Position numbers and translations under genes: made by a program. This document shows, piece by piece, positions 1-64,000 of a DNA stretch of 64,000 nt. The notes under the pieces were generated by a model. That model searched no databases. It saw only the letters and a program-made list of their open reading frames with translations, and was not told the DNA's origin. Location: assembly GCF_056712565.1 (NCBI RefSeq), contig NZ_CM160072.1. One strand, written 5' to 3'. Position 1 is the first letter of the stretch; every line of letters begins with the position of its first letter.

Positions 1-395
1 GACCAAGCGTTGGTGCGATTGTTGCTAACTGATTACTGGTTGCGGTGGAACCCAATCCACCTGTTGCTTCCGCTGCCGCCAGACTCTGATAGCGAGCCTG
101 ACCTGCAAGGTCTTTATACTGCTGAGAGTTGTAATACTGGTTAAGTGCCTGACCTTGCCCTTCCAGAGACGATAAGTTCTCAAGGCTGCCGACATACTTC
201 CCAGCCAGAGGAGTAAACAGCTTCAGGTTGTTCATGATGGTGTTGAACTGCTGATTTTGCAGGTCTGCGGCATACTTCTGAGCTTCTGCTGCATACTTTG
301 CGCTTTTATCAGAACTGCCACCTTTCCCGCCTTTTTCAGGGTAATAAGGTTCCTCGCCGCGCAGTTTTCTGCCCAGCGTAAATGCATATAACATG
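1..395 (-). CDS. P22-like ejection/injection protein (gp7-like by position), N-terminal part. The gene runs off the window start.
   Basis: Minus-strand ORF beginning with ATG at 393..395 (MLYAFTLGRKLRGEEPYYPEKGGKGG...) and open to position 1. It lies downstream of the gp26-gp14 homologs, as in P22. Confidence 0.5.
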
Positions 396-396
396 G

Positions 397-852
397 CTAT
401 CTCCCGTGATTCAGGAAGTCGATTAGTTCTTCGCGTGTGGCGCTGTAAAACGTCACGTCATCCACGCCTTTGAAGTATTTCTTGATGGTTCCTACACGCT
501 TAAGGCCAATCATTGCGCAGTACATCTGCCCGTGGCGGAATTTGCGTGCAGCAAATGATGTGACGCACTGAACGGTGGTGTTGGTCAGAATGTATCGCCA
601 GAACGCCAGCCCTATTTCCTTGCTGAAGCCGCGAATCTCTGGCAGGTACATGGCGTGGCAATCGAATGTAAGCGGCTGAATCTCCTGATAGTAAACAATG
701 CCGCCAAACTGACCGTGCACGTTCACCTCAAAGTAACGGCAATCAGGTTTGTAGTCGTATCCATCACCGTTGTTGCTCCCGGCGATGATGTCAGGGTGAT
801 TTCCTACTGCTTCGATCAGGTCGATGTTTCGCGTTGGTTTGAATGTAATCAT
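397..852 (-). CDS. P22-like virion/ejection-associated protein (gp14-like by position)
   Basis: 151-aa ORF directly after the tail needle gene, in the P22 order 26-14-7. Confidence 0.45.
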   Translation of the reverse strand: MITFKPTRNIDLIEAVGNHPDIIAGSNNGDGYDYKPDCRYFEVNVHGQFGGIVYYQEIQPLTFDCHAMYLPEIRGFSKEIGLAFWRYILTNTTVQCVTSFAARKFRHGQMYCAMIGLKRVGTIKKYFKGVDDVTFYSATREELIDFLNHGR

Positions 853-1553
853 CAGTCAATCAGCCCATGTAATCTAAGTGCTGTTTCAAGCGCCAGAATA
901 CGCTGCCGCGCCTGCTCCAAACCTGTAGCGATAGCTGCGACTTCGGATTGTGTGTACGTAGTGCCGACCGTGTATGACTGGTTAGCGTTGAATGAGCCAA
1001 GAAGTGGTGTGCCTGTGGCCGCTGTCCATCCGGTCTGCCTTGCTCCAACGACCTGAATTCCATCAACTGAATATGATGTTTTTACATCCAGCGGTGACGC
1101 AAGAGACTGCGATTCTGTTACGGTTTTCGATACGTAATCACTCTTAATGTCAGATATATCGCTTTCTACGCCATCCAGTCTTTGGTCAACAGTGACCAGA
1201 TGCGCCTGAATATCGATAACCTCATCCAGCAAGTAATCAACATCGCTACGCAGTACAACTATCTTCCCTTCGGCGGTTGTTAACCTGACCTCAAGGAGAT
1301 TTATCGCTTTTGTGTTTGCGGTGATTCTTGCATCGTGGTCAGCCAGTTCGACATCCTGTTCATCGTTTTTCACCTGAGCATCGTAAGCGCCCTGACCAGC
1401 CTGATTTGCTTTCCCGGCAATTGCGCCGACATCAGCCCCCTGATTAATGACATACAGCAGGTAAGACTGGCTGAATATATTGCGTGGAAGGATTGATGTA
1501 TCGAGCCGCGTCGCCTGCACAATAACAGGGGTGTTGAGATTCGAATCAGCCAT
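852..1553 (-). CDS. Tail needle protein gp26 (P22-like)
   Basis: N-terminus [25 protein letters not shown]...YLLYV and C-terminus ...ALRLHGLID match the P22 gp26 pattern, with a heptad-rich coiled coil. The start overlaps the gp10 stop (ATGA). Confidence 0.9.
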
Positions 1554-2971
1554 TACTCGATCCTTATCTGGCAGCCAGACAGAGTGACAGGTGACTTCGT
1601 GATAACGCGCAATTTGAAGCCGACATTTTTCCTGATGCGCCCGACTCGCTTCCACAAAACGCGTTTGTCGTAAACAAACGGTTCATTCTGCTCAATCATC
1701 TGCTCACGACCGTAATTGATGCCGTCAGTGGTTGCAGAGAGAAAAAGGCGGTCGGCGTACTGCGCAACGCCAGTTGAAGATTCAACTTCAAGGTCGAAAA
1801 CTCTGGCGTTATCCGCTTTGAACAGAGGAGTAAACAGCAGATGCTCCTGTTGCTTGTCGTACTGGCTGCTGATGTCGAATTGCAATTTCCCGGTCACGGA
1901 CTCCAGCTTATCGCCGCACGTTATCTGATTGCCTTCGTAAATGAAGTCGATAGCGCGGTACACATCGTCATACAGACCTGTTTTCAGTACACACCATTGC
2001 GGAGCATTGGCGCTTGAAGATGCGTCGTATACGAGGACATGGCGCGGAAGATGGATAATCAGCAGCTCATGCGCATCAAATCGCAGAGACTCCATCACAC
2101 CATCAGCCAGTTCATCAGCAGTGTAGGAGCGAAGAATTTTCTCAATGCTCGCGCTGGCGATTGGTGACACCTGCCCGGAACCGATGATGTATACAGACGG
2201 CGCACCTGTTGCCGGATTGCTGATGAACGCATAGGAATCAGCGAATGGCGTTTTGCAATAGGTTCCGGCGATGCCTTTTTGCACCATCAGTGATGGCTGT
2301 GCGACATACAAAGCAGCACCAACGGTGGTTGCGCCAGTCAGGGAGAAATATTCAATAGTCGATGAACCAAAGCAGACGATGAAGTCTCGCCATGTCCCGA
2401 TACCGATGATGCCGTCCGGCTGCGATTCTGCGCGATATTGTGCACTGTATCGGTCAGGGTGCGATTCGTCTTCAAGGTCAGTGATAAACCATGAATCAGT
2501 TCCGTCTTTTGACCACGCATAACGCCCACGTAAGCGAGTAATGTCGCGAACTGAACCTAACTCATACTGCGTGAATCCACTGTCTGTAGGCCAGTTTGAG
2601 ACGGTTTTAACCGTGCCATCATAACGATACTCGACCAGTTGACCATTAACGCCTACAGCCTGTGATGTTCGACCATGCGCCATTGATACGCGACCACTTC
2701 CGGCGACGTCACCGACTTCGCTTTCTCCTTTGTACAGCTTGCCGCCACACACGCGATAAACAGCACTCTGCGCCATGTTGTACTCGACGCCGCGCGATAT
2801 ACCATTCACATCAGAACGTTTGGCAATGCCCGGGAATGAGCGAAGATATCCGCTGCTGTTCAGGATTTCTTTGGGCGTAGCCAACATATTCACTGGCAGA
2901 TAGTCGATATAGTCGGCGTTTCGAAAGTCTTTGCCGACACCTTTCATAAGCGGAAGTTGCTGAATCGGCAT
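1553..2971 (-). CDS. Tail hub/plug protein gp10
   Basis: 472 aa, the same length and position as P22 gp10. N-terminus [11 protein letters not shown]. Confidence 0.85.
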
Positions 2972-2980
2972 TTATTCACC

Positions 2981-3442
2981 TCACGTACTCGGATCATCTT
3001 TCTCGATGTAAAACCGATTCCACGTAAACGCGCTTTTGTTACCACTACCGCGAGGCATGTCATTTCGCCGCTCAAGTGGTGGTATTTTGGTTAAAGCGAT
3101 ACAGATTGTCTGATATGCACTGTCAGCAGCGGTAAGGAGAGCGTCTGACGGCTGAATGACGTTATCCATGCACACTTGCACAGCGAGTTTCAAAGCGACG
3201 CCATCATTTGCCCATGCAGGGATGCCTGAATCATCGTCAGGTAACGGCATGATGCCGTTTTCTGTATCAGCAAACTGATACCCAAGCTCGATACCTTTCG
3301 CCTGCCATGCTGCCATCATGTCTTCGAGGTCATTAATGGCATCTTCAATTGCCTGAGGGTCAGCATCTGTCAACGTGGCATTGGAATACAGCCCGGCTTT
3401 TCGTAAAGCCTTTAGAACGAGATCACCCTTCGTTTTCGCCAT
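2981..3442 (-). CDS. Head-tail adaptor / tail accessory factor gp4
   Basis: 153 aa (MAKTKGDLV...), in the P22 gp4 position between coat and gp10. Confidence 0.8.
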   Translation of the reverse strand: MAKTKGDLVLKALRKAGLYSNATLTDADPQAIEDAINDLEDMMAAWQAKGIELGYQFADTENGIMPLPDDDSGIPAWANDGVALKLAVQVCMDNVIQPSDALLTAADSAYQTICIALTKIPPLERRNDMPRGSGNKSAFTWNRFYIEKDDPST

Positions 3443-3611
3443 CTTCTTCCGCCTTAGCCACTTTTTGCTTCGTTGCGGTTTCTTCAGGAGTTTTTACCCA
3501 ACCTTTTTTCAGGTGAGATTTAACTTCTTCGTCATCAACAATGATGTAATCGACAGCAAACTGACCGCAGGTGATCATGTTGCCTGGCTTATAGAGCATT
3601 GTTCGTGCCAT
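3423..3611 (-). CDS. Small hypothetical protein between coat and gp4
   Basis: 62-aa ORF from an internal ATG (MARTMLYKPGN...) with a GGGAGA ribosome-binding site. Sf6-like small ORFs occupy the same position. Confidence 0.4.
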   Translation of the reverse strand: MARTMLYKPGNMITCGQFAVDYIIVDDEEVKSHLKKGWVKTPEETATKQKVAKAEEDGENEG

Positions 3612-3626
3612 TGTCTTCTCCCAATA

Positions 3627-3652
3627 AAAATGGGGCCGAAGCCCCACCAAAA
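3627..3652 (-). terminator. Intrinsic terminator immediately downstream of the coat gene
   Basis: Minus-strand hairpin GGGGCUUCGGCCCC followed by AUUUUUAUU. Confidence 0.6.
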
Positions 3653-4906
3653 TTACTGCCCAGCAATAACGATGCCCGTATATTCAGGAACCAGTACAGA
3701 GCAACCGTACAGAGTGGTGAAACGCGCAGTGGTTACGCCTTTGATGTGGTCGAAGGAGTAAGACATGATCAGCGTAGCGCCCTGCTCGGTGGTTGCTGTC
3801 ATTACCTGTGGACCCTGACCAGTTGGGAACGCCAGTTTGCCGTACATCAGTTCAACAGAACCATCAGCCCAGAACAGGTTAGCAGGTGCTGCGTTCTTGT
3901 TGAGAATGGTGATTGCTGCTGATTCTGCCGGTTTGGCATCGACGTTTGCATATGGACGACTCGCAACATCAGTATTTTCAACAGGGAGAATCTTTGGAGA
4001 AATTGTTACGGTAGTTCCGCTAACAGCCAGAACACGGAATACCTGCGGTTGACCGGTGGTATCTTTTGTGATCTGGTGTACGGAATTCACACCGGCAATG
4101 GTGAACGCATCACCAACCTGCAAGCCAGATGCAGATACCGTAATAGTCCCCTGTCGGTTATCAACTGGCATACCATTTGAATCTTTCGCTTCAACCTTGT
4201 GTTCAGGTTGGCCTGATACTGTCAAGGATTCAGTGCTTCCTTTCGGTAATCGACCAGAAATATCGGTCTTGTAGCTATCAAAGGAAGCAACCGGAGGGAT
4301 CTGCGCTTTTTCGTATGCTGTCAGGGTTGCGCCCTGAGCGTAGGCTCGGTGACCAAGCTCGCCAGCAAGGTCTTTGTAGTTGAAGGGGTTCCAAAAAGAG
4401 CGGCGGTTGATACCCTGTGGCACACCAATCGCCGTCATGGTGGCATCAATACCTGCCGCACAGTTCCACAAATCACGGCCCTGTGAACCAGTGGTTGAGT
4501 CAGCCATTGTGATCACGTTAGTAGCACGCTGCGTGACCATGGAAATCAGGTCAGAGTCAATCTGTGCAGCAAGGCGCATACCTGCGGCGCGACCAGCTTC
4601 AGTTTTATGCTCAGGGTCACGCATTTCACGCGCATCCAGAGTGTACAGAATGTTTTTCGGCTCCTTGAACACTGAAGGAACAAGGCGCTGAACCAGTGCT
4701 GTTGGCGTTTTGCTGCTGAGGTCGAGGCCTTCCTCAATGTTCATGTGGTAATGCTGCGGACGATACAGAACATCACCTGCTCGCTGCATTGCTGTATCAC
4801 CGGGACGGAATTTTTTAGCGTTACGGGAAACTACGCAGGCGGCCTCAAAGCCTTCAACGTAGTTTTCGAACATGATTTCAAGGTCTTTTGCTAATTGGTT
4901 ATCCAT
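3653..4906 (-). CDS. Major coat protein gp5 (P22-like)
   Basis: 417 aa, downstream of the scaffold gene. The C-terminal region resembles P22/Sf6-family coat proteins. Confidence 0.85.
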   Translation of the reverse strand: MDNQLAKDLEIMFENYVEGFEAACVVSRNAKKFRPGDTAMQRAGDVLYRPQHYHMNIEEGLDLSSKTPTALVQRLVPSVFKEPKNILYTLDAREMRDPEHKTEAGRAAGMRLAAQIDSDLISMVTQRATNVITMADSTTGSQGRDLWNCAAGIDATMTAIGVPQGINRRSFWNPFNYKDLAGELGHRAYAQGATLTAYEKAQIPPVASFDSYKTDISGRLPKGSTESLTVSGQPEHKVEAKDSNGMPVDNRQGTITVSASGLQVGDAFTIAGVNSVHQITKDTTGQPQVFRVLAVSGTTVTISPKILPVENTDVASRPYANVDAKPAESAAITILNKNAAPANLFWADGSVELMYGKLAFPTGQGPQVMTATTEQGATLIMSYSFDHIKGVTTARFTTLYGCSVLVPEYTGIVIAGQ

Positions 4907-4924
4907 GCTTAATGCTCCGATAGG

Positions 4925-5818
4925 TTATTTTTTTGCCTTTTTAGCGGCGAAATACGGCGTCCAGTCACCAGTTTCCAGCGCCTTGGCTTTCAATTTGTCG
5001 AGGTTGTTGATTACTGCGCCGTTGCTCCCCTTAACCGTCGGGGTTGTGGCTGCCGTGGTTTTTGCTTTTGGCATGATTCTGGCCTTCGATTCGATACGTT
5101 CCAGCAGACGACCAATTGCTACGGGGTTGGTAGCTTCTGCCAGTTGCTTGCGCAGTTCAGCGTTGCGACCAAGCGCCAGAACAACGATTTCCGGCTTCTC
5201 TGACTCAAACAGGATCGCGTTTTGTGTCTCGATGGGGATTTCCTCGAGTACGGCCTGCTCAGCTTCCTGATAGCCAGGAACTTTGAGAGCCTTAACACGT
5301 TGCTGATATTTGGATAATCGCTCTTGATAGGCAGCCTGAAGCTCCTGCTCCTTCTGCTTGCGAGCCATCTCCTGTTGCTGGTACTTGCCATTATCCTCTG
5401 CCCACTTAGCCATGCGTTGCTGGTAGATTTCTTCATCGAAACCGATGTCCTCATCATCCAGTTTTGGCATTCGCGGTGGTTGAGTGATTACCGGCTGCTG
5501 CTCGACGGGTTTCTGAGACTGACGCATCAGCTCTTTCAGCTCGCGGTCTTTCTCTTTAATCGTCTTGCGCAGGTGTTTTACCAGTCCATGCTCAGCGCCA
5601 TCTTCGCTGGTTGGCGAATCCAGCTTTTCGTCACCAAAGTAGAATTCCTGTTCTGATTCGTCGTCATCAGTTTCAGTAGCCTCCTCTGCATCATTGCCTG
5701 AGGACTCACTGCCATCTTCTGTTTCGACTTTTTCAGCCAGTTCGACATCATCAGGAATCTGCTCTGACGCGTCGGTTTCGATTTCAACTTCTGGTGTGTT
5801 TTCTGCCATCTGGTCCAT
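4925..5818 (-). CDS. Scaffolding protein gp8
   Basis: 297 aa, highly acidic N-terminus, charged helical repeats and a basic C-terminal helix-turn-helix tail (...YFAAKKAKK). Lies between portal and coat. Confidence 0.85.
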   Translation of the reverse strand: MDQMAENTPEVEIETDASEQIPDDVELAEKVETEDGSESSGNDAEEATETDDDESEQEFYFGDEKLDSPTSEDGAEHGLVKHLRKTIKEKDRELKELMRQSQKPVEQQPVITQPPRMPKLDDEDIGFDEEIYQQRMAKWAEDNGKYQQQEMARKQKEQELQAAYQERLSKYQQRVKALKVPGYQEAEQAVLEEIPIETQNAILFESEKPEIVVLALGRNAELRKQLAEATNPVAIGRLLERIESKARIMPKAKTTAATTPTVKGSNGAVINNLDKLKAKALETGDWTPYFAAKKAKK

Positions 5819-5908
5819 TTGTTACCCCTGTTTACTCGATGTTCAGCCCATCGGAAGGCAATAGGGTGCCAGGCCTCATAAAGACAGCCATTGCACGTTA
5901 TGGGTTAA

Positions 5909-8107
5909 TTACTGCTGTGGTTGTTGCTGAGTTGATTTTTGCAGGATGCTGCTGATGTCCATGCGCTGCGCATGGCCCTGTGCCTGACTTTTCAGGACAA
6001 GCTCTGCATCAGCACGGGCATTGTCTCCTTGCTGTTGCTGGAACTGTCCGAGCAGTTTCAGAGCCTCGCGGATATCAGATTTCTGCTGGCTATCGGCAGA
6101 TGCGAGGATTTTCACAACATTTGCCGCTGCAACCTGAGCATCAGTCTGTGCCTGGAATGCTTTAACCTGAATGGCTGCCTGCTCGTTCTGCGCTTTCTGC
6201 AATTCAGCCTGACCAGCAAGAAGCTGACCTTGCGCAGCAACCATAGCCGGATCTGGCTGACTGGCCTGTTGTTGTTTCGCCTGCTCAACCATCTGCTGTT
6301 CTTCTGGCGTTCTCGGCTTGATAACTCCAGACAGAAGCAACTGATTGCGGTTGTATTCTTTAAGGTCGTCCATCCCTTCGCCGTCCATATTGTCGAGGAT
6401 CATCGACGATACAAGGTCGTGTTTCGGCGTTCCGGGCGGGATAAGTGCCAGCATGGAAAGTAACGACTTAACCGTTGCGTCACGGCGAGTAGCGAACGAC
6501 TGACCGACATCGACAGTCACTTCATAGTTACCCTGCGAAAGGTCGTTAAGCGCGATAACCTGCCCTGTCTGACGGTCAACCACTTCACCAGTCATCAGCG
6601 CCACGTCATCGCTGCCGTCCTCATTAACGATACGCATCGGCGTATCGCTGCCATAGACTTCACGAGCCATAGAAAGCCACACAACGCCAGCGCGACGCAT
6701 GGATTTAGCCATGTTGTCCATGTAGATATAGGACTGCGTATCCATCCGGTTAAAGATGCTATCAACGGTATCGGTAGCAACGTTGCTCGGCATGTTCTCA
6801 AGCTGCGACGCACCTGTAATTTGCTGAATAGCCGTTCCGGTGTACTGCAATAGCCCGGCAAGAGCTGGAGGCATTTGTGTCGGAGGCGTATAACTGCTGA
6901 CCTGAGCCTGCGCAGTAATATCTCCGTTTTTGTTTTTCAGACTGACCATCGGCAGGAACGCCGGGCGCTTTTTGTTGCGCTCCGCCCAATGAGTGGCGAG
7001 AGGACCAGGAATCATGTCAACATCAACTACAGGAATGCCATCACCGCCAGCCTGAGTAGCGTTATCTGCAATCATGGAAACCATCAGGTTCTCAAGACGC
7101 TGTGCATCCATCGCTTTTGCTGCGTGGCCTTCGATTCGTTCCTGATTATCAACAAATGAGCGACGTCCATATACCGGGATGAGAGGAATATGTTCGCCCG
7201 GAATACGCTTCGGTTCTTCCAGCCATTCAGCGCCAGACAGAAGGCCGCAATAAACGCGGCGTTTCTTCACCGTTCGCTCGCCAATCAGTTCGAATGCACC
7301 ATCGGTCAGCTCGTCGACAATATCTTTGATTTGCTCTTCATCATAGATTGCCGTTTCTCCGCTAACAGGGTTGCGCCATGCCGTGAGCTTCACCTTCTCT
7401 ATGCGAACTTCGTAGTAGCGCCCAACATAGATGGCATCTGGCGTTGACCAGTCATATTGAGTGCCAGTCTCATCACGAGAAAGGCCTGCCGCGATGGAAT
7501 CAGGGTATTCAGCCTCGAACGCTTTAGGCGTCATGGAGAACATTTCCATAGCCCACATAGCATCAGAACGGTCATATTGCTTGCTGTCCTGATCGAAGAA
7601 GACGCATGTCGCTGGGTCGTAAACAGGAAGAAGGCTGATGCGTCGCTGCTCGTTACTTGGGTCCATTTCATCTTCGTAATCGGCACACATGCGGAAACAA
7701 CCGAATCCGCCCGTTACAGCATCATCAAATGCGTTATCACACGCTTCGCCACCTGATGTTTCCTGATAGTCAGCGCGGAATTTGCCGTTCATCTTTTTGG
7801 CTAACGCTTCCGATGCCTTGTCATCCTTCGGCCTGAATTTAACGCTGATGCGATTCTGTCGATACTCGCCAATGATGCGATCACATTCACGGGCAATCTT
7901 ATTCAGTTCAAAGCGCGGGTAATGCTCAAACCTGCCTTCATCAAATGAGTAACCAGCGTTTGTGCTGCCTTCCCACTGTGCGCCGGATACCCGGACGAAA
8001 CGTTGAGCCTCAATAATCTGCTCACGCATATCCTGCGTTGCTGACCAGGCATTATCAAAGTTGCACAGCACCTTGCGATGCCAGTCAGTCATCTTTTTTT
8101 CTGCCAT
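5909..8107 (-). CDS. Portal protein gp1
   Basis: 732 aa with a Gln/Ala-rich C-terminal barrel typical of P22 portal, immediately after TerL. Confidence 0.9.
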   Translation of the reverse strand: MAEKKMTDWHRKVLCNFDNAWSATQDMREQIIEAQRFVRVSGAQWEGSTNAGYSFDEGRFEHYPRFELNKIARECDRIIGEYRQNRISVKFRPKDDKASEALAKKMNGKFRADYQETSGGEACDNAFDDAVTGGFGCFRMCADYEDEMDPSNEQRRISLLPVYDPATCVFFDQDSKQYDRSDAMWAMEMFSMTPKAFEAEYPDSIAAGLSRDETGTQYDWSTPDAIYVGRYYEVRIEKVKLTAWRNPVSGETAIYDEEQIKDIVDELTDGAFELIGERTVKKRRVYCGLLSGAEWLEEPKRIPGEHIPLIPVYGRRSFVDNQERIEGHAAKAMDAQRLENLMVSMIADNATQAGGDGIPVVDVDMIPGPLATHWAERNKKRPAFLPMVSLKNKNGDITAQAQVSSYTPPTQMPPALAGLLQYTGTAIQQITGASQLENMPSNVATDTVDSIFNRMDTQSYIYMDNMAKSMRRAGVVWLSMAREVYGSDTPMRIVNEDGSDDVALMTGEVVDRQTGQVIALNDLSQGNYEVTVDVGQSFATRRDATVKSLLSMLALIPPGTPKHDLVSSMILDNMDGEGMDDLKEYNRNQLLLSGVIKPRTPEEQQMVEQAKQQQASQPDPAMVAAQGQLLAGQAELQKAQNEQAAIQVKAFQAQTDAQVAAANVVKILASADSQQKSDIREALKLLGQFQQQQGDNARADAELVLKSQAQGHAQRMDISSILQKSTQQQPQQ

Positions 8108-8108
8108 A

Positions 8109-9524
8109 TCAACCTACACCACAAGGAATTGAGTAACTGGAATAGTCGGGTTGCGCAGCCGACTCCGGGCAATGCATACACATCATCAGCGCATCAGCCA
8201 GGTTAGGAGATGGGATACCGAGCTTCTGCTTCATTTCGACCTTAGTCATAAGCTCCAGTTTCCCGTTATTATTGAATTTGCGCTGAATCTGCGTCAGTTC
8301 TGCAAACAGTTTCTCCAGCATCTTCTCGCCTATCGCTTCTTTGTCGAAGCTCAGCATGTCGTCGGGGTCTGCATACTCACCGTGGACAACCGCCCGATAT
8401 GTCAGATACAGCCTGTCAGCCAGCGCGTAATAGAATTGCGCTCGCTTATTGCGGAATACATCGCCAATAGTGCGAACGTTGTCACCCTGTACGACTTCAT
8501 CAGCCCATGCTCCGGCCTGATACGGAGCATCTTCATCGAATGGCGATTCGCTGCCCTTGAACATCGTGGCGGTAATTTTCTTGCCGGAGAATGCTTCCGT
8601 TGTCTGTCTGCGTAGCCCTGCACCGACACCATCGCCATCCCACAGGTAATGGTCAGCGCCGTCTTCAATCGCCAGCGAAGTAGCCCAGTCAGCACCCTCG
8701 TTGATGTCCATCAGCAGACCTTCGGCAATGCGCTTAACTACCGAACCGTGACGCGATGCATAACCTTTAGCATCTGGCCCTGTATCTGATGGGTCATGCG
8801 CAGAGACAACAGCGCCTTTCGCTTTCCATCCGAGTTTCTTGTGCGCATCGGTTGCGGCTTCAAGCCATTCACGTTTGATGATTGCCATATCACTTGCGCT
8901 TACTGGCTCACCAAGCCAGATGTGACGATACAGTGTCGGGTTTCTGCGTTTACACTCTTCCATCTCCAGACGGAGAACTTCAGGAAAGTGCGGGTTGTCG
9001 GTGTAGTTCACCGTCAGCAGACAAATATCATCGGGAGGGTTTACTACGAATCGCTGATAGGTATCGTCGAGGATGTTTTTCGGGTTGAAGCTCACCCATA
9101 TTTCGGAAAATGGCTTGCGGATGGTTGGTATCAGGATATCCCATGATTCCTTCGTTACCGCTTCCGCTTCCTCCACCCAGCAGATATCAATGCCTTCGAG
9201 CGATTTAATCTTCGTCGGGTTGTTTTTGATGCCGTAGAACATGAACTCAGCATTCGTCCCGAGATGACGAATCATGGAACGCTGAATTTCAAACTCAGCC
9301 GTATACCCTTCACGCTCTATGGTGTCTTCAAGCAGCCGGATTACCGAATCGCTGATACTGTTTTGCAGTTCACGAGCGCAGAGAATACGCACTGGCTGCC
9401 GACGCGCCGCTTCAACAAGCAGTCTCGCAATTGCCCATGATTTACCGCTACCTCGACCGCCTTTGGCGACTTTGTAGCGATGCGCCTCAATGAACGGTTC
9501 AAAGATAGGATTAATCGAGGTCAT
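8109..9524 (-). CDS. Terminase large subunit gp2
   Basis: 471 aa with Walker A VAKGGRGSGKSWA. Its start overlaps the TerS stop. Confidence 0.9.
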   Translation of the reverse strand: MTSINPIFEPFIEAHRYKVAKGGRGSGKSWAIARLLVEAARRQPVRILCARELQNSISDSVIRLLEDTIEREGYTAEFEIQRSMIRHLGTNAEFMFYGIKNNPTKIKSLEGIDICWVEEAEAVTKESWDILIPTIRKPFSEIWVSFNPKNILDDTYQRFVVNPPDDICLLTVNYTDNPHFPEVLRLEMEECKRRNPTLYRHIWLGEPVSASDMAIIKREWLEAATDAHKKLGWKAKGAVVSAHDPSDTGPDAKGYASRHGSVVKRIAEGLLMDINEGADWATSLAIEDGADHYLWDGDGVGAGLRRQTTEAFSGKKITATMFKGSESPFDEDAPYQAGAWADEVVQGDNVRTIGDVFRNKRAQFYYALADRLYLTYRAVVHGEYADPDDMLSFDKEAIGEKMLEKLFAELTQIQRKFNNNGKLELMTKVEMKQKLGIPSPNLADALMMCMHCPESAAQPDYSSYSIPCGVG

Positions 9525-9961
9525 TTTCCGAATAGAGTACTCATCGGTGATGTTTCAATCTGGATTGCGCCGCCGTCTTTGCCTGTTAGCTCGTGATCAA
9601 CCTTGTCGCGCCATTTATCCTTCTGTCGGTTCTTAAGCCAGAAGATGGCAGCTGTTGTATCAGGCGGGTAATACTTCTCAAGAGGAGTTTCGACAATTCT
9701 GTTTTCAATAACACGAATATCGATGTCTGGAGCCACGAAGCCCATAGCGCGTTGATAAAGACGGTCACTAACTTCTGCATCAGCGACGGCCTTACCCTTT
9801 TTTATGGACTCCGAAAACTCAGGATAATCAAGCTTCCACTTGTTAATAGTTGACTCACTGACTTCGAAGAAATCAGCAAGCTCTGCATCGGTGTAGCCCA
9901 GCAAGCACAGTTTGCGTGCCTGTTCGGCATACGCCTCTTGATACTTTGTTGGGCGCGCCAT
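9521..9961 (-). CDS. Terminase small subunit
   Basis: 146 aa, N-terminal helix-turn-helix (MARPTKYQEAYAEQARKLCLLGYTDAELADFFEVSESTINKW), immediately upstream of TerL. Confidence 0.7.
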   Translation of the reverse strand: MARPTKYQEAYAEQARKLCLLGYTDAELADFFEVSESTINKWKLDYPEFSESIKKGKAVADAEVSDRLYQRAMGFVAPDIDIRVIENRIVETPLEKYYPPDTTAAIFWLKNRQKDKWRDKVDHELTGKDGGAIQIETSPMSTLFGK

Positions 9962-9963
9962 GT

Positions 9964-10206
9964 TTATGCTCCGGTGGTGAACAGGTCTAACGCTTCCTTC
10001 GATTTACGCACCGCTTCGATAGTGCGGGTCGTGATATCTGAATTAGCGCCGCCTGACTGGAAGTGAATTTTGAATAGCTCAAGCTTCAGTTCGTCAGTGC
10101 CAATGAACTGAAATGCTTCCTCTGCGGCTGCGTTCTGGTTCATGACCAGCTTGTAAATCTCTAACTGGAATTTCTGTTCTTCAGTCATGGGAATAATCTC
10201 TGCCAT
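9964..10206 (-). CDS. Hypothetical 80-aa protein (P22 orf80-like position)
   Basis: 80-aa ORF between the Rha gene and TerS. Confidence 0.5.
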   Translation of the reverse strand: MAEIIPMTEEQKFQLEIYKLVMNQNAAAEEAFQFIGTDELKLELFKIHFQSGGANSDITTRTIEAVRKSKEALDLFTTGA

Positions 10207-10433
10207 TGTTGGCTCCGTTTATCCGTTAAAAGGGATATCAGTTAAGTTATCCCGTGTAGGGTATAAGCCATTGTCGAGACCACTCATTGAATGGTCTCTG
10301 CAATAACCGATGTCTTTCCATCAGTCCGCCACCACAAAGAATCTTTTTTGCCATAAGGCAGGAGGTTCATCTTTCAGTGGCTGCCAGTGTTATTTCCCCA
10401 CTTTCTGGCTTGGGTTGTTTCGCTGTACTGCCG

Positions 10434-11045
10434 TTAATTGGTGAGTCCGGGGATTACGGTTTGCCCGTGCTGTTCAAGGCGTTCAATTCTCGCCAGTAGC
10501 TGAGGCTTCTTAATTTTTCCCCAGCGATTAAGCAGGCGGCCTGACATGCTGGCAACATCCTTCTCTTTCATGTACTCCAGCATTACGGCATTTCTCTCTT
10601 CTTCAAATTGACGATGACCAACCTGAAGCATGGCGTACATCCAGTTGAATGCGTTGATGTAAGCAATTTTGATACGCATTGCTTCTTTTTTGGTGTAGGA
10701 CATAACCAAAAGCATCAACCCATCCTTGCGGAGACGGTAGAATTTTTGCGGCTTACCATTCTGTAACTCATTGTTTTTATAGCAAAGCTCAAAGTTGAGC
10801 TTTGTATCAAACTCAGGAGGGCAAGCTTCTATGGTTCGTTCAATGTCACGAACCACGTTCTTCGGCAGCTTTCCAAATGCTTTTGCCACCATAAAAGAAT
10901 CTGTAACCGGATCGTTGTTTGCTACAAAAATTAGGTCTCTGAAATCTATATCGTTAACAACGGTTGGGTAGTTCATTGCGTCTTTACCTTTTAGAAAGAT
11001 GAGCCTGTTCGCACAGAAAAGCCGCCCCGAGATGGTCGCCACCAT
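10434..11045 (-). CDS. rha: Rha-family phage regulatory protein (P22 orf201-like). An alternative start at 10976 would give 180 aa.
   Basis: Phage_pRha motif VANNDPVTDSFMVAKAFGKLPKNVVRDIERTIEA, between the lysis and packaging genes. Confidence 0.7.
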   Translation of the reverse strand: MVATISGRLFCANRLIFLKGKDAMNYPTVVNDIDFRDLIFVANNDPVTDSFMVAKAFGKLPKNVVRDIERTIEACPPEFDTKLNFELCYKNNELQNGKPQKFYRLRKDGLMLLVMSYTKKEAMRIKIAYINAFNWMYAMLQVGHRQFEEERNAVMLEYMKEKDVASMSGRLLNRWGKIKKPQLLARIERLEQHGQTVIPGLTN

Positions 11046-11121
11046 ATACGGCAGTTCTCAGGCTCAGCTTTCTGAAAGACTCGGGATTGTTACGCGCTGC
11101 GATGCGCGGTTTACTGCAGAT

Positions 11122-11148
11122 ATAAAAAAGCCCCGCGAATGCGAGGCT
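11122..11148 (-). terminator. Intrinsic terminator downstream of the lysis cassette
   Basis: Minus-strand GCCUCGCAUUCGCGGGGC followed by UUUUUUAU. Confidence 0.6.
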
Positions 11149-11321
11149 AAATCCTGGTATTTGTAATGACTGGCTCTTATCTCAACGCAGCCCCTTACCG
11201 CGCGCCAGATGCTCAATATCAAGCATCAGCAATGAGATGTTTAATCTGGATTCACTCCAGAAGTGATCACCACCCTGTCTACAGAGCCAGATGTGAAGGA
11301 TGATGAGTAAAATTATCGCTA

Positions 11322-11759
11322 TCATCGAAGGCATTGCGTCCTGATGTACTCCTGCAGGTAGTTAACCTGCGCGGTTATCCTGTCGATTCCACTTCGGAGA
11401 CGGTAATAATTGAGTTCAGCATCTGCTGTAAGTCTTGGGTTTTCTCCATCGCCCATGCTGCTGGCTCCGGTCGTTGACTTTGCACAGGTGGCGGCGACTT
11501 GCAGGCGCTTACGCCCAGCAGAAACATCAGCACGGAGACTTTCGATAGTCGCGTTAGCATCAGCAAGCTCCTTTGTGTATCTTGCGTCGAGTTCTGCTAC
11601 ATCACGTTGACGCTTCCGCATATCAGCGATGATGGATGTGGCTTTATCGCGCTGCTCTTTGTAGGCGATTGCATTATCACGGTAATGATTAACAGCCCAT
11701 GACAGGCAGACGATGATGCAAATAATCAGAGCGGAGATAATCGCGGTGACTCTGCTCAT
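11322..11759 (-). CDS. Rz: Rz (inner-membrane spanin component)
   Basis: 145 aa, N-terminal transmembrane segment, coiled coil, lambda Rz-like. Confidence 0.9.
11375..11566 (-). CDS. Rz1: Rz1 (outer-membrane lipoprotein spanin component) embedded in Rz in the +1 frame
   Basis: 63 aa with lipobox LLGVSAC and a proline-rich segment, wholly inside Rz. Confidence 0.85.
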
Positions 11760-12232
11760 ACCTCAATCTCTCTGACCGTTCCGCCAGCCTCTTTGAATTT
11801 TGCAATCAGGTTGTCAGCCTTATGCTCGAACTGACCATAACCAGCGCCCGGCAGTGAAGCCCAGATATTGCTGCAACGGTCGATTGCCTGACGAATATCA
11901 CCGCGGTCAATCATCGGTAAAGCGCCACGCTCTTTAATCTGCTGCAATGCCACAGCGTCCTGACTTTTCGGAGAGAAGTCTTTCAGACCAAGCTGCTTAC
12001 GGTAGGCATCCCACCAACGGGAAAGAAGCTGGTAGCGTCCGGCGGCTGTTGATTTGAGTTTTGGGTTTAGCGTGACAAGCTTGCGAGGGTGATCGGAGTA
12101 ATCAGTAAATAGCTCTCCGCCTACAATGACGTCATAACCATGATTTCTGGTTTTCTGCCGTCCGTTATCAGTTCCCTCTGACCACGCCAGCATATCGAGG
12201 AACGCCTTACGTTGATTATTGATTTCCACCAT
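11756..12232 (-). CDS. R: Endolysin (lambda R-type transglycosylase)
   Basis: 158 aa, [28 protein letters not shown]..., essentially lambda R. Confidence 0.95.
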
Positions 12233-12539
12233 CTTCTACTCCGGCTTTTTTAGCAGCGAAGCGTTTGATAAGCGAACCAATCGAGTCAGTACCGATGTAG
12301 CCGATGAACACGCTCGTTATATAAGCGAGATTGCTACTTAGTCCGGCGAAGTCGAGAAGGTCACGAATGAACCAGGCGATAATGGCGCACATCGTTGCGT
12401 CGATTACTGTTTTTGTAAACGCACCGCCATTATATCTGCCGCGAAGGTACGCCATTGCAAACGCAAGGATTGCCCCGATGCCTTGTTCCTTTGCCGCGAG
12501 AATGGCGGCTAACAGGTCATGTTTTTCTGGCATCTTCAT
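12216..12539 (-). CDS. S: Holin (lambda S-type, dual start MKM)
   Basis: 107 aa, [27 protein letters not shown]..., essentially lambda S105/S107. Confidence 0.95.
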
Positions 12540-12663
12540 GTCTTACCCCCAATAAGGGGATTTGCTCTATTTAATTAGGAATAAGGTCGATTACTGATAG
12601 AACAAATCCAGGCTACTGTGTTTAGTAATCAGATTTGTTCGTGACCGATATGCACGGGCAAAA

Positions 12664-12694
12664 CGGCATGAGGTTGTTAGCGCAACCTCATGCC
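12664..12694 (-). promoter_or_regulatory. Conserved lambda-like hairpin in the S 5' flank
   Basis: Inverted repeat GGCATGAGGTTG...CAACCTCATGCC followed by GTTTTGCCC on the transcribed strand. The surrounding ~200 nt read like the lambda sequence preceding S. Confidence 0.4.
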
Positions 12695-12999
12695 ACCCGC
12701 TTTCACGAAGGTCATGTGTAGAAGGCCGCAGCATAACTATCACTGATGAATTCAGGATAGCCAGTGGCTACGGCTCAGGTTGGGTTGTGGCGGTCGGTGC
12801 TGAACTCCGACTTAATGACGATAGGCGTGTACCGACGCCTCGTTTTACTTCCTCCGCTTTCACGGCTTCACCCTAGACCAGCTTTACGAAATCCTCGTAA
12901 ACCTAACCGCGGCAGATATGACCGGCACGGTGTGCCATATCACGGACCGGCGGGTGTCTCGTTCACCTGATTAACGCATCAGCCTGCGTATTCACCACA

Positions 13000-13135
13000 A
13001 CGATAAGAGTACTGCGCGGCACCTTTCACCAATTCCGCGAGGTCTGCGGGTTCAATGCTCTTACCTGTTGTGCAAACAAAAAAGCCACCGTTGCAACTTA
13101 AGAGTCACTAACGGCAGCTTACCTTCTAATTATGG
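13000..13135 (-). promoter_or_regulatory. Late promoter pR'/qut region with a tR'-like element downstream of Q
   Basis: By position immediately after Q. Segment ...GGCTTTTTTGTTTGCACAACAGGTAAGAGCATTGA resembles lambda tR' and its downstream flank. The exact -10/-35 elements were not resolved. Confidence 0.4.
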
Positions 13136-13654
13136 CTAAATGGATAATTGCATGTCAAGGTTTTTAACAGCAACATGCTTAACTTTCTCAACACGTTTAC
13201 GCATTTTGAAAGCATTTTGCATTGGCTGGTATAAAACAAATAATGACGCTTTCAGGATGTCGTCAATTTCGTTTCTACAGGTTGCCAGTGAAGGTTTTCT
13301 CCATCCCTCGCCACCACGTCCACACATCTTGCGTGGCTTTGCAGTCGCGTGATAGTAGGATGCAATTGCTCGCTTAGATGAACCATGAGCGTAGTAGCTG
13401 AGGAGGATGCCAAAGGCTTTCTTGTCAATGTACATGACGGAATCAACGACCTGAGAAATCAACATTCCATCATCATCATTACACATTGGCCTTGTCATAA
13501 TTCTTCCCGGCTCTACGCTCTCCATGAACTTCGCTATTACGCTGCTCATGCGCTTTTCCAGACGACCTGAATAAACCCATGCGCCCCACAGTTCAAGCCA
13601 GCCATTCAGCCACTCGTGCTGCTCTTTGGTGAGGTTTAGTTCTCTTATGCTCAT
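13136..13654 (-). CDS. Late antiterminator Q (phage-82 / quuD-like family)
   Basis: 172 aa with WGAW...RP.C.DDD motifs as in Phage_antitermQ; not lambda Q-like. Confidence 0.7.
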   Translation of the reverse strand: MSIRELNLTKEQHEWLNGWLELWGAWVYSGRLEKRMSSVIAKFMESVEPGRIMTRPMCNDDDGMLISQVVDSVMYIDKKAFGILLSYYAHGSSKRAIASYYHATAKPRKMCGRGGEGWRKPSLATCRNEIDDILKASLFVLYQPMQNAFKMRKRVEKVKHVAVKNLDMQLSI

Positions 13655-13839
13655 CGTCTTCCCCTCTTGCCTTGTTTGACCATCAGGACGCCGTTAACTA
13701 TTACGTGACGCTCGCCTTTGCTGTCTCGGTTGTACTTGAGCACTGTTCCTCTTGCGCAGGAAAGCATCCTCGCCACTTCGGTCTGATTGCCTCGTGTCTG
13801 GATAAGAAGCTCTGGTATCGTTTGAATTGTGGCGTTCAT
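13651..13839 (-). CDS. ninH: NinH
   Basis: 62 aa, ...IPELLIQTRGNQTEVARMLSCARGTVLKY..., close to lambda NinH. Confidence 0.85.
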   Translation of the reverse strand: MNATIQTIPELLIQTRGNQTEVARMLSCARGTVLKYNRDSKGERHVIVNGVLMVKQGKRGRR

Positions 13840-14198
13840 GCGTTCTCCAGTTCGGTGATTTTTATTCCAAGCCGTCCGCCTGGTACTTTCACACCACGAA
13901 TTACGCGAATGTCATCGAATTGCTCGTCGTCTTCCGCAAATCCGGCGTGGATAAGGGAGTCGAGTAAACCTTTCAGGATGTTGTCGAGGTCGCGGCGGCG
14001 GGAGTCTGGAACGTCTGCGATGACTTTGATACGGAGTCGTGATTTGGTGAAAATGTCTAACTTGAGTTGGCGGATGATTTGCTGAACGTCTTTTCGGTAT
14101 TTCTGGCCTTTATCGCTTATGTAATATTGGCTTCCCCGTCTTCGCCAGTAGGTATTCACCGACGGCGGGTATGGAAGCACAAACTGATATTCGTTCAT
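13836..14198 (-). CDS. rusA: RusA Holliday-junction resolvase
   Basis: 120 aa with the RusA motif ...DSRRRDLDN... Confidence 0.9.
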   Translation of the reverse strand: MNEYQFVLPYPPSVNTYWRRRGSQYYISDKGQKYRKDVQQIIRQLKLDIFTKSRLRIKVIADVPDSRRRDLDNILKGLLDSLIHAGFAEDDEQFDDIRVIRGVKVPGGRLGIKITELENA

Positions 14199-14485
14199 GA
14201 CTTAATCTTCCCCTCCCTCAGCAGTATCGCCTGCGTTCTGATCACGCCTTCGAGGTGGTAAAGTCTGGCGTCTTTGTTGTCGAGATTATGGGTGCGTCGG
14301 TCGATTTCATCGTGACACGCACTACAAGCCCATGCACCGATCAGGTCGTCAGGCTTCATTCCCGTTCCGCAAATTCCAGCCATCCGGTAATGTGCCAGAA
14401 CTGTAGTTTCAGGGTTGCCATTGCATACGCCGTAAATACGTACCTGACATTCTCTTCCGCGCGCTTCTTTGCGTAGGTTAGCCAT
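14195..14485 (-). CDS. YbcO-like (DUF1364) nin-region protein
   Basis: 96 aa, MANLRKEARGRECQVRIYGVCNGNPETTVLAH..., close to DLP12 YbcO. Confidence 0.8.
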   Translation of the reverse strand: MANLRKEARGRECQVRIYGVCNGNPETTVLAHYRMAGICGTGMKPDDLIGAWACSACHDEIDRRTHNLDNKDARLYHLEGVIRTQAILLREGKIKS

Positions 14486-15207
14486 TAAGCAGCCTCCCCT
14501 GTTACTTTCAGCATTCCGTTATCGAGCAGCTTTCTGGTCAGCCACTGTTGACCACGCCCGGTGATTTTTGTGGTGAACGATATCTGTATTCCGTGATTTG
14601 TGTTGACCGCTGTTTCTTTCACTGTGAAATAGCCGCGATCCATATATTCCTGCATTGGCACATTGCGCCGGGAACCTGAAGCAATAAGGATTTTGTGATC
14701 ACGCATCCACGCAAACAGTTTGTTTTGACCAATACCAACAACCTTTGCAAAGTTTCCAATCAAAATTCCGCTGGCCTCGCCAACGCGATCGGCAAACTCA
14801 ACTTTAGGTGCGACAATTGCGAGCTGGTTTTCCAGTTGCATTTTCTGCTCAGCAAGATCGGCAGCAAGGCGCAACGCTTCCGGTAGCGTTTTGGGGATAT
14901 TAACCGCAGCTTCTTCAAGCTCTCGCCAGCGGTCAACAAGGCGAGCGGTGAACTCTGGCGACAACTGGGCAACAACGACAATACTGTCTCGCTTACCTTG
15001 TTCGCCCTCGAAGACGTAATGCTCGTACTGAACATTGAACCCTAAGTTATTGATTCTTTCGGAAACCTCAATTTGAGGAAGCCGGATAACACCATTTTTA
15101 GCCAGCGTTTCGATGGTACGTTTCACATTGTCATGACGCTTACCAACCAACTCAGCAATTTCAATGCTTGTCATTTTGATGGCATTGCCATTCATTAACT
15201 CATTCAT
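14485..15207 (-). CDS. Rha-family regulator with C-terminal antirepressor-like (KilAC) domain
   Basis: 240 aa. N-terminal Phage_pRha-like SIEIAELVGKRHDNVKRTIETL plus a larger C-terminal domain. Confidence 0.7.
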   Translation of the reverse strand: MNELMNGNAIKMTSIEIAELVGKRHDNVKRTIETLAKNGVIRLPQIEVSERINNLGFNVQYEHYVFEGEQGKRDSIVVVAQLSPEFTARLVDRWRELEEAAVNIPKTLPEALRLAADLAEQKMQLENQLAIVAPKVEFADRVGEASGILIGNFAKVVGIGQNKLFAWMRDHKILIASGSRRNVPMQEYMDRGYFTVKETAVNTNHGIQISFTTKITGRGQQWLTRKLLDNGMLKVTGEAA

Positions 15208-15376
15208 CGTCTTCTTCCTCGTACATTGAGCTATTCGGATCGCTCATCAGTTCTGCGCAGCAATCGGAGCACACGTGAACTTCAAGCACATGCAGCTTCT
15301 GACCGCAGTTAGCGCACGTTAATGCCCGCTCGACGCTTTCTTTCTGGTATTGAAGGGATTGGGATGGGCTAAGCAT
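15200..15376 (-). CDS. ninF: NinF (58 aa; absent from the ORF track because it is under 60 aa)
   Basis: [44 protein letters not shown]..., close to lambda NinF. Confidence 0.8.
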   Translation of the reverse strand: MLSPSQSLQYQKESVERALTCANCGQKLHVLEVHVCSDCCAELMSDPNSSMYEEEDDE

Positions 15377-15794
15377 TATTGGCGTCCTGCATCATGAGAA
15401 ATACAATCATGGCGGCGCGGAGTGGAGATTCACCGCAGAAGTAGTAGCCAGGAATATTTTCCCATTCCCAACAACCTTCCTCTAAATCACCTCCTGACCA
15501 TGCGCACCATTCTTTTTCCGCTGTCATCCACATAGTGCTGATTTTGCTTTCAGTGATAATTGGCCACGCGTATTCAGGATTATTGCAAGGATTGAAGCAA
15601 TTTCCGTTTGAAGAACGGAAGCCATTAATATCCCTTTTTTGCGTCTGCCAAATAGGACCTCTTTCGTCAGTGGGGATCTCAGAATCGAAGTCTGCTTCGT
15701 CATCAGGTATGAAGAAATGCTCCTCCATATCTAAAGCCTCACATACTCGTCTGTTAATTTCAAAATCACTTAACTGTGAATAATCCATTGTCAT
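15369..15794 (-). CDS. Hypothetical nin-region protein (~141 aa from [17 protein letters not shown]...)
   Basis: ORF between ninE and ninF, Cys/Trp-rich. Its start overlaps the ninE stop. Confidence 0.55.
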
Positions 15795-15967
15795 TTCCTC
15801 GCACGATGTCTTAGCAACCGGATATCCCACAGGTGAGCCGTGTAGTTGAAGGTTTTTACGTCAGATTCTTTTGGGATTGGCTTGCGTTTATTTCTGGTGC
15901 GTTTCGTTGGAAGGTATTTGCAGTTTTCGCAGATGATGTCGGTGATACTTCGTCGCTGTCGCCTCAT
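15791..15967 (-). CDS. ninE: NinE
   Basis: 58 aa from an internal [37 protein letters not shown]..., close to lambda NinE. Confidence 0.85.
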
Positions 15968-16374
15968 TCGTACCTCCTGTCGGTAAATCTGACACCCTGA
16001 CCAATAGCCCATGCTGTTGTGTACTCGATCAGACTTGCCATACGCTTCACACTCATCTGCGCGCTGCTTTCGCGAATGTTGACGTATTCGCCTTCAAGCC
16101 CGGGCAAAACATCAGCTTCCTGTTTTGTTGCCACTGCATGACCGCTGATCAACAAAACCTTCCATTGTTCTGGTTTTAACCATTTATCGCGCCACTGAAC
16201 TTGCCTAGCGATATCTGCGACCATCGCGTGAAATTTTGCGTTCTGGTCAAGGTTGCGCTTGTAGTCAGTAATGCGGATGGTGACTGGCTTGTCTTTATCG
16301 AGTGGTGTTGCGAGGATGGCATTTATTGCAGCTTGCTGTTGTTGCTTAGTTCGGAGGAATATTGTTTGCTTCAC
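15964..16374 (-). CDS. ninB: NinB (Orf-family recombination mediator)
   Basis: 136 aa, ...[21 protein letters not shown]..., close to lambda NinB. Confidence 0.8.
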
Positions 16375-16385
16375 TGAATACTCCT

Positions 16386-16577
16386 TTATTTTTTATGCCT
16401 GTAACCCCATTCTTCCAGCAACCTTGCGGCGTACCACCCAAGAAACAAAGGAAAGAACATTACAATGAGATATTTCCCGCCACGGTCAATGTTCGAAATT
16501 GACCAGATTACGATGTAACCAGTGCAGGACAGGAATATTACAAACCCCAAAAAGCTACTTCGTCGACTCATGCTCAC
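16386..16577 (-). CDS. Small predicted membrane protein (63 aa, two hydrophobic segments)
   Basis: Hydrophobicity pattern of the ORF. No family recognised. Confidence 0.4.
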   Translation of the reverse strand: MSMSRRSSFLGFVIFLSCTGYIVIWSISNIDRGGKYLIVMFFPLFLGWYAARLLEEWGYRHKK

Positions 16578-16888
16578 TCCTTCACTTTGATTCCAGCGGC
16601 GCGGATAGCCTCTACATCGCTTTCGTATTGCGATTCTGCACCTGAGTCATAGCCAATGTGATAATCACCGGGAAGTGGGCCTTTCTTTGGCTTTTGCAGC
16701 TCAATTTCAATAGCTGCTCTCGATGCCTGCCACGTTTGCCAGTGGCCTTGAACATCGTCCATCACGTATTGACCACCAATATCACCACTGCCAATTTCAT
16801 GGTGATTTTCAGGGTAACGGATAAGGTCTGAAGATTCGCCCCCCACGTCGTAACCAACTCTCTTCAAACTGGCATCTGCTTTCGTCAT
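16574..16888 (-). CDS. Hypothetical protein (104 aa). The start is uncertain because it overlaps the upstream Cys-rich ORF.
   Basis: ORF only. Confidence 0.4.
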   Translation of the reverse strand: MTKADASLKRVGYDVGGESSDLIRYPENHHEIGSGDIGGQYVMDDVQGHWQTWQASRAAIEIELQKPKKGPLPGDYHIGYDSGAESQYESDVEAIRAAGIKVKE

Positions 16889-16991
16889 CTTTCATAAGGC
16901 AGTCACATTCAATAAAAATCGGCTCTCCCCAAGGAGTAGAACCTCCGCTATCACACATTCCTGTGTTATTGCACTTTTGGCACTTGCTCAC
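16809..16991 (-). CDS. Small Cys-rich protein (60 aa, CxxC...CxC zinc-ribbon-like). Overlaps the 104-aa ORF by about 80 nt in another frame.
   Basis: MSKCQKCNNTGMCDSGG...ECDC. A single frameshift could make this one gene with the 104-aa ORF. Confidence 0.35.
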   Translation of the reverse strand: MSKCQKCNNTGMCDSGGSTPWGEPIFIECDCLMKDDESRCQFEESWLRRGGRIFRPYPLP

Positions 16992-17003
16992 ATTAACCTC
17001 CGA

Positions 17004-17210
17004 TTAACTCACAAAACGCCACGCCACTTTTGCTACGACAACAGGCATAACACCGATAATCACCCACAGAAAAATGCTACCGAAAAGCACACCAACCAGG
17101 TCTTTACCTTCGCCTACCAACCGGACAAAACTGCTGGCAACCACAATGAACGTCGCCACCATCCACATAGCACCGAGAATCCTCAATGCAGAAAAAATCA
17201 ACTCAACCAC
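17004..17210 (-). CDS. Small predicted membrane protein (68 aa, two hydrophobic segments)
   Basis: Hydrophobicity pattern; first gene after the tR2-like terminator. Confidence 0.4.
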   Translation of the reverse strand: MVELIFSALRILGAMWMVATFIVVASSFVRLVGEGKDLVGVLFGSIFLWVIIGVMPVVVAKVAWRFVS

Positions 17211-17223
17211 GATTTACCCTCCC

Positions 17224-17257
17224 CCAAATAAAAAGGCCTGCGATTACCAGCAGGCCT
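17224..17257 (-). terminator. tR2-like intrinsic terminator between the helicase and nin genes
   Basis: Minus-strand hairpin AGGCCUGCUGGUAAUCGCAGGCCU followed by UUUUAUUU. Confidence 0.6.
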
Positions 17258-17282
17258 GTTACAAGCTCAGTGATGTAGATGG

Positions 17283-18659
17283 TCATACGTCAGCCCCTTG
17301 TGCATATCGTCTGCCACGCGCAGCAGGTGCATTTGATGCTGTGCAAATCTGTCTGGCTTCATCCTGGTCACATGCAACAAAGTGTCCGTTGCAGAACCGC
17401 TGGTAAACCGTACCAAGTGAGCCAAAACGGTTTTTCGTCACGATGATTTCAGCAAATGGCGCGGCGCTACTGTTCTCGTCATATACCGCTTCCCGATAGA
17501 GCATGATGATTGAGTCTGCGTCCTGTTCAATGCTTCCTGAATCACGCAAATCTGCGTTTGTCGGGCGTTTGTTTGGTCGCTTCTCAACATCGCGTGAAAG
17601 CTGACTCAGGGAAATAACCGGTGTTTTCAGGTCTTTCGCCATCGCCTTCAGGCTTCCGGAGATGTGAGCAATTGCGAGGTCGTTGCGGTCTGCTTTCGGC
17701 TTCTCAATCAGGCCAAGATAATCCGCCATGATGAGTGAGAGGTTTGGATTTTCCTGTTTGTGCCGTTCTGCGATTGAGCGTATTTCTTCGACCGATAATC
17801 GCGAGGCATCGACTACCCATACATCCAAATCTGCAAGCTGACTCATGCCGTTAGCAACACGTGCCCAGCCCTCGTCATCCATCGATGCAGGATTTCGCAG
17901 TACGCTAACCGACATCCTCCCGGCGTTGGCAATGCTTCGCTCTGCAATCTGCAATGCGCTCATTTCCATTGAGAAAATCAATACCCCGCGCCGGACGTCA
18001 GAACCAGGAATAACGCGGCTTGCAACGCCTTCGGCAATCTTCAGCGCCAGTTCGGTTTTCCCCATACCAGGACGAGCAGCGATTATCACCAGGTCTTCCG
18101 CGTTCATCCCTCCGGTGATGGCATCAAGTTCTTCGATTCCGGTCTTCAGGGTATCGGACTCTTCTCCGTTCCTCAGACGCCTGTCAAGCGTGTCAGTGTA
18201 GTCGGTGATGATTTCCCCTAACCGTACAGGTTTAACCTCGTCACGGGGCTTTCTGATGGCTGAGAGACGTTTTACAAGTTCATCCATCGCCTGACTCGAT
18301 GCGTCGATGGTTCCGCTTTGGATTGGTTCACGCATTTCATCCATGATTTCCAGCACCAGACGGCGGTGATAGTTATCCGCGACCATTCCGGCATATCCCT
18401 TCAGGTTTGCGGCGCTCGGGCAGTTTTTGCTGGTCATCAGGATTGACGTGAAATGCTCCTCTCCGCACGCCTCGGCAACCATCAGCGCGTCGATTAGGTT
18501 TCTGTTTCTCGCCTGCTTCCGGATAACCTCGAAGGCTTTCCGGTAGAGCGGAATTGAAAACGCTTCCGGCTCCAGCGTTGCAAGAACGTCACTGGCGGTT
18601 GGAGTTAATCCACCAATCAGCAGGCCACCGATAACGCTCGCTTCGATATCCTGTCTCAT
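17283..18659 (-). CDS. Replicative DNA helicase (DnaB-like, P22 gene 12 type)
   Basis: 458 aa with a DnaB C-terminal RecA-like domain (Walker A GMGKT). Confidence 0.9.
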
Positions 18660-19603
18660 GCAATCCCCCTGTCTGCAAACTTCCCTTCCCGAACTCCCGT
18701 TAACGAGTCTTCTCTCAGCAGGTAATCAAAATCAGCCGTCCAGCCCGTGTCGTTGTCTCCGAAGTAAAACGGCTTGGCCTGATGCACAAACGCCCTGACA
18801 TACGCTCTGAAACCGTCCACGTTTGGCGTTTTCAGTTGCGGGATGATTTTCTTCAGGCGGCGTTTTCGTTTCTCGTTGACCGCAACAGCGTGTGGCAGTC
18901 TGTCACCGACTTCGGTGTTGTAGGCGTTCAGGAAGGATTCGTAGTCGATTCGTTCTGCCTTGCGACGTTCAGGTTTAACCTGCCCATCGCCTCCCCCATT
19001 GGGGGGTAGGGGGGTATTATTTATATTCTTGTTAATACCTTCTTGTTCATGATGTGCGGTTGTTTGTGCGGCTTCATGTGCGCTTTCATGTGCGGCATGT
19101 ACGCTGAAAGCCGCGCTATTGCTGGCTTCATCATGTGCGGCATCATGTGCGGTTGTTTGTGCGGCTTCATGTGCGGGTAAATTGTCCATTTTTTGAGCAT
19201 ATTCATGGTAATTTGTGATGGTTATCACACGGCCTTTTTGCTTCTCTCCATCAATGGAGATCATCCCCTCTTTCACAAAAACCTGAAGCATCCGCTCAAC
19301 CTGATCACGGCTTGCTGGCTTGCCATGTCTGTCGCATAACTGAAGACCTAAATCAGCTGCTGTCACAACCAGTTGACCGGGTTGCAGATGCCATTCATGA
19401 CCTTTGAAATTCGCTTTGTATGGCTTTCTGGCGGCATTCAGGAGAAGGTTTTCCCACAGGGTGCGAAGATAAACATCTTTCGCCCATGACTGTTTCAGAA
19501 TGCTCCGGTACAACGGAATGTAACCAGTTTTCTGGTTCTCCATCCTGTTGCTCCTGCGCTCGTGTGCGGCGCTGAAATCGTAGATTTTTGCTGTATTGCT
19601 CAT
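18656..19603 (-). CDS. Replication initiator O-like (P22 gene 18 type)
   Basis: 315 aa, with an N-terminal O-type domain and a His/Ala-rich repeat linker encoded by DNA iterons. Confidence 0.8.
19040..19240. repeat. Putative ori: iterons (CATGTGCGG-type units, two ~33-bp copies) inside the O gene, followed by an AT-rich stretch
   Basis: Direct repeats atgtgcggttgtttgtgcggcttcatgtgcg at ~19050 and ~19143 with additional partial units, then aaattgtccattttttgagcatattcatggtaatttgtgatgg. Confidence 0.55.
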
Positions 19604-19605
19604 AA

Positions 19606-19878
19606 CTACCTGCCTTGACGAAAGACCTTAAGAACATCGTTAAACTGACTTACGGATATGTCTTCTTTGAGAAGCTTTTCCAGAAATGCGTTTGGAATGA
19701 ACGTATATCCCTCCTCTTTTGGTAGAGACGGGAGCAACGCCCTCGCCTCAGCCTTCAGAAGCTCAGTTCTGGCAACTTTCACAAAAGAGATTTGAGTTCT
19801 TTCATCAATGGAACGAAGGAAGCGCAAACGCTTAGCTTCTTTGTGTGTATCAGGTGGATTAAAGCCTTTGTTTCGCAT
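19606..19878 (-). CDS. Hypothetical 90-aa protein between cII and O
   Basis: ORF starting MRNKGFNPPDTHKEAKRLRFLRSIDERTQISF... The longer 181-aa version in the track needs an implausible upstream extension that overlaps cII. Confidence 0.45.
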   Translation of the reverse strand: MRNKGFNPPDTHKEAKRLRFLRSIDERTQISFVKVARTELLKAEARALLPSLPKEEGYTFIPNAFLEKLLKEDISVSQFNDVLKVFRQGR

Positions 19879-19900
19879 ATAATTACCTCGTTGGATGTTG

Positions 19901-20194
19901 TTAAAATTCCATTTGTATTTGATCAGAACGCTCGGTTGCCGCCGGGCGTTTTTTATTGGTGAGAATCGAAGCAACTTGTCGTGCCAATCGAGCCATGTCG
20001 TCGTCGACAACACCCCATTCAAGAACAGCAAGCAGCATTGAGAACTTTGGAATCCAGTCCCTCTTCCACCTGCTGATCTGCGACTTATCAACGCCCACAG
20101 CTTCCGCTGTCTTCTCAGTTCCAAGCATTGCGATTTTGTTAAGCAACGCACTCTCGATTCTTAGAGCCTCGTTGCGTTTGTTTGCACGAACCAT
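19901..20194 (-). CDS. cII: CII transcriptional activator (lambda-type)
   Basis: 97 aa from an internal ATG, MVRANKRNEALRIESALLNKIAMLGTEKTAEAVGVDKSQISRWKRDW..., essentially lambda CII. Confidence 0.9.
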   Translation of the reverse strand: MVRANKRNEALRIESALLNKIAMLGTEKTAEAVGVDKSQISRWKRDWIPKFSMLLAVLEWGVVDDDMARLARQVASILTNKKRPAATERSDQIQMEF

Positions 20195-20227
20195 ATGTAA
20201 GTATTTCCTTAACAAATAAGAAGTTAT

Positions 20228-20296
20228 GCGCATCAACTTATGCGCGTTGTATTCCCGCATTTCGGCGGGAATGAGGACCATGACTGTTAAAGAGCA
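20228..20296 (-). promoter_or_regulatory. nutR (boxA TGCTCTTTAACA plus boxB hairpin CCCGCCGAAAUGCGGG) and a tR1-like hairpin (GCGCAU...AUGCGC plus U-rich tail)
   Basis: Between cro and cII. The boxB RNA is identical to the one in the pL leader. Confidence 0.6.
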
Positions 20297-20302
20297 ATTT
20301 GC

Positions 20303-20488
20303 TTATGCCGCTTTGCGGTAAGCGCTTTCTTGATACTTCAGGGCGCCAGCTGTAACGACTTCCAGTCGATAGGCGTCTTTCTCTGGGATGACTTCCTTCC
20401 ACTGAGAGACTGCTGCGTCGCTAATGCCTAACGCTTTAGCTACAGCACGCTGGGTTCCGAAGTGGTCGATAACATCTTTCTTGTACAT
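20303..20488 (-). CDS. cro: Cro (P22-type)
   Basis: 61 aa, MYKKDVIDHFGTQRAVAKALGISDAAVSQWKEVIPEKDAYRLE..., as P22 Cro. Confidence 0.9.
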   Translation of the reverse strand: MYKKDVIDHFGTQRAVAKALGISDAAVSQWKEVIPEKDAYRLEVVTAGALKYQESAYRKAA

Positions 20489-20568
20489 AGACTCGCTCCG
20501 AAATTAAAGAACACTTAAATTATCCACTAAAGGAATCTTAAGTCAAGTTTATTTAAGATGTCTTAACT
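20489..20568. promoter_or_regulatory. OR operators with divergent pR / pRM (P22 immC type)
   Basis: Palindromic TTAAG...CTTAA operators such as ATTAAAGAACACTTAAAT. A pR candidate on the minus strand is TTGACT-17-GATAAT. Confidence 0.7.
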
Positions 20569-21219
20569 ATGAAAACTCAATTGATGGGAGAGCGCATTCG
20601 CGCTCGGAGAAAAGAACTCAAGATCAGGCAGGCCGCACTTGGAAAGATGGTCGGCGTGTCTAATGTTGCCATATCTCAGTGGGAACGCTCTGAGACAGAG
20701 CCAAATGGAGAGAATCTTCTCGCCCTGGCTAATGCGTTGAAGTGTTCCCCTGACTATCTGATGAAAGGAGAGGAAAGTCTTTCAAACATTGCCTATCACA
20801 GTAGGCATGATCCAAGAGGGTCATACCCTCTGATTAGCTGGGTGAGCGCAGGATGCTGGATGGAAGCTGTAGAACCATATCATAAGCGTGCAATAGATAA
20901 CTGGTACGATACAACCGTAGACTGTTCAGAAGATTCGTTTTGGTTGGACGTGAAGGGAGACTCAATGACGGCTCCGGCCGGTCTCAGTATCCCTGAAGGA
21001 ATGATAATACTCGTCGATCCTGAAGTAGAGCCGCGTAACGGGAAACTGGTAGTTGCAAAGCTCGAAGGAGAAAACGAGGCAACTTTCAAGAAGTTAGTTA
21101 TTGATGCAGGCAGGAAGTTTCTAAAACCACTTAACCCACAATATCCGATGATCGAGATCAACGGAAACTGCAAAATCATCGGCGTAGTTGTCGATGCAAA
21201 ACTAGCAAACCTTCCATAA
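20569..21219 (+). CDS. c2: C2 repressor (P22-type, LexA-like S24 autopeptidase)
   Basis: 216 aa, MKTQLMGERIRARRKELKIRQAALGKMVGVSNVAISQWERSE..., as P22 C2. Confidence 0.95.
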   Translation: MKTQLMGERIRARRKELKIRQAALGKMVGVSNVAISQWERSETEPNGENLLALANALKCSPDYLMKGEESLSNIAYHSRHDPRGSYPLISWVSAGCWMEAVEPYHKRAIDNWYDTTVDCSEDSFWLDVKGDSMTAPAGLSIPEGMIILVDPEVEPRNGKLVVAKLEGENEATFKKLVIDAGRKFLKPLNPQYPMIEINGNCKIIGVVVDAKLANLP

Positions 21220-21220
21220 G

Positions 21221-21246
21221 GGGGCATTCGCCCCTTTTTTTTTATT
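21221..21246 (+). terminator. Intrinsic terminator after c2
   Basis: GGGGCATTCGCCCC followed by T9. Confidence 0.7.
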
Positions 21247-21249
21247 TCC

Positions 21250-21345
21250 TTTAAAAATCAAAGCCAAACTTAAGTTACGAAAGAAAATTTAAGTTTTCTT
21301 CAAAAATGCTCTTGACCATTAATTAAAGAGATCTTAAATTTAAGC
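21250..21345 (+). promoter_or_regulatory. OL operators and pL (TTGACC-17-TAAATT at 21312..21340) directing the N operon
   Basis: Repeated TTTAAG/CTTAAA operator half-sites overlapping a sigma-70-like promoter. Confidence 0.6.
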
Positions 21346-21384
21346 CATCAGCAGGACGCTGGAAGCCAAACGGAACAGATTGGC

Positions 21385-21427
21385 AGGCTCTTTAACATTG
21401 ATGGGATTGTCCCGCCGAAATGCGGGA
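21385..21427 (+). promoter_or_regulatory. nutL (boxA GCTCTTTAACA plus boxB hairpin CCCGCCGAAATGCGGG)
   Basis: Same boxA/boxB RNA as nutR, located in the pL leader. Confidence 0.6.
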
Positions 21428-21740
21428 ACCAAAGAGTAGTTGGCTTTGGGGTGACGTGAAGTGCAGCTGCACGACGGCAACCGGAAGATAAGCACCCGGC
21501 GCGTCACCGCCAAAGTCAATTCCATAGGCGTTATGCAGCCGCCACCATATTCAAGAAAGCTGCACAAGAGGTAGGAGGATTTATGTGAATGCATAACTTC
21601 AAAACCGAGGTTAATTAAATCTCTCGATCCGAGCATCGACCTATTAGGTGGCGAGATGCTCTTTCTGCCCCTCAGTTCGAGGGGCCAGAAACCACTTTGC
21701 AATCACTATCAATTCCAAAGTTGTTTCATCGGAGGTCAAC

Positions 21741-22040
21741 ATGACAGTAGTCATTACATATCTGGCTGACGATAACGCCAGAAATCGCCGCAGAGCACGC
21801 AGACAGGCTCAACGTGAACAGGCGATGCAAGAACAGCGACTGGCGCGAAAAATTGCGCTAAAGCTCTCTGGTTGCGTCAGAGCGGATAAAGCAGCATCAC
21901 TCGGAATCCTTCGCTGCAAGAAGGCAGATGAAGTCGAGAGTAAACAGAATCGTATTTACTACCGCAAGCCACGCAGTGAAATGGGTGTGACTTGTGTTGG
22001 TCGCCAGAAAATGAAATTAGGCAGCAAACCACTTATTTGA
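21741..22040 (+). CDS. N-like antiterminator (gene-24 type, arginine-rich motif)
   Basis: 100 aa from the ATG at 21741 (ribosome-binding site GGAGG). N-terminal NARNRRRARRQAQREQ and C-terminal ...YRKPRSEMGVTCVGRQKMKLGSKPLI resemble the lambda N C-terminus. Confidence 0.75.
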   Translation: MTVVITYLADDNARNRRRARRQAQREQAMQEQRLARKIALKLSGCVRADKAASLGILRCKKADEVESKQNRIYYRKPRSEMGVTCVGRQKMKLGSKPLI

Positions 22041-22048
22041 GGTGATAT

Positions 22049-22519
22049 ATGACAAAATCATGGAGCGTACCTTTTCCTGAATCAGAAACTGAACATGATG
22101 GAATGCCTGTTTTCTGGAGATTCCAAGCGACAGTTGAAGAAGATGGAATCAAAATATTCGCACTTCAATATATAGCTTTTCATCAGACAGAGCATTATGC
22201 ATGGTTGGTTCCTGCGCATTGGATTGTTAATTTTAAACCAGCACCAAATCAGTGGTTACAGGAATGGAAACAAAGGAGAAATAGATATGCAATTAAGAAA
22301 GTAGCAAAAAATGCAGAAAGATCTTTTGCATTCCCGACGAAGAAACTTGCCATTGAAAGTTTATTGCGCCGGAAGAAATACCATTTGATGAGAATCAAAC
22401 AAGATTTGGCTGTTGTATCAACTCTTGTTGATGGGATGAAGAATATTGATACATCAACACCAGGTATTGAATATAACTTTGGACACAACCAAGAAACAGA
22501 AAACTGGGTGTTTTATTAG
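22049..22519 (+). CDS. Orphan immediate-early protein (156 aa) with no recognised family
   Basis: ORF 9 nt after N and before the tL1-like terminator, with no transmembrane segment. The N-terminal half is aromatic-rich and the C-terminal half is basic. Confidence 0.55.
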   Translation: MTKSWSVPFPESETEHDGMPVFWRFQATVEEDGIKIFALQYIAFHQTEHYAWLVPAHWIVNFKPAPNQWLQEWKQRRNRYAIKKVAKNAERSFAFPTKKLAIESLLRRKKYHLMRIKQDLAVVSTLVDGMKNIDTSTPGIEYNFGHNQETENWVFY

Positions 22520-22623
22520 TACGAATAAGCACTGTGTATTCATTCCAACGAGTGAATACACGGAGCAATGTCGCTCGTAACTAAACAGGAGCCGACTTGT
22601 TCTGATTATTGGAAATCTTCTTT

Positions 22624-22648
22624 GCCCTCCAGTGTGAGGGCTTTTTTA
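22624..22648 (+). terminator. tL1-like intrinsic terminator
   Basis: GCCCTCCAGTGTGAGGGC followed by TTTTTTAT. Confidence 0.65.
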
Positions 22649-22713
22649 TATGCATACCAATAACGCTTCACTCGAGGCGTTTTCGTTATGCAATCAAACA
22701 GAAGGAGCATCCT

Positions 22714-22884
22714 ATGCAACAGTTCGCTATTGCAGGGGCGGCATCGGTTCGCCCTTTCAACCCGATTTTATCGGTACAGCATTCACGAAAAAACATTTTA
22801 ACCGGAGCAGACTTTAAACAACCAAGAATGAAAAGCTTGCTCGAAAAGCTTTGGGATATTTTGAAACAACAAGGCCGTCCATGA
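22714..22884 (+). CDS. cIII: CIII-like small protein (56 aa)
   Basis: MQQFAIAGAASV...SLLEKLWDILKQQGRP resembles the lambda CIII core MQYAIAGWP...ESLLERI. Strong ribosome-binding site AAGGAG. Confidence 0.55.
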   Translation: MQQFAIAGAASVRPFNPILSVQHSRKNILTGADFKQPRMKSLLEKLWDILKQQGRP

Positions 22885-23039
22885 GTTTTACGGATAACTG
22901 GTCAGACGAAGAATTCATTCGTCAGATAAAAGAATTAATCGGTAACGAAGGAGATATTCATGTCACTTGCAACCACAGTGAAGGAGAGCAAGTTACAGAG
23001 ACGCATGTACACGCAGAAAGCTCTCTGGTATCGCCATAA
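22881..23039 (+). CDS. Small hypothetical protein (52 aa), translationally coupled to the cIII-like gene via ATGA
   Basis: Start ATG overlaps the upstream stop. Acidic. No family recognised. Confidence 0.4.
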   Translation: MSFTDNWSDEEFIRQIKELIGNEGDIHVTCNHSEGEQVTETHVHAESSLVSP

Positions 23040-23140
23040 TGGTGACCGCGAAGGAATGCGGGTATGCCTTAATTTGTCCCGAGTCGAAGTATTAAATCAG
23101 CGTTATTTCCTTGGGCCGTGTCCATTCTGAGAGCAATCAT

Positions 23141-23746
23141 ATGAGCAAAGAATTTTACGCAAGACTGGCAGCTATTCAGGAGAATCTGAACGCGCCAAAG
23201 AATCAGTACAACTCATTCGGCAAATATAAATACAGAAGCTGCGAAGATATTCTTGAAGGCGTTAAGCCGTTACTGAACGGTCTGTTTTTATCAATCAGCG
23301 ATGAAGTTGTGTTGATTGGTGATCGGTATTACGTGAAAGCCACGGCAACTATTACCGATGGCGAAAACAGTCATACGGCAACCGCTCTTGCACGAGAGGA
23401 AGAAAGCAAGAAAGGAATGGATTCTGCACAAGTTACGGGAGCTACAAGCTCTTATGCACGCAAGTATTGCCTCAATGGTTTGTTCGGCATTGATGATGCG
23501 AAAGATGCAGATACAGACGAGCATAAACATCAGCAGAACGCAGCAGCAAAGCAATCAAAACCATCACTTACACCTGAACAGGTTCTAAAAGCATTCACTG
23601 ACGCAGCAATGCAGAAAAACACCGTAGAAGAGCTTAAACAGGCGTTCGCCAAAGCGTGGAAGATGCTCGAAGGGACGCCGGAGCAGCACAAAGCGCAGGA
23701 CGTTTACAACATCAGACGAGACGAATTAGAAGGGGCAACTGCTTAA
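23141..23746 (+). CDS. erf: Erf single-strand annealing recombinase
   Basis: MSKEFYARLAAIQENLNAPKNQYNSFGKYKYRSCEDILEG..., as P22 Erf. Confidence 0.9.
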   Translation: MSKEFYARLAAIQENLNAPKNQYNSFGKYKYRSCEDILEGVKPLLNGLFLSISDEVVLIGDRYYVKATATITDGENSHTATALAREEESKKGMDSAQVTGATSSYARKYCLNGLFGIDDAKDADTDEHKHQQNAAAKQSKPSLTPEQVLKAFTDAAMQKNTVEELKQAFAKAWKMLEGTPEQHKAQDVYNIRRDELEGATA

Positions 23747-24129
23747 TGGCACATTCGATTACAGTAAGACTAAACAAACCCGCAAGAGAGTTTCAGGGCG
23801 GGGAAAATATCGGATTCAACATCCGTGCTGGCGTTCAGTATTACGATCGCCAGACAAAAAAGAAAGAATGGACAAACTACAGCGCCGTTGTATTTGCCAA
23901 GCCGGGAGCGCAAGCGGATTACTATCGTAGCGTTCTGGTTGAAGGAGGCATTGTAGAAATTACCGGAGAAAACATCAGGGTTGATGTTTATCAGGGGCAA
24001 AATGGTCAATCAATCACTCTTGAATTACTGAATGCAAAGATTGGATTTGCAACTTCAGGAAACAGCCAACAGCAGCAAAGTAGCAATCATCAAAATAATC
24101 CTGAATACGACGATTCCATCCCATTCTGA
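23746..24129 (+). CDS. SSB-like OB-fold protein (127 aa)
   Basis: Start overlaps the erf stop (TAATG). Sequence pattern of phage ssDNA-binding proteins. Confidence 0.55.
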   Translation: MAHSITVRLNKPAREFQGGENIGFNIRAGVQYYDRQTKKKEWTNYSAVVFAKPGAQADYYRSVLVEGGIVEITGENIRVDVYQGQNGQSITLELLNAKIGFATSGNSQQQQSSNHQNNPEYDDSIPF

Positions 24130-24152
24130 TTTAGAAAAATAAGGATTTAATT

Positions 24153-24449
24153 ATGCCAGCGCCTTTGTATGGTGCGGATGACCCGCGCCGCTGTTCCGGC
24201 AATTCCGTATCGGAGGTGCTGGATAAATTCAGAAAAAACTACGATCGAATAATGTCTCTACCGCAGGAAACGAAAGAGGAAAAGGAATTTCGCCACTGTA
24301 TATGGCTTGCAGAGAAAGAAGAACGCGAGCGAATTTACCAGACATCAATCCGACCATTCCGCAAAGCCACATATACCCACTTCCCTGAATATATCGACCC
24401 GCGCCTGCGTAATTACCGCTCACGCTATGGCGCTATCAGTAATGACTGA
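24153..24449 (+). CDS. abc2: Abc2-like anti-RecBCD protein
   Basis: 98 aa, MPAPLYGADDPRRCSGNSVSEVLDKFRKNYD..., P22 Abc2-like. Confidence 0.7.
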   Translation: MPAPLYGADDPRRCSGNSVSEVLDKFRKNYDRIMSLPQETKEEKEFRHCIWLAEKEERERIYQTSIRPFRKATYTHFPEYIDPRLRNYRSRYGAISND

Positions 24450-24525
24450 GGAATTTACCATGAGAGGACTTGCTTAAGAGAAAGAGTTTCGGTTCTGTTA
24501 ATGACAACAAATATCTGAATGCGAT

Positions 24526-25062
24526 GTGGCGGAGTGGGAAGAAATGAAACAAATGTCACTAATTGAGATGGATGGTTTTCTGAAAGGTAAATGCATCCCA
24601 AGTGATTTAAAGGTTAACGAAACAAACGCTGAATACCTTGTCCGTAAGTTCGGTGAACTTGAATCAAAACTGGAAACGGCGTTGCGGGAGTGTAGTTCTG
24701 CTGGAATCACGATTGATAACCTTGAGGCTAAATGCGCGAAGATGGCTGCTGAAAATACCTCACTTAAGCAATCTGAGAAGGAATTTAATGACTTTTGTCG
24801 TGAGGAGTTTAGCGAATGGGAAGATGATGTTACTGAAACCCCAGCCACCGATGCTTTTCTGGCTGAAGTGCGGGCGCAGGGGGTGGATGCTGCTATAGAA
24901 GCTGCAAAAAATCTGGTGGCCCAAGAATATGAGTATAAGGATTTCAAAGCGGCGCAGAGTGATTGCTGTATGCACCCTGGTTCAGACCTGGTAGGGAAGG
25001 TTGAAATGACTGAGTGGTTAGTTGACTTTGCTGCCCAGCTTCGCAAAGGAGGCAACCAGTGA
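24526..25062 (+). CDS. Hypothetical early protein (178 aa from a GTG start; an alternative ATG at 24544 is possible)
   Basis: ORF in the ea region with a coiled-coil-like central segment. Confidence 0.5.
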   Translation: MAEWEEMKQMSLIEMDGFLKGKCIPSDLKVNETNAEYLVRKFGELESKLETALRECSSAGITIDNLEAKCAKMAAENTSLKQSEKEFNDFCREEFSEWEDDVTETPATDAFLAEVRAQGVDAAIEAAKNLVAQEYEYKDFKAAQSDCCMHPGSDLVGKVEMTEWLVDFAAQLRKGGNQ

Positions 25063-25358
25063 CTGTATGTCTTATTGATAAACGTCGACGTGGGCAACAA
25101 ATACCATCTGTTGAAATGCCGAATCACACATGGTTTTGCGTACTTGATATCGATGGTATGGATACGTTGGTTGACACTCGTCATTACTGCGATACCGCAA
25201 CAGCTACTCCGGCGAAAGCAAAGAAAATGGCTGCTCTGATAGAAAACTGGACTCCACCTGATGGTTGGTGCAATGGGAATGATCGAGATTGGCACGAAAA
25301 AATGAAGGGCTATATCTGCGATTTTTTACGTAAATGCAACGGCTTCAGGGGGATGTGA
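25059..25358 (+). CDS. Hypothetical early protein (99 aa)
   Basis: ORF overlapping the upstream stop by 4 nt. Confidence 0.5.
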   Translation: MTVCLIDKRRRGQQIPSVEMPNHTWFCVLDIDGMDTLVDTRHYCDTATATPAKAKKMAALIENWTPPDGWCNGNDRDWHEKMKGYICDFLRKCNGFRGM

Positions 25359-25359
25359 T

Positions 25360-25932
25360 ATGACCAAAATTAACTATCAGGCACTGCGTGAGGCGGCAGA
25401 ACGTGCAATTCCGGCAATGGAACGCCTGTTAATGTTGCCAGTTGATGATGATTTGTTAAGTGAACAGGAACTTAAGGATTACGGTGTGGATATTGATGCG
25501 CTCAACGCCTTCAAATTTCTGACCGGACCAGAAACCGTGCTGGCGCTGCTGGATGAACGGGAAAGAAACCAGCAATACATCAAACGCCGCGACCAGGAGA
25601 ACGAGGAAATTGCGCTAACGGTAGGGAAGCTGCGCGTTGAGCTGGAAGCTGCAGAGAAGCGCATTGCAGAACTGGAAGCCGAACCTGTAAGCCAAACTTA
25701 CAAGTTGAACGAGCTGTCGGGCAACTATCCGGTAACTCCGGATGGTTGGATAAGCTGTAGTGAGCGAATGCCCGCTCAAGATGATTGGATTTTAATTTAT
25801 TCAAAGCACGGCGAGTATATGGCAGGACAGGTACAAGGGGAATACGTGGAGTTGAGCGACGGCACTTTATCGTGGTTAGGGAACGCCTTGTACTGGATGC
25901 CTCTACCGGAACCGCCGCAGGAGGTTAATTGA
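25360..25932 (+). CDS. Ea22-like protein with C-terminal DUF551-type domain
   Basis: 190 aa with a coiled-coil middle and the C-terminal motif ...YWMPLPEPP. Confidence 0.55.
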   Translation: MTKINYQALREAAERAIPAMERLLMLPVDDDLLSEQELKDYGVDIDALNAFKFLTGPETVLALLDERERNQQYIKRRDQENEEIALTVGKLRVELEAAEKRIAELEAEPVSQTYKLNELSGNYPVTPDGWISCSERMPAQDDWILIYSKHGEYMAGQVQGEYVELSDGTLSWLGNALYWMPLPEPPQEVN

Positions 25933-26126
25933 TGGTCTCCTTCGCGAAATATACGATTATTGACTGGATAGCATTCATTCAGGTTTTGCTCATCTGGTTT
26001 TATATGGCTTACAGGAGTGGACAGTGGATTGTCAGTGTAGCCTGTAGCAATGGATGGCGTTGGTGGAACCGAAAGAATAAAAAAAGCGCTGGCCTTGGCT
26101 TCGTTTTACGAAGCATTCAATCTTAA
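25929..26126 (+). CDS. Small predicted membrane protein (65 aa)
   Basis: A hydrophobic helix followed by a basic tail. Confidence 0.4.
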   Translation: MMVSFAKYTIIDWIAFIQVLLIWFYMAYRSGQWIVSVACSNGWRWWNRKNKKSAGLGFVLRSIQS

Positions 26127-26209
26127 CAGTCTTCAGCCTGGTTCTGTCGTTGTAGTCACCACTCAAAGCGGCATGACGATACAAATTCACAAGCCAAAGG
26201 AGGAAGGTC

Positions 26210-26494
26210 GTGGCTAACCTGCAACTTGCCGTTAAAGGTGAATACTTCGATGCCATGATTCGCGGAGAGAAAACGGAAGAGTATCGCCTGTGTAATGACT
26301 ACTGGAATAAGCGAATTATGTTCCGCGAGTATGACCGCCTGATTATCACAAAGGGATATCCGAAGCGCGACGATTCCAGCCGCAGAATTGACGTCCCGTA
26401 TGACGGATATGAAATCAAGACAATCACACATCCGCACTTCGGCGATAAACCGGTAAAGGTGTTCGCTATAAAGGTGAATATCGACAATGAATGA
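26210..26494 (+). CDS. ASCH/PUA-like domain protein (94 aa)
   Basis: GTG start with ribosome-binding site AAGGAGG. ...VKGEYFDAMIRGEKTEEYRL...ITKGY pattern typical of ASCH-like phage proteins. Confidence 0.5.
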   Translation: MANLQLAVKGEYFDAMIRGEKTEEYRLCNDYWNKRIMFREYDRLIITKGYPKRDDSSRRIDVPYDGYEIKTITHPHFGDKPVKVFAIKVNIDNE

Positions 26495-26568
26495 TAATCC
26501 TCGCACTCGCGGGGATTTCTTTTATCTGAACTCGCTACGGCGGGTTTTGTTTTATGGAGATGATAAAT

Positions 26569-26736
26569 GCACTTCCGAGTCACAGGTGAATGGAATGGAG
26601 AGCCATTCAACAGAGTTATCGAAGCAGAGAACATCAACGACTGCTATGACCACTGGATGCTGTGGGCGCAGATAGCACATGCAGACGTAACTAATATTCG
26701 AATTGAAGAACTGAAAGAACACCAAGCCGCCTGATG
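26569..26736 (+). CDS. Small protein (55 aa, MHFRVTGEWNGEPFNRVIEAENINDCYDHW...), possibly YpdJ-related
   Basis: Ribosome-binding site GGAG at the right spacing, and the ORF ends at an intrinsic terminator. It competes with an overlapping 62-aa ORF in another frame. Confidence 0.45.
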
Positions 26737-26748
26737 GCGGTTTTTTAT
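26726..26748 (+). terminator. Intrinsic terminator (GCCGCCTGATGGCGG followed by TTTTTTATT)
   Basis: Seen directly. Confidence 0.7.
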
Positions 26749-26756
26749 TGCCTGAT

Positions 26757-26772
26757 TTGCAGGTTCGATTCC
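26757..26772. other. 16-nt fragment identical to the argW T-arm (TTGCAGGTTCGATTCC) upstream of torI
   Basis: Compared with the remembered tRNA-Arg(CCU) argW sequence ...TTGCAGGTTCGATTCCTGCAGGGGACACCA. Confidence 0.5.
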
Positions 26773-26791
26773 CTATTCGGAGATAGCACTC

Positions 26792-26992
26792 ATGCAACAC
26801 GAACTACAACCTGATTCACTGGTTGATTTGAAATTCATCATGGCCGATACTGGCTTCGGTAAAACCTTCATCTATGACCGGATTAAGTCCGGCGACCTGC
26901 CAAAAGCCAAAGTTATCCACGGGCGAGCAAGATGGTTATATCGTGACCATTGTGAATTCAAAAATAAGCTCTTAAGCCGCGCCAATGGGTAA
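26792..26992 (+). CDS. torI: TorI (excisionase / recombination directionality factor; inhibitor of TorR)
   Basis: 66 aa, MQHELQPDSLVDLKFIMADTGFGKTFIYDRIKSGDLPKAKVIHGRARWLYRDHCEF... Confidence 0.95.
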   Translation: MQHELQPDSLVDLKFIMADTGFGKTFIYDRIKSGDLPKAKVIHGRARWLYRDHCEFKNKLLSRANG

Positions 26993-27065
26993 AATAGCGG
27001 GTAAAATATTTCTCACATCTAAAAAACACCATTCCAATCAATCCCCTGCCGCCTCAAGTAGATGT

Positions 27066-38458: not shown

Positions 38459-38485
38459 GCTCCCACAATGTTCAAATGTGGGAGC
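38459..38485. terminator. Bidirectional intrinsic terminator between evgS and yfdE
   Basis: GCTCCCACAATGTTCAAATGTGGGAGC flanked by T/A runs. Confidence 0.6.
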
Positions 38486-38507
38486 TATTTACCAGCACAT
38501 CTTACAT

Positions 38508-39653
38508 TTATGATGAGAACTCCTGGCGAATTTGTTCCCCATGCTGGTCGAGCGTTGCCGCTCCCGGCATAACATGCGGGTCCGCGCAGCCGCTGATTTT
38601 TATCGGATTACCCGGCATCATTATTCCCCCGGCTTCAATCAACATATTTCTCGCCTGAGTTTGTGGTAAATTAATGGCCTCAGCCACACTTAATAACGGC
38701 GCGACGGGCACACCAACTTCATGTATTCTGGCTAACCAAACTTCAGCTGCCTGCGTTTTTAACGTCCGCTCAATATATTGTTTAAGAATAGCCTGGTTTT
38801 GTACGCGTAAAATATTGCTGCTAAATCGGGGATCATTAACCAGTTCTGTAAGCTCCAGTGCCTGGCATAACACAGAAAAAAGCTTGTCATTACCACAACA
38901 AATCGTAATCGGCTTATCCTGAGTATCGAAAACATCAAAAGGTGCCATGTAGGGATGGCGATTTCCCAGGCGTTGTGGTGACTTCCCAGTCGCGATATAT
39001 GCCATCAGTCCATGCTCCAGAAAACTCAGAGTGGCATCAAACATCGCTATATCGACATGCGCCCCTCTCTGGCTCTTTTCGCGGCCATAAAGTGCACTCA
39101 CTATTCCACTGAATAAATAAACACCGCCACAGAGATCCGCAAGAGAGGTACCAACGCGCACTGGCGGAGCATCAGGGTATCCTGTTTCCATCATTATCCC
39201 GCTCATTGCCTGAATGATGGTATCGTAGGCAGGAGCATCTTTTAGCGGACCGGTATGTCCGAAACCTGACGATGAAGCATATATAAGGCGCGGGTTGATT
39301 TCTTGTAGCGTTTCCCATGAAAACCCCAGTTTTTCCATTGTACCTGGGCGAAAATTCTCAGCTAATACATCCGCTTGTTTAAGCATATTTATAAATATAC
39401 TTTTATCGTGATCATTCTTTAAATCAAGAACCACACTCTCTTTGCCATGATTAATAAAACTGTAATAGAGTGACTGTCCATCCACATAGGGACCAAATGT
39501 GCGGGTATCATCACCATGACCCGGCGGCTCAACTTTAATTACCCTTGCACCCATATTACAAAGAAGTTGAGTTCCGAAAGGCCCATTAAGGACATGCGTC
39601 ATATCGATAACTAATAAGCCTTCAAACGGCCCTTTGCATTCATTATTTGTCAT
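38508..39653 (-). CDS. yfdE: Acetyl-CoA:oxalate CoA-transferase (family III CoA transferase)
   Basis: 381 aa from MTNNESKGPFEGLLVIDMTHVLNGPFGTQ... Confidence 0.9.
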   Translation of the reverse strand: MTNNECKGPFEGLLVIDMTHVLNGPFGTQLLCNMGARVIKVEPPGHGDDTRTFGPYVDGQSLYYSFINHGKESVVLDLKNDHDKSIFINMLKQADVLAENFRPGTMEKLGFSWETLQEINPRLIYASSSGFGHTGPLKDAPAYDTIIQAMSGIMMETGYPDAPPVRVGTSLADLCGGVYLFSGIVSALYGREKSQRGAHVDIAMFDATLSFLEHGLMAYIATGKSPQRLGNRHPYMAPFDVFDTQDKPITICCGNDKLFSVLCQALELTELVNDPRFSSNILRVQNQAILKQYIERTLKTQAAEVWLARIHEVGVPVAPLLSVAEAINLPQTQARNMLIEAGGIMMPGNPIKISGCADPHVMPGAATLDQHGEQIRQEFSS

Positions 39654-39726
39654 TTGCTTATGCCTTGAAAAAAGCCGAAGGTGAAAAGACACTTCGGCAT
39701 TTATGTAAAATCAATAACATGATTAA

Positions 39727-40671
39727 TTATGAAACCAGTCGACTGACATAAATCCACAAAGGAGCCGTGACGACAAAACCCAGTACGCTCACAGCCAATG
39801 ACGCTGTACCAGTGCGGGTGTAGACATTAAACCGGCTGGCAATAATGATTCCGGAGAATGCCGGCGGTAATGCGCCTGCCAGTACCATCATCTGCAAATG
39901 TTCGCTATTCAAATGACATGCCATACCTACGAGAAGCAGCGCCAGTGGCATCAGAATCAGCTTCAGGAAAGTGTTATAAGCAATTTCGGCACTGAACTCG
40001 AATTTATGTGCAGCCAGAGTCAACCCCGCAGCGAATACCGCTACCCCTGAGTTAGCCTTCGCAATCAGATTAAAGGTTGGGTCCCATGCTGCCGGAATTT
40101 TTACCCCAACCAGCACCAGGATCGTTGCCAGAACAGGTGCCCATACTACTGGCTCCTTTGCCGCAGAAATTAATGCGCTCAGATTACTATTCTTCTTACC
40201 ATCCGCTCCTGAGGAAGGATTCAGCAAATACAGACCAATAGGAATAGTAATTGCGTTAACAATAATAGAAATAATTGCTACCACTAAACCTGTTGATACG
40301 GAATCACCATAAATAGGGTCGAGAACTGCAAACCCCAGGAATCCGATGGTAGGTGAGCCTGCAATTAATGCACATACTGCTGCTTCTGCATGGGTACGTT
40401 TAAAAAATTTGTAGCAACCAAACCAGGAGAAAAAGAAACATCCGACAATAACCACAAGTGATACAAGGGTCAGGCGAGTGTCCGCAAAAATCATTTCCCT
40501 GTTTGCCCGGGTAATAGAAACAAATAGGGCCGCAGGAAGAGCGTAGTTTAATACCAGTTTATTAAATGCCCGAGCTTGATCTTCTGAAAAAGTTTCTCGT
40601 CTGCCGCTAAAATAACCCAACAGCATGATTACGATAATAGGCAATAAATCGCCAATAAAAAATGTTAGCAT
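39727..40671 (-). CDS. yfdV: AEC-family transporter
   Basis: 314 aa, 10-transmembrane membrane protein. Confidence 0.9.
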
Positions 40672-40740
40672 AATAGTATTTCCGATAAGGGTCCCCTCAC
40701 CATCGCATAATAAGTTGGCAAGAGGAGACGATGTCAGTAT

Positions 40741-42435
40741 TTAATTACCAGCGACTTGTTTTGGGTTAAGTTTGGTAATATGGCCACTTTCAGTTCCTGC
40801 TGCTGGGTCGATGACCACATTAATAATGGTCGGTTTGCGCGACTGAATTCCGGTGGTTAAAGCATGACGAAGTTCATCTGTCGTGGTGACGTTATAGCCA
40901 AGGCCACGAAACGCATCCATTAATTTGTCATACCTTGCATGGTGCAACAGATCCGTTGGCGATGGTGCACCAGCGCCGCTGAGATCAACACCGTCTCCTC
41001 TGTAGATGCCGCCATTATTAAAAATAACGATCGTCACCGGCAGGTTATATCGACAAATCGTTTCAATCTCCATCCCACTGAAACCAAAAGCACTATCACC
41101 TTCAATAGCGACAACCGGAGAACCAGAGGTCACGCTAGCACCGATGGCATAGCCCATACCGATGCCCATGACACCCCAGGTGCCACAATCCAGACGACGA
41201 CGTGGTTTATACATATCAATAATATTTCGTGCATTATCCAGGGTATTTGCCCCTTCATTAACTAAATAAATATCCTGGTTCTCGCGCAAAACATCGCGCA
41301 CGGCACTCAATGCATTAAAGTAATTTAATGGTTGGGTATCTGTACTTAACTTTTCATGCATTTTTTGTGCATTTTGCTGCTTGTGGATATTTAAAATATC
41401 GCGCCACACCAGTGGAGTCGTAAATGTGTTTTGTTTCAATTCTGCCAGCATACCTTGCATACTGGATGCAATATCGCCAACGACTGGCACAGCAATGGGG
41501 CGGTTGCTGTCAATTTCCTGCGGTTCAATATCCAGTTGAATAAACTGTGTATCTGCCGCCCATCCTTTTTTACCGTGTGCCAGTAACCAATTCAGTCGTG
41601 CACCAACAAGCATGACAACGTCAGCATTTGCCAGGGCAAACGAACGCGCAGCTGCCGCAGAAAGTGGATGCGTATCTTCGAGGATCCCTTTCGCCATAGA
41701 CATTGGCAGGAATGGAATCTGGGCACTTTCAATAAATTCACGAAGCTGTTCATCAGATTGTGAATACGCCGCGCCTTTGCCAAGGATAATTAATGGTCGT
41801 TCAGCTTTTGCTAAAAGCGAAATTGCGCTAGTGACTGACTTCGGGCATGGCAATAATGCTGGCGACGGATTTTCAACTTTAACAATCGTGGTTAACGCTT
41901 CGTCTTTTTCCATCGTCGCGGCCAGGACATTTGCTGGCAAATCAAGATAAACACCGCCAGGACGACCCGATACTGAGACCCGGATAGCGCGTGCCAATGC
42001 AATGCCAAGATCCTGCGGCTGATTAACGCGAAATGCTGCTTTGGCATACGGTTTTGCCGCATTCATTTGGTCCAGCTCTTCATAATCACCTTGCTGGAGA
42101 TCGACGATCGCGCGGTCGCTGGAGCCGCTAATCATGATCATCGGAAAACCATTTACCGTTGCATTGGCCAATGCGGTCAAACCGTTGAGGAATCCTGGCG
42201 CAGACACTGTCAGGCAGATCCCTGGTTTTTGGGTAAGAAAACCGCTTGCTGCAGCGGCATAGCCTGCCGACTGCTCATGACGAAAACCAATATAACGAAT
42301 GCCTTCCGCCTGGGCATGGCGCGCCATATCCGTCACAGGAATACCTACAACACCATAAATAGTGTCAATATTATTCTGTTTTAATGCTTCAACGATGATA
42401 TGCATACCATCTGTCATTTGAAGTTGATCTGACAT
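40741..42435 (-). CDS. oxc: Oxalyl-CoA decarboxylase (ThDP-dependent)
   Basis: 564 aa with ThDP motif GDSAFGFSG. Confidence 0.95.
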   Translation of the reverse strand: MSDQLQMTDGMHIIVEALKQNNIDTIYGVVGIPVTDMARHAQAEGIRYIGFRHEQSAGYAAAASGFLTQKPGICLTVSAPGFLNGLTALANATVNGFPMIMISGSSDRAIVDLQQGDYEELDQMNAAKPYAKAAFRVNQPQDLGIALARAIRVSVSGRPGGVYLDLPANVLAATMEKDEALTTIVKVENPSPALLPCPKSVTSAISLLAKAERPLIILGKGAAYSQSDEQLREFIESAQIPFLPMSMAKGILEDTHPLSAAAARSFALANADVVMLVGARLNWLLAHGKKGWAADTQFIQLDIEPQEIDSNRPIAVPVVGDIASSMQGMLAELKQNTFTTPLVWRDILNIHKQQNAQKMHEKLSTDTQPLNYFNALSAVRDVLRENQDIYLVNEGANTLDNARNIIDMYKPRRRLDCGTWGVMGIGMGYAIGASVTSGSPVVAIEGDSAFGFSGMEIETICRYNLPVTIVIFNNGGIYRGDGVDLSGAGAPSPTDLLHHARYDKLMDAFRGLGYNVTTTDELRHALTTGIQSRKPTIINVVIDPAAGTESGHITKLNPKQVAGN

Positions 42436-42488
42436 GATTAATAACCTCGAAATTTTTATAAATTGGGAGCCAGAAGCCCCCGTTAATA

Positions 42489-43739
42489 TCAGATGGCGTG
42501 GTTTTGCTTCATTGCAGCAATTTCATCGTCGCTATAACCCAGCTCCTGCAATACAGCAGCGGTATGTTCACCTAATAGCGGCGCAGCTTTAATATCCGGC
42601 GTAAAGGCAGAGAATTTCATTGGACAACCAACTGTCAGATATTTTCCACGCAACGGTTGTTCCACTTCGACAACACTGCCACTTTGGCGCAAAGAGGGAT
42701 CAAGTGAAATTTCTTTCATACTTAAAACCGGTGCACAAGGAATATCAAACTGAGTCAAATAGGCCACCGCTTCATGTTTATCAATAGTGACAGTGTATTT
42801 TTCGATTTCAGCAAAAATATCGAAAATATGTGGCTGTCGGGCATGGGCTGTACTGTATGCCGGATCGGTAATCCATTCTGGTTTGCCGATGGCTTTACAG
42901 GTGTTTTCCCAATTTTGCTCCTGAATAGTGAAATAAATATAGGCGTTAGGATCGGTTTCCCAGCCTTTACATTTCAGGATCCAGCCAGGCTGACCGCCCC
43001 CACCCGCATTACCACCGCGGGGAACTGCATCACCAAATGTGCCATTCGGATACTGCGGGTATTCTTCCAGATAACCCAATTTATCGAGACGCTGCTGGTC
43101 GCGTAATTTCACGCGGCAAAGGTTCAACACGGCATCCTGCATTGACATGGTGACTCGTTGCCCACGCCCCGTTTTTTCGCGATGCAGCAAAGCAGCAAGT
43201 AAACCGATCAGCAAATGCATTCCGGTGTTGCTGTCACCCAACGCTGCAGCGCTTACCAGCGGCGGACCGTCCCAAAAACCTGTAGTAGATGCCGCGCCAC
43301 CCGCTGCCTGAGCAACGTTTTCATAGGCTTTTACATTCACATAAGGCGAACACTCATCAAACCCTTTGATCGAACCAAAAATCAGACGTGGATTGATTTC
43401 TTGAATATGCTCCCAGGTGAAGCCCATATGATCAATGGCCCCTGGATGAAAGTTCTCGACTAAGATATCAGCTTCGCGGATCAGCTTTTCCATTACCTCT
43501 TTGCCTTCCGCTGTTTTGGTATTTAATTCAATAGAACGTTTGTTACTGTTAAGCATGGTGAAGTAAAGCGCATCGATATCAGGAATATCTCGCAGCTGGT
43601 GGCGCGTTACGTCACCAACGCCGGGACGTTCAATTTTAATGACGTCAGCGCCAAACCAGGCCAGCATTTGAGTACAAGATGGGCCAGATTGCACACCGGT
43701 GAAATCGAGAACTTTAATTCCTTGAAGTGGAGTTGACAT
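42489..43739 (-). CDS. frc: Formyl-CoA:oxalate CoA-transferase
   Basis: 416 aa, family III CoA transferase. Confidence 0.95.
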
Positions 43740-43989
43740 AGCAATACCTATTAGTTAATTAAATATGTGTTAATTTAGCGTTTATTTAAGGCATAACGCC
43801 TCTATAAATAATCTGCAAAATATCGTCGTAGCTGCACTCGAAATTTTTAAATTCCTGTATCAAGTGCTGAAAATCATTTCATCGCTACTTCCAATTCCTT
43901 TCTGCATGGTAAGTAGTGAGGACGAAAAGAAGAATATAATAAATATTGGCTCGCGGTAATCAGAGAGAGCCGCGACATTTGTGATGTTA

Positions 43990-44007
43990 TTCTTACAACT
44001 GTAAGAA
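43990..44007. promoter_or_regulatory. EvgA box (perfect palindrome TTCTTACAACTGTAAGAA) upstream of frc
   Basis: 18-bp inverted repeat seen directly. Confidence 0.6.
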
Positions 44008-44250
44008 GTGTCAGTGATTTACAAGTAAGGTTATGATTACACTATTTAAAGCGTACCATAAAATATAACATAACAAATGATTTGTGATAATATGGGATTA
44101 TTGCGGTTTACTTTGAGGAAGATAAAATGCGAGTTTATAGAACCGCGAGCGCCAAATAATTTTATGACCACAACCTGTCGTATTGTGGTCATAAAAAATT
44201 GTCGACTGGAGGGAGTTAAATCCTTTACCTCAATATATTGCCTGTCAGGT

Positions 44251-44886
44251 TTAGTTCACAAACAGTGCTTCGCTATCAACGATGATTCCATCTTCCGCAC
44301 CTTTAAGCGCCAGGTTTGCCTCGTAGTATTGCTTTTTATCAAGCAGTTTCTGCGCATCAGCAAGTGCATTACGAGTCTGTTTAAGCGGCATCAAATATTG
44401 GTTTTCCATTACACCAACACCGGCCAGGCGAAGCTCTTCCATTGCCCCCTTTTTATCCCCTTTCGCCATTTTTTCGTTGGCAATTTTTATCGCGGCTTCT
44501 TTTTCGGGGGTTGCTACATAACTCTCAGAAATTCCGACAGATGCATTAATGACAATATATTGGTCATCATTGACGTTGGTCTTTTTACCTAGCTTAGCGA
44601 ACTTTGCCCATTCGGTACTATCATCTGACAGCAAAGCGGAAGCTTCATTGGTCAGTTCTTTTGCCTTTTCCGGATCGCCATGAAACAGAGCCAGGCGCGC
44701 TACCTGCACGTCACGCATCGCATATAAACCTTGTTCAGAGATACGCTCTGCTGCCGCTGCCGTTTTCTGGGTTTGCTGAACTTGCTGAGTTTGCTGTTGT
44801 GCCGCTACCGGTGCATTATCAGCAGCCCATACAGTTGAAGATGCCAGAATTGCTGTGACCATCGTAGCCATAATTAAACGTTTCAT
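44251..44886 (-). CDS. yfdX: Periplasmic protein YfdX
   Basis: 211 aa with a signal peptide. Confidence 0.9.
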
Positions 44887-44984
44887 ACTTACCTCATTCT
44901 TTAACAGTTTTAGAAAACGCCGCCATCATATTGGGTGAGCATGAAATGAGAAATCAGAGAGCAACGGACATTTTGAAAGGGTTA

Positions 44985-44998
44985 TCTTACAACTGTAG
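44985..44998. promoter_or_regulatory. EvgA-box-like site (TCTTACAACTGTAG) upstream of yfdX
   Basis: Partial copy of the palindrome found upstream of frc. Confidence 0.45.
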
Positions 44999-45181
44999 TT
45001 ATTATCGCAAAGCGGCATTTAGTCTTACAGTTGTAGGAATATGCTTCCTGTCACAGAGAACTATTCTTATATACCAAAAAGAGATGTCATTTATTATATC
45101 GATGTAAATACTGATTAATTATATGTAAATACAGCAATAACGTCGTAGGTTTTCAGTGAACCATTTTCAGGATAACTTTCT

Positions 45182-45457
45182 ATGAAAGTAAACTTAATGC
45201 TTTTTAGCTTATTTTTATTGGTCTCTATTATGGCATGCAATGTTTTTGCATTTTCTATTTCTGGTGGTGGTAGTGAGGCGAGCTATAAAGAGACAGAAAA
45301 AACGTCAGCGATGACGACAACTCACTCTACAAAAATTCAGCCATCACAGGCGATTTTGTTAAAAATGAGAGAAGATGCGCCACCATTAAACCTCACAGAA
45401 GAAATTCCGCCCCCTTTTCCGACAAAGGCGAATTATCTTATCCATCCTGTGCGATAG
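45182..45457 (+). CDS. ypdI: Small lipoprotein YpdI
   Basis: 91 aa with a signal peptide and Cys lipobox. Confidence 0.85.
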   Translation: MKVNLMLFSLFLLVSIMACNVFAFSISGGGSEASYKETEKTSAMTTTHSTKIQPSQAILLKMREDAPPLNLTEEIPPPFPTKANYLIHPVR

Positions 45458-45533
45458 CGTCTGTCACACGGCAGGTGAACAATCATGTCTGATGCTGATG
45501 TGAACACCTGCCCAAATGAGCCATCCTGACCCA

Positions 45534-45776
45534 CTATCGCCTGCCATACCCCACCATAAAGCGAATCATCAAGCCACAAGCCGGGGCAAGAAACATAAAT
45601 ATCCCCGTCACTAGTTCATTACCGCCAGTTAACCACATGGTGAAGTAGTAAATGAGTGCAGCGAGGATCACCATGCCGAAGAAAGAAGAGACCGCCGATA
45701 TCATGTTCAGTACCTGACCGATGTATCCGCTTACGCAGACAATACACAGGGCGAGAAACATCCATAAATAAATCAT
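45534..45776 (-). CDS. yfdY: Small inner-membrane protein YfdY
   Basis: 80 aa with two transmembrane segments. Confidence 0.85.
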   Translation of the reverse strand: MIYLWMFLALCIVCVSGYIGQVLNMISAVSSFFGMVILAALIYYFTMWLTGGNELVTGIFMFLAPACGLMIRFMVGYGRR

Positions 45777-46128
45777 AGCTCAACCTCCTGCCGCGCTAAA
45801 AAACCTGTAACTTCAGTCACTTTAATAGTAAGACAATCCTTAACCTCTGGCAATTTTTGCTAAGCATCAATGAAAACAGCAAGTTAAATGCAACGCTATT
45901 GCGTGCGGAAAACTTTTTACTTTGCACGATTAATAATCAGTAGCTGAAAGCAGTCAGCGAGTGATAAAGTACAGATACCGCATTCATGCTCCTCGTGGTT
46001 ATGTCCTGACTAGTCTTTACACTCTTTACAGGAACCATTGTCGTACATGATGGCCTAATCAATTGAGTGTACCGCTGTCGACATGGAATCTTCTGCGATA
46101 CAACAATTCGTATCTACAGAAGGTAACT

Positions 46129-47049
46129 ATGTTTCCAAAATGCAAATTTTCCCGCGAGTTTCTGCATCCTCGCTACTGGCTCACGTGGTTTGGGCTTGGT
46201 GTACTCTGGCTTTGGGTACAGCTTCCTTATCCTGTTCTCTGCTTTCTCGGCACGCGTATCGGCACAATGGCGCGACCATTCCTGAAACGTCGTGAATCTA
46301 TCGCCCGTAAAAACCTGGAACTTTGTTTCCCGCAGCATTCTGCGAAAGAGCGCGAGAAGATGATTGCCGAAAACTTTCGTTCACTCGGCATGGCGCTGGT
46401 AGAAACCGGCATGGCGTGGTTCTGGCCCGACAGTCGCGTACGTAAATGGTTTGATGTGGAAGGGCTGGATAACCTTAAACGCGCACAAATGCAAAATCGC
46501 GGCGTAATGGTTGTCGGCGTCCATTTTATGTCGCTGGAACTGGGCGGTCGGGTGATGGGACTTTGCCAACCAATGATGGCCACCTATCGCCCGCATAATA
46601 ATCAGCTGATGGAATGGGTGCAGACCCGTGGTCGCATGCGCTCTAACAAAGCGATGATCGGCAGAAATAATCTGCGCGGTATTGTCAGTGCACTGAAGAA
46701 AGGTGAAGCGGTATGGTTTGCTCCCGATCAGGATTATGGTCGTAAAGGCAGCTCCTTCGCGCCGTTCTTTGCGGTGGAAAATGTCGCCACAACCAATGGC
46801 ACCTATGTCCTCTCTCGTCTCTCTGGCGCAGCCATGTTGACCGTAACGATGGTAAGAAAAGCGGATTACAGCGGATATCGTTTGTACATCACCCCAGAGA
46901 TGGAAGGCTACCCGACAGATGAAAATCAAGCCGCTGCCTATATGAACAAGATTATCGAGAAAGAGATCATGCGCGCACCGGAGCAGTACCTCTGGATCCA
47001 CCGTCGCTTTAAAACGCGCCCGGTGGGTGAATCGTCGTTATACATTTAA
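46129..47049 (+). CDS. lpxP: Lipid A palmitoleoyltransferase (cold-shock LpxL paralog)
   Basis: 306 aa from MFPKCKFSREFLHPRYW..., HX4D acyltransferase family. Confidence 0.9.
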   Translation: MFPKCKFSREFLHPRYWLTWFGLGVLWLWVQLPYPVLCFLGTRIGTMARPFLKRRESIARKNLELCFPQHSAKEREKMIAENFRSLGMALVETGMAWFWPDSRVRKWFDVEGLDNLKRAQMQNRGVMVVGVHFMSLELGGRVMGLCQPMMATYRPHNNQLMEWVQTRGRMRSNKAMIGRNNLRGIVSALKKGEAVWFAPDQDYGRKGSSFAPFFAVENVATTNGTYVLSRLSGAAMLTVTMVRKADYSGYRLYITPEMEGYPTDENQAAAYMNKIIEKEIMRAPEQYLWIHRRFKTRPVGESSLYI

Positions 47050-47404
47050 CAAACGGCTCTCACTCTTTCCCTCCTCAAATCAGCCATAATAACCTCATGG
47101 TTTTTATGGCTTTTTTCTTAAGGTTTTTTCCTTCGCTGAATATCTAATTATTACCGTCAGAAATTAAACTGTCGCCGATATGAGACACCTGTAAGTTACT
47201 AAAAGTAAATAAGAAAATGCCTCTTGTCTCGTTTCAGTTTTAGGCGTACATTAGCGCCGTCTCGAGCAGTTTAGCTCAGAATTCTGGGATGATGCCCACG
47301 GTAAAATACAGGACGTTTAAGGTCGTTTTGCCCGGTGTCAACTCACTGTATCAGGTGTAATAAAGTCATTCAGGCGTAACAGTAGTTACGCGGAGAGATG
47401 TAAA

Positions 47405-47476
47405 GTGAAATATTTCTTTATGGGCATTTCTTTTATGGTCATCGTTTGGGCCGGTACTTTTGCCCTGATGATCTAA
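47405..47476 (+). CDS. ypdK: 23-aa membrane peptide YpdK (missed by the ORF track)
   Basis: (M)KYFFMGISFMVIVWAGTFALMI from a GTG start. Confidence 0.6.
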   Translation: MKYFFMGISFMVIVWAGTFALMI

Positions 47477-47540
47477 AAGCAAACTGTGCAATGAAAAACA
47501 GGAGCCATCAGGCTCCTGTTTGCATTTCTGGCGATGGTGT

Positions 47541-48779
47541 TTATTCCGCGTTTTCGTGAATATGTTTGCTGCTGGCAGGTAGTAAACCGTCGGCACGGAA
47601 CATCGCTTTAATCCCACGAATCGCCTGACGAATACGGTCGCGGTTTTCAATCAGTGCAAAGCGCACATGCGTATCGCCGTAGTCGCCAAAGCCAATCCCT
47701 GGAGAGACACAGACCTTCGCTTCGTTAAGCAATTTCTTGGCAAATTCCAGCGAGCCCATGGCAGCATACGGTTCCGGGATTTTCGCCCAGACATACATCG
47801 AAGCCTTCGGCATTTCGACCATCCAGCCCGCTTCATGCAGCCCTTTCACCAGCACATCACGGCGGCGTTTGTACTGTTCGGCAATATCGCGCACGCACTG
47901 TTGATCGCCCTCCAGCGCCGCAATAGCCGCCACCTGCAACGGCGTAAAGGTGCCGTAATCGTGATAGCTTTTAATACGTGCCAACGCGCTGACCAGCGTT
48001 TTGTTACCGACCATAAAGCCGATACGCCAGCCCGCCATGTTGTAGCTTTTCGACAGCGTAAAGAACTCGACCGCCACGTCGCGTGCACCTGGCACCTGCA
48101 TGATTGACGGCGCTTTCCAGCCATCGTAGACGATGTCCGCATAGGCCAGGTCGTGGACCACCAGCACATCGTAGCGTTTCGCCAGCGCCACAACCTTTTC
48201 GAAGAACTCCAGCTCCACGCATTGCGCGGTTGGGTTCGACGGGAAGCCGAGGATCATCATCTTCGGTTTCGGATAACTTTCGCGAATGGCGCGTTCCAGT
48301 TCGTTGAAGAAATCGACACCTTCCACCAGCGGCACTGAGCGTACCTGCGCCCCGGCAATCACCGCGCCGTAAATATGAATGGGGTAACTTGGATTCGGCA
48401 CCAGCACTGTGTCACCGTGATCCAGTGTCGCCAGCATCAGATGCGCCAGGCCCTCTTTCGAACCAATAGTGACGATGGCTTCTGATTCCGGGTCGATTTC
48501 AACGTCGTAGCGATCCTGATACCAGCGGGAAATGGCGCGACGTAACCGCGGAATGCCGCGTGAAGTGGAGTAACCATGCGTGTCCGGGCGCTGGGCCACC
48601 GTACATAATTTTTCGACGATATGCGGCGGAGTCGCACCGTCCGGGTTACCCATACTGAAATCGATAATATCTTCGCCGCGCCGACGCGCAGCCATTTTCA
48701 GTTCAGCGGTAATGTTAAAAACGTAGGGCGGGAGACGATCAATACGCGTAAAGCGACGTTCAGGGCGAGTGTCAGCCAT
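47541..48779 (-). CDS. alaC: Glutamate-pyruvate aminotransferase AlaC
   Basis: 412 aa, class I aminotransferase. Confidence 0.95.
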
Positions 48780-49155
48780 AATTTCCTCAGATTAACGTTA
48801 GCGCCCGGACCGTCCGAGCGACGTCGCCACGATGGTGGCTGTTTTGAAAATAGCCTGATTAATTTCTGTCTGTCCAGCGTTTTAGAACATTTTTATCAAT
48901 GGCTTTAAATGAGGAACTCCACTTCAAAAACAGGAAATTTATCTACGCTAACAAGAAAATTACCACTCATTTTATTAACATTATAATTTCAATAAATTTA
49001 CCAACCAGATGTGCATTATCAAGAGATGCATTGCTAATACACCATTTATCTTTCAATCCCCTTTTAAAATTGTGGTTTTTCCTCAAAAACGGCCTGCTGG
49101 TCATCAGCCTTCAGGTTACCTATCATAGAGGTTTAATCCTTATTCAGAGTCACCC

Positions 49156-50853
49156 GTGCACGAAATATTCAACATGCTGCTGGCGGTCTTCGATCGGGCC
49201 GCGTTAATGCTTATCTGCCTGTTTTTTCTCATCCGTATCCGCCTGTTTCGCGAACTGTTGCACAAGTCGGCACACTCACCGAAAGAGCTGCTCGCCGTTA
49301 CCGCCATTTTCTCGCTGTTCGCCCTGTTCAGCACCTGGTCCGGCGTTCCCGTAGAAGGCTCGCTGGTGAACGTACGTATTATCGCGGTGATGTCAGGCGG
49401 AATTCTGTTTGGCCCGTGGGTGGGCATCATTACCGGCGTGATTGCGGGTATTCACCGTTATTTAATTGACATCGGCGGCGTAACGGCGATCCCCTGCTTT
49501 ATCACCAGCATTCTGGCGGGTTGTATATCGGGCTGGATCAACCTGAAAATCCCCAAAGCACAGCGCTGGCGCGTCGGTATTCTCGGCGGCATGTTGTGTG
49601 AAACGTTGACCATGATTCTGGTGATTGTCTGGGCACCAACTACCGCATTGGGGATCGATATCGTCTCTAAAATCGGGATTCCAATGATCCTCGGTAGCGT
49701 CTGTATCGGCTTTATTGTGCTGCTGGTGCAAAGCGTTGAGGGCGAAAAAGAGGCCAGCGCCGCGCGGCAGGCCAAGCTGGCGCTGGATATCGCCAACAAA
49801 ACGCTACCGCTGTTTCGCCATGTCAATAGCGAGTCATTACGCAAAGTTTGTGAAATTATTCGCGATGATATTCACGCCGATGCGGTGGCGATGACTAATA
49901 CTGATCATGTGCTGGCCTATGTCGGCGTGGGTGAACACAACTATCAGAATGGCGATGACTTCATTAGCCCGACTACCCGACAGGCGATGAATTACGGAAA
50001 AATCATCATTAAAAACAATGATGAAGCCCACCGCACACCAGAGATTCATTCCATGCTGGTGATCCCATTGTGGGAGAAAGGCGTTGTGACCGGAACGCTG
50101 AAAATTTACTACTGCCACGCGCATCAGATAACCTCGTCATTACAGGAAATGGCGGTCGGTCTGTCACAAATCATCTCCACGCAACTGGAGGTTTCGCGCG
50201 CTGAGCAGCTGCGTGAAATGGCAAATAAGGCAGAGCTTCGCGCCCTGCAAAGCAAAATTAATCCCCATTTTCTGTTTAACGCTTTGAACGCTATTTCATC
50301 GTCAATCCGTCTGAATCCGGATACTGCTCGCCAGCTGATCTTTAATTTGTCGCGCTATCTGCGCTATAACATTGAATTAAAAGACGATGAGCAAATCGAT
50401 ATCAAAAAAGAGCTGTATCAAATTAAAGACTATATTGCCATTGAGCAGGCCCGCTTTGGCGACAAGCTGACGGTTATCTATGATATTGATGAAGAGGTGA
50501 ATTGCTGCATTCCCAGCCTGCTGATCCAGCCGTTGGTGGAAAACGCCATTGTCCACGGTATCCAGCCTTGCAAAGGTAAAGGCGTTGTCACCATCAGCGT
50601 TGCAGAGTGCGGTAATCGGGTACGCATTGCGGTGCGAGATACCGGGCACGGCATCGATCCAAAGGTGATTGAGCGGGTCGAAGCGAACGAAATGCCGGGC
50701 AATAAAATTGGCCTGCTGAATGTCCATCATCGCGTGAAGTTATTGTATGGCGAGGGGCTGCATATCCGCCGCCTGGAACCAGGAACGGAAATTGCGTTTT
50801 ACATTCCTAACCAACGCACCCCAGTCGCCTCACAGGCTACCTTATTGCTTTGA
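49156..50853 (+). CDS. ypdA: LytS-type sensor histidine kinase YpdA
   Basis: 565 aa with 5TM-LytS, GAF and histidine kinase domains. Confidence 0.95.
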
Positions 50854-50867
50854 GCCGGAGTGATATT

Positions 50868-51605
50868 GTGAAAGTCATCATTGTTGAAGACGAATTCCTG
50901 GCACAACAGGAACTGAGCTGGCTAATTAAAGAGCACAGCCAGATGGAGATTGTCGGCACCTTTGACGACGGTCTGGACGTGTTGAAGTTTTTGCAGCATA
51001 ACCGCGTCGACGCCATTTTTCTGGATATCAATATTCCGTCGCTGGACGGTGTGTTGCTGGCGCAAAACATCAGCCAGTTCGCCCATAAACCGTTTATTGT
51101 ATTCATCACCGCGTGGAAAGAACATGCGGTGGAAGCATTTGAACTGGAAGCGTTTGACTACATTCTCAAACCGTATCAGGAGTCACGCATTACCGGGATG
51201 CTGCAAAAACTGGAAGCAGCCTGGCAACAACAGCAGACCAGCAGTACGACACCTGCCGCGACGGTAACGCGTGAGAATGACACCATTAATCTGGTGAAAG
51301 ATGAGCGAATCATCGTCACGCCAATTAACGATATCTATTACGCCGAAGCGCACGAGAAAATGACCTTTGTCTATACGCGGCGTGAATCCTACGTAATGCC
51401 GATGAACATTACCGAGTTTTGCAGCAAGCTGCCGCCGTCGCATTTTTTCCGCTGCCATCGCTCATTTTGTGTCAATCTGAACAAAATACGCGAAATCGAA
51501 CCGTGGTTTAATAACACCTACATTCTGCGGCTGAAAGATCTGGATTTTGAAGTGCCGGTCAGCCGTAGCAAAGTTAAAGAATTCCGCCAGTTAATGCATC
51601 TGTAA
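50868..51605 (+). CDS. ypdB: LytTR response regulator YpdB
   Basis: GTG start MKVIIVEDEFLAQQEL..., receiver plus LytTR. Confidence 0.9.
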   Translation: MKVIIVEDEFLAQQELSWLIKEHSQMEIVGTFDDGLDVLKFLQHNRVDAIFLDINIPSLDGVLLAQNISQFAHKPFIVFITAWKEHAVEAFELEAFDYILKPYQESRITGMLQKLEAAWQQQQTSSTTPAATVTRENDTINLVKDERIIVTPINDIYYAEAHEKMTFVYTRRESYVMPMNITEFCSKLPPSHFFRCHRSFCVNLNKIREIEPWFNNTYILRLKDLDFEVPVSRSKVKEFRQLMHL

Positions 51606-51617
51606 TCGGGAACTTTC

Positions 51618-52475
51618 ATGAAAGCACCAGGCTTGCCCGCCGATCAACAATTTTTCGCCGATCTGTTCAGCGGCCTGGTGCTTAACCCGCAACTCCTTGG
51701 GCGCGTCTGGTTTGCCAGCCACCCCGCCTCATTGCCAGTGGGCAGTTTATGTATTGATTTTCCCCGTCTGGATATCGTGCTACGCGGCGAATACGGCAAT
51801 CTGCTGGAAGCAAAGCAGCAACGTATGGTGGAAGGAGAAATGCTGTTTATTCCGGCACGCGCGGCTAATTTACCGGTCAACAACAAACCGGTGATGCTGT
51901 TAAGCCTGGTGTTCGCACCGACCTGGCTTGGCTTATCATTTTACGATAGCCGCACCACGTCGTTGTTACATCCTGCTCGCCAGATCCAACTTCCCAGCCT
52001 GCAACGCGGCGAAGGTGAAGCGATGCTTACCGCCCTCACCCATCTTAGCCGTTCGCCGCTGGAGCAGAATATCATTCAGCCACTGGTGTTAAGTTTGCTG
52101 CATCTTTGCCGTAACGTGGTGAATATGCCGCCGGGCAATTCGCAGCCGCGCGGCGATTTTCTCTATCACAGCATTTGTAACTGGGTTCAGGATAATTATG
52201 CCCAGCCGCTCACCCGCGAGAGCGTGGCTCAGTTTTTTAATATCACGCCCAATCATCTGTCAAAACTGTTTGCTCAGCATGGAACAATGCGTTTTATCGA
52301 GTATGTTCGCTGGGTACGAATGGCAAAGGCAAGGATGATTTTGCAGAAATATCATCTGTCGATTCATGATGTGGCACAGCGTTGCGGTTTTCCGGACAGC
52401 GACTATTTTTGTCGCGTTTTCCGGCGTCAGTTTGGCCTGACGCCGGGAGAGTACAGCGCCCGTTTTCAGGGCTAA
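51618..52475 (+). CDS. ypdC: AraC-family regulator YpdC
   Basis: 285 aa with a C-terminal AraC helix-turn-helix. Confidence 0.9.
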   Translation: MKAPGLPADQQFFADLFSGLVLNPQLLGRVWFASHPASLPVGSLCIDFPRLDIVLRGEYGNLLEAKQQRMVEGEMLFIPARAANLPVNNKPVMLLSLVFAPTWLGLSFYDSRTTSLLHPARQIQLPSLQRGEGEAMLTALTHLSRSPLEQNIIQPLVLSLLHLCRNVVNMPPGNSQPRGDFLYHSICNWVQDNYAQPLTRESVAQFFNITPNHLSKLFAQHGTMRFIEYVRWVRMAKARMILQKYHLSIHDVAQRCGFPDSDYFCRVFRRQFGLTPGEYSARFQG

Positions 52476-52477
52476 CG

Positions 52478-54973
52478 TCAGAAGGTTAATTCCGTTTCCA
52501 GCAGCGTCAGGATGCTTTGCGCATCTTGCGCGGCAAACAACGACTGGCGGAAGTTTTTATTCACCAGTTTGCGCGCCAGCTGCGAGAAGACTTTCACATG
52601 ATTCATCCCTTCGTTAGCGCCCAGCGTCAGCATGATCACCAGTTCGACTTCGCCCATTTCTGACTGCCAGTCAACCGGTTTCACCAACCGGGCAATGCTG
52701 ATACTGGAATGACGGATCCACTGTGATTTGGTGTGCGGGATCGCCACGCCAAAACCAACGCCAGTAGTAACAATCTCTTCCCGCTGCCAGACATCTTCTT
52801 CCAGCTCGAACGGATGTTCAGTACGCCCGTTAACACCGAGGTTACCGCACAGGAACTGGATCGCCTGCTCTTTATTACTAAAGGACTGATCAACAAAGAT
52901 ATTCTCTAGTGCCAGCAGTGGGCGAACGTCTTCTTCCGGCGCAAACGCGGTAAGTAACGCTTCAATTTCCTGCGCGCTGCGGCACTCGCACGCCTGACGC
53001 GCCAGTTCCCGACACGCCTCGCTATCCAGTTGACGAAGCTGGCTTTTCACTGCCGGAATACGCGGGCTACTCATGCTTAGCTCATCCAGGCCCAGCCCTA
53101 GCAGTAGCGGCAGATAACGACTTTCACCGCCCAGTTCACCGCAAATACCTACCCATTTGCCGCGCTGATGCGCAGCGGTAACAATCTGCTGCAACATGCG
53201 CAGGAACGATGGCGTAATCGGGTTATACAGCGGCGATACGCGCGGGTTATTACGATCGACCGCATACAGATACTGGGTCATATCGTTGGAGCCGATACTG
53301 AAGAAATCGACCTCATCGCAGAAGTGGTCGATGATGTAGCACACCGACGGCACTTCCACCATGATACCCAGCGTAATCGTCTCTGCATGACGCAGGCCAT
53401 CGCGCTTAAGCTCAACGATCGCTTTTTGGATCTCACCCTTCACCCATAAGATCTGATCGAGACTGTGGACCATTGGGATCATCAACTGGGCGTTGCCGAA
53501 ACTGGCAGCGCGCAAAATCGCCCGCAATTGAGTACGGAACAGGCCAGCAAATTCCGGGTAAATACGTACCGCGCGATAGCCGAGGAACGGGTTCTCTTCC
53601 TGGGGAATGTTGAGGTAAGGAATGCTTTTATCGCCACCGATGTCCATCGTGCGGAAGATAATCGGCTTGTCGCCCGCCGCCAGTAGCACCTGCTGGTACG
53701 CTTCAAACTGTTCCTGCTCGTCCGGCGCGCTGTCGCGATCCATATAGAGCATTTCGGTACGAAACAGCCCAACGCCTTCCGCGCCGTTGGCAAACGCGCC
53801 TGGGGCTTCCAGAGCTGTGCCAATATTCGCCGCAATATCAATACGCTTTTTATCACGGGAATAGGCCAGCTGCGCGGCAGCTTGCGCCTGTTGTTTTTGG
53901 CGTTTATCCGCCAGCGTCTGCGCCACCTGGTAATAACCGCTCACCGCATCGTTGGGATTAATTGCCAGTACGCCGCACTGGGCATCAAGCACTGCAGGTT
54001 GCCCGGCATAACGGGCAATCGCATCCAGCGGCAGGCCGCTCAGTACCGGGATCGCCGAAGCGCGGGCCAGAATCAGGGTATGCGAGGTGCGCCCGGTTTT
54101 CTCCAGAATCATGCCCGCAAGATTTTTTAAATCGAGGCTCAAAAACTGGCTTGGGGTTAAATCTTCAGCCACCAGAATGGTCGGTTTTTCAAGCACCAGA
54201 TTATTGCGCGGTTTTAGTTCCGGCCAGGTGATATGCAGCAACTGTTCGCTGATATCGCGAATGTCGCTGACCCGCTCGCGCAGATAATCGCTGGCAGAAG
54301 CAGAAAGTTTGGCACAAATCTGCTCCATATTGCTGATGATCGCCGCCCCCAGCCCCTGATGCTGTTCTGCCATCAGGTGACGGATATTGCCTGCAAATTC
54401 ATCATCCTGAATCAGCGACAAATGGGCGCTGAGGATAGTTTTGCTTTCGCCGTCACGCTCACGCAATTGCTGGTTCAGTTGCTCGGCAAGCGTTGCCAGA
54501 CTGTGCTCCAGTAGGGTGGAATCTTGCGCACTCGCAGGGATCACCCGATAACTGTCGAGGCTGTCGCTCTGTAACAGGGTCAGTGTACCCACGCCAACGC
54601 CGCTTGCCAGCACGTTGCCGTATAGTAAATCCGGGTTCAGGCGGCTTAATGAACTCGGCAGCGGATGCGCCGTCAGTTCTGCCAGCGTCGGCTGGACGCT
54701 ATCGCTGTCGATAAAGCGCACCTGGATATACTCTTCCAGCACTCGCCGCGCCTGCTCTTCATCGCTACCGCTAATGTTCAGGCTGCAACTGTCATTAAAT
54801 AAAGTGCCAGTGCCAATCAGCGCCAGCGAGCTTTTCGCATCGGCCTTTGCGTTCTGGCGATGGTTAATAAAAGTGATTTCGCTTTGCCACTGGCTGCACT
54901 GCTCTTTAAGTTCCCACGCCGGACGAGCATGTAGACCGTTAGGCAAAGGACAGAGAAATTGAATCGTTAACAT
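52478..54973 (-). CDS. fryA: PTS multiphosphoryl transfer protein FryA (HPr-EI-EIIA)
   Basis: 831 aa. Confidence 0.95.
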   Translation of the reverse strand: MLTIQFLCPLPNGLHARPAWELKEQCSQWQSEITFINHRQNAKADAKSSLALIGTGTLFNDSCSLNISGSDEEQARRVLEEYIQVRFIDSDSVQPTLAELTAHPLPSSLSRLNPDLLYGNVLASGVGVGTLTLLQSDSLDSYRVIPASAQDSTLLEHSLATLAEQLNQQLRERDGESKTILSAHLSLIQDDEFAGNIRHLMAEQHQGLGAAIISNMEQICAKLSASASDYLRERVSDIRDISEQLLHITWPELKPRNNLVLEKPTILVAEDLTPSQFLSLDLKNLAGMILEKTGRTSHTLILARASAIPVLSGLPLDAIARYAGQPAVLDAQCGVLAINPNDAVSGYYQVAQTLADKRQKQQAQAAAQLAYSRDKKRIDIAANIGTALEAPGAFANGAEGVGLFRTEMLYMDRDSAPDEQEQFEAYQQVLLAAGDKPIIFRTMDIGGDKSIPYLNIPQEENPFLGYRAVRIYPEFAGLFRTQLRAILRAASFGNAQLMIPMVHSLDQILWVKGEIQKAIVELKRDGLRHAETITLGIMVEVPSVCYIIDHFCDEVDFFSIGSNDMTQYLYAVDRNNPRVSPLYNPITPSFLRMLQQIVTAAHQRGKWVGICGELGGESRYLPLLLGLGLDELSMSSPRIPAVKSQLRQLDSEACRELARQACECRSAQEIEALLTAFAPEEDVRPLLALENIFVDQSFSNKEQAIQFLCGNLGVNGRTEHPFELEEDVWQREEIVTTGVGFGVAIPHTKSQWIRHSSISIARLVKPVDWQSEMGEVELVIMLTLGANEGMNHVKVFSQLARKLVNKNFRQSLFAAQDAQSILTLLETELTF

Positions 54974-54997
54974 AACCGCTCCGGGTTAATCAGGAGA

Positions 54998-56035
54998 TCA
55001 TCTGAAATCCGTCAGTTGAACAACCGTCTCACGCGTAAAACGTTGAATAAGGGCAGATAAAAGTTGCTGCATCTGCAAAATGTCGCGGCAGTCGGCAATC
55101 GATGCGGCGCAATGTCCGTGGCGGGTTGCTGGCCCCATCACCACTGTGGGTACGCCAGTGCCGGTTAAGTGCACCGCCCCACCGTCCGTGCCGCCATTGC
55201 TGAACATATCTGACTGCAACGGTACGCCAATTTCTGCCGCCACGGTTTCGATCCAGGCGATAAGTTTTGGCGGCGCAATCAGTGACTTGTCGCTTAACAC
55301 CAGCATCGGCCCGTTACCAATCTGGCGATGGTTAGCTGCGCCATAATCAAAGTTTTTCGCCCAGCAGGCGGTATCAAGCACAATGGCGACATCCGGCGAC
55401 ACCGCGCGGGTGGCAGTTTGCCCGCCGCGTAATCCCACCTCTTCGCTGGAACTTGCCACCAGCCACACTTCCGCAGGCAGTTCGGCGTCGTGCAGCTCAC
55501 GCAGTAACGTCACCAGCAGATAGCAACCGAGGCGGTCATCAAAGGCTTTCCCCATCACCCGCTGGTGAGGGAGAACCTGAAAAGTGGTATCGAAGGTAAC
55601 GCGATCGCCTGGACGAATTCCTGCCTGCATCACTTCGTCACAGGAGCGCGCGCCAATGTCCACGCGCATGGCGCTGACGTCATTCCCCTGCCGATCGCCG
55701 TCAAGCAGGCCTGGAATTTTGCACTCTTCACGGGTAGTGATACGCACCGACTGAAGCTGGCGGGCAGCCATGCGTACATTGCCAACCGGCAACACATCGA
55801 TCGCCCCTTCGCGGGAGATGCTGCGCACCATAAATCCCACTTCGTCCATATGCGCACAGATCATCACCTTCGGACCTGTCGACTCATTGAGTCGGATCAG
55901 CACCGATCCCAGACCATCAAATCGCACTTCTTTTTGCAGGCGATCCGCTTCTTCCAGCAGGATCTGCCGCACTTCCTGTTCCGAGGAGGCGATCGCATCT
56001 GCCTCGCTCAACGCTTTTAATAGCGATAAATCCAT
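54998..56035 (-). CDS. ypdE: M42 aminopeptidase YpdE
   Basis: 345 aa. Confidence 0.9.
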
Positions 56036-57120
56036 TATGCCTCTCCCGTGAGCAACACTGTTTTCGGCATGGCGTAGAGCACCTCTGCGCCTTGCGGGGT
56101 AACCAGCACAACATCTTCGATGCGCACGCCCCCTTGCCCTGGCAAATAAATCCCTGGCTCCACGGTCAGTAACATACCTGGCTGTAGCGTCGTGGTGTCC
56201 CGCGGTGAAAAACGCGGATCTTCATGGACTTCAATGCCGATAGCATGACCGGTGTTATGGCCGAAATAGTCGCCATAACCGGCTTCTGTAATCACCCGGC
56301 GCGCGGCATCGTCAACCTGCTGGCAGCGCACGCCGGGGCGAATCGCGGAGATTGCTGCGAGCTGTGCCTGCAGGACAATTTGATAGACGTTAAACAGCGG
56401 GTGAGATTCGGCGCTCACCCCTTCGCCATTCACCAGCAAGGTGCGCGTCATATCAGAGCAGTAGCCCTGATAGAGCGCACCGAAATCGAGAGTGACAAAC
56501 TCGCCCGCTGTAACAATCTTGTCGCTGGCTTTGCCGTGCGGCAGCGCCCCACGCCAGCCGCTGGCGACAATGGTGTCAAAAGAGGCTTTTTCTGCGCCCT
56601 GCCGGCGCATAAACCACTCCAGTTCAGCGGCTATCTCGCATTCGCTCATTCCCGCCTGAATAAAGCGGCGAATATGCTCTGCGCCACGATCGGCAATCCC
56701 GCAGGCAAGGCGGATTTTCTCCACCTCTTCTGGCGTTTTGATTTGCCGCAGCACATCCGGCGTGGCGCTCACCAGTTTCGCATTGAGTTCGGACTGCCAG
56801 CGGTGCGCGGTTTCCCAACTCACCTGCTGGCCTTCAAAACCGAGCGTTTGCAACTGCTCATCGGCAATGATTTGTCTGACGATGGTGGCAAGCGTGTGCA
56901 TCGCGTCGAGCAAATGCAGCTGGTAACCTTGCGTGCGGGCTTCTACATCCGCGTAATAGCGCGAATCCACCAGAATGTGCGCACTTTCACGGCTAATCAC
57001 CACATAACCTGATCCGGTGGAGATCCCCAGATGCGGCTGTTTGTTCTGCCGTGAGGAGAGAAGCACCGCATCCAGTTGTTGTGCCTTAAGCCAGTCACGC
57101 AGCGAAGCGAGTAATGTCAT
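56035..57120 (-). CDS. ypdF: Xaa-Pro aminopeptidase YpdF
   Basis: 361 aa, M24 family. Confidence 0.9.
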
Positions 57121-57135
57121 CTGGATTTTTCCTTC

Positions 57136-58383
57136 TTACAGGCTATCGATTAACAATTTGCCTTTACGGAACATCATCAGACGCAGGAACACCACCATCA
57201 GCGCAGTTATGACTGCCCCCAGCGCGATCCCCGCCATGTAGACGCCGAGGTTAGTGACCAGCGGCCATGCCCAGATAGCGGACTCCGGGAACCATTGCAC
57301 TGCGCCCAGCCAGACTGCGGCGGTTGAGCCGACAATCGCGCCAACCATATACGACGGAATGGCGGTGATAGGGCTTTCCAGTGCAAACGGAATCGCACCC
57401 TCACTGATCCCCATAAAGGCAAGGAACATCGCGGTCTTACCCTGCGGATAAAGCTGGGCGTTGAACAAGCGTTTGCCAGTTAAGCGACGATCGATAATGG
57501 TCGCCAGACCCAGACCAATCGGCGGAATAACGATAGCGATAGAACGTGCAGTGACCGGTAATACGTGGTCAGTGGTAAAGCTGAAGGCAACGAAACCTGC
57601 CGCTTTGTTGATCGGGCCACCAAGGTCGATTGCTGTCGCCGCGGCGATCCCCATTGCGTACATCAGCGCGCCCTTCTCACCTGCAGCGGTCAGCACGGTA
57701 CGGATACCGCCGTTGATCCAGCCACCAAAGGGGGTGATGACGTAGTACATCGCCAGCATGACAAAAATGGCGGAAAGAATCGGTAGCAAAAATGTGGTTT
57801 TGAACGCTAACAGGAAATCCGGTAACTGGATTTTCTGGTTCATCCATTTCACAAGGTAACCGGCAACGATAGAAATAATCAGCGCACCAATGAAGGTGGA
57901 CGGCACCGGCGAAGAGGTCGCCCATTGCATAATGCTGGGATCGAAGTTCAGCAGTTGCGTCGGCTGGGTAGACATCAAGCCGCCGATAAAACCAGCCGGG
58001 AACGCCAGTTTGCCACCGATAGAGTTCGCCACAAAAGCAGCAAACATCGGAATGGCAAAACCAAACAACACGCCGCCGAAGGATTGCGACAGCCAGGCAA
58101 ATTTAAGTAAGGAGAGGTCGAAACCAGAGAATTTCCCGCTATTAAGAGCATCCATGATGCCGATATCAGCAGGAATTTTAAGCCAGCTATAAGCAATCAG
58201 CTGACTGAAAGCGAGGATCACACCGCCCATAATTAAGGTCGGCACCATGCGTGAAATCCCTGACATCACATGCTGCGGGAGTTCACCCCAGAAGCTGGAT
58301 TTAGAGGCCTGCGGATTCTTAACTGCCGCTGCCGCACCGGATGCGCCATGCACAACGGTTGCACTGCGTTTTTTAATGGCCAT
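57136..58383 (-). CDS. fryC: PTS fructose-like EIIC FryC
   Basis: 415 aa polytopic membrane protein. Confidence 0.9.
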   Translation of the reverse strand: MAIKKRSATVVHGASGAAAAVKNPQASKSSFWGELPQHVMSGISRMVPTLIMGGVILAFSQLIAYSWLKIPADIGIMDALNSGKFSGFDLSLLKFAWLSQSFGGVLFGFAIPMFAAFVANSIGGKLAFPAGFIGGLMSTQPTQLLNFDPSIMQWATSSPVPSTFIGALIISIVAGYLVKWMNQKIQLPDFLLAFKTTFLLPILSAIFVMLAMYYVITPFGGWINGGIRTVLTAAGEKGALMYAMGIAAATAIDLGGPINKAAGFVAFSFTTDHVLPVTARSIAIVIPPIGLGLATIIDRRLTGKRLFNAQLYPQGKTAMFLAFMGISEGAIPFALESPITAIPSYMVGAIVGSTAAVWLGAVQWFPESAIWAWPLVTNLGVYMAGIALGAVITALMVVFLRLMMFRKGKLLIDSL

Positions 58384-58404
58384 AACAATTATCCCTGTCG
58401 AATA

Positions 58405-58731
58405 TTACTGTTGTTCAGAGGCAATCATCTCTTCGATTTCTTTGATGATTCCCGCAGCGTTTTTAATTGCGTCCTGCAAAGTGATTTCATAAACGTCGCG
58501 TGATTCGAAACGTTCGTTATCTTCCGGGGTAACTGCCACGGAGTGGATGATGATGGTCGCTTCGGCGATATCCTGCGCCGTCAGGCGATTCTGGATACCG
58601 TCCGCGCCCTGGGTTTCAATTTTCACTTCATAACCGGCTTCTACCGCCGCTTCTTCCAGCGCCTGAGCGGCCATAAAAGTGTGAGCCAGGCCCATTGGGC
58701 AGGCACATAAGGCAATCAGTTTCTTACTCAT
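58405..58731 (-). CDS. fryB: PTS fructose-like EIIB FryB
   Basis: 108 aa from MSKKLIALCACPMG... Confidence 0.9.
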   Translation of the reverse strand: MSKKLIALCACPMGLAHTFMAAQALEEAAVEAGYEVKIETQGADGIQNRLTAQDIAEATIIIHSVAVTPEDNERFESRDVYEITLQDAIKNAAGIIKEIEEMIASEQQ

Positions 58732-58949
58732 CGTTAATTCCTCGTTCAGTGATAGTTGACGAGTGGAATTATGAACGTGCAAAACAAATCGCCGTTACCA
58801 GACAAATAATGCATTTACTGGAGAATTAATCCCGCTGTACGGAAGTGTGACGCAGGTCGGCCTTGTGAGGGGGACACAAAGAAAATTTAATTAACTGTAT
58901 GATTTAAAAGATTATCGGGAGAGTTACCTCCCGATATAACAGGAAGGAT

Positions 58950-59915
58950 TTAGAGAATGTGACCTAAGGTCTGGCGTAAATGTGCACCGGAACCGAGAAG
59001 GCCCGGATTGTCATGGACGATGAGATACACCGGAATATCATGGACATATTCTTTAAAGCGCCCTTTATCTTCAAATGCGGCGCGGAAACCAGAGGCTTTG
59101 AAGAACTCAAGGAAGCGCGGCACGATACCACCCGCAATAAACACGCCGCCAAATGTCCCGAGATTGAGCGCCAGATTGCCGCCAAAACGGCCCATAATGA
59201 CGCAAAACAGCGACAACGCGCGGCGGCAATCGGTGCAGCTGTCAGCCAGCGCGCGTTCGGTAATATCTTTTGGCTTGAGATTTTCTGGCAGGCGGTTGTC
59301 GGCTTTAACAATTGCGCGATACAAATTCACCAGTCCAGGGCCAGAAAGCACGCGTTCCGCCGAAACATGACCAATTTCCGCACGCAATATTTCGAGGATA
59401 ATGCCCTCTTCTTCACTATTCGGCGCAAAATCAACGTGACCGCCTTCTCCTGGCAAGCTTACCCAACGCTTATCGACATGGACCAGATGCGCAACCCCAA
59501 GCCCTGTTCCGGCACCGTAAACCGCAATAGGCTTACCTTCTACCGGTTCTGCGCCACCAAACTGAATCAGATGCTCTTTTTTCAGCATCGGGATCGCCAT
59601 CGATACAGCAGTAAAATCGTTAATAATTTCCAGATGGCTAAAACCGAGATTCTTTTTCATTTCGGCAATTGAGAACGCCCAGGTATGGTTGGTCATTGCC
59701 ACCCAGTCACCGGTAATTGGGCAAGCGATGGCAATACAGCCGTCTTTCACCTCGACCTTATGTTCTTCAAGATAAACGCGAATGACCGCTTCGAGGCTGG
59801 GGTAATCAAGCCCTGAATAGGTCTTAGCCTGCGAGATTTCACCACTGGCAATATCACACAGAGCAAGACGTGCGTTGGTGCCGCCCACATCACCGACTAA
59901 TGCATACTTTGTCAT
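58950..59915 (-). CDS. glk: Glucokinase
   Basis: 321 aa, [19 protein letters not shown]... Confidence 0.95.
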
Positions 59916-60118
59916 TCTTCAACTGCTCCGCTAAAGTCAAAATAATTCTTTCTCACACTGTAAATACCTAGGGGCATAACAACAACGCCGGAAAGGCAGG
60001 CTCCCTGTAAATATCGATCTGGGTCACACAATTACTTTATCGTTTCAGCACCAATTGCAGCGATGCCTTTTTGCAAGCTGGGCAAACTAAGTATCTGACC
60101 CCGCATAAGGAATAGAAC

Positions 60119-61375
60119 ATGCTCCATCCGCGAGCCAGAACCATGTTGTTATTATCGCTCCCCGCCGTGGCAATTGGGATTGCGTCCAGTCTTATTCTGA
60201 TTATGGTGATGAAAATCGCCTCGGTATTACAGAATTTGCTCTGGCAACGACTGCCGGGAACTCTGGGGATAGCCCAGGATTCACCTCTCTGGATCATCGG
60301 TGTATTAACGCTAACGGGTATTGCGGTGGGGTTGGTTATCCGTTTCAGCCAGGGTCATGCCGGACCAGACCCCGCCTGTGAACCGCTTATCGGCGCACCG
60401 GTTCCGCCCTCTGCGCTACCAGGACTTATCGTAGCATTAATTCTCGGTCTTGCTGGCGGCGTCAGCCTGGGGCCGGAACATCCGATCATGACCGTCAATA
60501 TCGCCCTTGCCGTCGCCATTGGCGCTCGTCTGTTACCGCGCGTCAACCGAATGGAGTGGACTATTTTAGCCTCTGCCGGAACTATCGGCGCGCTGTTTGG
60601 CACACCTGTTGCGGCGGCATTGATATTTTCGCAAACCTTAAATGGCAGTAATGAAGTTCCGCTATGGGATCGTCTCTTTGCGCCGTTAATGGCGGCAGCA
60701 GCTGGTGCACTTACTACCGGATTATTTTTCCATCCTCATTTTTCACTGCCCATTGCGCATTACGGACAGATGGAAATGACCGATATTCTCAGCGGTGCAA
60801 TTGTCGCGGCGATTGCCATCGCAGCAGGGATGGTCGCCGTATGGTGCTTACCACGGTTGCACGCGATGATGCATCAAATGAAAAATCCGGTGTTCGTGCT
60901 GGGTATTGGCGGACTTATTCTCGGTATTCTGGGGGTTATTGGTGGACCGGTTTCGCTGTTTAAAGGGCTGGATGAGATGCAGCAGATGGTGGCAAATCAG
61001 GCTTTCAGCACCAGCGATTACTTTTTGCTGGCGGTGATAAAACTTGCCGCCCTGGTCGTTGCTGCCGCCAGTGGCTTTCGCGGTGGGCGAATCTTCCCGG
61101 CAGTGTTTGTCGGCGTGGCATTAGGGTTGATGCTTCATGAGCACGTTCCCGCCGTTCCAGCGGCAATAACCGTTTCCTGCGCTATACTCGGCATCGTGCT
61201 GGTGGTAACACGCGATGGCTGGTTAAGTCTTTTTATGGCGGCAGTCGTTGTACCCAATACCACATTGCTACCGCTGCTCTGTATCGTCATGCTCCCGGCA
61301 TGGCTGTTATTAGCAGGTAAGCCGATGATGATGGTCAATCGTCAGAAGCAACAGCCACCCCACGATAACGTTTAG
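60119..61375 (+). CDS. yfeO: ClC-like voltage-gated chloride channel family protein YfeO
   Basis: 418 aa membrane protein. Confidence 0.9.
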
Positions 61376-61489
61376 CAAAAAATGCTCTCCTTTATGATTT
61401 AAGAGTTATGGCGATGATACGGCGCTTTACCTCCCCGTAATATTGCGTTAACAGGCCGCTGACGGCTTCGATCGTGAAGGAGAATAACA

Positions 61490-61816
61490 ATGTTCAGGTC
61501 ACTGTTTCTGGCGGCCGCCCTGATGGCATTTACCCCGCTTGCGGCAAACGCAAGTGAAATCACCCTACTGCCATCAATCAAATTACAAATTGGCGATCGC
61601 GATCATTACGGTAATTACTGGGACGGTGGTCACTGGCGCGACCGTGACTACTGGCACCGCAATTATGAATGGCGTAAAAACCGCTGGTGGCGTCATGATA
61701 ATGGCTACCATCGTGGCTGGGATAAGCGTAAAGCGTATGAGCGTGGCTATCGTGAAGGCTGGCGCGATCGTGACGATCATCGTGGAAAAGGCCGCGGACA
61801 TGGACACCGCCATTAA
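61490..61816 (+). CDS. ypeC: Periplasmic repeat protein YpeC (DUF2502)
   Basis: 108 aa with a signal peptide and repeated RDRDYWHRN / RGW motifs. Confidence 0.85.
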
Positions 61817-61837
61817 ACGCATCCGTCAATGGAGCAC

Positions 61838-61940
61838 AATGCCTGATGCGACGCTAGCGCGTCTTATCAGGCCTACAAACCAGCTCTTTAACGCGTAGGG
61901 CGGATAAAGCATTTACGCCGCATCCGCCAATGGTGCCAAA
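61838..61940. repeat. REP (repetitive extragenic palindrome) elements between ypeC and mntH
   Basis: GCCTGATGCGACGCTAGCGCGTCTTATCAGGCCTAC and a second REP-like copy GGCGGATAAAGCATTTACGCCGCATCCGCC. Confidence 0.7.
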
Positions 61941-61956
61941 TGCGACGCTCATTCAA

Positions 61957-63204
<1,248 letters not shown>

Positions 63205-63217
63205 CTAAAACATAGCC

Positions 63218-63239
63218 TTTGCTATGTTTCATGCTACGT
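63218..63239. promoter_or_regulatory. MntR operator (palindrome AAACATAGCCTTTGCTATGTTT) in the mntH promoter
   Basis: Perfect inverted repeat immediately upstream of mntH. Confidence 0.7.
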
Positions 63240-63244
63240 TAAAT

Positions 63245-63266
63245 GAGAATGATTATCAAACTCATT
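63245..63266. promoter_or_regulatory. Fur-box-like sequence in the mntH promoter
   Basis: GAGAATGATTATCAAACTCATT contains a GATAATGATAATCATTATC-like core. Confidence 0.35.
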
Positions 63267-63531
63267 TAAATGGGTTGTGATGATTTCTCTGATAGACCAG
63301 GATTATGACTACGAAAAGATAGATGACTCGAATGTTATGGTTATGTTTAATATTAGCACATTTACATAACCTTCCGCTTCCATACACAACATAGCAGAAA
63401 TGTATGACAGATCACTATTTTTGAAGCTTGTCACAGGACGTCATTATATTGTGTGTCAGATCTCGTTTTCCTTAACCATGTTACATAGAATGTGCACGGA
63501 AATTTAACCTGCCTCATATTTGGAGCAAATA

Positions 63532-64000: not shown

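What the first reader, a model, noticed from the sequence alone, without database searches (positions are those of the whole stretch)
22049..22519. Orphan 156-aa immediate-early gene between N and the tL1-like terminator
The gene starts 9 nt after N. Because it ends before the first leftward terminator (22624..22648), it should be expressed from pL together with N without needing antitermination. I could not place the protein in any family; it has an aromatic-rich N-terminal half and a basic C-terminal half. In lambdoid phages the slot just after N typically holds host-takeover or anti-restriction functions such as Ral, so an unknown gene here is a reasonable anti-defence or host-modulation candidate. 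It is not SieB-like (no transmembrane segments) and not Ral-like.
Basis: inference. Interest (0 to 1): 0.6.

Follow-up and report, generated by a model that had tools for sequence, protein, structure and literature searches.

The report
Uncharacterised early phage gene after N
This is a real, widely conserved phage gene (the HK97 gp45 / 933W p19 family). It sits in the swappable slot just after the antiterminator N, where other phages carry the anti-restriction gene ral. Its function has never been tested, and its predicted fold matches no solved structure.

Summary
The ORF at 22049..22519 (156 aa) starts 9 nt after N's last base. Its Shine-Dalgarno overlaps N's stop codon, and it ends 105 nt before the first intrinsic-terminator-like hairpin.

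It is not an orphan. It is 98.7-99.4% identical to HK97 gp45 and 933W ST933Wp19 (PHROG 1636, unknown function). It occurs in 83 phage records and 597 of 5426 complete E. coli genomes, and it has remote relatives in phages of Vibrio, Pseudomonas, Pantoea and other hosts. Purifying selection is strong (dN/dS 0.05-0.14).

It is a low-GC cassette in an exchangeable slot bounded by conserved DNA. The closest phage, CUS-3, carries ral plus another ORF there. mEp213 carries orf184, a published trigger of Gop-beta-cII abortive infection. HK022 carries IS903. The downstream 125-nt hairpin-plus-terminator element is also present in lambda, between ral and ea10.

My best guess, inferred and not shown, is an immediate-early, non-enzymatic binding protein for counter-defence or host conditioning. 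The gene and its family were already catalogued; only the function is open.

The parts
21312..21340 (+). pL-like promoter (TTGACC-17-TAAATT) overlapped by P22 c2-type operator half-sites
   Evidence: Promoter scan. Inverted repeats 21285-21303 / 21323-21341 match the oR-side repeats.
21387..21426 (+). nutL-like region: boxA-like GCTCTTTAACA (21387-21397) and a boxB-like hairpin CCCGC-CGAAAT-GCGGG (21411-21426)
   Evidence: Read from the sequence. The assignment is inferred. The region 21339-21450 is 76% conserved in an unrelated N-bearing contig, L017.
21741..22040 (+). N antiterminator gene (99 aa, CUS-3 type)
   Evidence: PHROG 271 at E 2.9e-36. 93% nucleotide identity to the CUS-3 N region.
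21987..22051 (+). Left junction sequence shared by CUS-3, HK97 and 933W. It encodes the last 18 codons of N here, but it is the N-gp45 intergenic spacer in HK97 and 933W.
   Evidence: Overlapping blastn homologies, compared with the annotations.
22039..22044 (+). Shine-Dalgarno GAGGTG, overlapping N's stop codon, 4 nt before the ATG
   Evidence: Sequence.
22049..22519 (+). The gene: 156-aa HK97 gp45 / 933W p19 family protein (PHROG 1636). A low-GC cassette (36.7% GC, GC3 29%).
22534..22561 (+). 12-bp hairpin (GTGTATTCATTC-CAAC-GAGTGAATACAC) that opens the conserved downstream element
   Evidence: RNA fold of 22515-22660 gives z = -4.26. The hairpin is conserved with CUS-3 although the upstream genes differ.
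22529..22652 (+). Conserved ~125-nt right boundary element (two hairpins plus the terminator). Present in 325 phage records, including lambda 33920-34045.
22624..22648 (+). Intrinsic-terminator-like hairpin GCCCTC-CAGTGT-GAGGGC followed by TTTTTTA. It is the first such site downstream of pL.
   Evidence: HK97 and mEp phage records annotate the same site as a putative terminator.
22662..22681 (+). Second, weaker terminator-like hairpin
22714..22884 (+). cIII gene, the first gene beyond the terminator
   Evidence: PHROG 550 'CIII' at E 1e-22.

Best explanation
The ORF is a genuine protein-coding gene of the HK97 gp45 / 933W p19 family.

It is a self-contained, low-GC cassette in the exchangeable slot between N and the first intrinsic terminator of the leftward early operon. 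Lambda and CUS-3 carry ral in this slot, and mEp213 carries orf184.

It is transcribed from pL on the same message as N and is probably translationally coupled to it. It would therefore be made in the first minutes after infection or induction, before N-dependent read-through.

The product is a soluble 18.6-kDa alpha/beta protein. The model shows a three-stranded sheet at residues 19-55 and a long helix at 98-130. The family has no conserved catalytic motif and keeps a basic face at residues 75-117.

I think it most likely acts by binding either nucleic acid or an acidic host protein. The purpose would be to blunt a host barrier to incoming phage DNA (restriction-type defence) or otherwise condition the host. 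It would be a dispensable accessory function, not a core one.

Shown: gene reality, family, cassette structure, position, predicted fold. Inferred: timing of expression, binding mode, counter-defence role. I put the counter-defence role itself at about 0.35.
For: Real gene under purifying selection.

Cassette with conserved flanks and alternative contents:
- CUS-3 has ral plus a PHROG 3054 ORF between the same N end and the same 120-nt element.
- Lambda has ral just upstream of the element.
- mEp213 has orf184.
- HK022 has IS903.

ORF GC is 36.7% against 45-49% in the flanks.

Silas et al. treat the ral region as an accessory region enriched in counter-defence genes. They showed that orf184 from it triggers Gop-beta-cII.

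No terminator-like site lies between pL and the stop codon, and the Shine-Dalgarno overlaps N's stop.

A 71%-identical homologue also follows a different N allele with a 2-nt gap.

Confident model (pLDDT 92.3) without any PDB analogue, but with 12 BFVD matches, all to phage proteins.

Near-invariant positions across 48 remote members are only G33, E/Q46, K87 and A101, so there is no catalytic signature. Median pI is 9.0, with conserved basic columns at 75-117.

Remote relatives sit one to five genes from Lar or from DNA methyltransferases in three independent phages.

The family also occurs in phages that show no lysogeny genes in the stretches I read.
Against: No experiment and no homology links the protein to any defence system.

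Neighbourhood evidence is weak, because methyltransferases are common in phage early regions. Other contexts point elsewhere:
- first gene before a ParB-like protein and RusA;
- after a primase/helicase;
- next to xis-int;
- an opposite-strand insert between terS and terL.

The E. coli copies are nearly invariant (95-100% nt identity, dN/dS 0.05), which is not what a fast arms race predicts.

The family is absent from conjugative plasmids, where many anti-restriction genes also occur.

The gene was not among the 200 accessory genes screened by Silas et al., so there is no phenotype for it, positive or negative.

Rho-dependent termination upstream of the gene cannot be excluded from sequence.
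Confidence: 0.4

Rival explanations
1. It is a nucleic-acid-binding helper or regulator of phage DNA metabolism or gene expression (replication, recombination, partition or transcription control), with no role in countering defence.
For: Conserved basic patch and basic pI across the family. In Bas81 and related contigs it heads an operon with a ParB-like protein and RusA. Elsewhere it follows a primase/helicase or an AAA_24/exonuclease recombination module. It is highly conserved, as a housekeeping-type binder would be.
Confidence: 0.25
2. It is a host-takeover protein that is toxic to the cell (Kil-like growth or division inhibitor, or nucleoid or RNA polymerase modulator) and is made at the very start of infection.
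For: Immediate-early position next to N. This prophage lacks kil between cIII and erf, whereas HK97, CUS-3 and mEp213 have it. The family is present in phages that show no lysogeny genes in the stretches I read.
Against: HK97 and 933W carry both this gene and kil, so it is not a kil substitute. There is no similarity to any known takeover protein. No toxicity data exist.
Confidence: 0.12
3. It is a prophage-encoded exclusion or defence gene (SieB-like in role) that protects the lysogen against other phages.
For: Lambda sieB lies in the same N-to-ral interval. One remote relative is an opposite-strand, moron-like insert between terS and terL. Low GC is typical of morons.
Against: No promoter-like site lies between pL and the gene, and only 8 nt separate it from N, so it should be repressed in a lysogen. 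It has no membrane segment. It has no PADLOC match. Relatives occur in phages that show no lysogeny genes in the stretches I read.
Confidence: 0.08

Closest known systems
HK97 gp45 / 933W ST933Wp19 (NP_049479.1) / H-19B ORF; PHROG 1636
   Same: Same protein: 98.7-99.4% identity over all 156 residues. Same position after N and before the same terminator element.
   Different: The N allele differs here (CUS-3 type), so the N-to-gene gap is 8 nt, not 58 nt. None of these copies has a known function; all are annotated 'hypothetical'.
Lambda / CUS-3 Ral (restriction alleviation, PHROG 1055)
   Same: Occupies the same slot between N and the same conserved terminator element, so it should be expressed at the same time.
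   Different: Ral is 66 aa against 156 aa here. No sequence or profile similarity. Ral's action on type I R-M is established knowledge; nothing comparable is known for this protein.
mEp213 orf184 (AFM76385.1), trigger of the Gop-beta-cII abortive-infection system (Silas et al., bioRxiv 10.1101/2023.04.06.535777)
   Same: Lies immediately upstream of the same terminator element, in the same accessory region, downstream of an N gene.
   Different: Unrelated sequence: an acidic 107-aa protein, hhalign probability below 1%. This gene was not in that screen.
Lambda SieB
   Same: Encoded in the same N-proximal interval of the pL operon.
   Different: SieB is a membrane protein with its own promoter (my own knowledge). 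This protein has no hydrophobic segment and no upstream promoter-like site, and no PHROG match to SieB.

Membership tests
HK97 gp45 / PHROG 1636 family | Full-length sequence match to the family profile | tested here: met
   phrog_1636 at E 1.1e-111, residues 1-156 aligned to profile positions 1-156. 98.7% identity to HK97 gp45 and 99.4% to the 933W protein.
HK97 gp45 / PHROG 1636 family | Position downstream of N and upstream of the conserved hairpin-terminator element in lambdoid phages | tested here: met
   Same arrangement in HK97, 933W and Huey. More distant members sit elsewhere.
Accessory-region gene (variable gene between conserved flanks, in the sense of Silas et al.) | Conserved flanking DNA with unrelated gene content in related phages | tested here: met
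   The flanks 21987-22051 and 22529-22652 are conserved. The contents differ: gp45 here, ral+orf in CUS-3, orf184 in mEp213, IS903 in HK022.
Ral (restriction alleviation) | Sequence similarity to Ral (about 66 aa) | tested here: not met
   No PHROG 1055 hit at E<=1. hhalign probability 0.1%.
Ral (restriction alleviation) | Alleviates type I restriction and enhances modification | not testable with these tools
   Needs plaque assays of unmodified phage on EcoKI-type hosts.
SieB superinfection exclusion | Membrane-spanning segments and similarity to SieB | tested here: not met
   Maximum Kyte-Doolittle(19) is 0.56. No SieB family among the PHROG hits.
Immediate-early gene of the pL operon (lambda paradigm) | Lies between pL and the first terminator | tested here: met
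   pL-like site at 21312-21340. No + strand terminator-like site until 22624.
Immediate-early gene of the pL operon (lambda paradigm) | Transcribed without N; the transcript ends at the terminator | not testable with these tools
   Needs RNA-seq or term-seq with and without N. Rho-dependent sites cannot be seen in the sequence.
AP2 / integrase arm-type DNA-binding domains (considered because of a sheet-then-helix pattern and the 'RFAF.TKEEA' motif) | Profile similarity to an AP2 domain or to the lambda Int N-terminal domain | tested here: not met
   hhalign probabilities 0.4% and 0.7%.
Known anti-phage defence proteins (PADLOC) | Match to any PADLOC model | tested here: not met
   No hit for the window protein. 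Only 2 isolated weak hits among 48 remote members.

The most novel reading that the evidence does not exclude
The gp45 family is a new, structurally novel class of immediate-early phage counter-defence protein (or defence trigger). It would bind nucleic acid or a host immune component through its conserved basic face. It would be shared by lambdoid prophages (including the Shiga-toxin phages) and by unrelated phages of Vibrio, Pseudomonas, Pantoea and other hosts.
Probability: 0.3. Interest if true: 0.65.

Novelty: new member of a known kind. Interest (0 to 1): 0.4.

Why it matters
The gene is carried by the model phage HK97, by the Shiga-toxin phages 933W and H-19B, and by prophages in about one in nine complete E. 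coli genomes. It is probably among the first two proteins made after infection or induction. Even so, nobody has assigned it a function, and its confidently predicted fold has no solved relative.

It sits in a slot whose other occupants include a known anti-restriction protein and a known trigger of abortive infection. That makes it a cheap, well-defined candidate for a counter-defence or host-modulation screen.

If it affects defence or host physiology, it could influence the host range and spread of Stx phages.

Tried and rejected
Family and sequence searches that gave nothing:
- Pfam, NCBIfam, PADLOC and PDB sequence searches, run with the single protein and with a 48-member remote alignment.
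- PHROGs gave only unknown-function families: 1636, 13631 and 25384.

Structure:
- The first AlphaFold model, built from close homologues only, was poor (pLDDT 65). Its Foldseek search was uninformative.
- The afdb50 library was not available.

Specific ideas tested and rejected:
- Is it orf184 of Silas et al.? Rejected by reading the deposited model and the sequence table.
- Is it AP2-like or Int-arm-like? Rejected.
- Is it related to the CUS-3 ORF that shares the slot? Rejected.
- Does it lie in plasmid leading regions? The only plasmid hits are phage-like, non-mobilizable records.
- Is there an Rfam RNA in or around the gene? None.

Literature searches found nothing on function. I searched for gp45, accession numbers, PHROG 1636, and Stk/HK97.

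The search for related loci could not use the remote alignments and found nothing for one remote member.

Full report
**Observation.** The ORF listing gives an ATG ORF at 22049..22519 on the + strand, 156 aa. Upstream, the frame 21741..22040 encodes a 99-aa N-like antiterminator (PHROG 271, E 2.9e-36; Pfam N_peptide is below its cut-off). N's TGA occupies 22038-22040, and a GAGGTG Shine-Dalgarno at 22039-22044 overlaps it, 4 nt before the ATG. Translational coupling to N is therefore plausible.

The immunity region reads as follows: cro at 20303..20488 (-), a c2/cI-type repressor at 20569..21219 (+) with its own terminator, and a pL-like promoter at 21312..21340 embedded in operator-like inverted repeats. 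A boxA-like GCTCTTTAACA lies at 21387 and a boxB-like hairpin at 21411-21426 (the assignment is inferred).

On the + strand, the first terminator-like site after pL is 22624..22641 plus a T-run. A weaker one follows at 22662..22681, and cIII then starts at 22714. Residues 1-74 are 19% aromatic, residues 75-130 are 27% Lys/Arg, pI is 9.3, and there is no hydrophobic segment.

**Is it a gene?** Yes. Full-length homologues at 55-99% identity occur in Escherichia, Salmonella, Cronobacter, Rosenbergiella, Pectobacterium, Brenneria and metagenomes. Forty columns are invariant and there are no frameshifts. Between genera, synonymous sites are saturated (pS 0.7-0.9) while pN is 0.17-0.30. dN/dS is 0.05 against HK97, 0.07 between Brenneria and Pectobacterium, and 0.14 against Rosenbergiella.

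**What is it?** It is not an orphan. tblastn finds it in 83 phage records. It is 99.4% identical in 933W (ST933Wp19, NP_049479.1), phi24B, BP-4795, Min27 and the BASEL phages Huey and Bas106, and 98.7% identical in HK97 (gp45) and H-19B. Every copy is annotated 'hypothetical'. It is PHROG 1636, unknown function.

597 of 5426 complete E. coli genomes carry it, with up to four copies each. Plasmid hits are only phage-like, non-mobilizable records.

A profile search of 1.8 billion representatives finds 87 relatives at E<=1e-3. Most are 130-155 aa with the same architecture. They fall in PHROGs 13631 and 25384, also of unknown function. No Pfam, NCBIfam, PADLOC or PDB sequence match exists for the protein or for 48 remote members.

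**Structure.** With close homologues only, AlphaFold gave pLDDT 65. With the 48-member remote alignment it gave pLDDT 92.3 and pTM 0.80. The model has strands at 19-30, 33-46 and 50-55, short helices at 56-61 and 66-74, a strand at 83-86, a long helix at 98-130, and an ordered C-terminal tail.

Across remote members, only G33, E/Q46, K87 and A101 are near-invariant, so there is no catalytic signature. Median pI is 9.0, and a set of basic columns between residues 75 and 117 is conserved, with K87 at 100%. This suggests a binding protein, perhaps for nucleic acid. That is inference.

**The slot.** The window is a CUS-3-like (P22-like) prophage. blastn shows that CUS-3 homology runs 21200-22051 and resumes at 22529-22647. 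HK97 and 933W homology runs from 21987 to 22707 and 22652 respectively. The ORF therefore sits precisely between two conserved junctions.

- The left junction (21987-22051) encodes the last 18 codons of this N, but it is the N-gp45 intergenic spacer in HK97 and 933W.
- The right junction is a 125-nt element consisting of a 12-bp hairpin, a second hairpin and the terminator. Its RNA fold has z = -4.26.

This right-hand element occurs in 325 phage records, including lambda at 33920-34045. In lambda that is 42 nt downstream of ral and just upstream of ea10. By sequence it is therefore the counterpart of the lambda terminator region after ral. To my own knowledge that is the tL2 cluster of Luk and Szybalski, which I could not verify here. 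It is not the counterpart of lambda tL1. By position it is the first intrinsic terminator in this phage.

Between the same flanks, other phages carry other contents:
- CUS-3 has ral plus a PHROG 3054 ORF.
- mEp213 has a 74-aa ORF plus mEp213_045.
- HK022 has IS903.

mEp213_045 is 'orf184' of Silas et al. They describe it as lying in the same accessory region as ral and showed that it triggers the Gop-beta-cII abortive-infection system. The gp45 family is not among their 200 screened genes and is unrelated to orf184 and to Ral.

The ORF's GC content is 36.7% (GC3 29%) against 45-49% in the flanks, as expected for a horizontally moving cassette.

**Other contexts.**
- A 71%-identical copy follows a third kind of N with a 2-nt gap.
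- Pectobacterium and Brenneria copies (about 63%) are the last gene before xis-int.
- The Bas81 copy and a 63%-identical metagenomic homologue are the first gene of an operon with a ParB-like protein and, in Bas81, a RusA-like resolvase.
- Remote members lie two genes after a Lar restriction-alleviation homologue, two genes after a DNA methyltransferase in Pantoea phage LIET2, and in the same operon as a C5-methyltransferase near int in Pseudomonas phage Medea1.
- Others lie after a primase/helicase, at the end of a recombination module, and as an opposite-strand insert between terS and terL.

The common thread is early or DNA-metabolism regions and high mobility. The repeated proximity to anti-restriction-type genes is suggestive but weak.

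**Interpretation.** Gene reality, family, cassette nature, position before the first intrinsic terminator and a confident novel fold are shown. Immediate-early expression is inferred from the lambda paradigm. The function is unknown.

I commit to an immediate-early, dispensable, non-enzymatic binding protein for counter-defence or host conditioning (overall confidence 0.4; the counter-defence role itself about 0.35). The rivals are:
- a nucleic-acid-binding helper or regulator (0.25);
- a toxic host-takeover factor (0.12);
- a prophage exclusion gene (0.08).

Against an arms-race role, the E. coli copies are almost invariant and there is no plasmid distribution.

**Novelty and interest.** The sequence and its family were already in the databases as hypothetical proteins, and an unknown gene after N is not surprising to a specialist. 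What this analysis adds is the exact cassette structure shared with ral and orf184, the breadth of the family, and a confident fold with no solved relative. The gene is a sensible, inexpensive candidate for experiment but not a strange finding. Interest 0.4.

Noticed in passing
window 22529-22652: A 125-nt structured element directly after the gene, made of a 12-bp hairpin at 22534-22561, a second hairpin and the terminator. It is 95-100% conserved in 325 phage records, including lambda 33920-34045, whatever gene lies upstream. Its RNA fold has z = -4.26. The role of the first hairpin is unknown; it could be an RNase III site, a pause site or a recombination linker.
   Followed up: partly
window 21987-22051: The last 18 codons of this N are homologous (98%) to the non-coding N-gp45 spacer of HK97 and 933W. 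This is a mosaic joint where one phage's intergenic DNA is another's coding sequence.
   Followed up: partly
window 21665-21686: A GC-rich hairpin, GCCCCTC-AGTTC-GAGGGGC, lies in the N leader about 55 nt before the N start codon. It has no T-run. It recalls the RNase III-sensitive structure in the lambda N leader. I did not examine it.
   Followed up: no
window 22652-23140: After the terminator come cIII (22714-22884), then two small overlapping ORFs. One is 22881-23039 (PHROG 2123). The other is 22960-23130 (PHROG 1723), which resembles orf168 of Silas et al.; its phenotype column in their gene table reads 0. Then comes erf. There is no kil gene between cIII and erf, unlike HK97, CUS-3 and mEp213.
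   Followed up: partly
L021 5001-5384 (metagenomic phage contig): A remote member of the family is a lone opposite-strand gene inserted between the small and large terminase genes. That placement is moron-like or typical of a mobile gene.
   Followed up: no
L024 (HK022) 1221-2144: In HK022, the slot between Nun and the conserved terminator element is occupied by an IS903 transposase. The slot evidently tolerates insertions.
   Followed up: no
L026 3944-6213 (Escherichia phage Bas81); L014 4001-5298: In Bas81 and related contigs, the homologue is the first gene of a short operon followed by a ParB-like protein; in Bas81 a RusA-like resolvase also follows. A retron preprint (10.64898/2026.04.27.721009) reports that Bas81 is blocked by Retron-Sen3. 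No link to this gene was shown.
   Followed up: no
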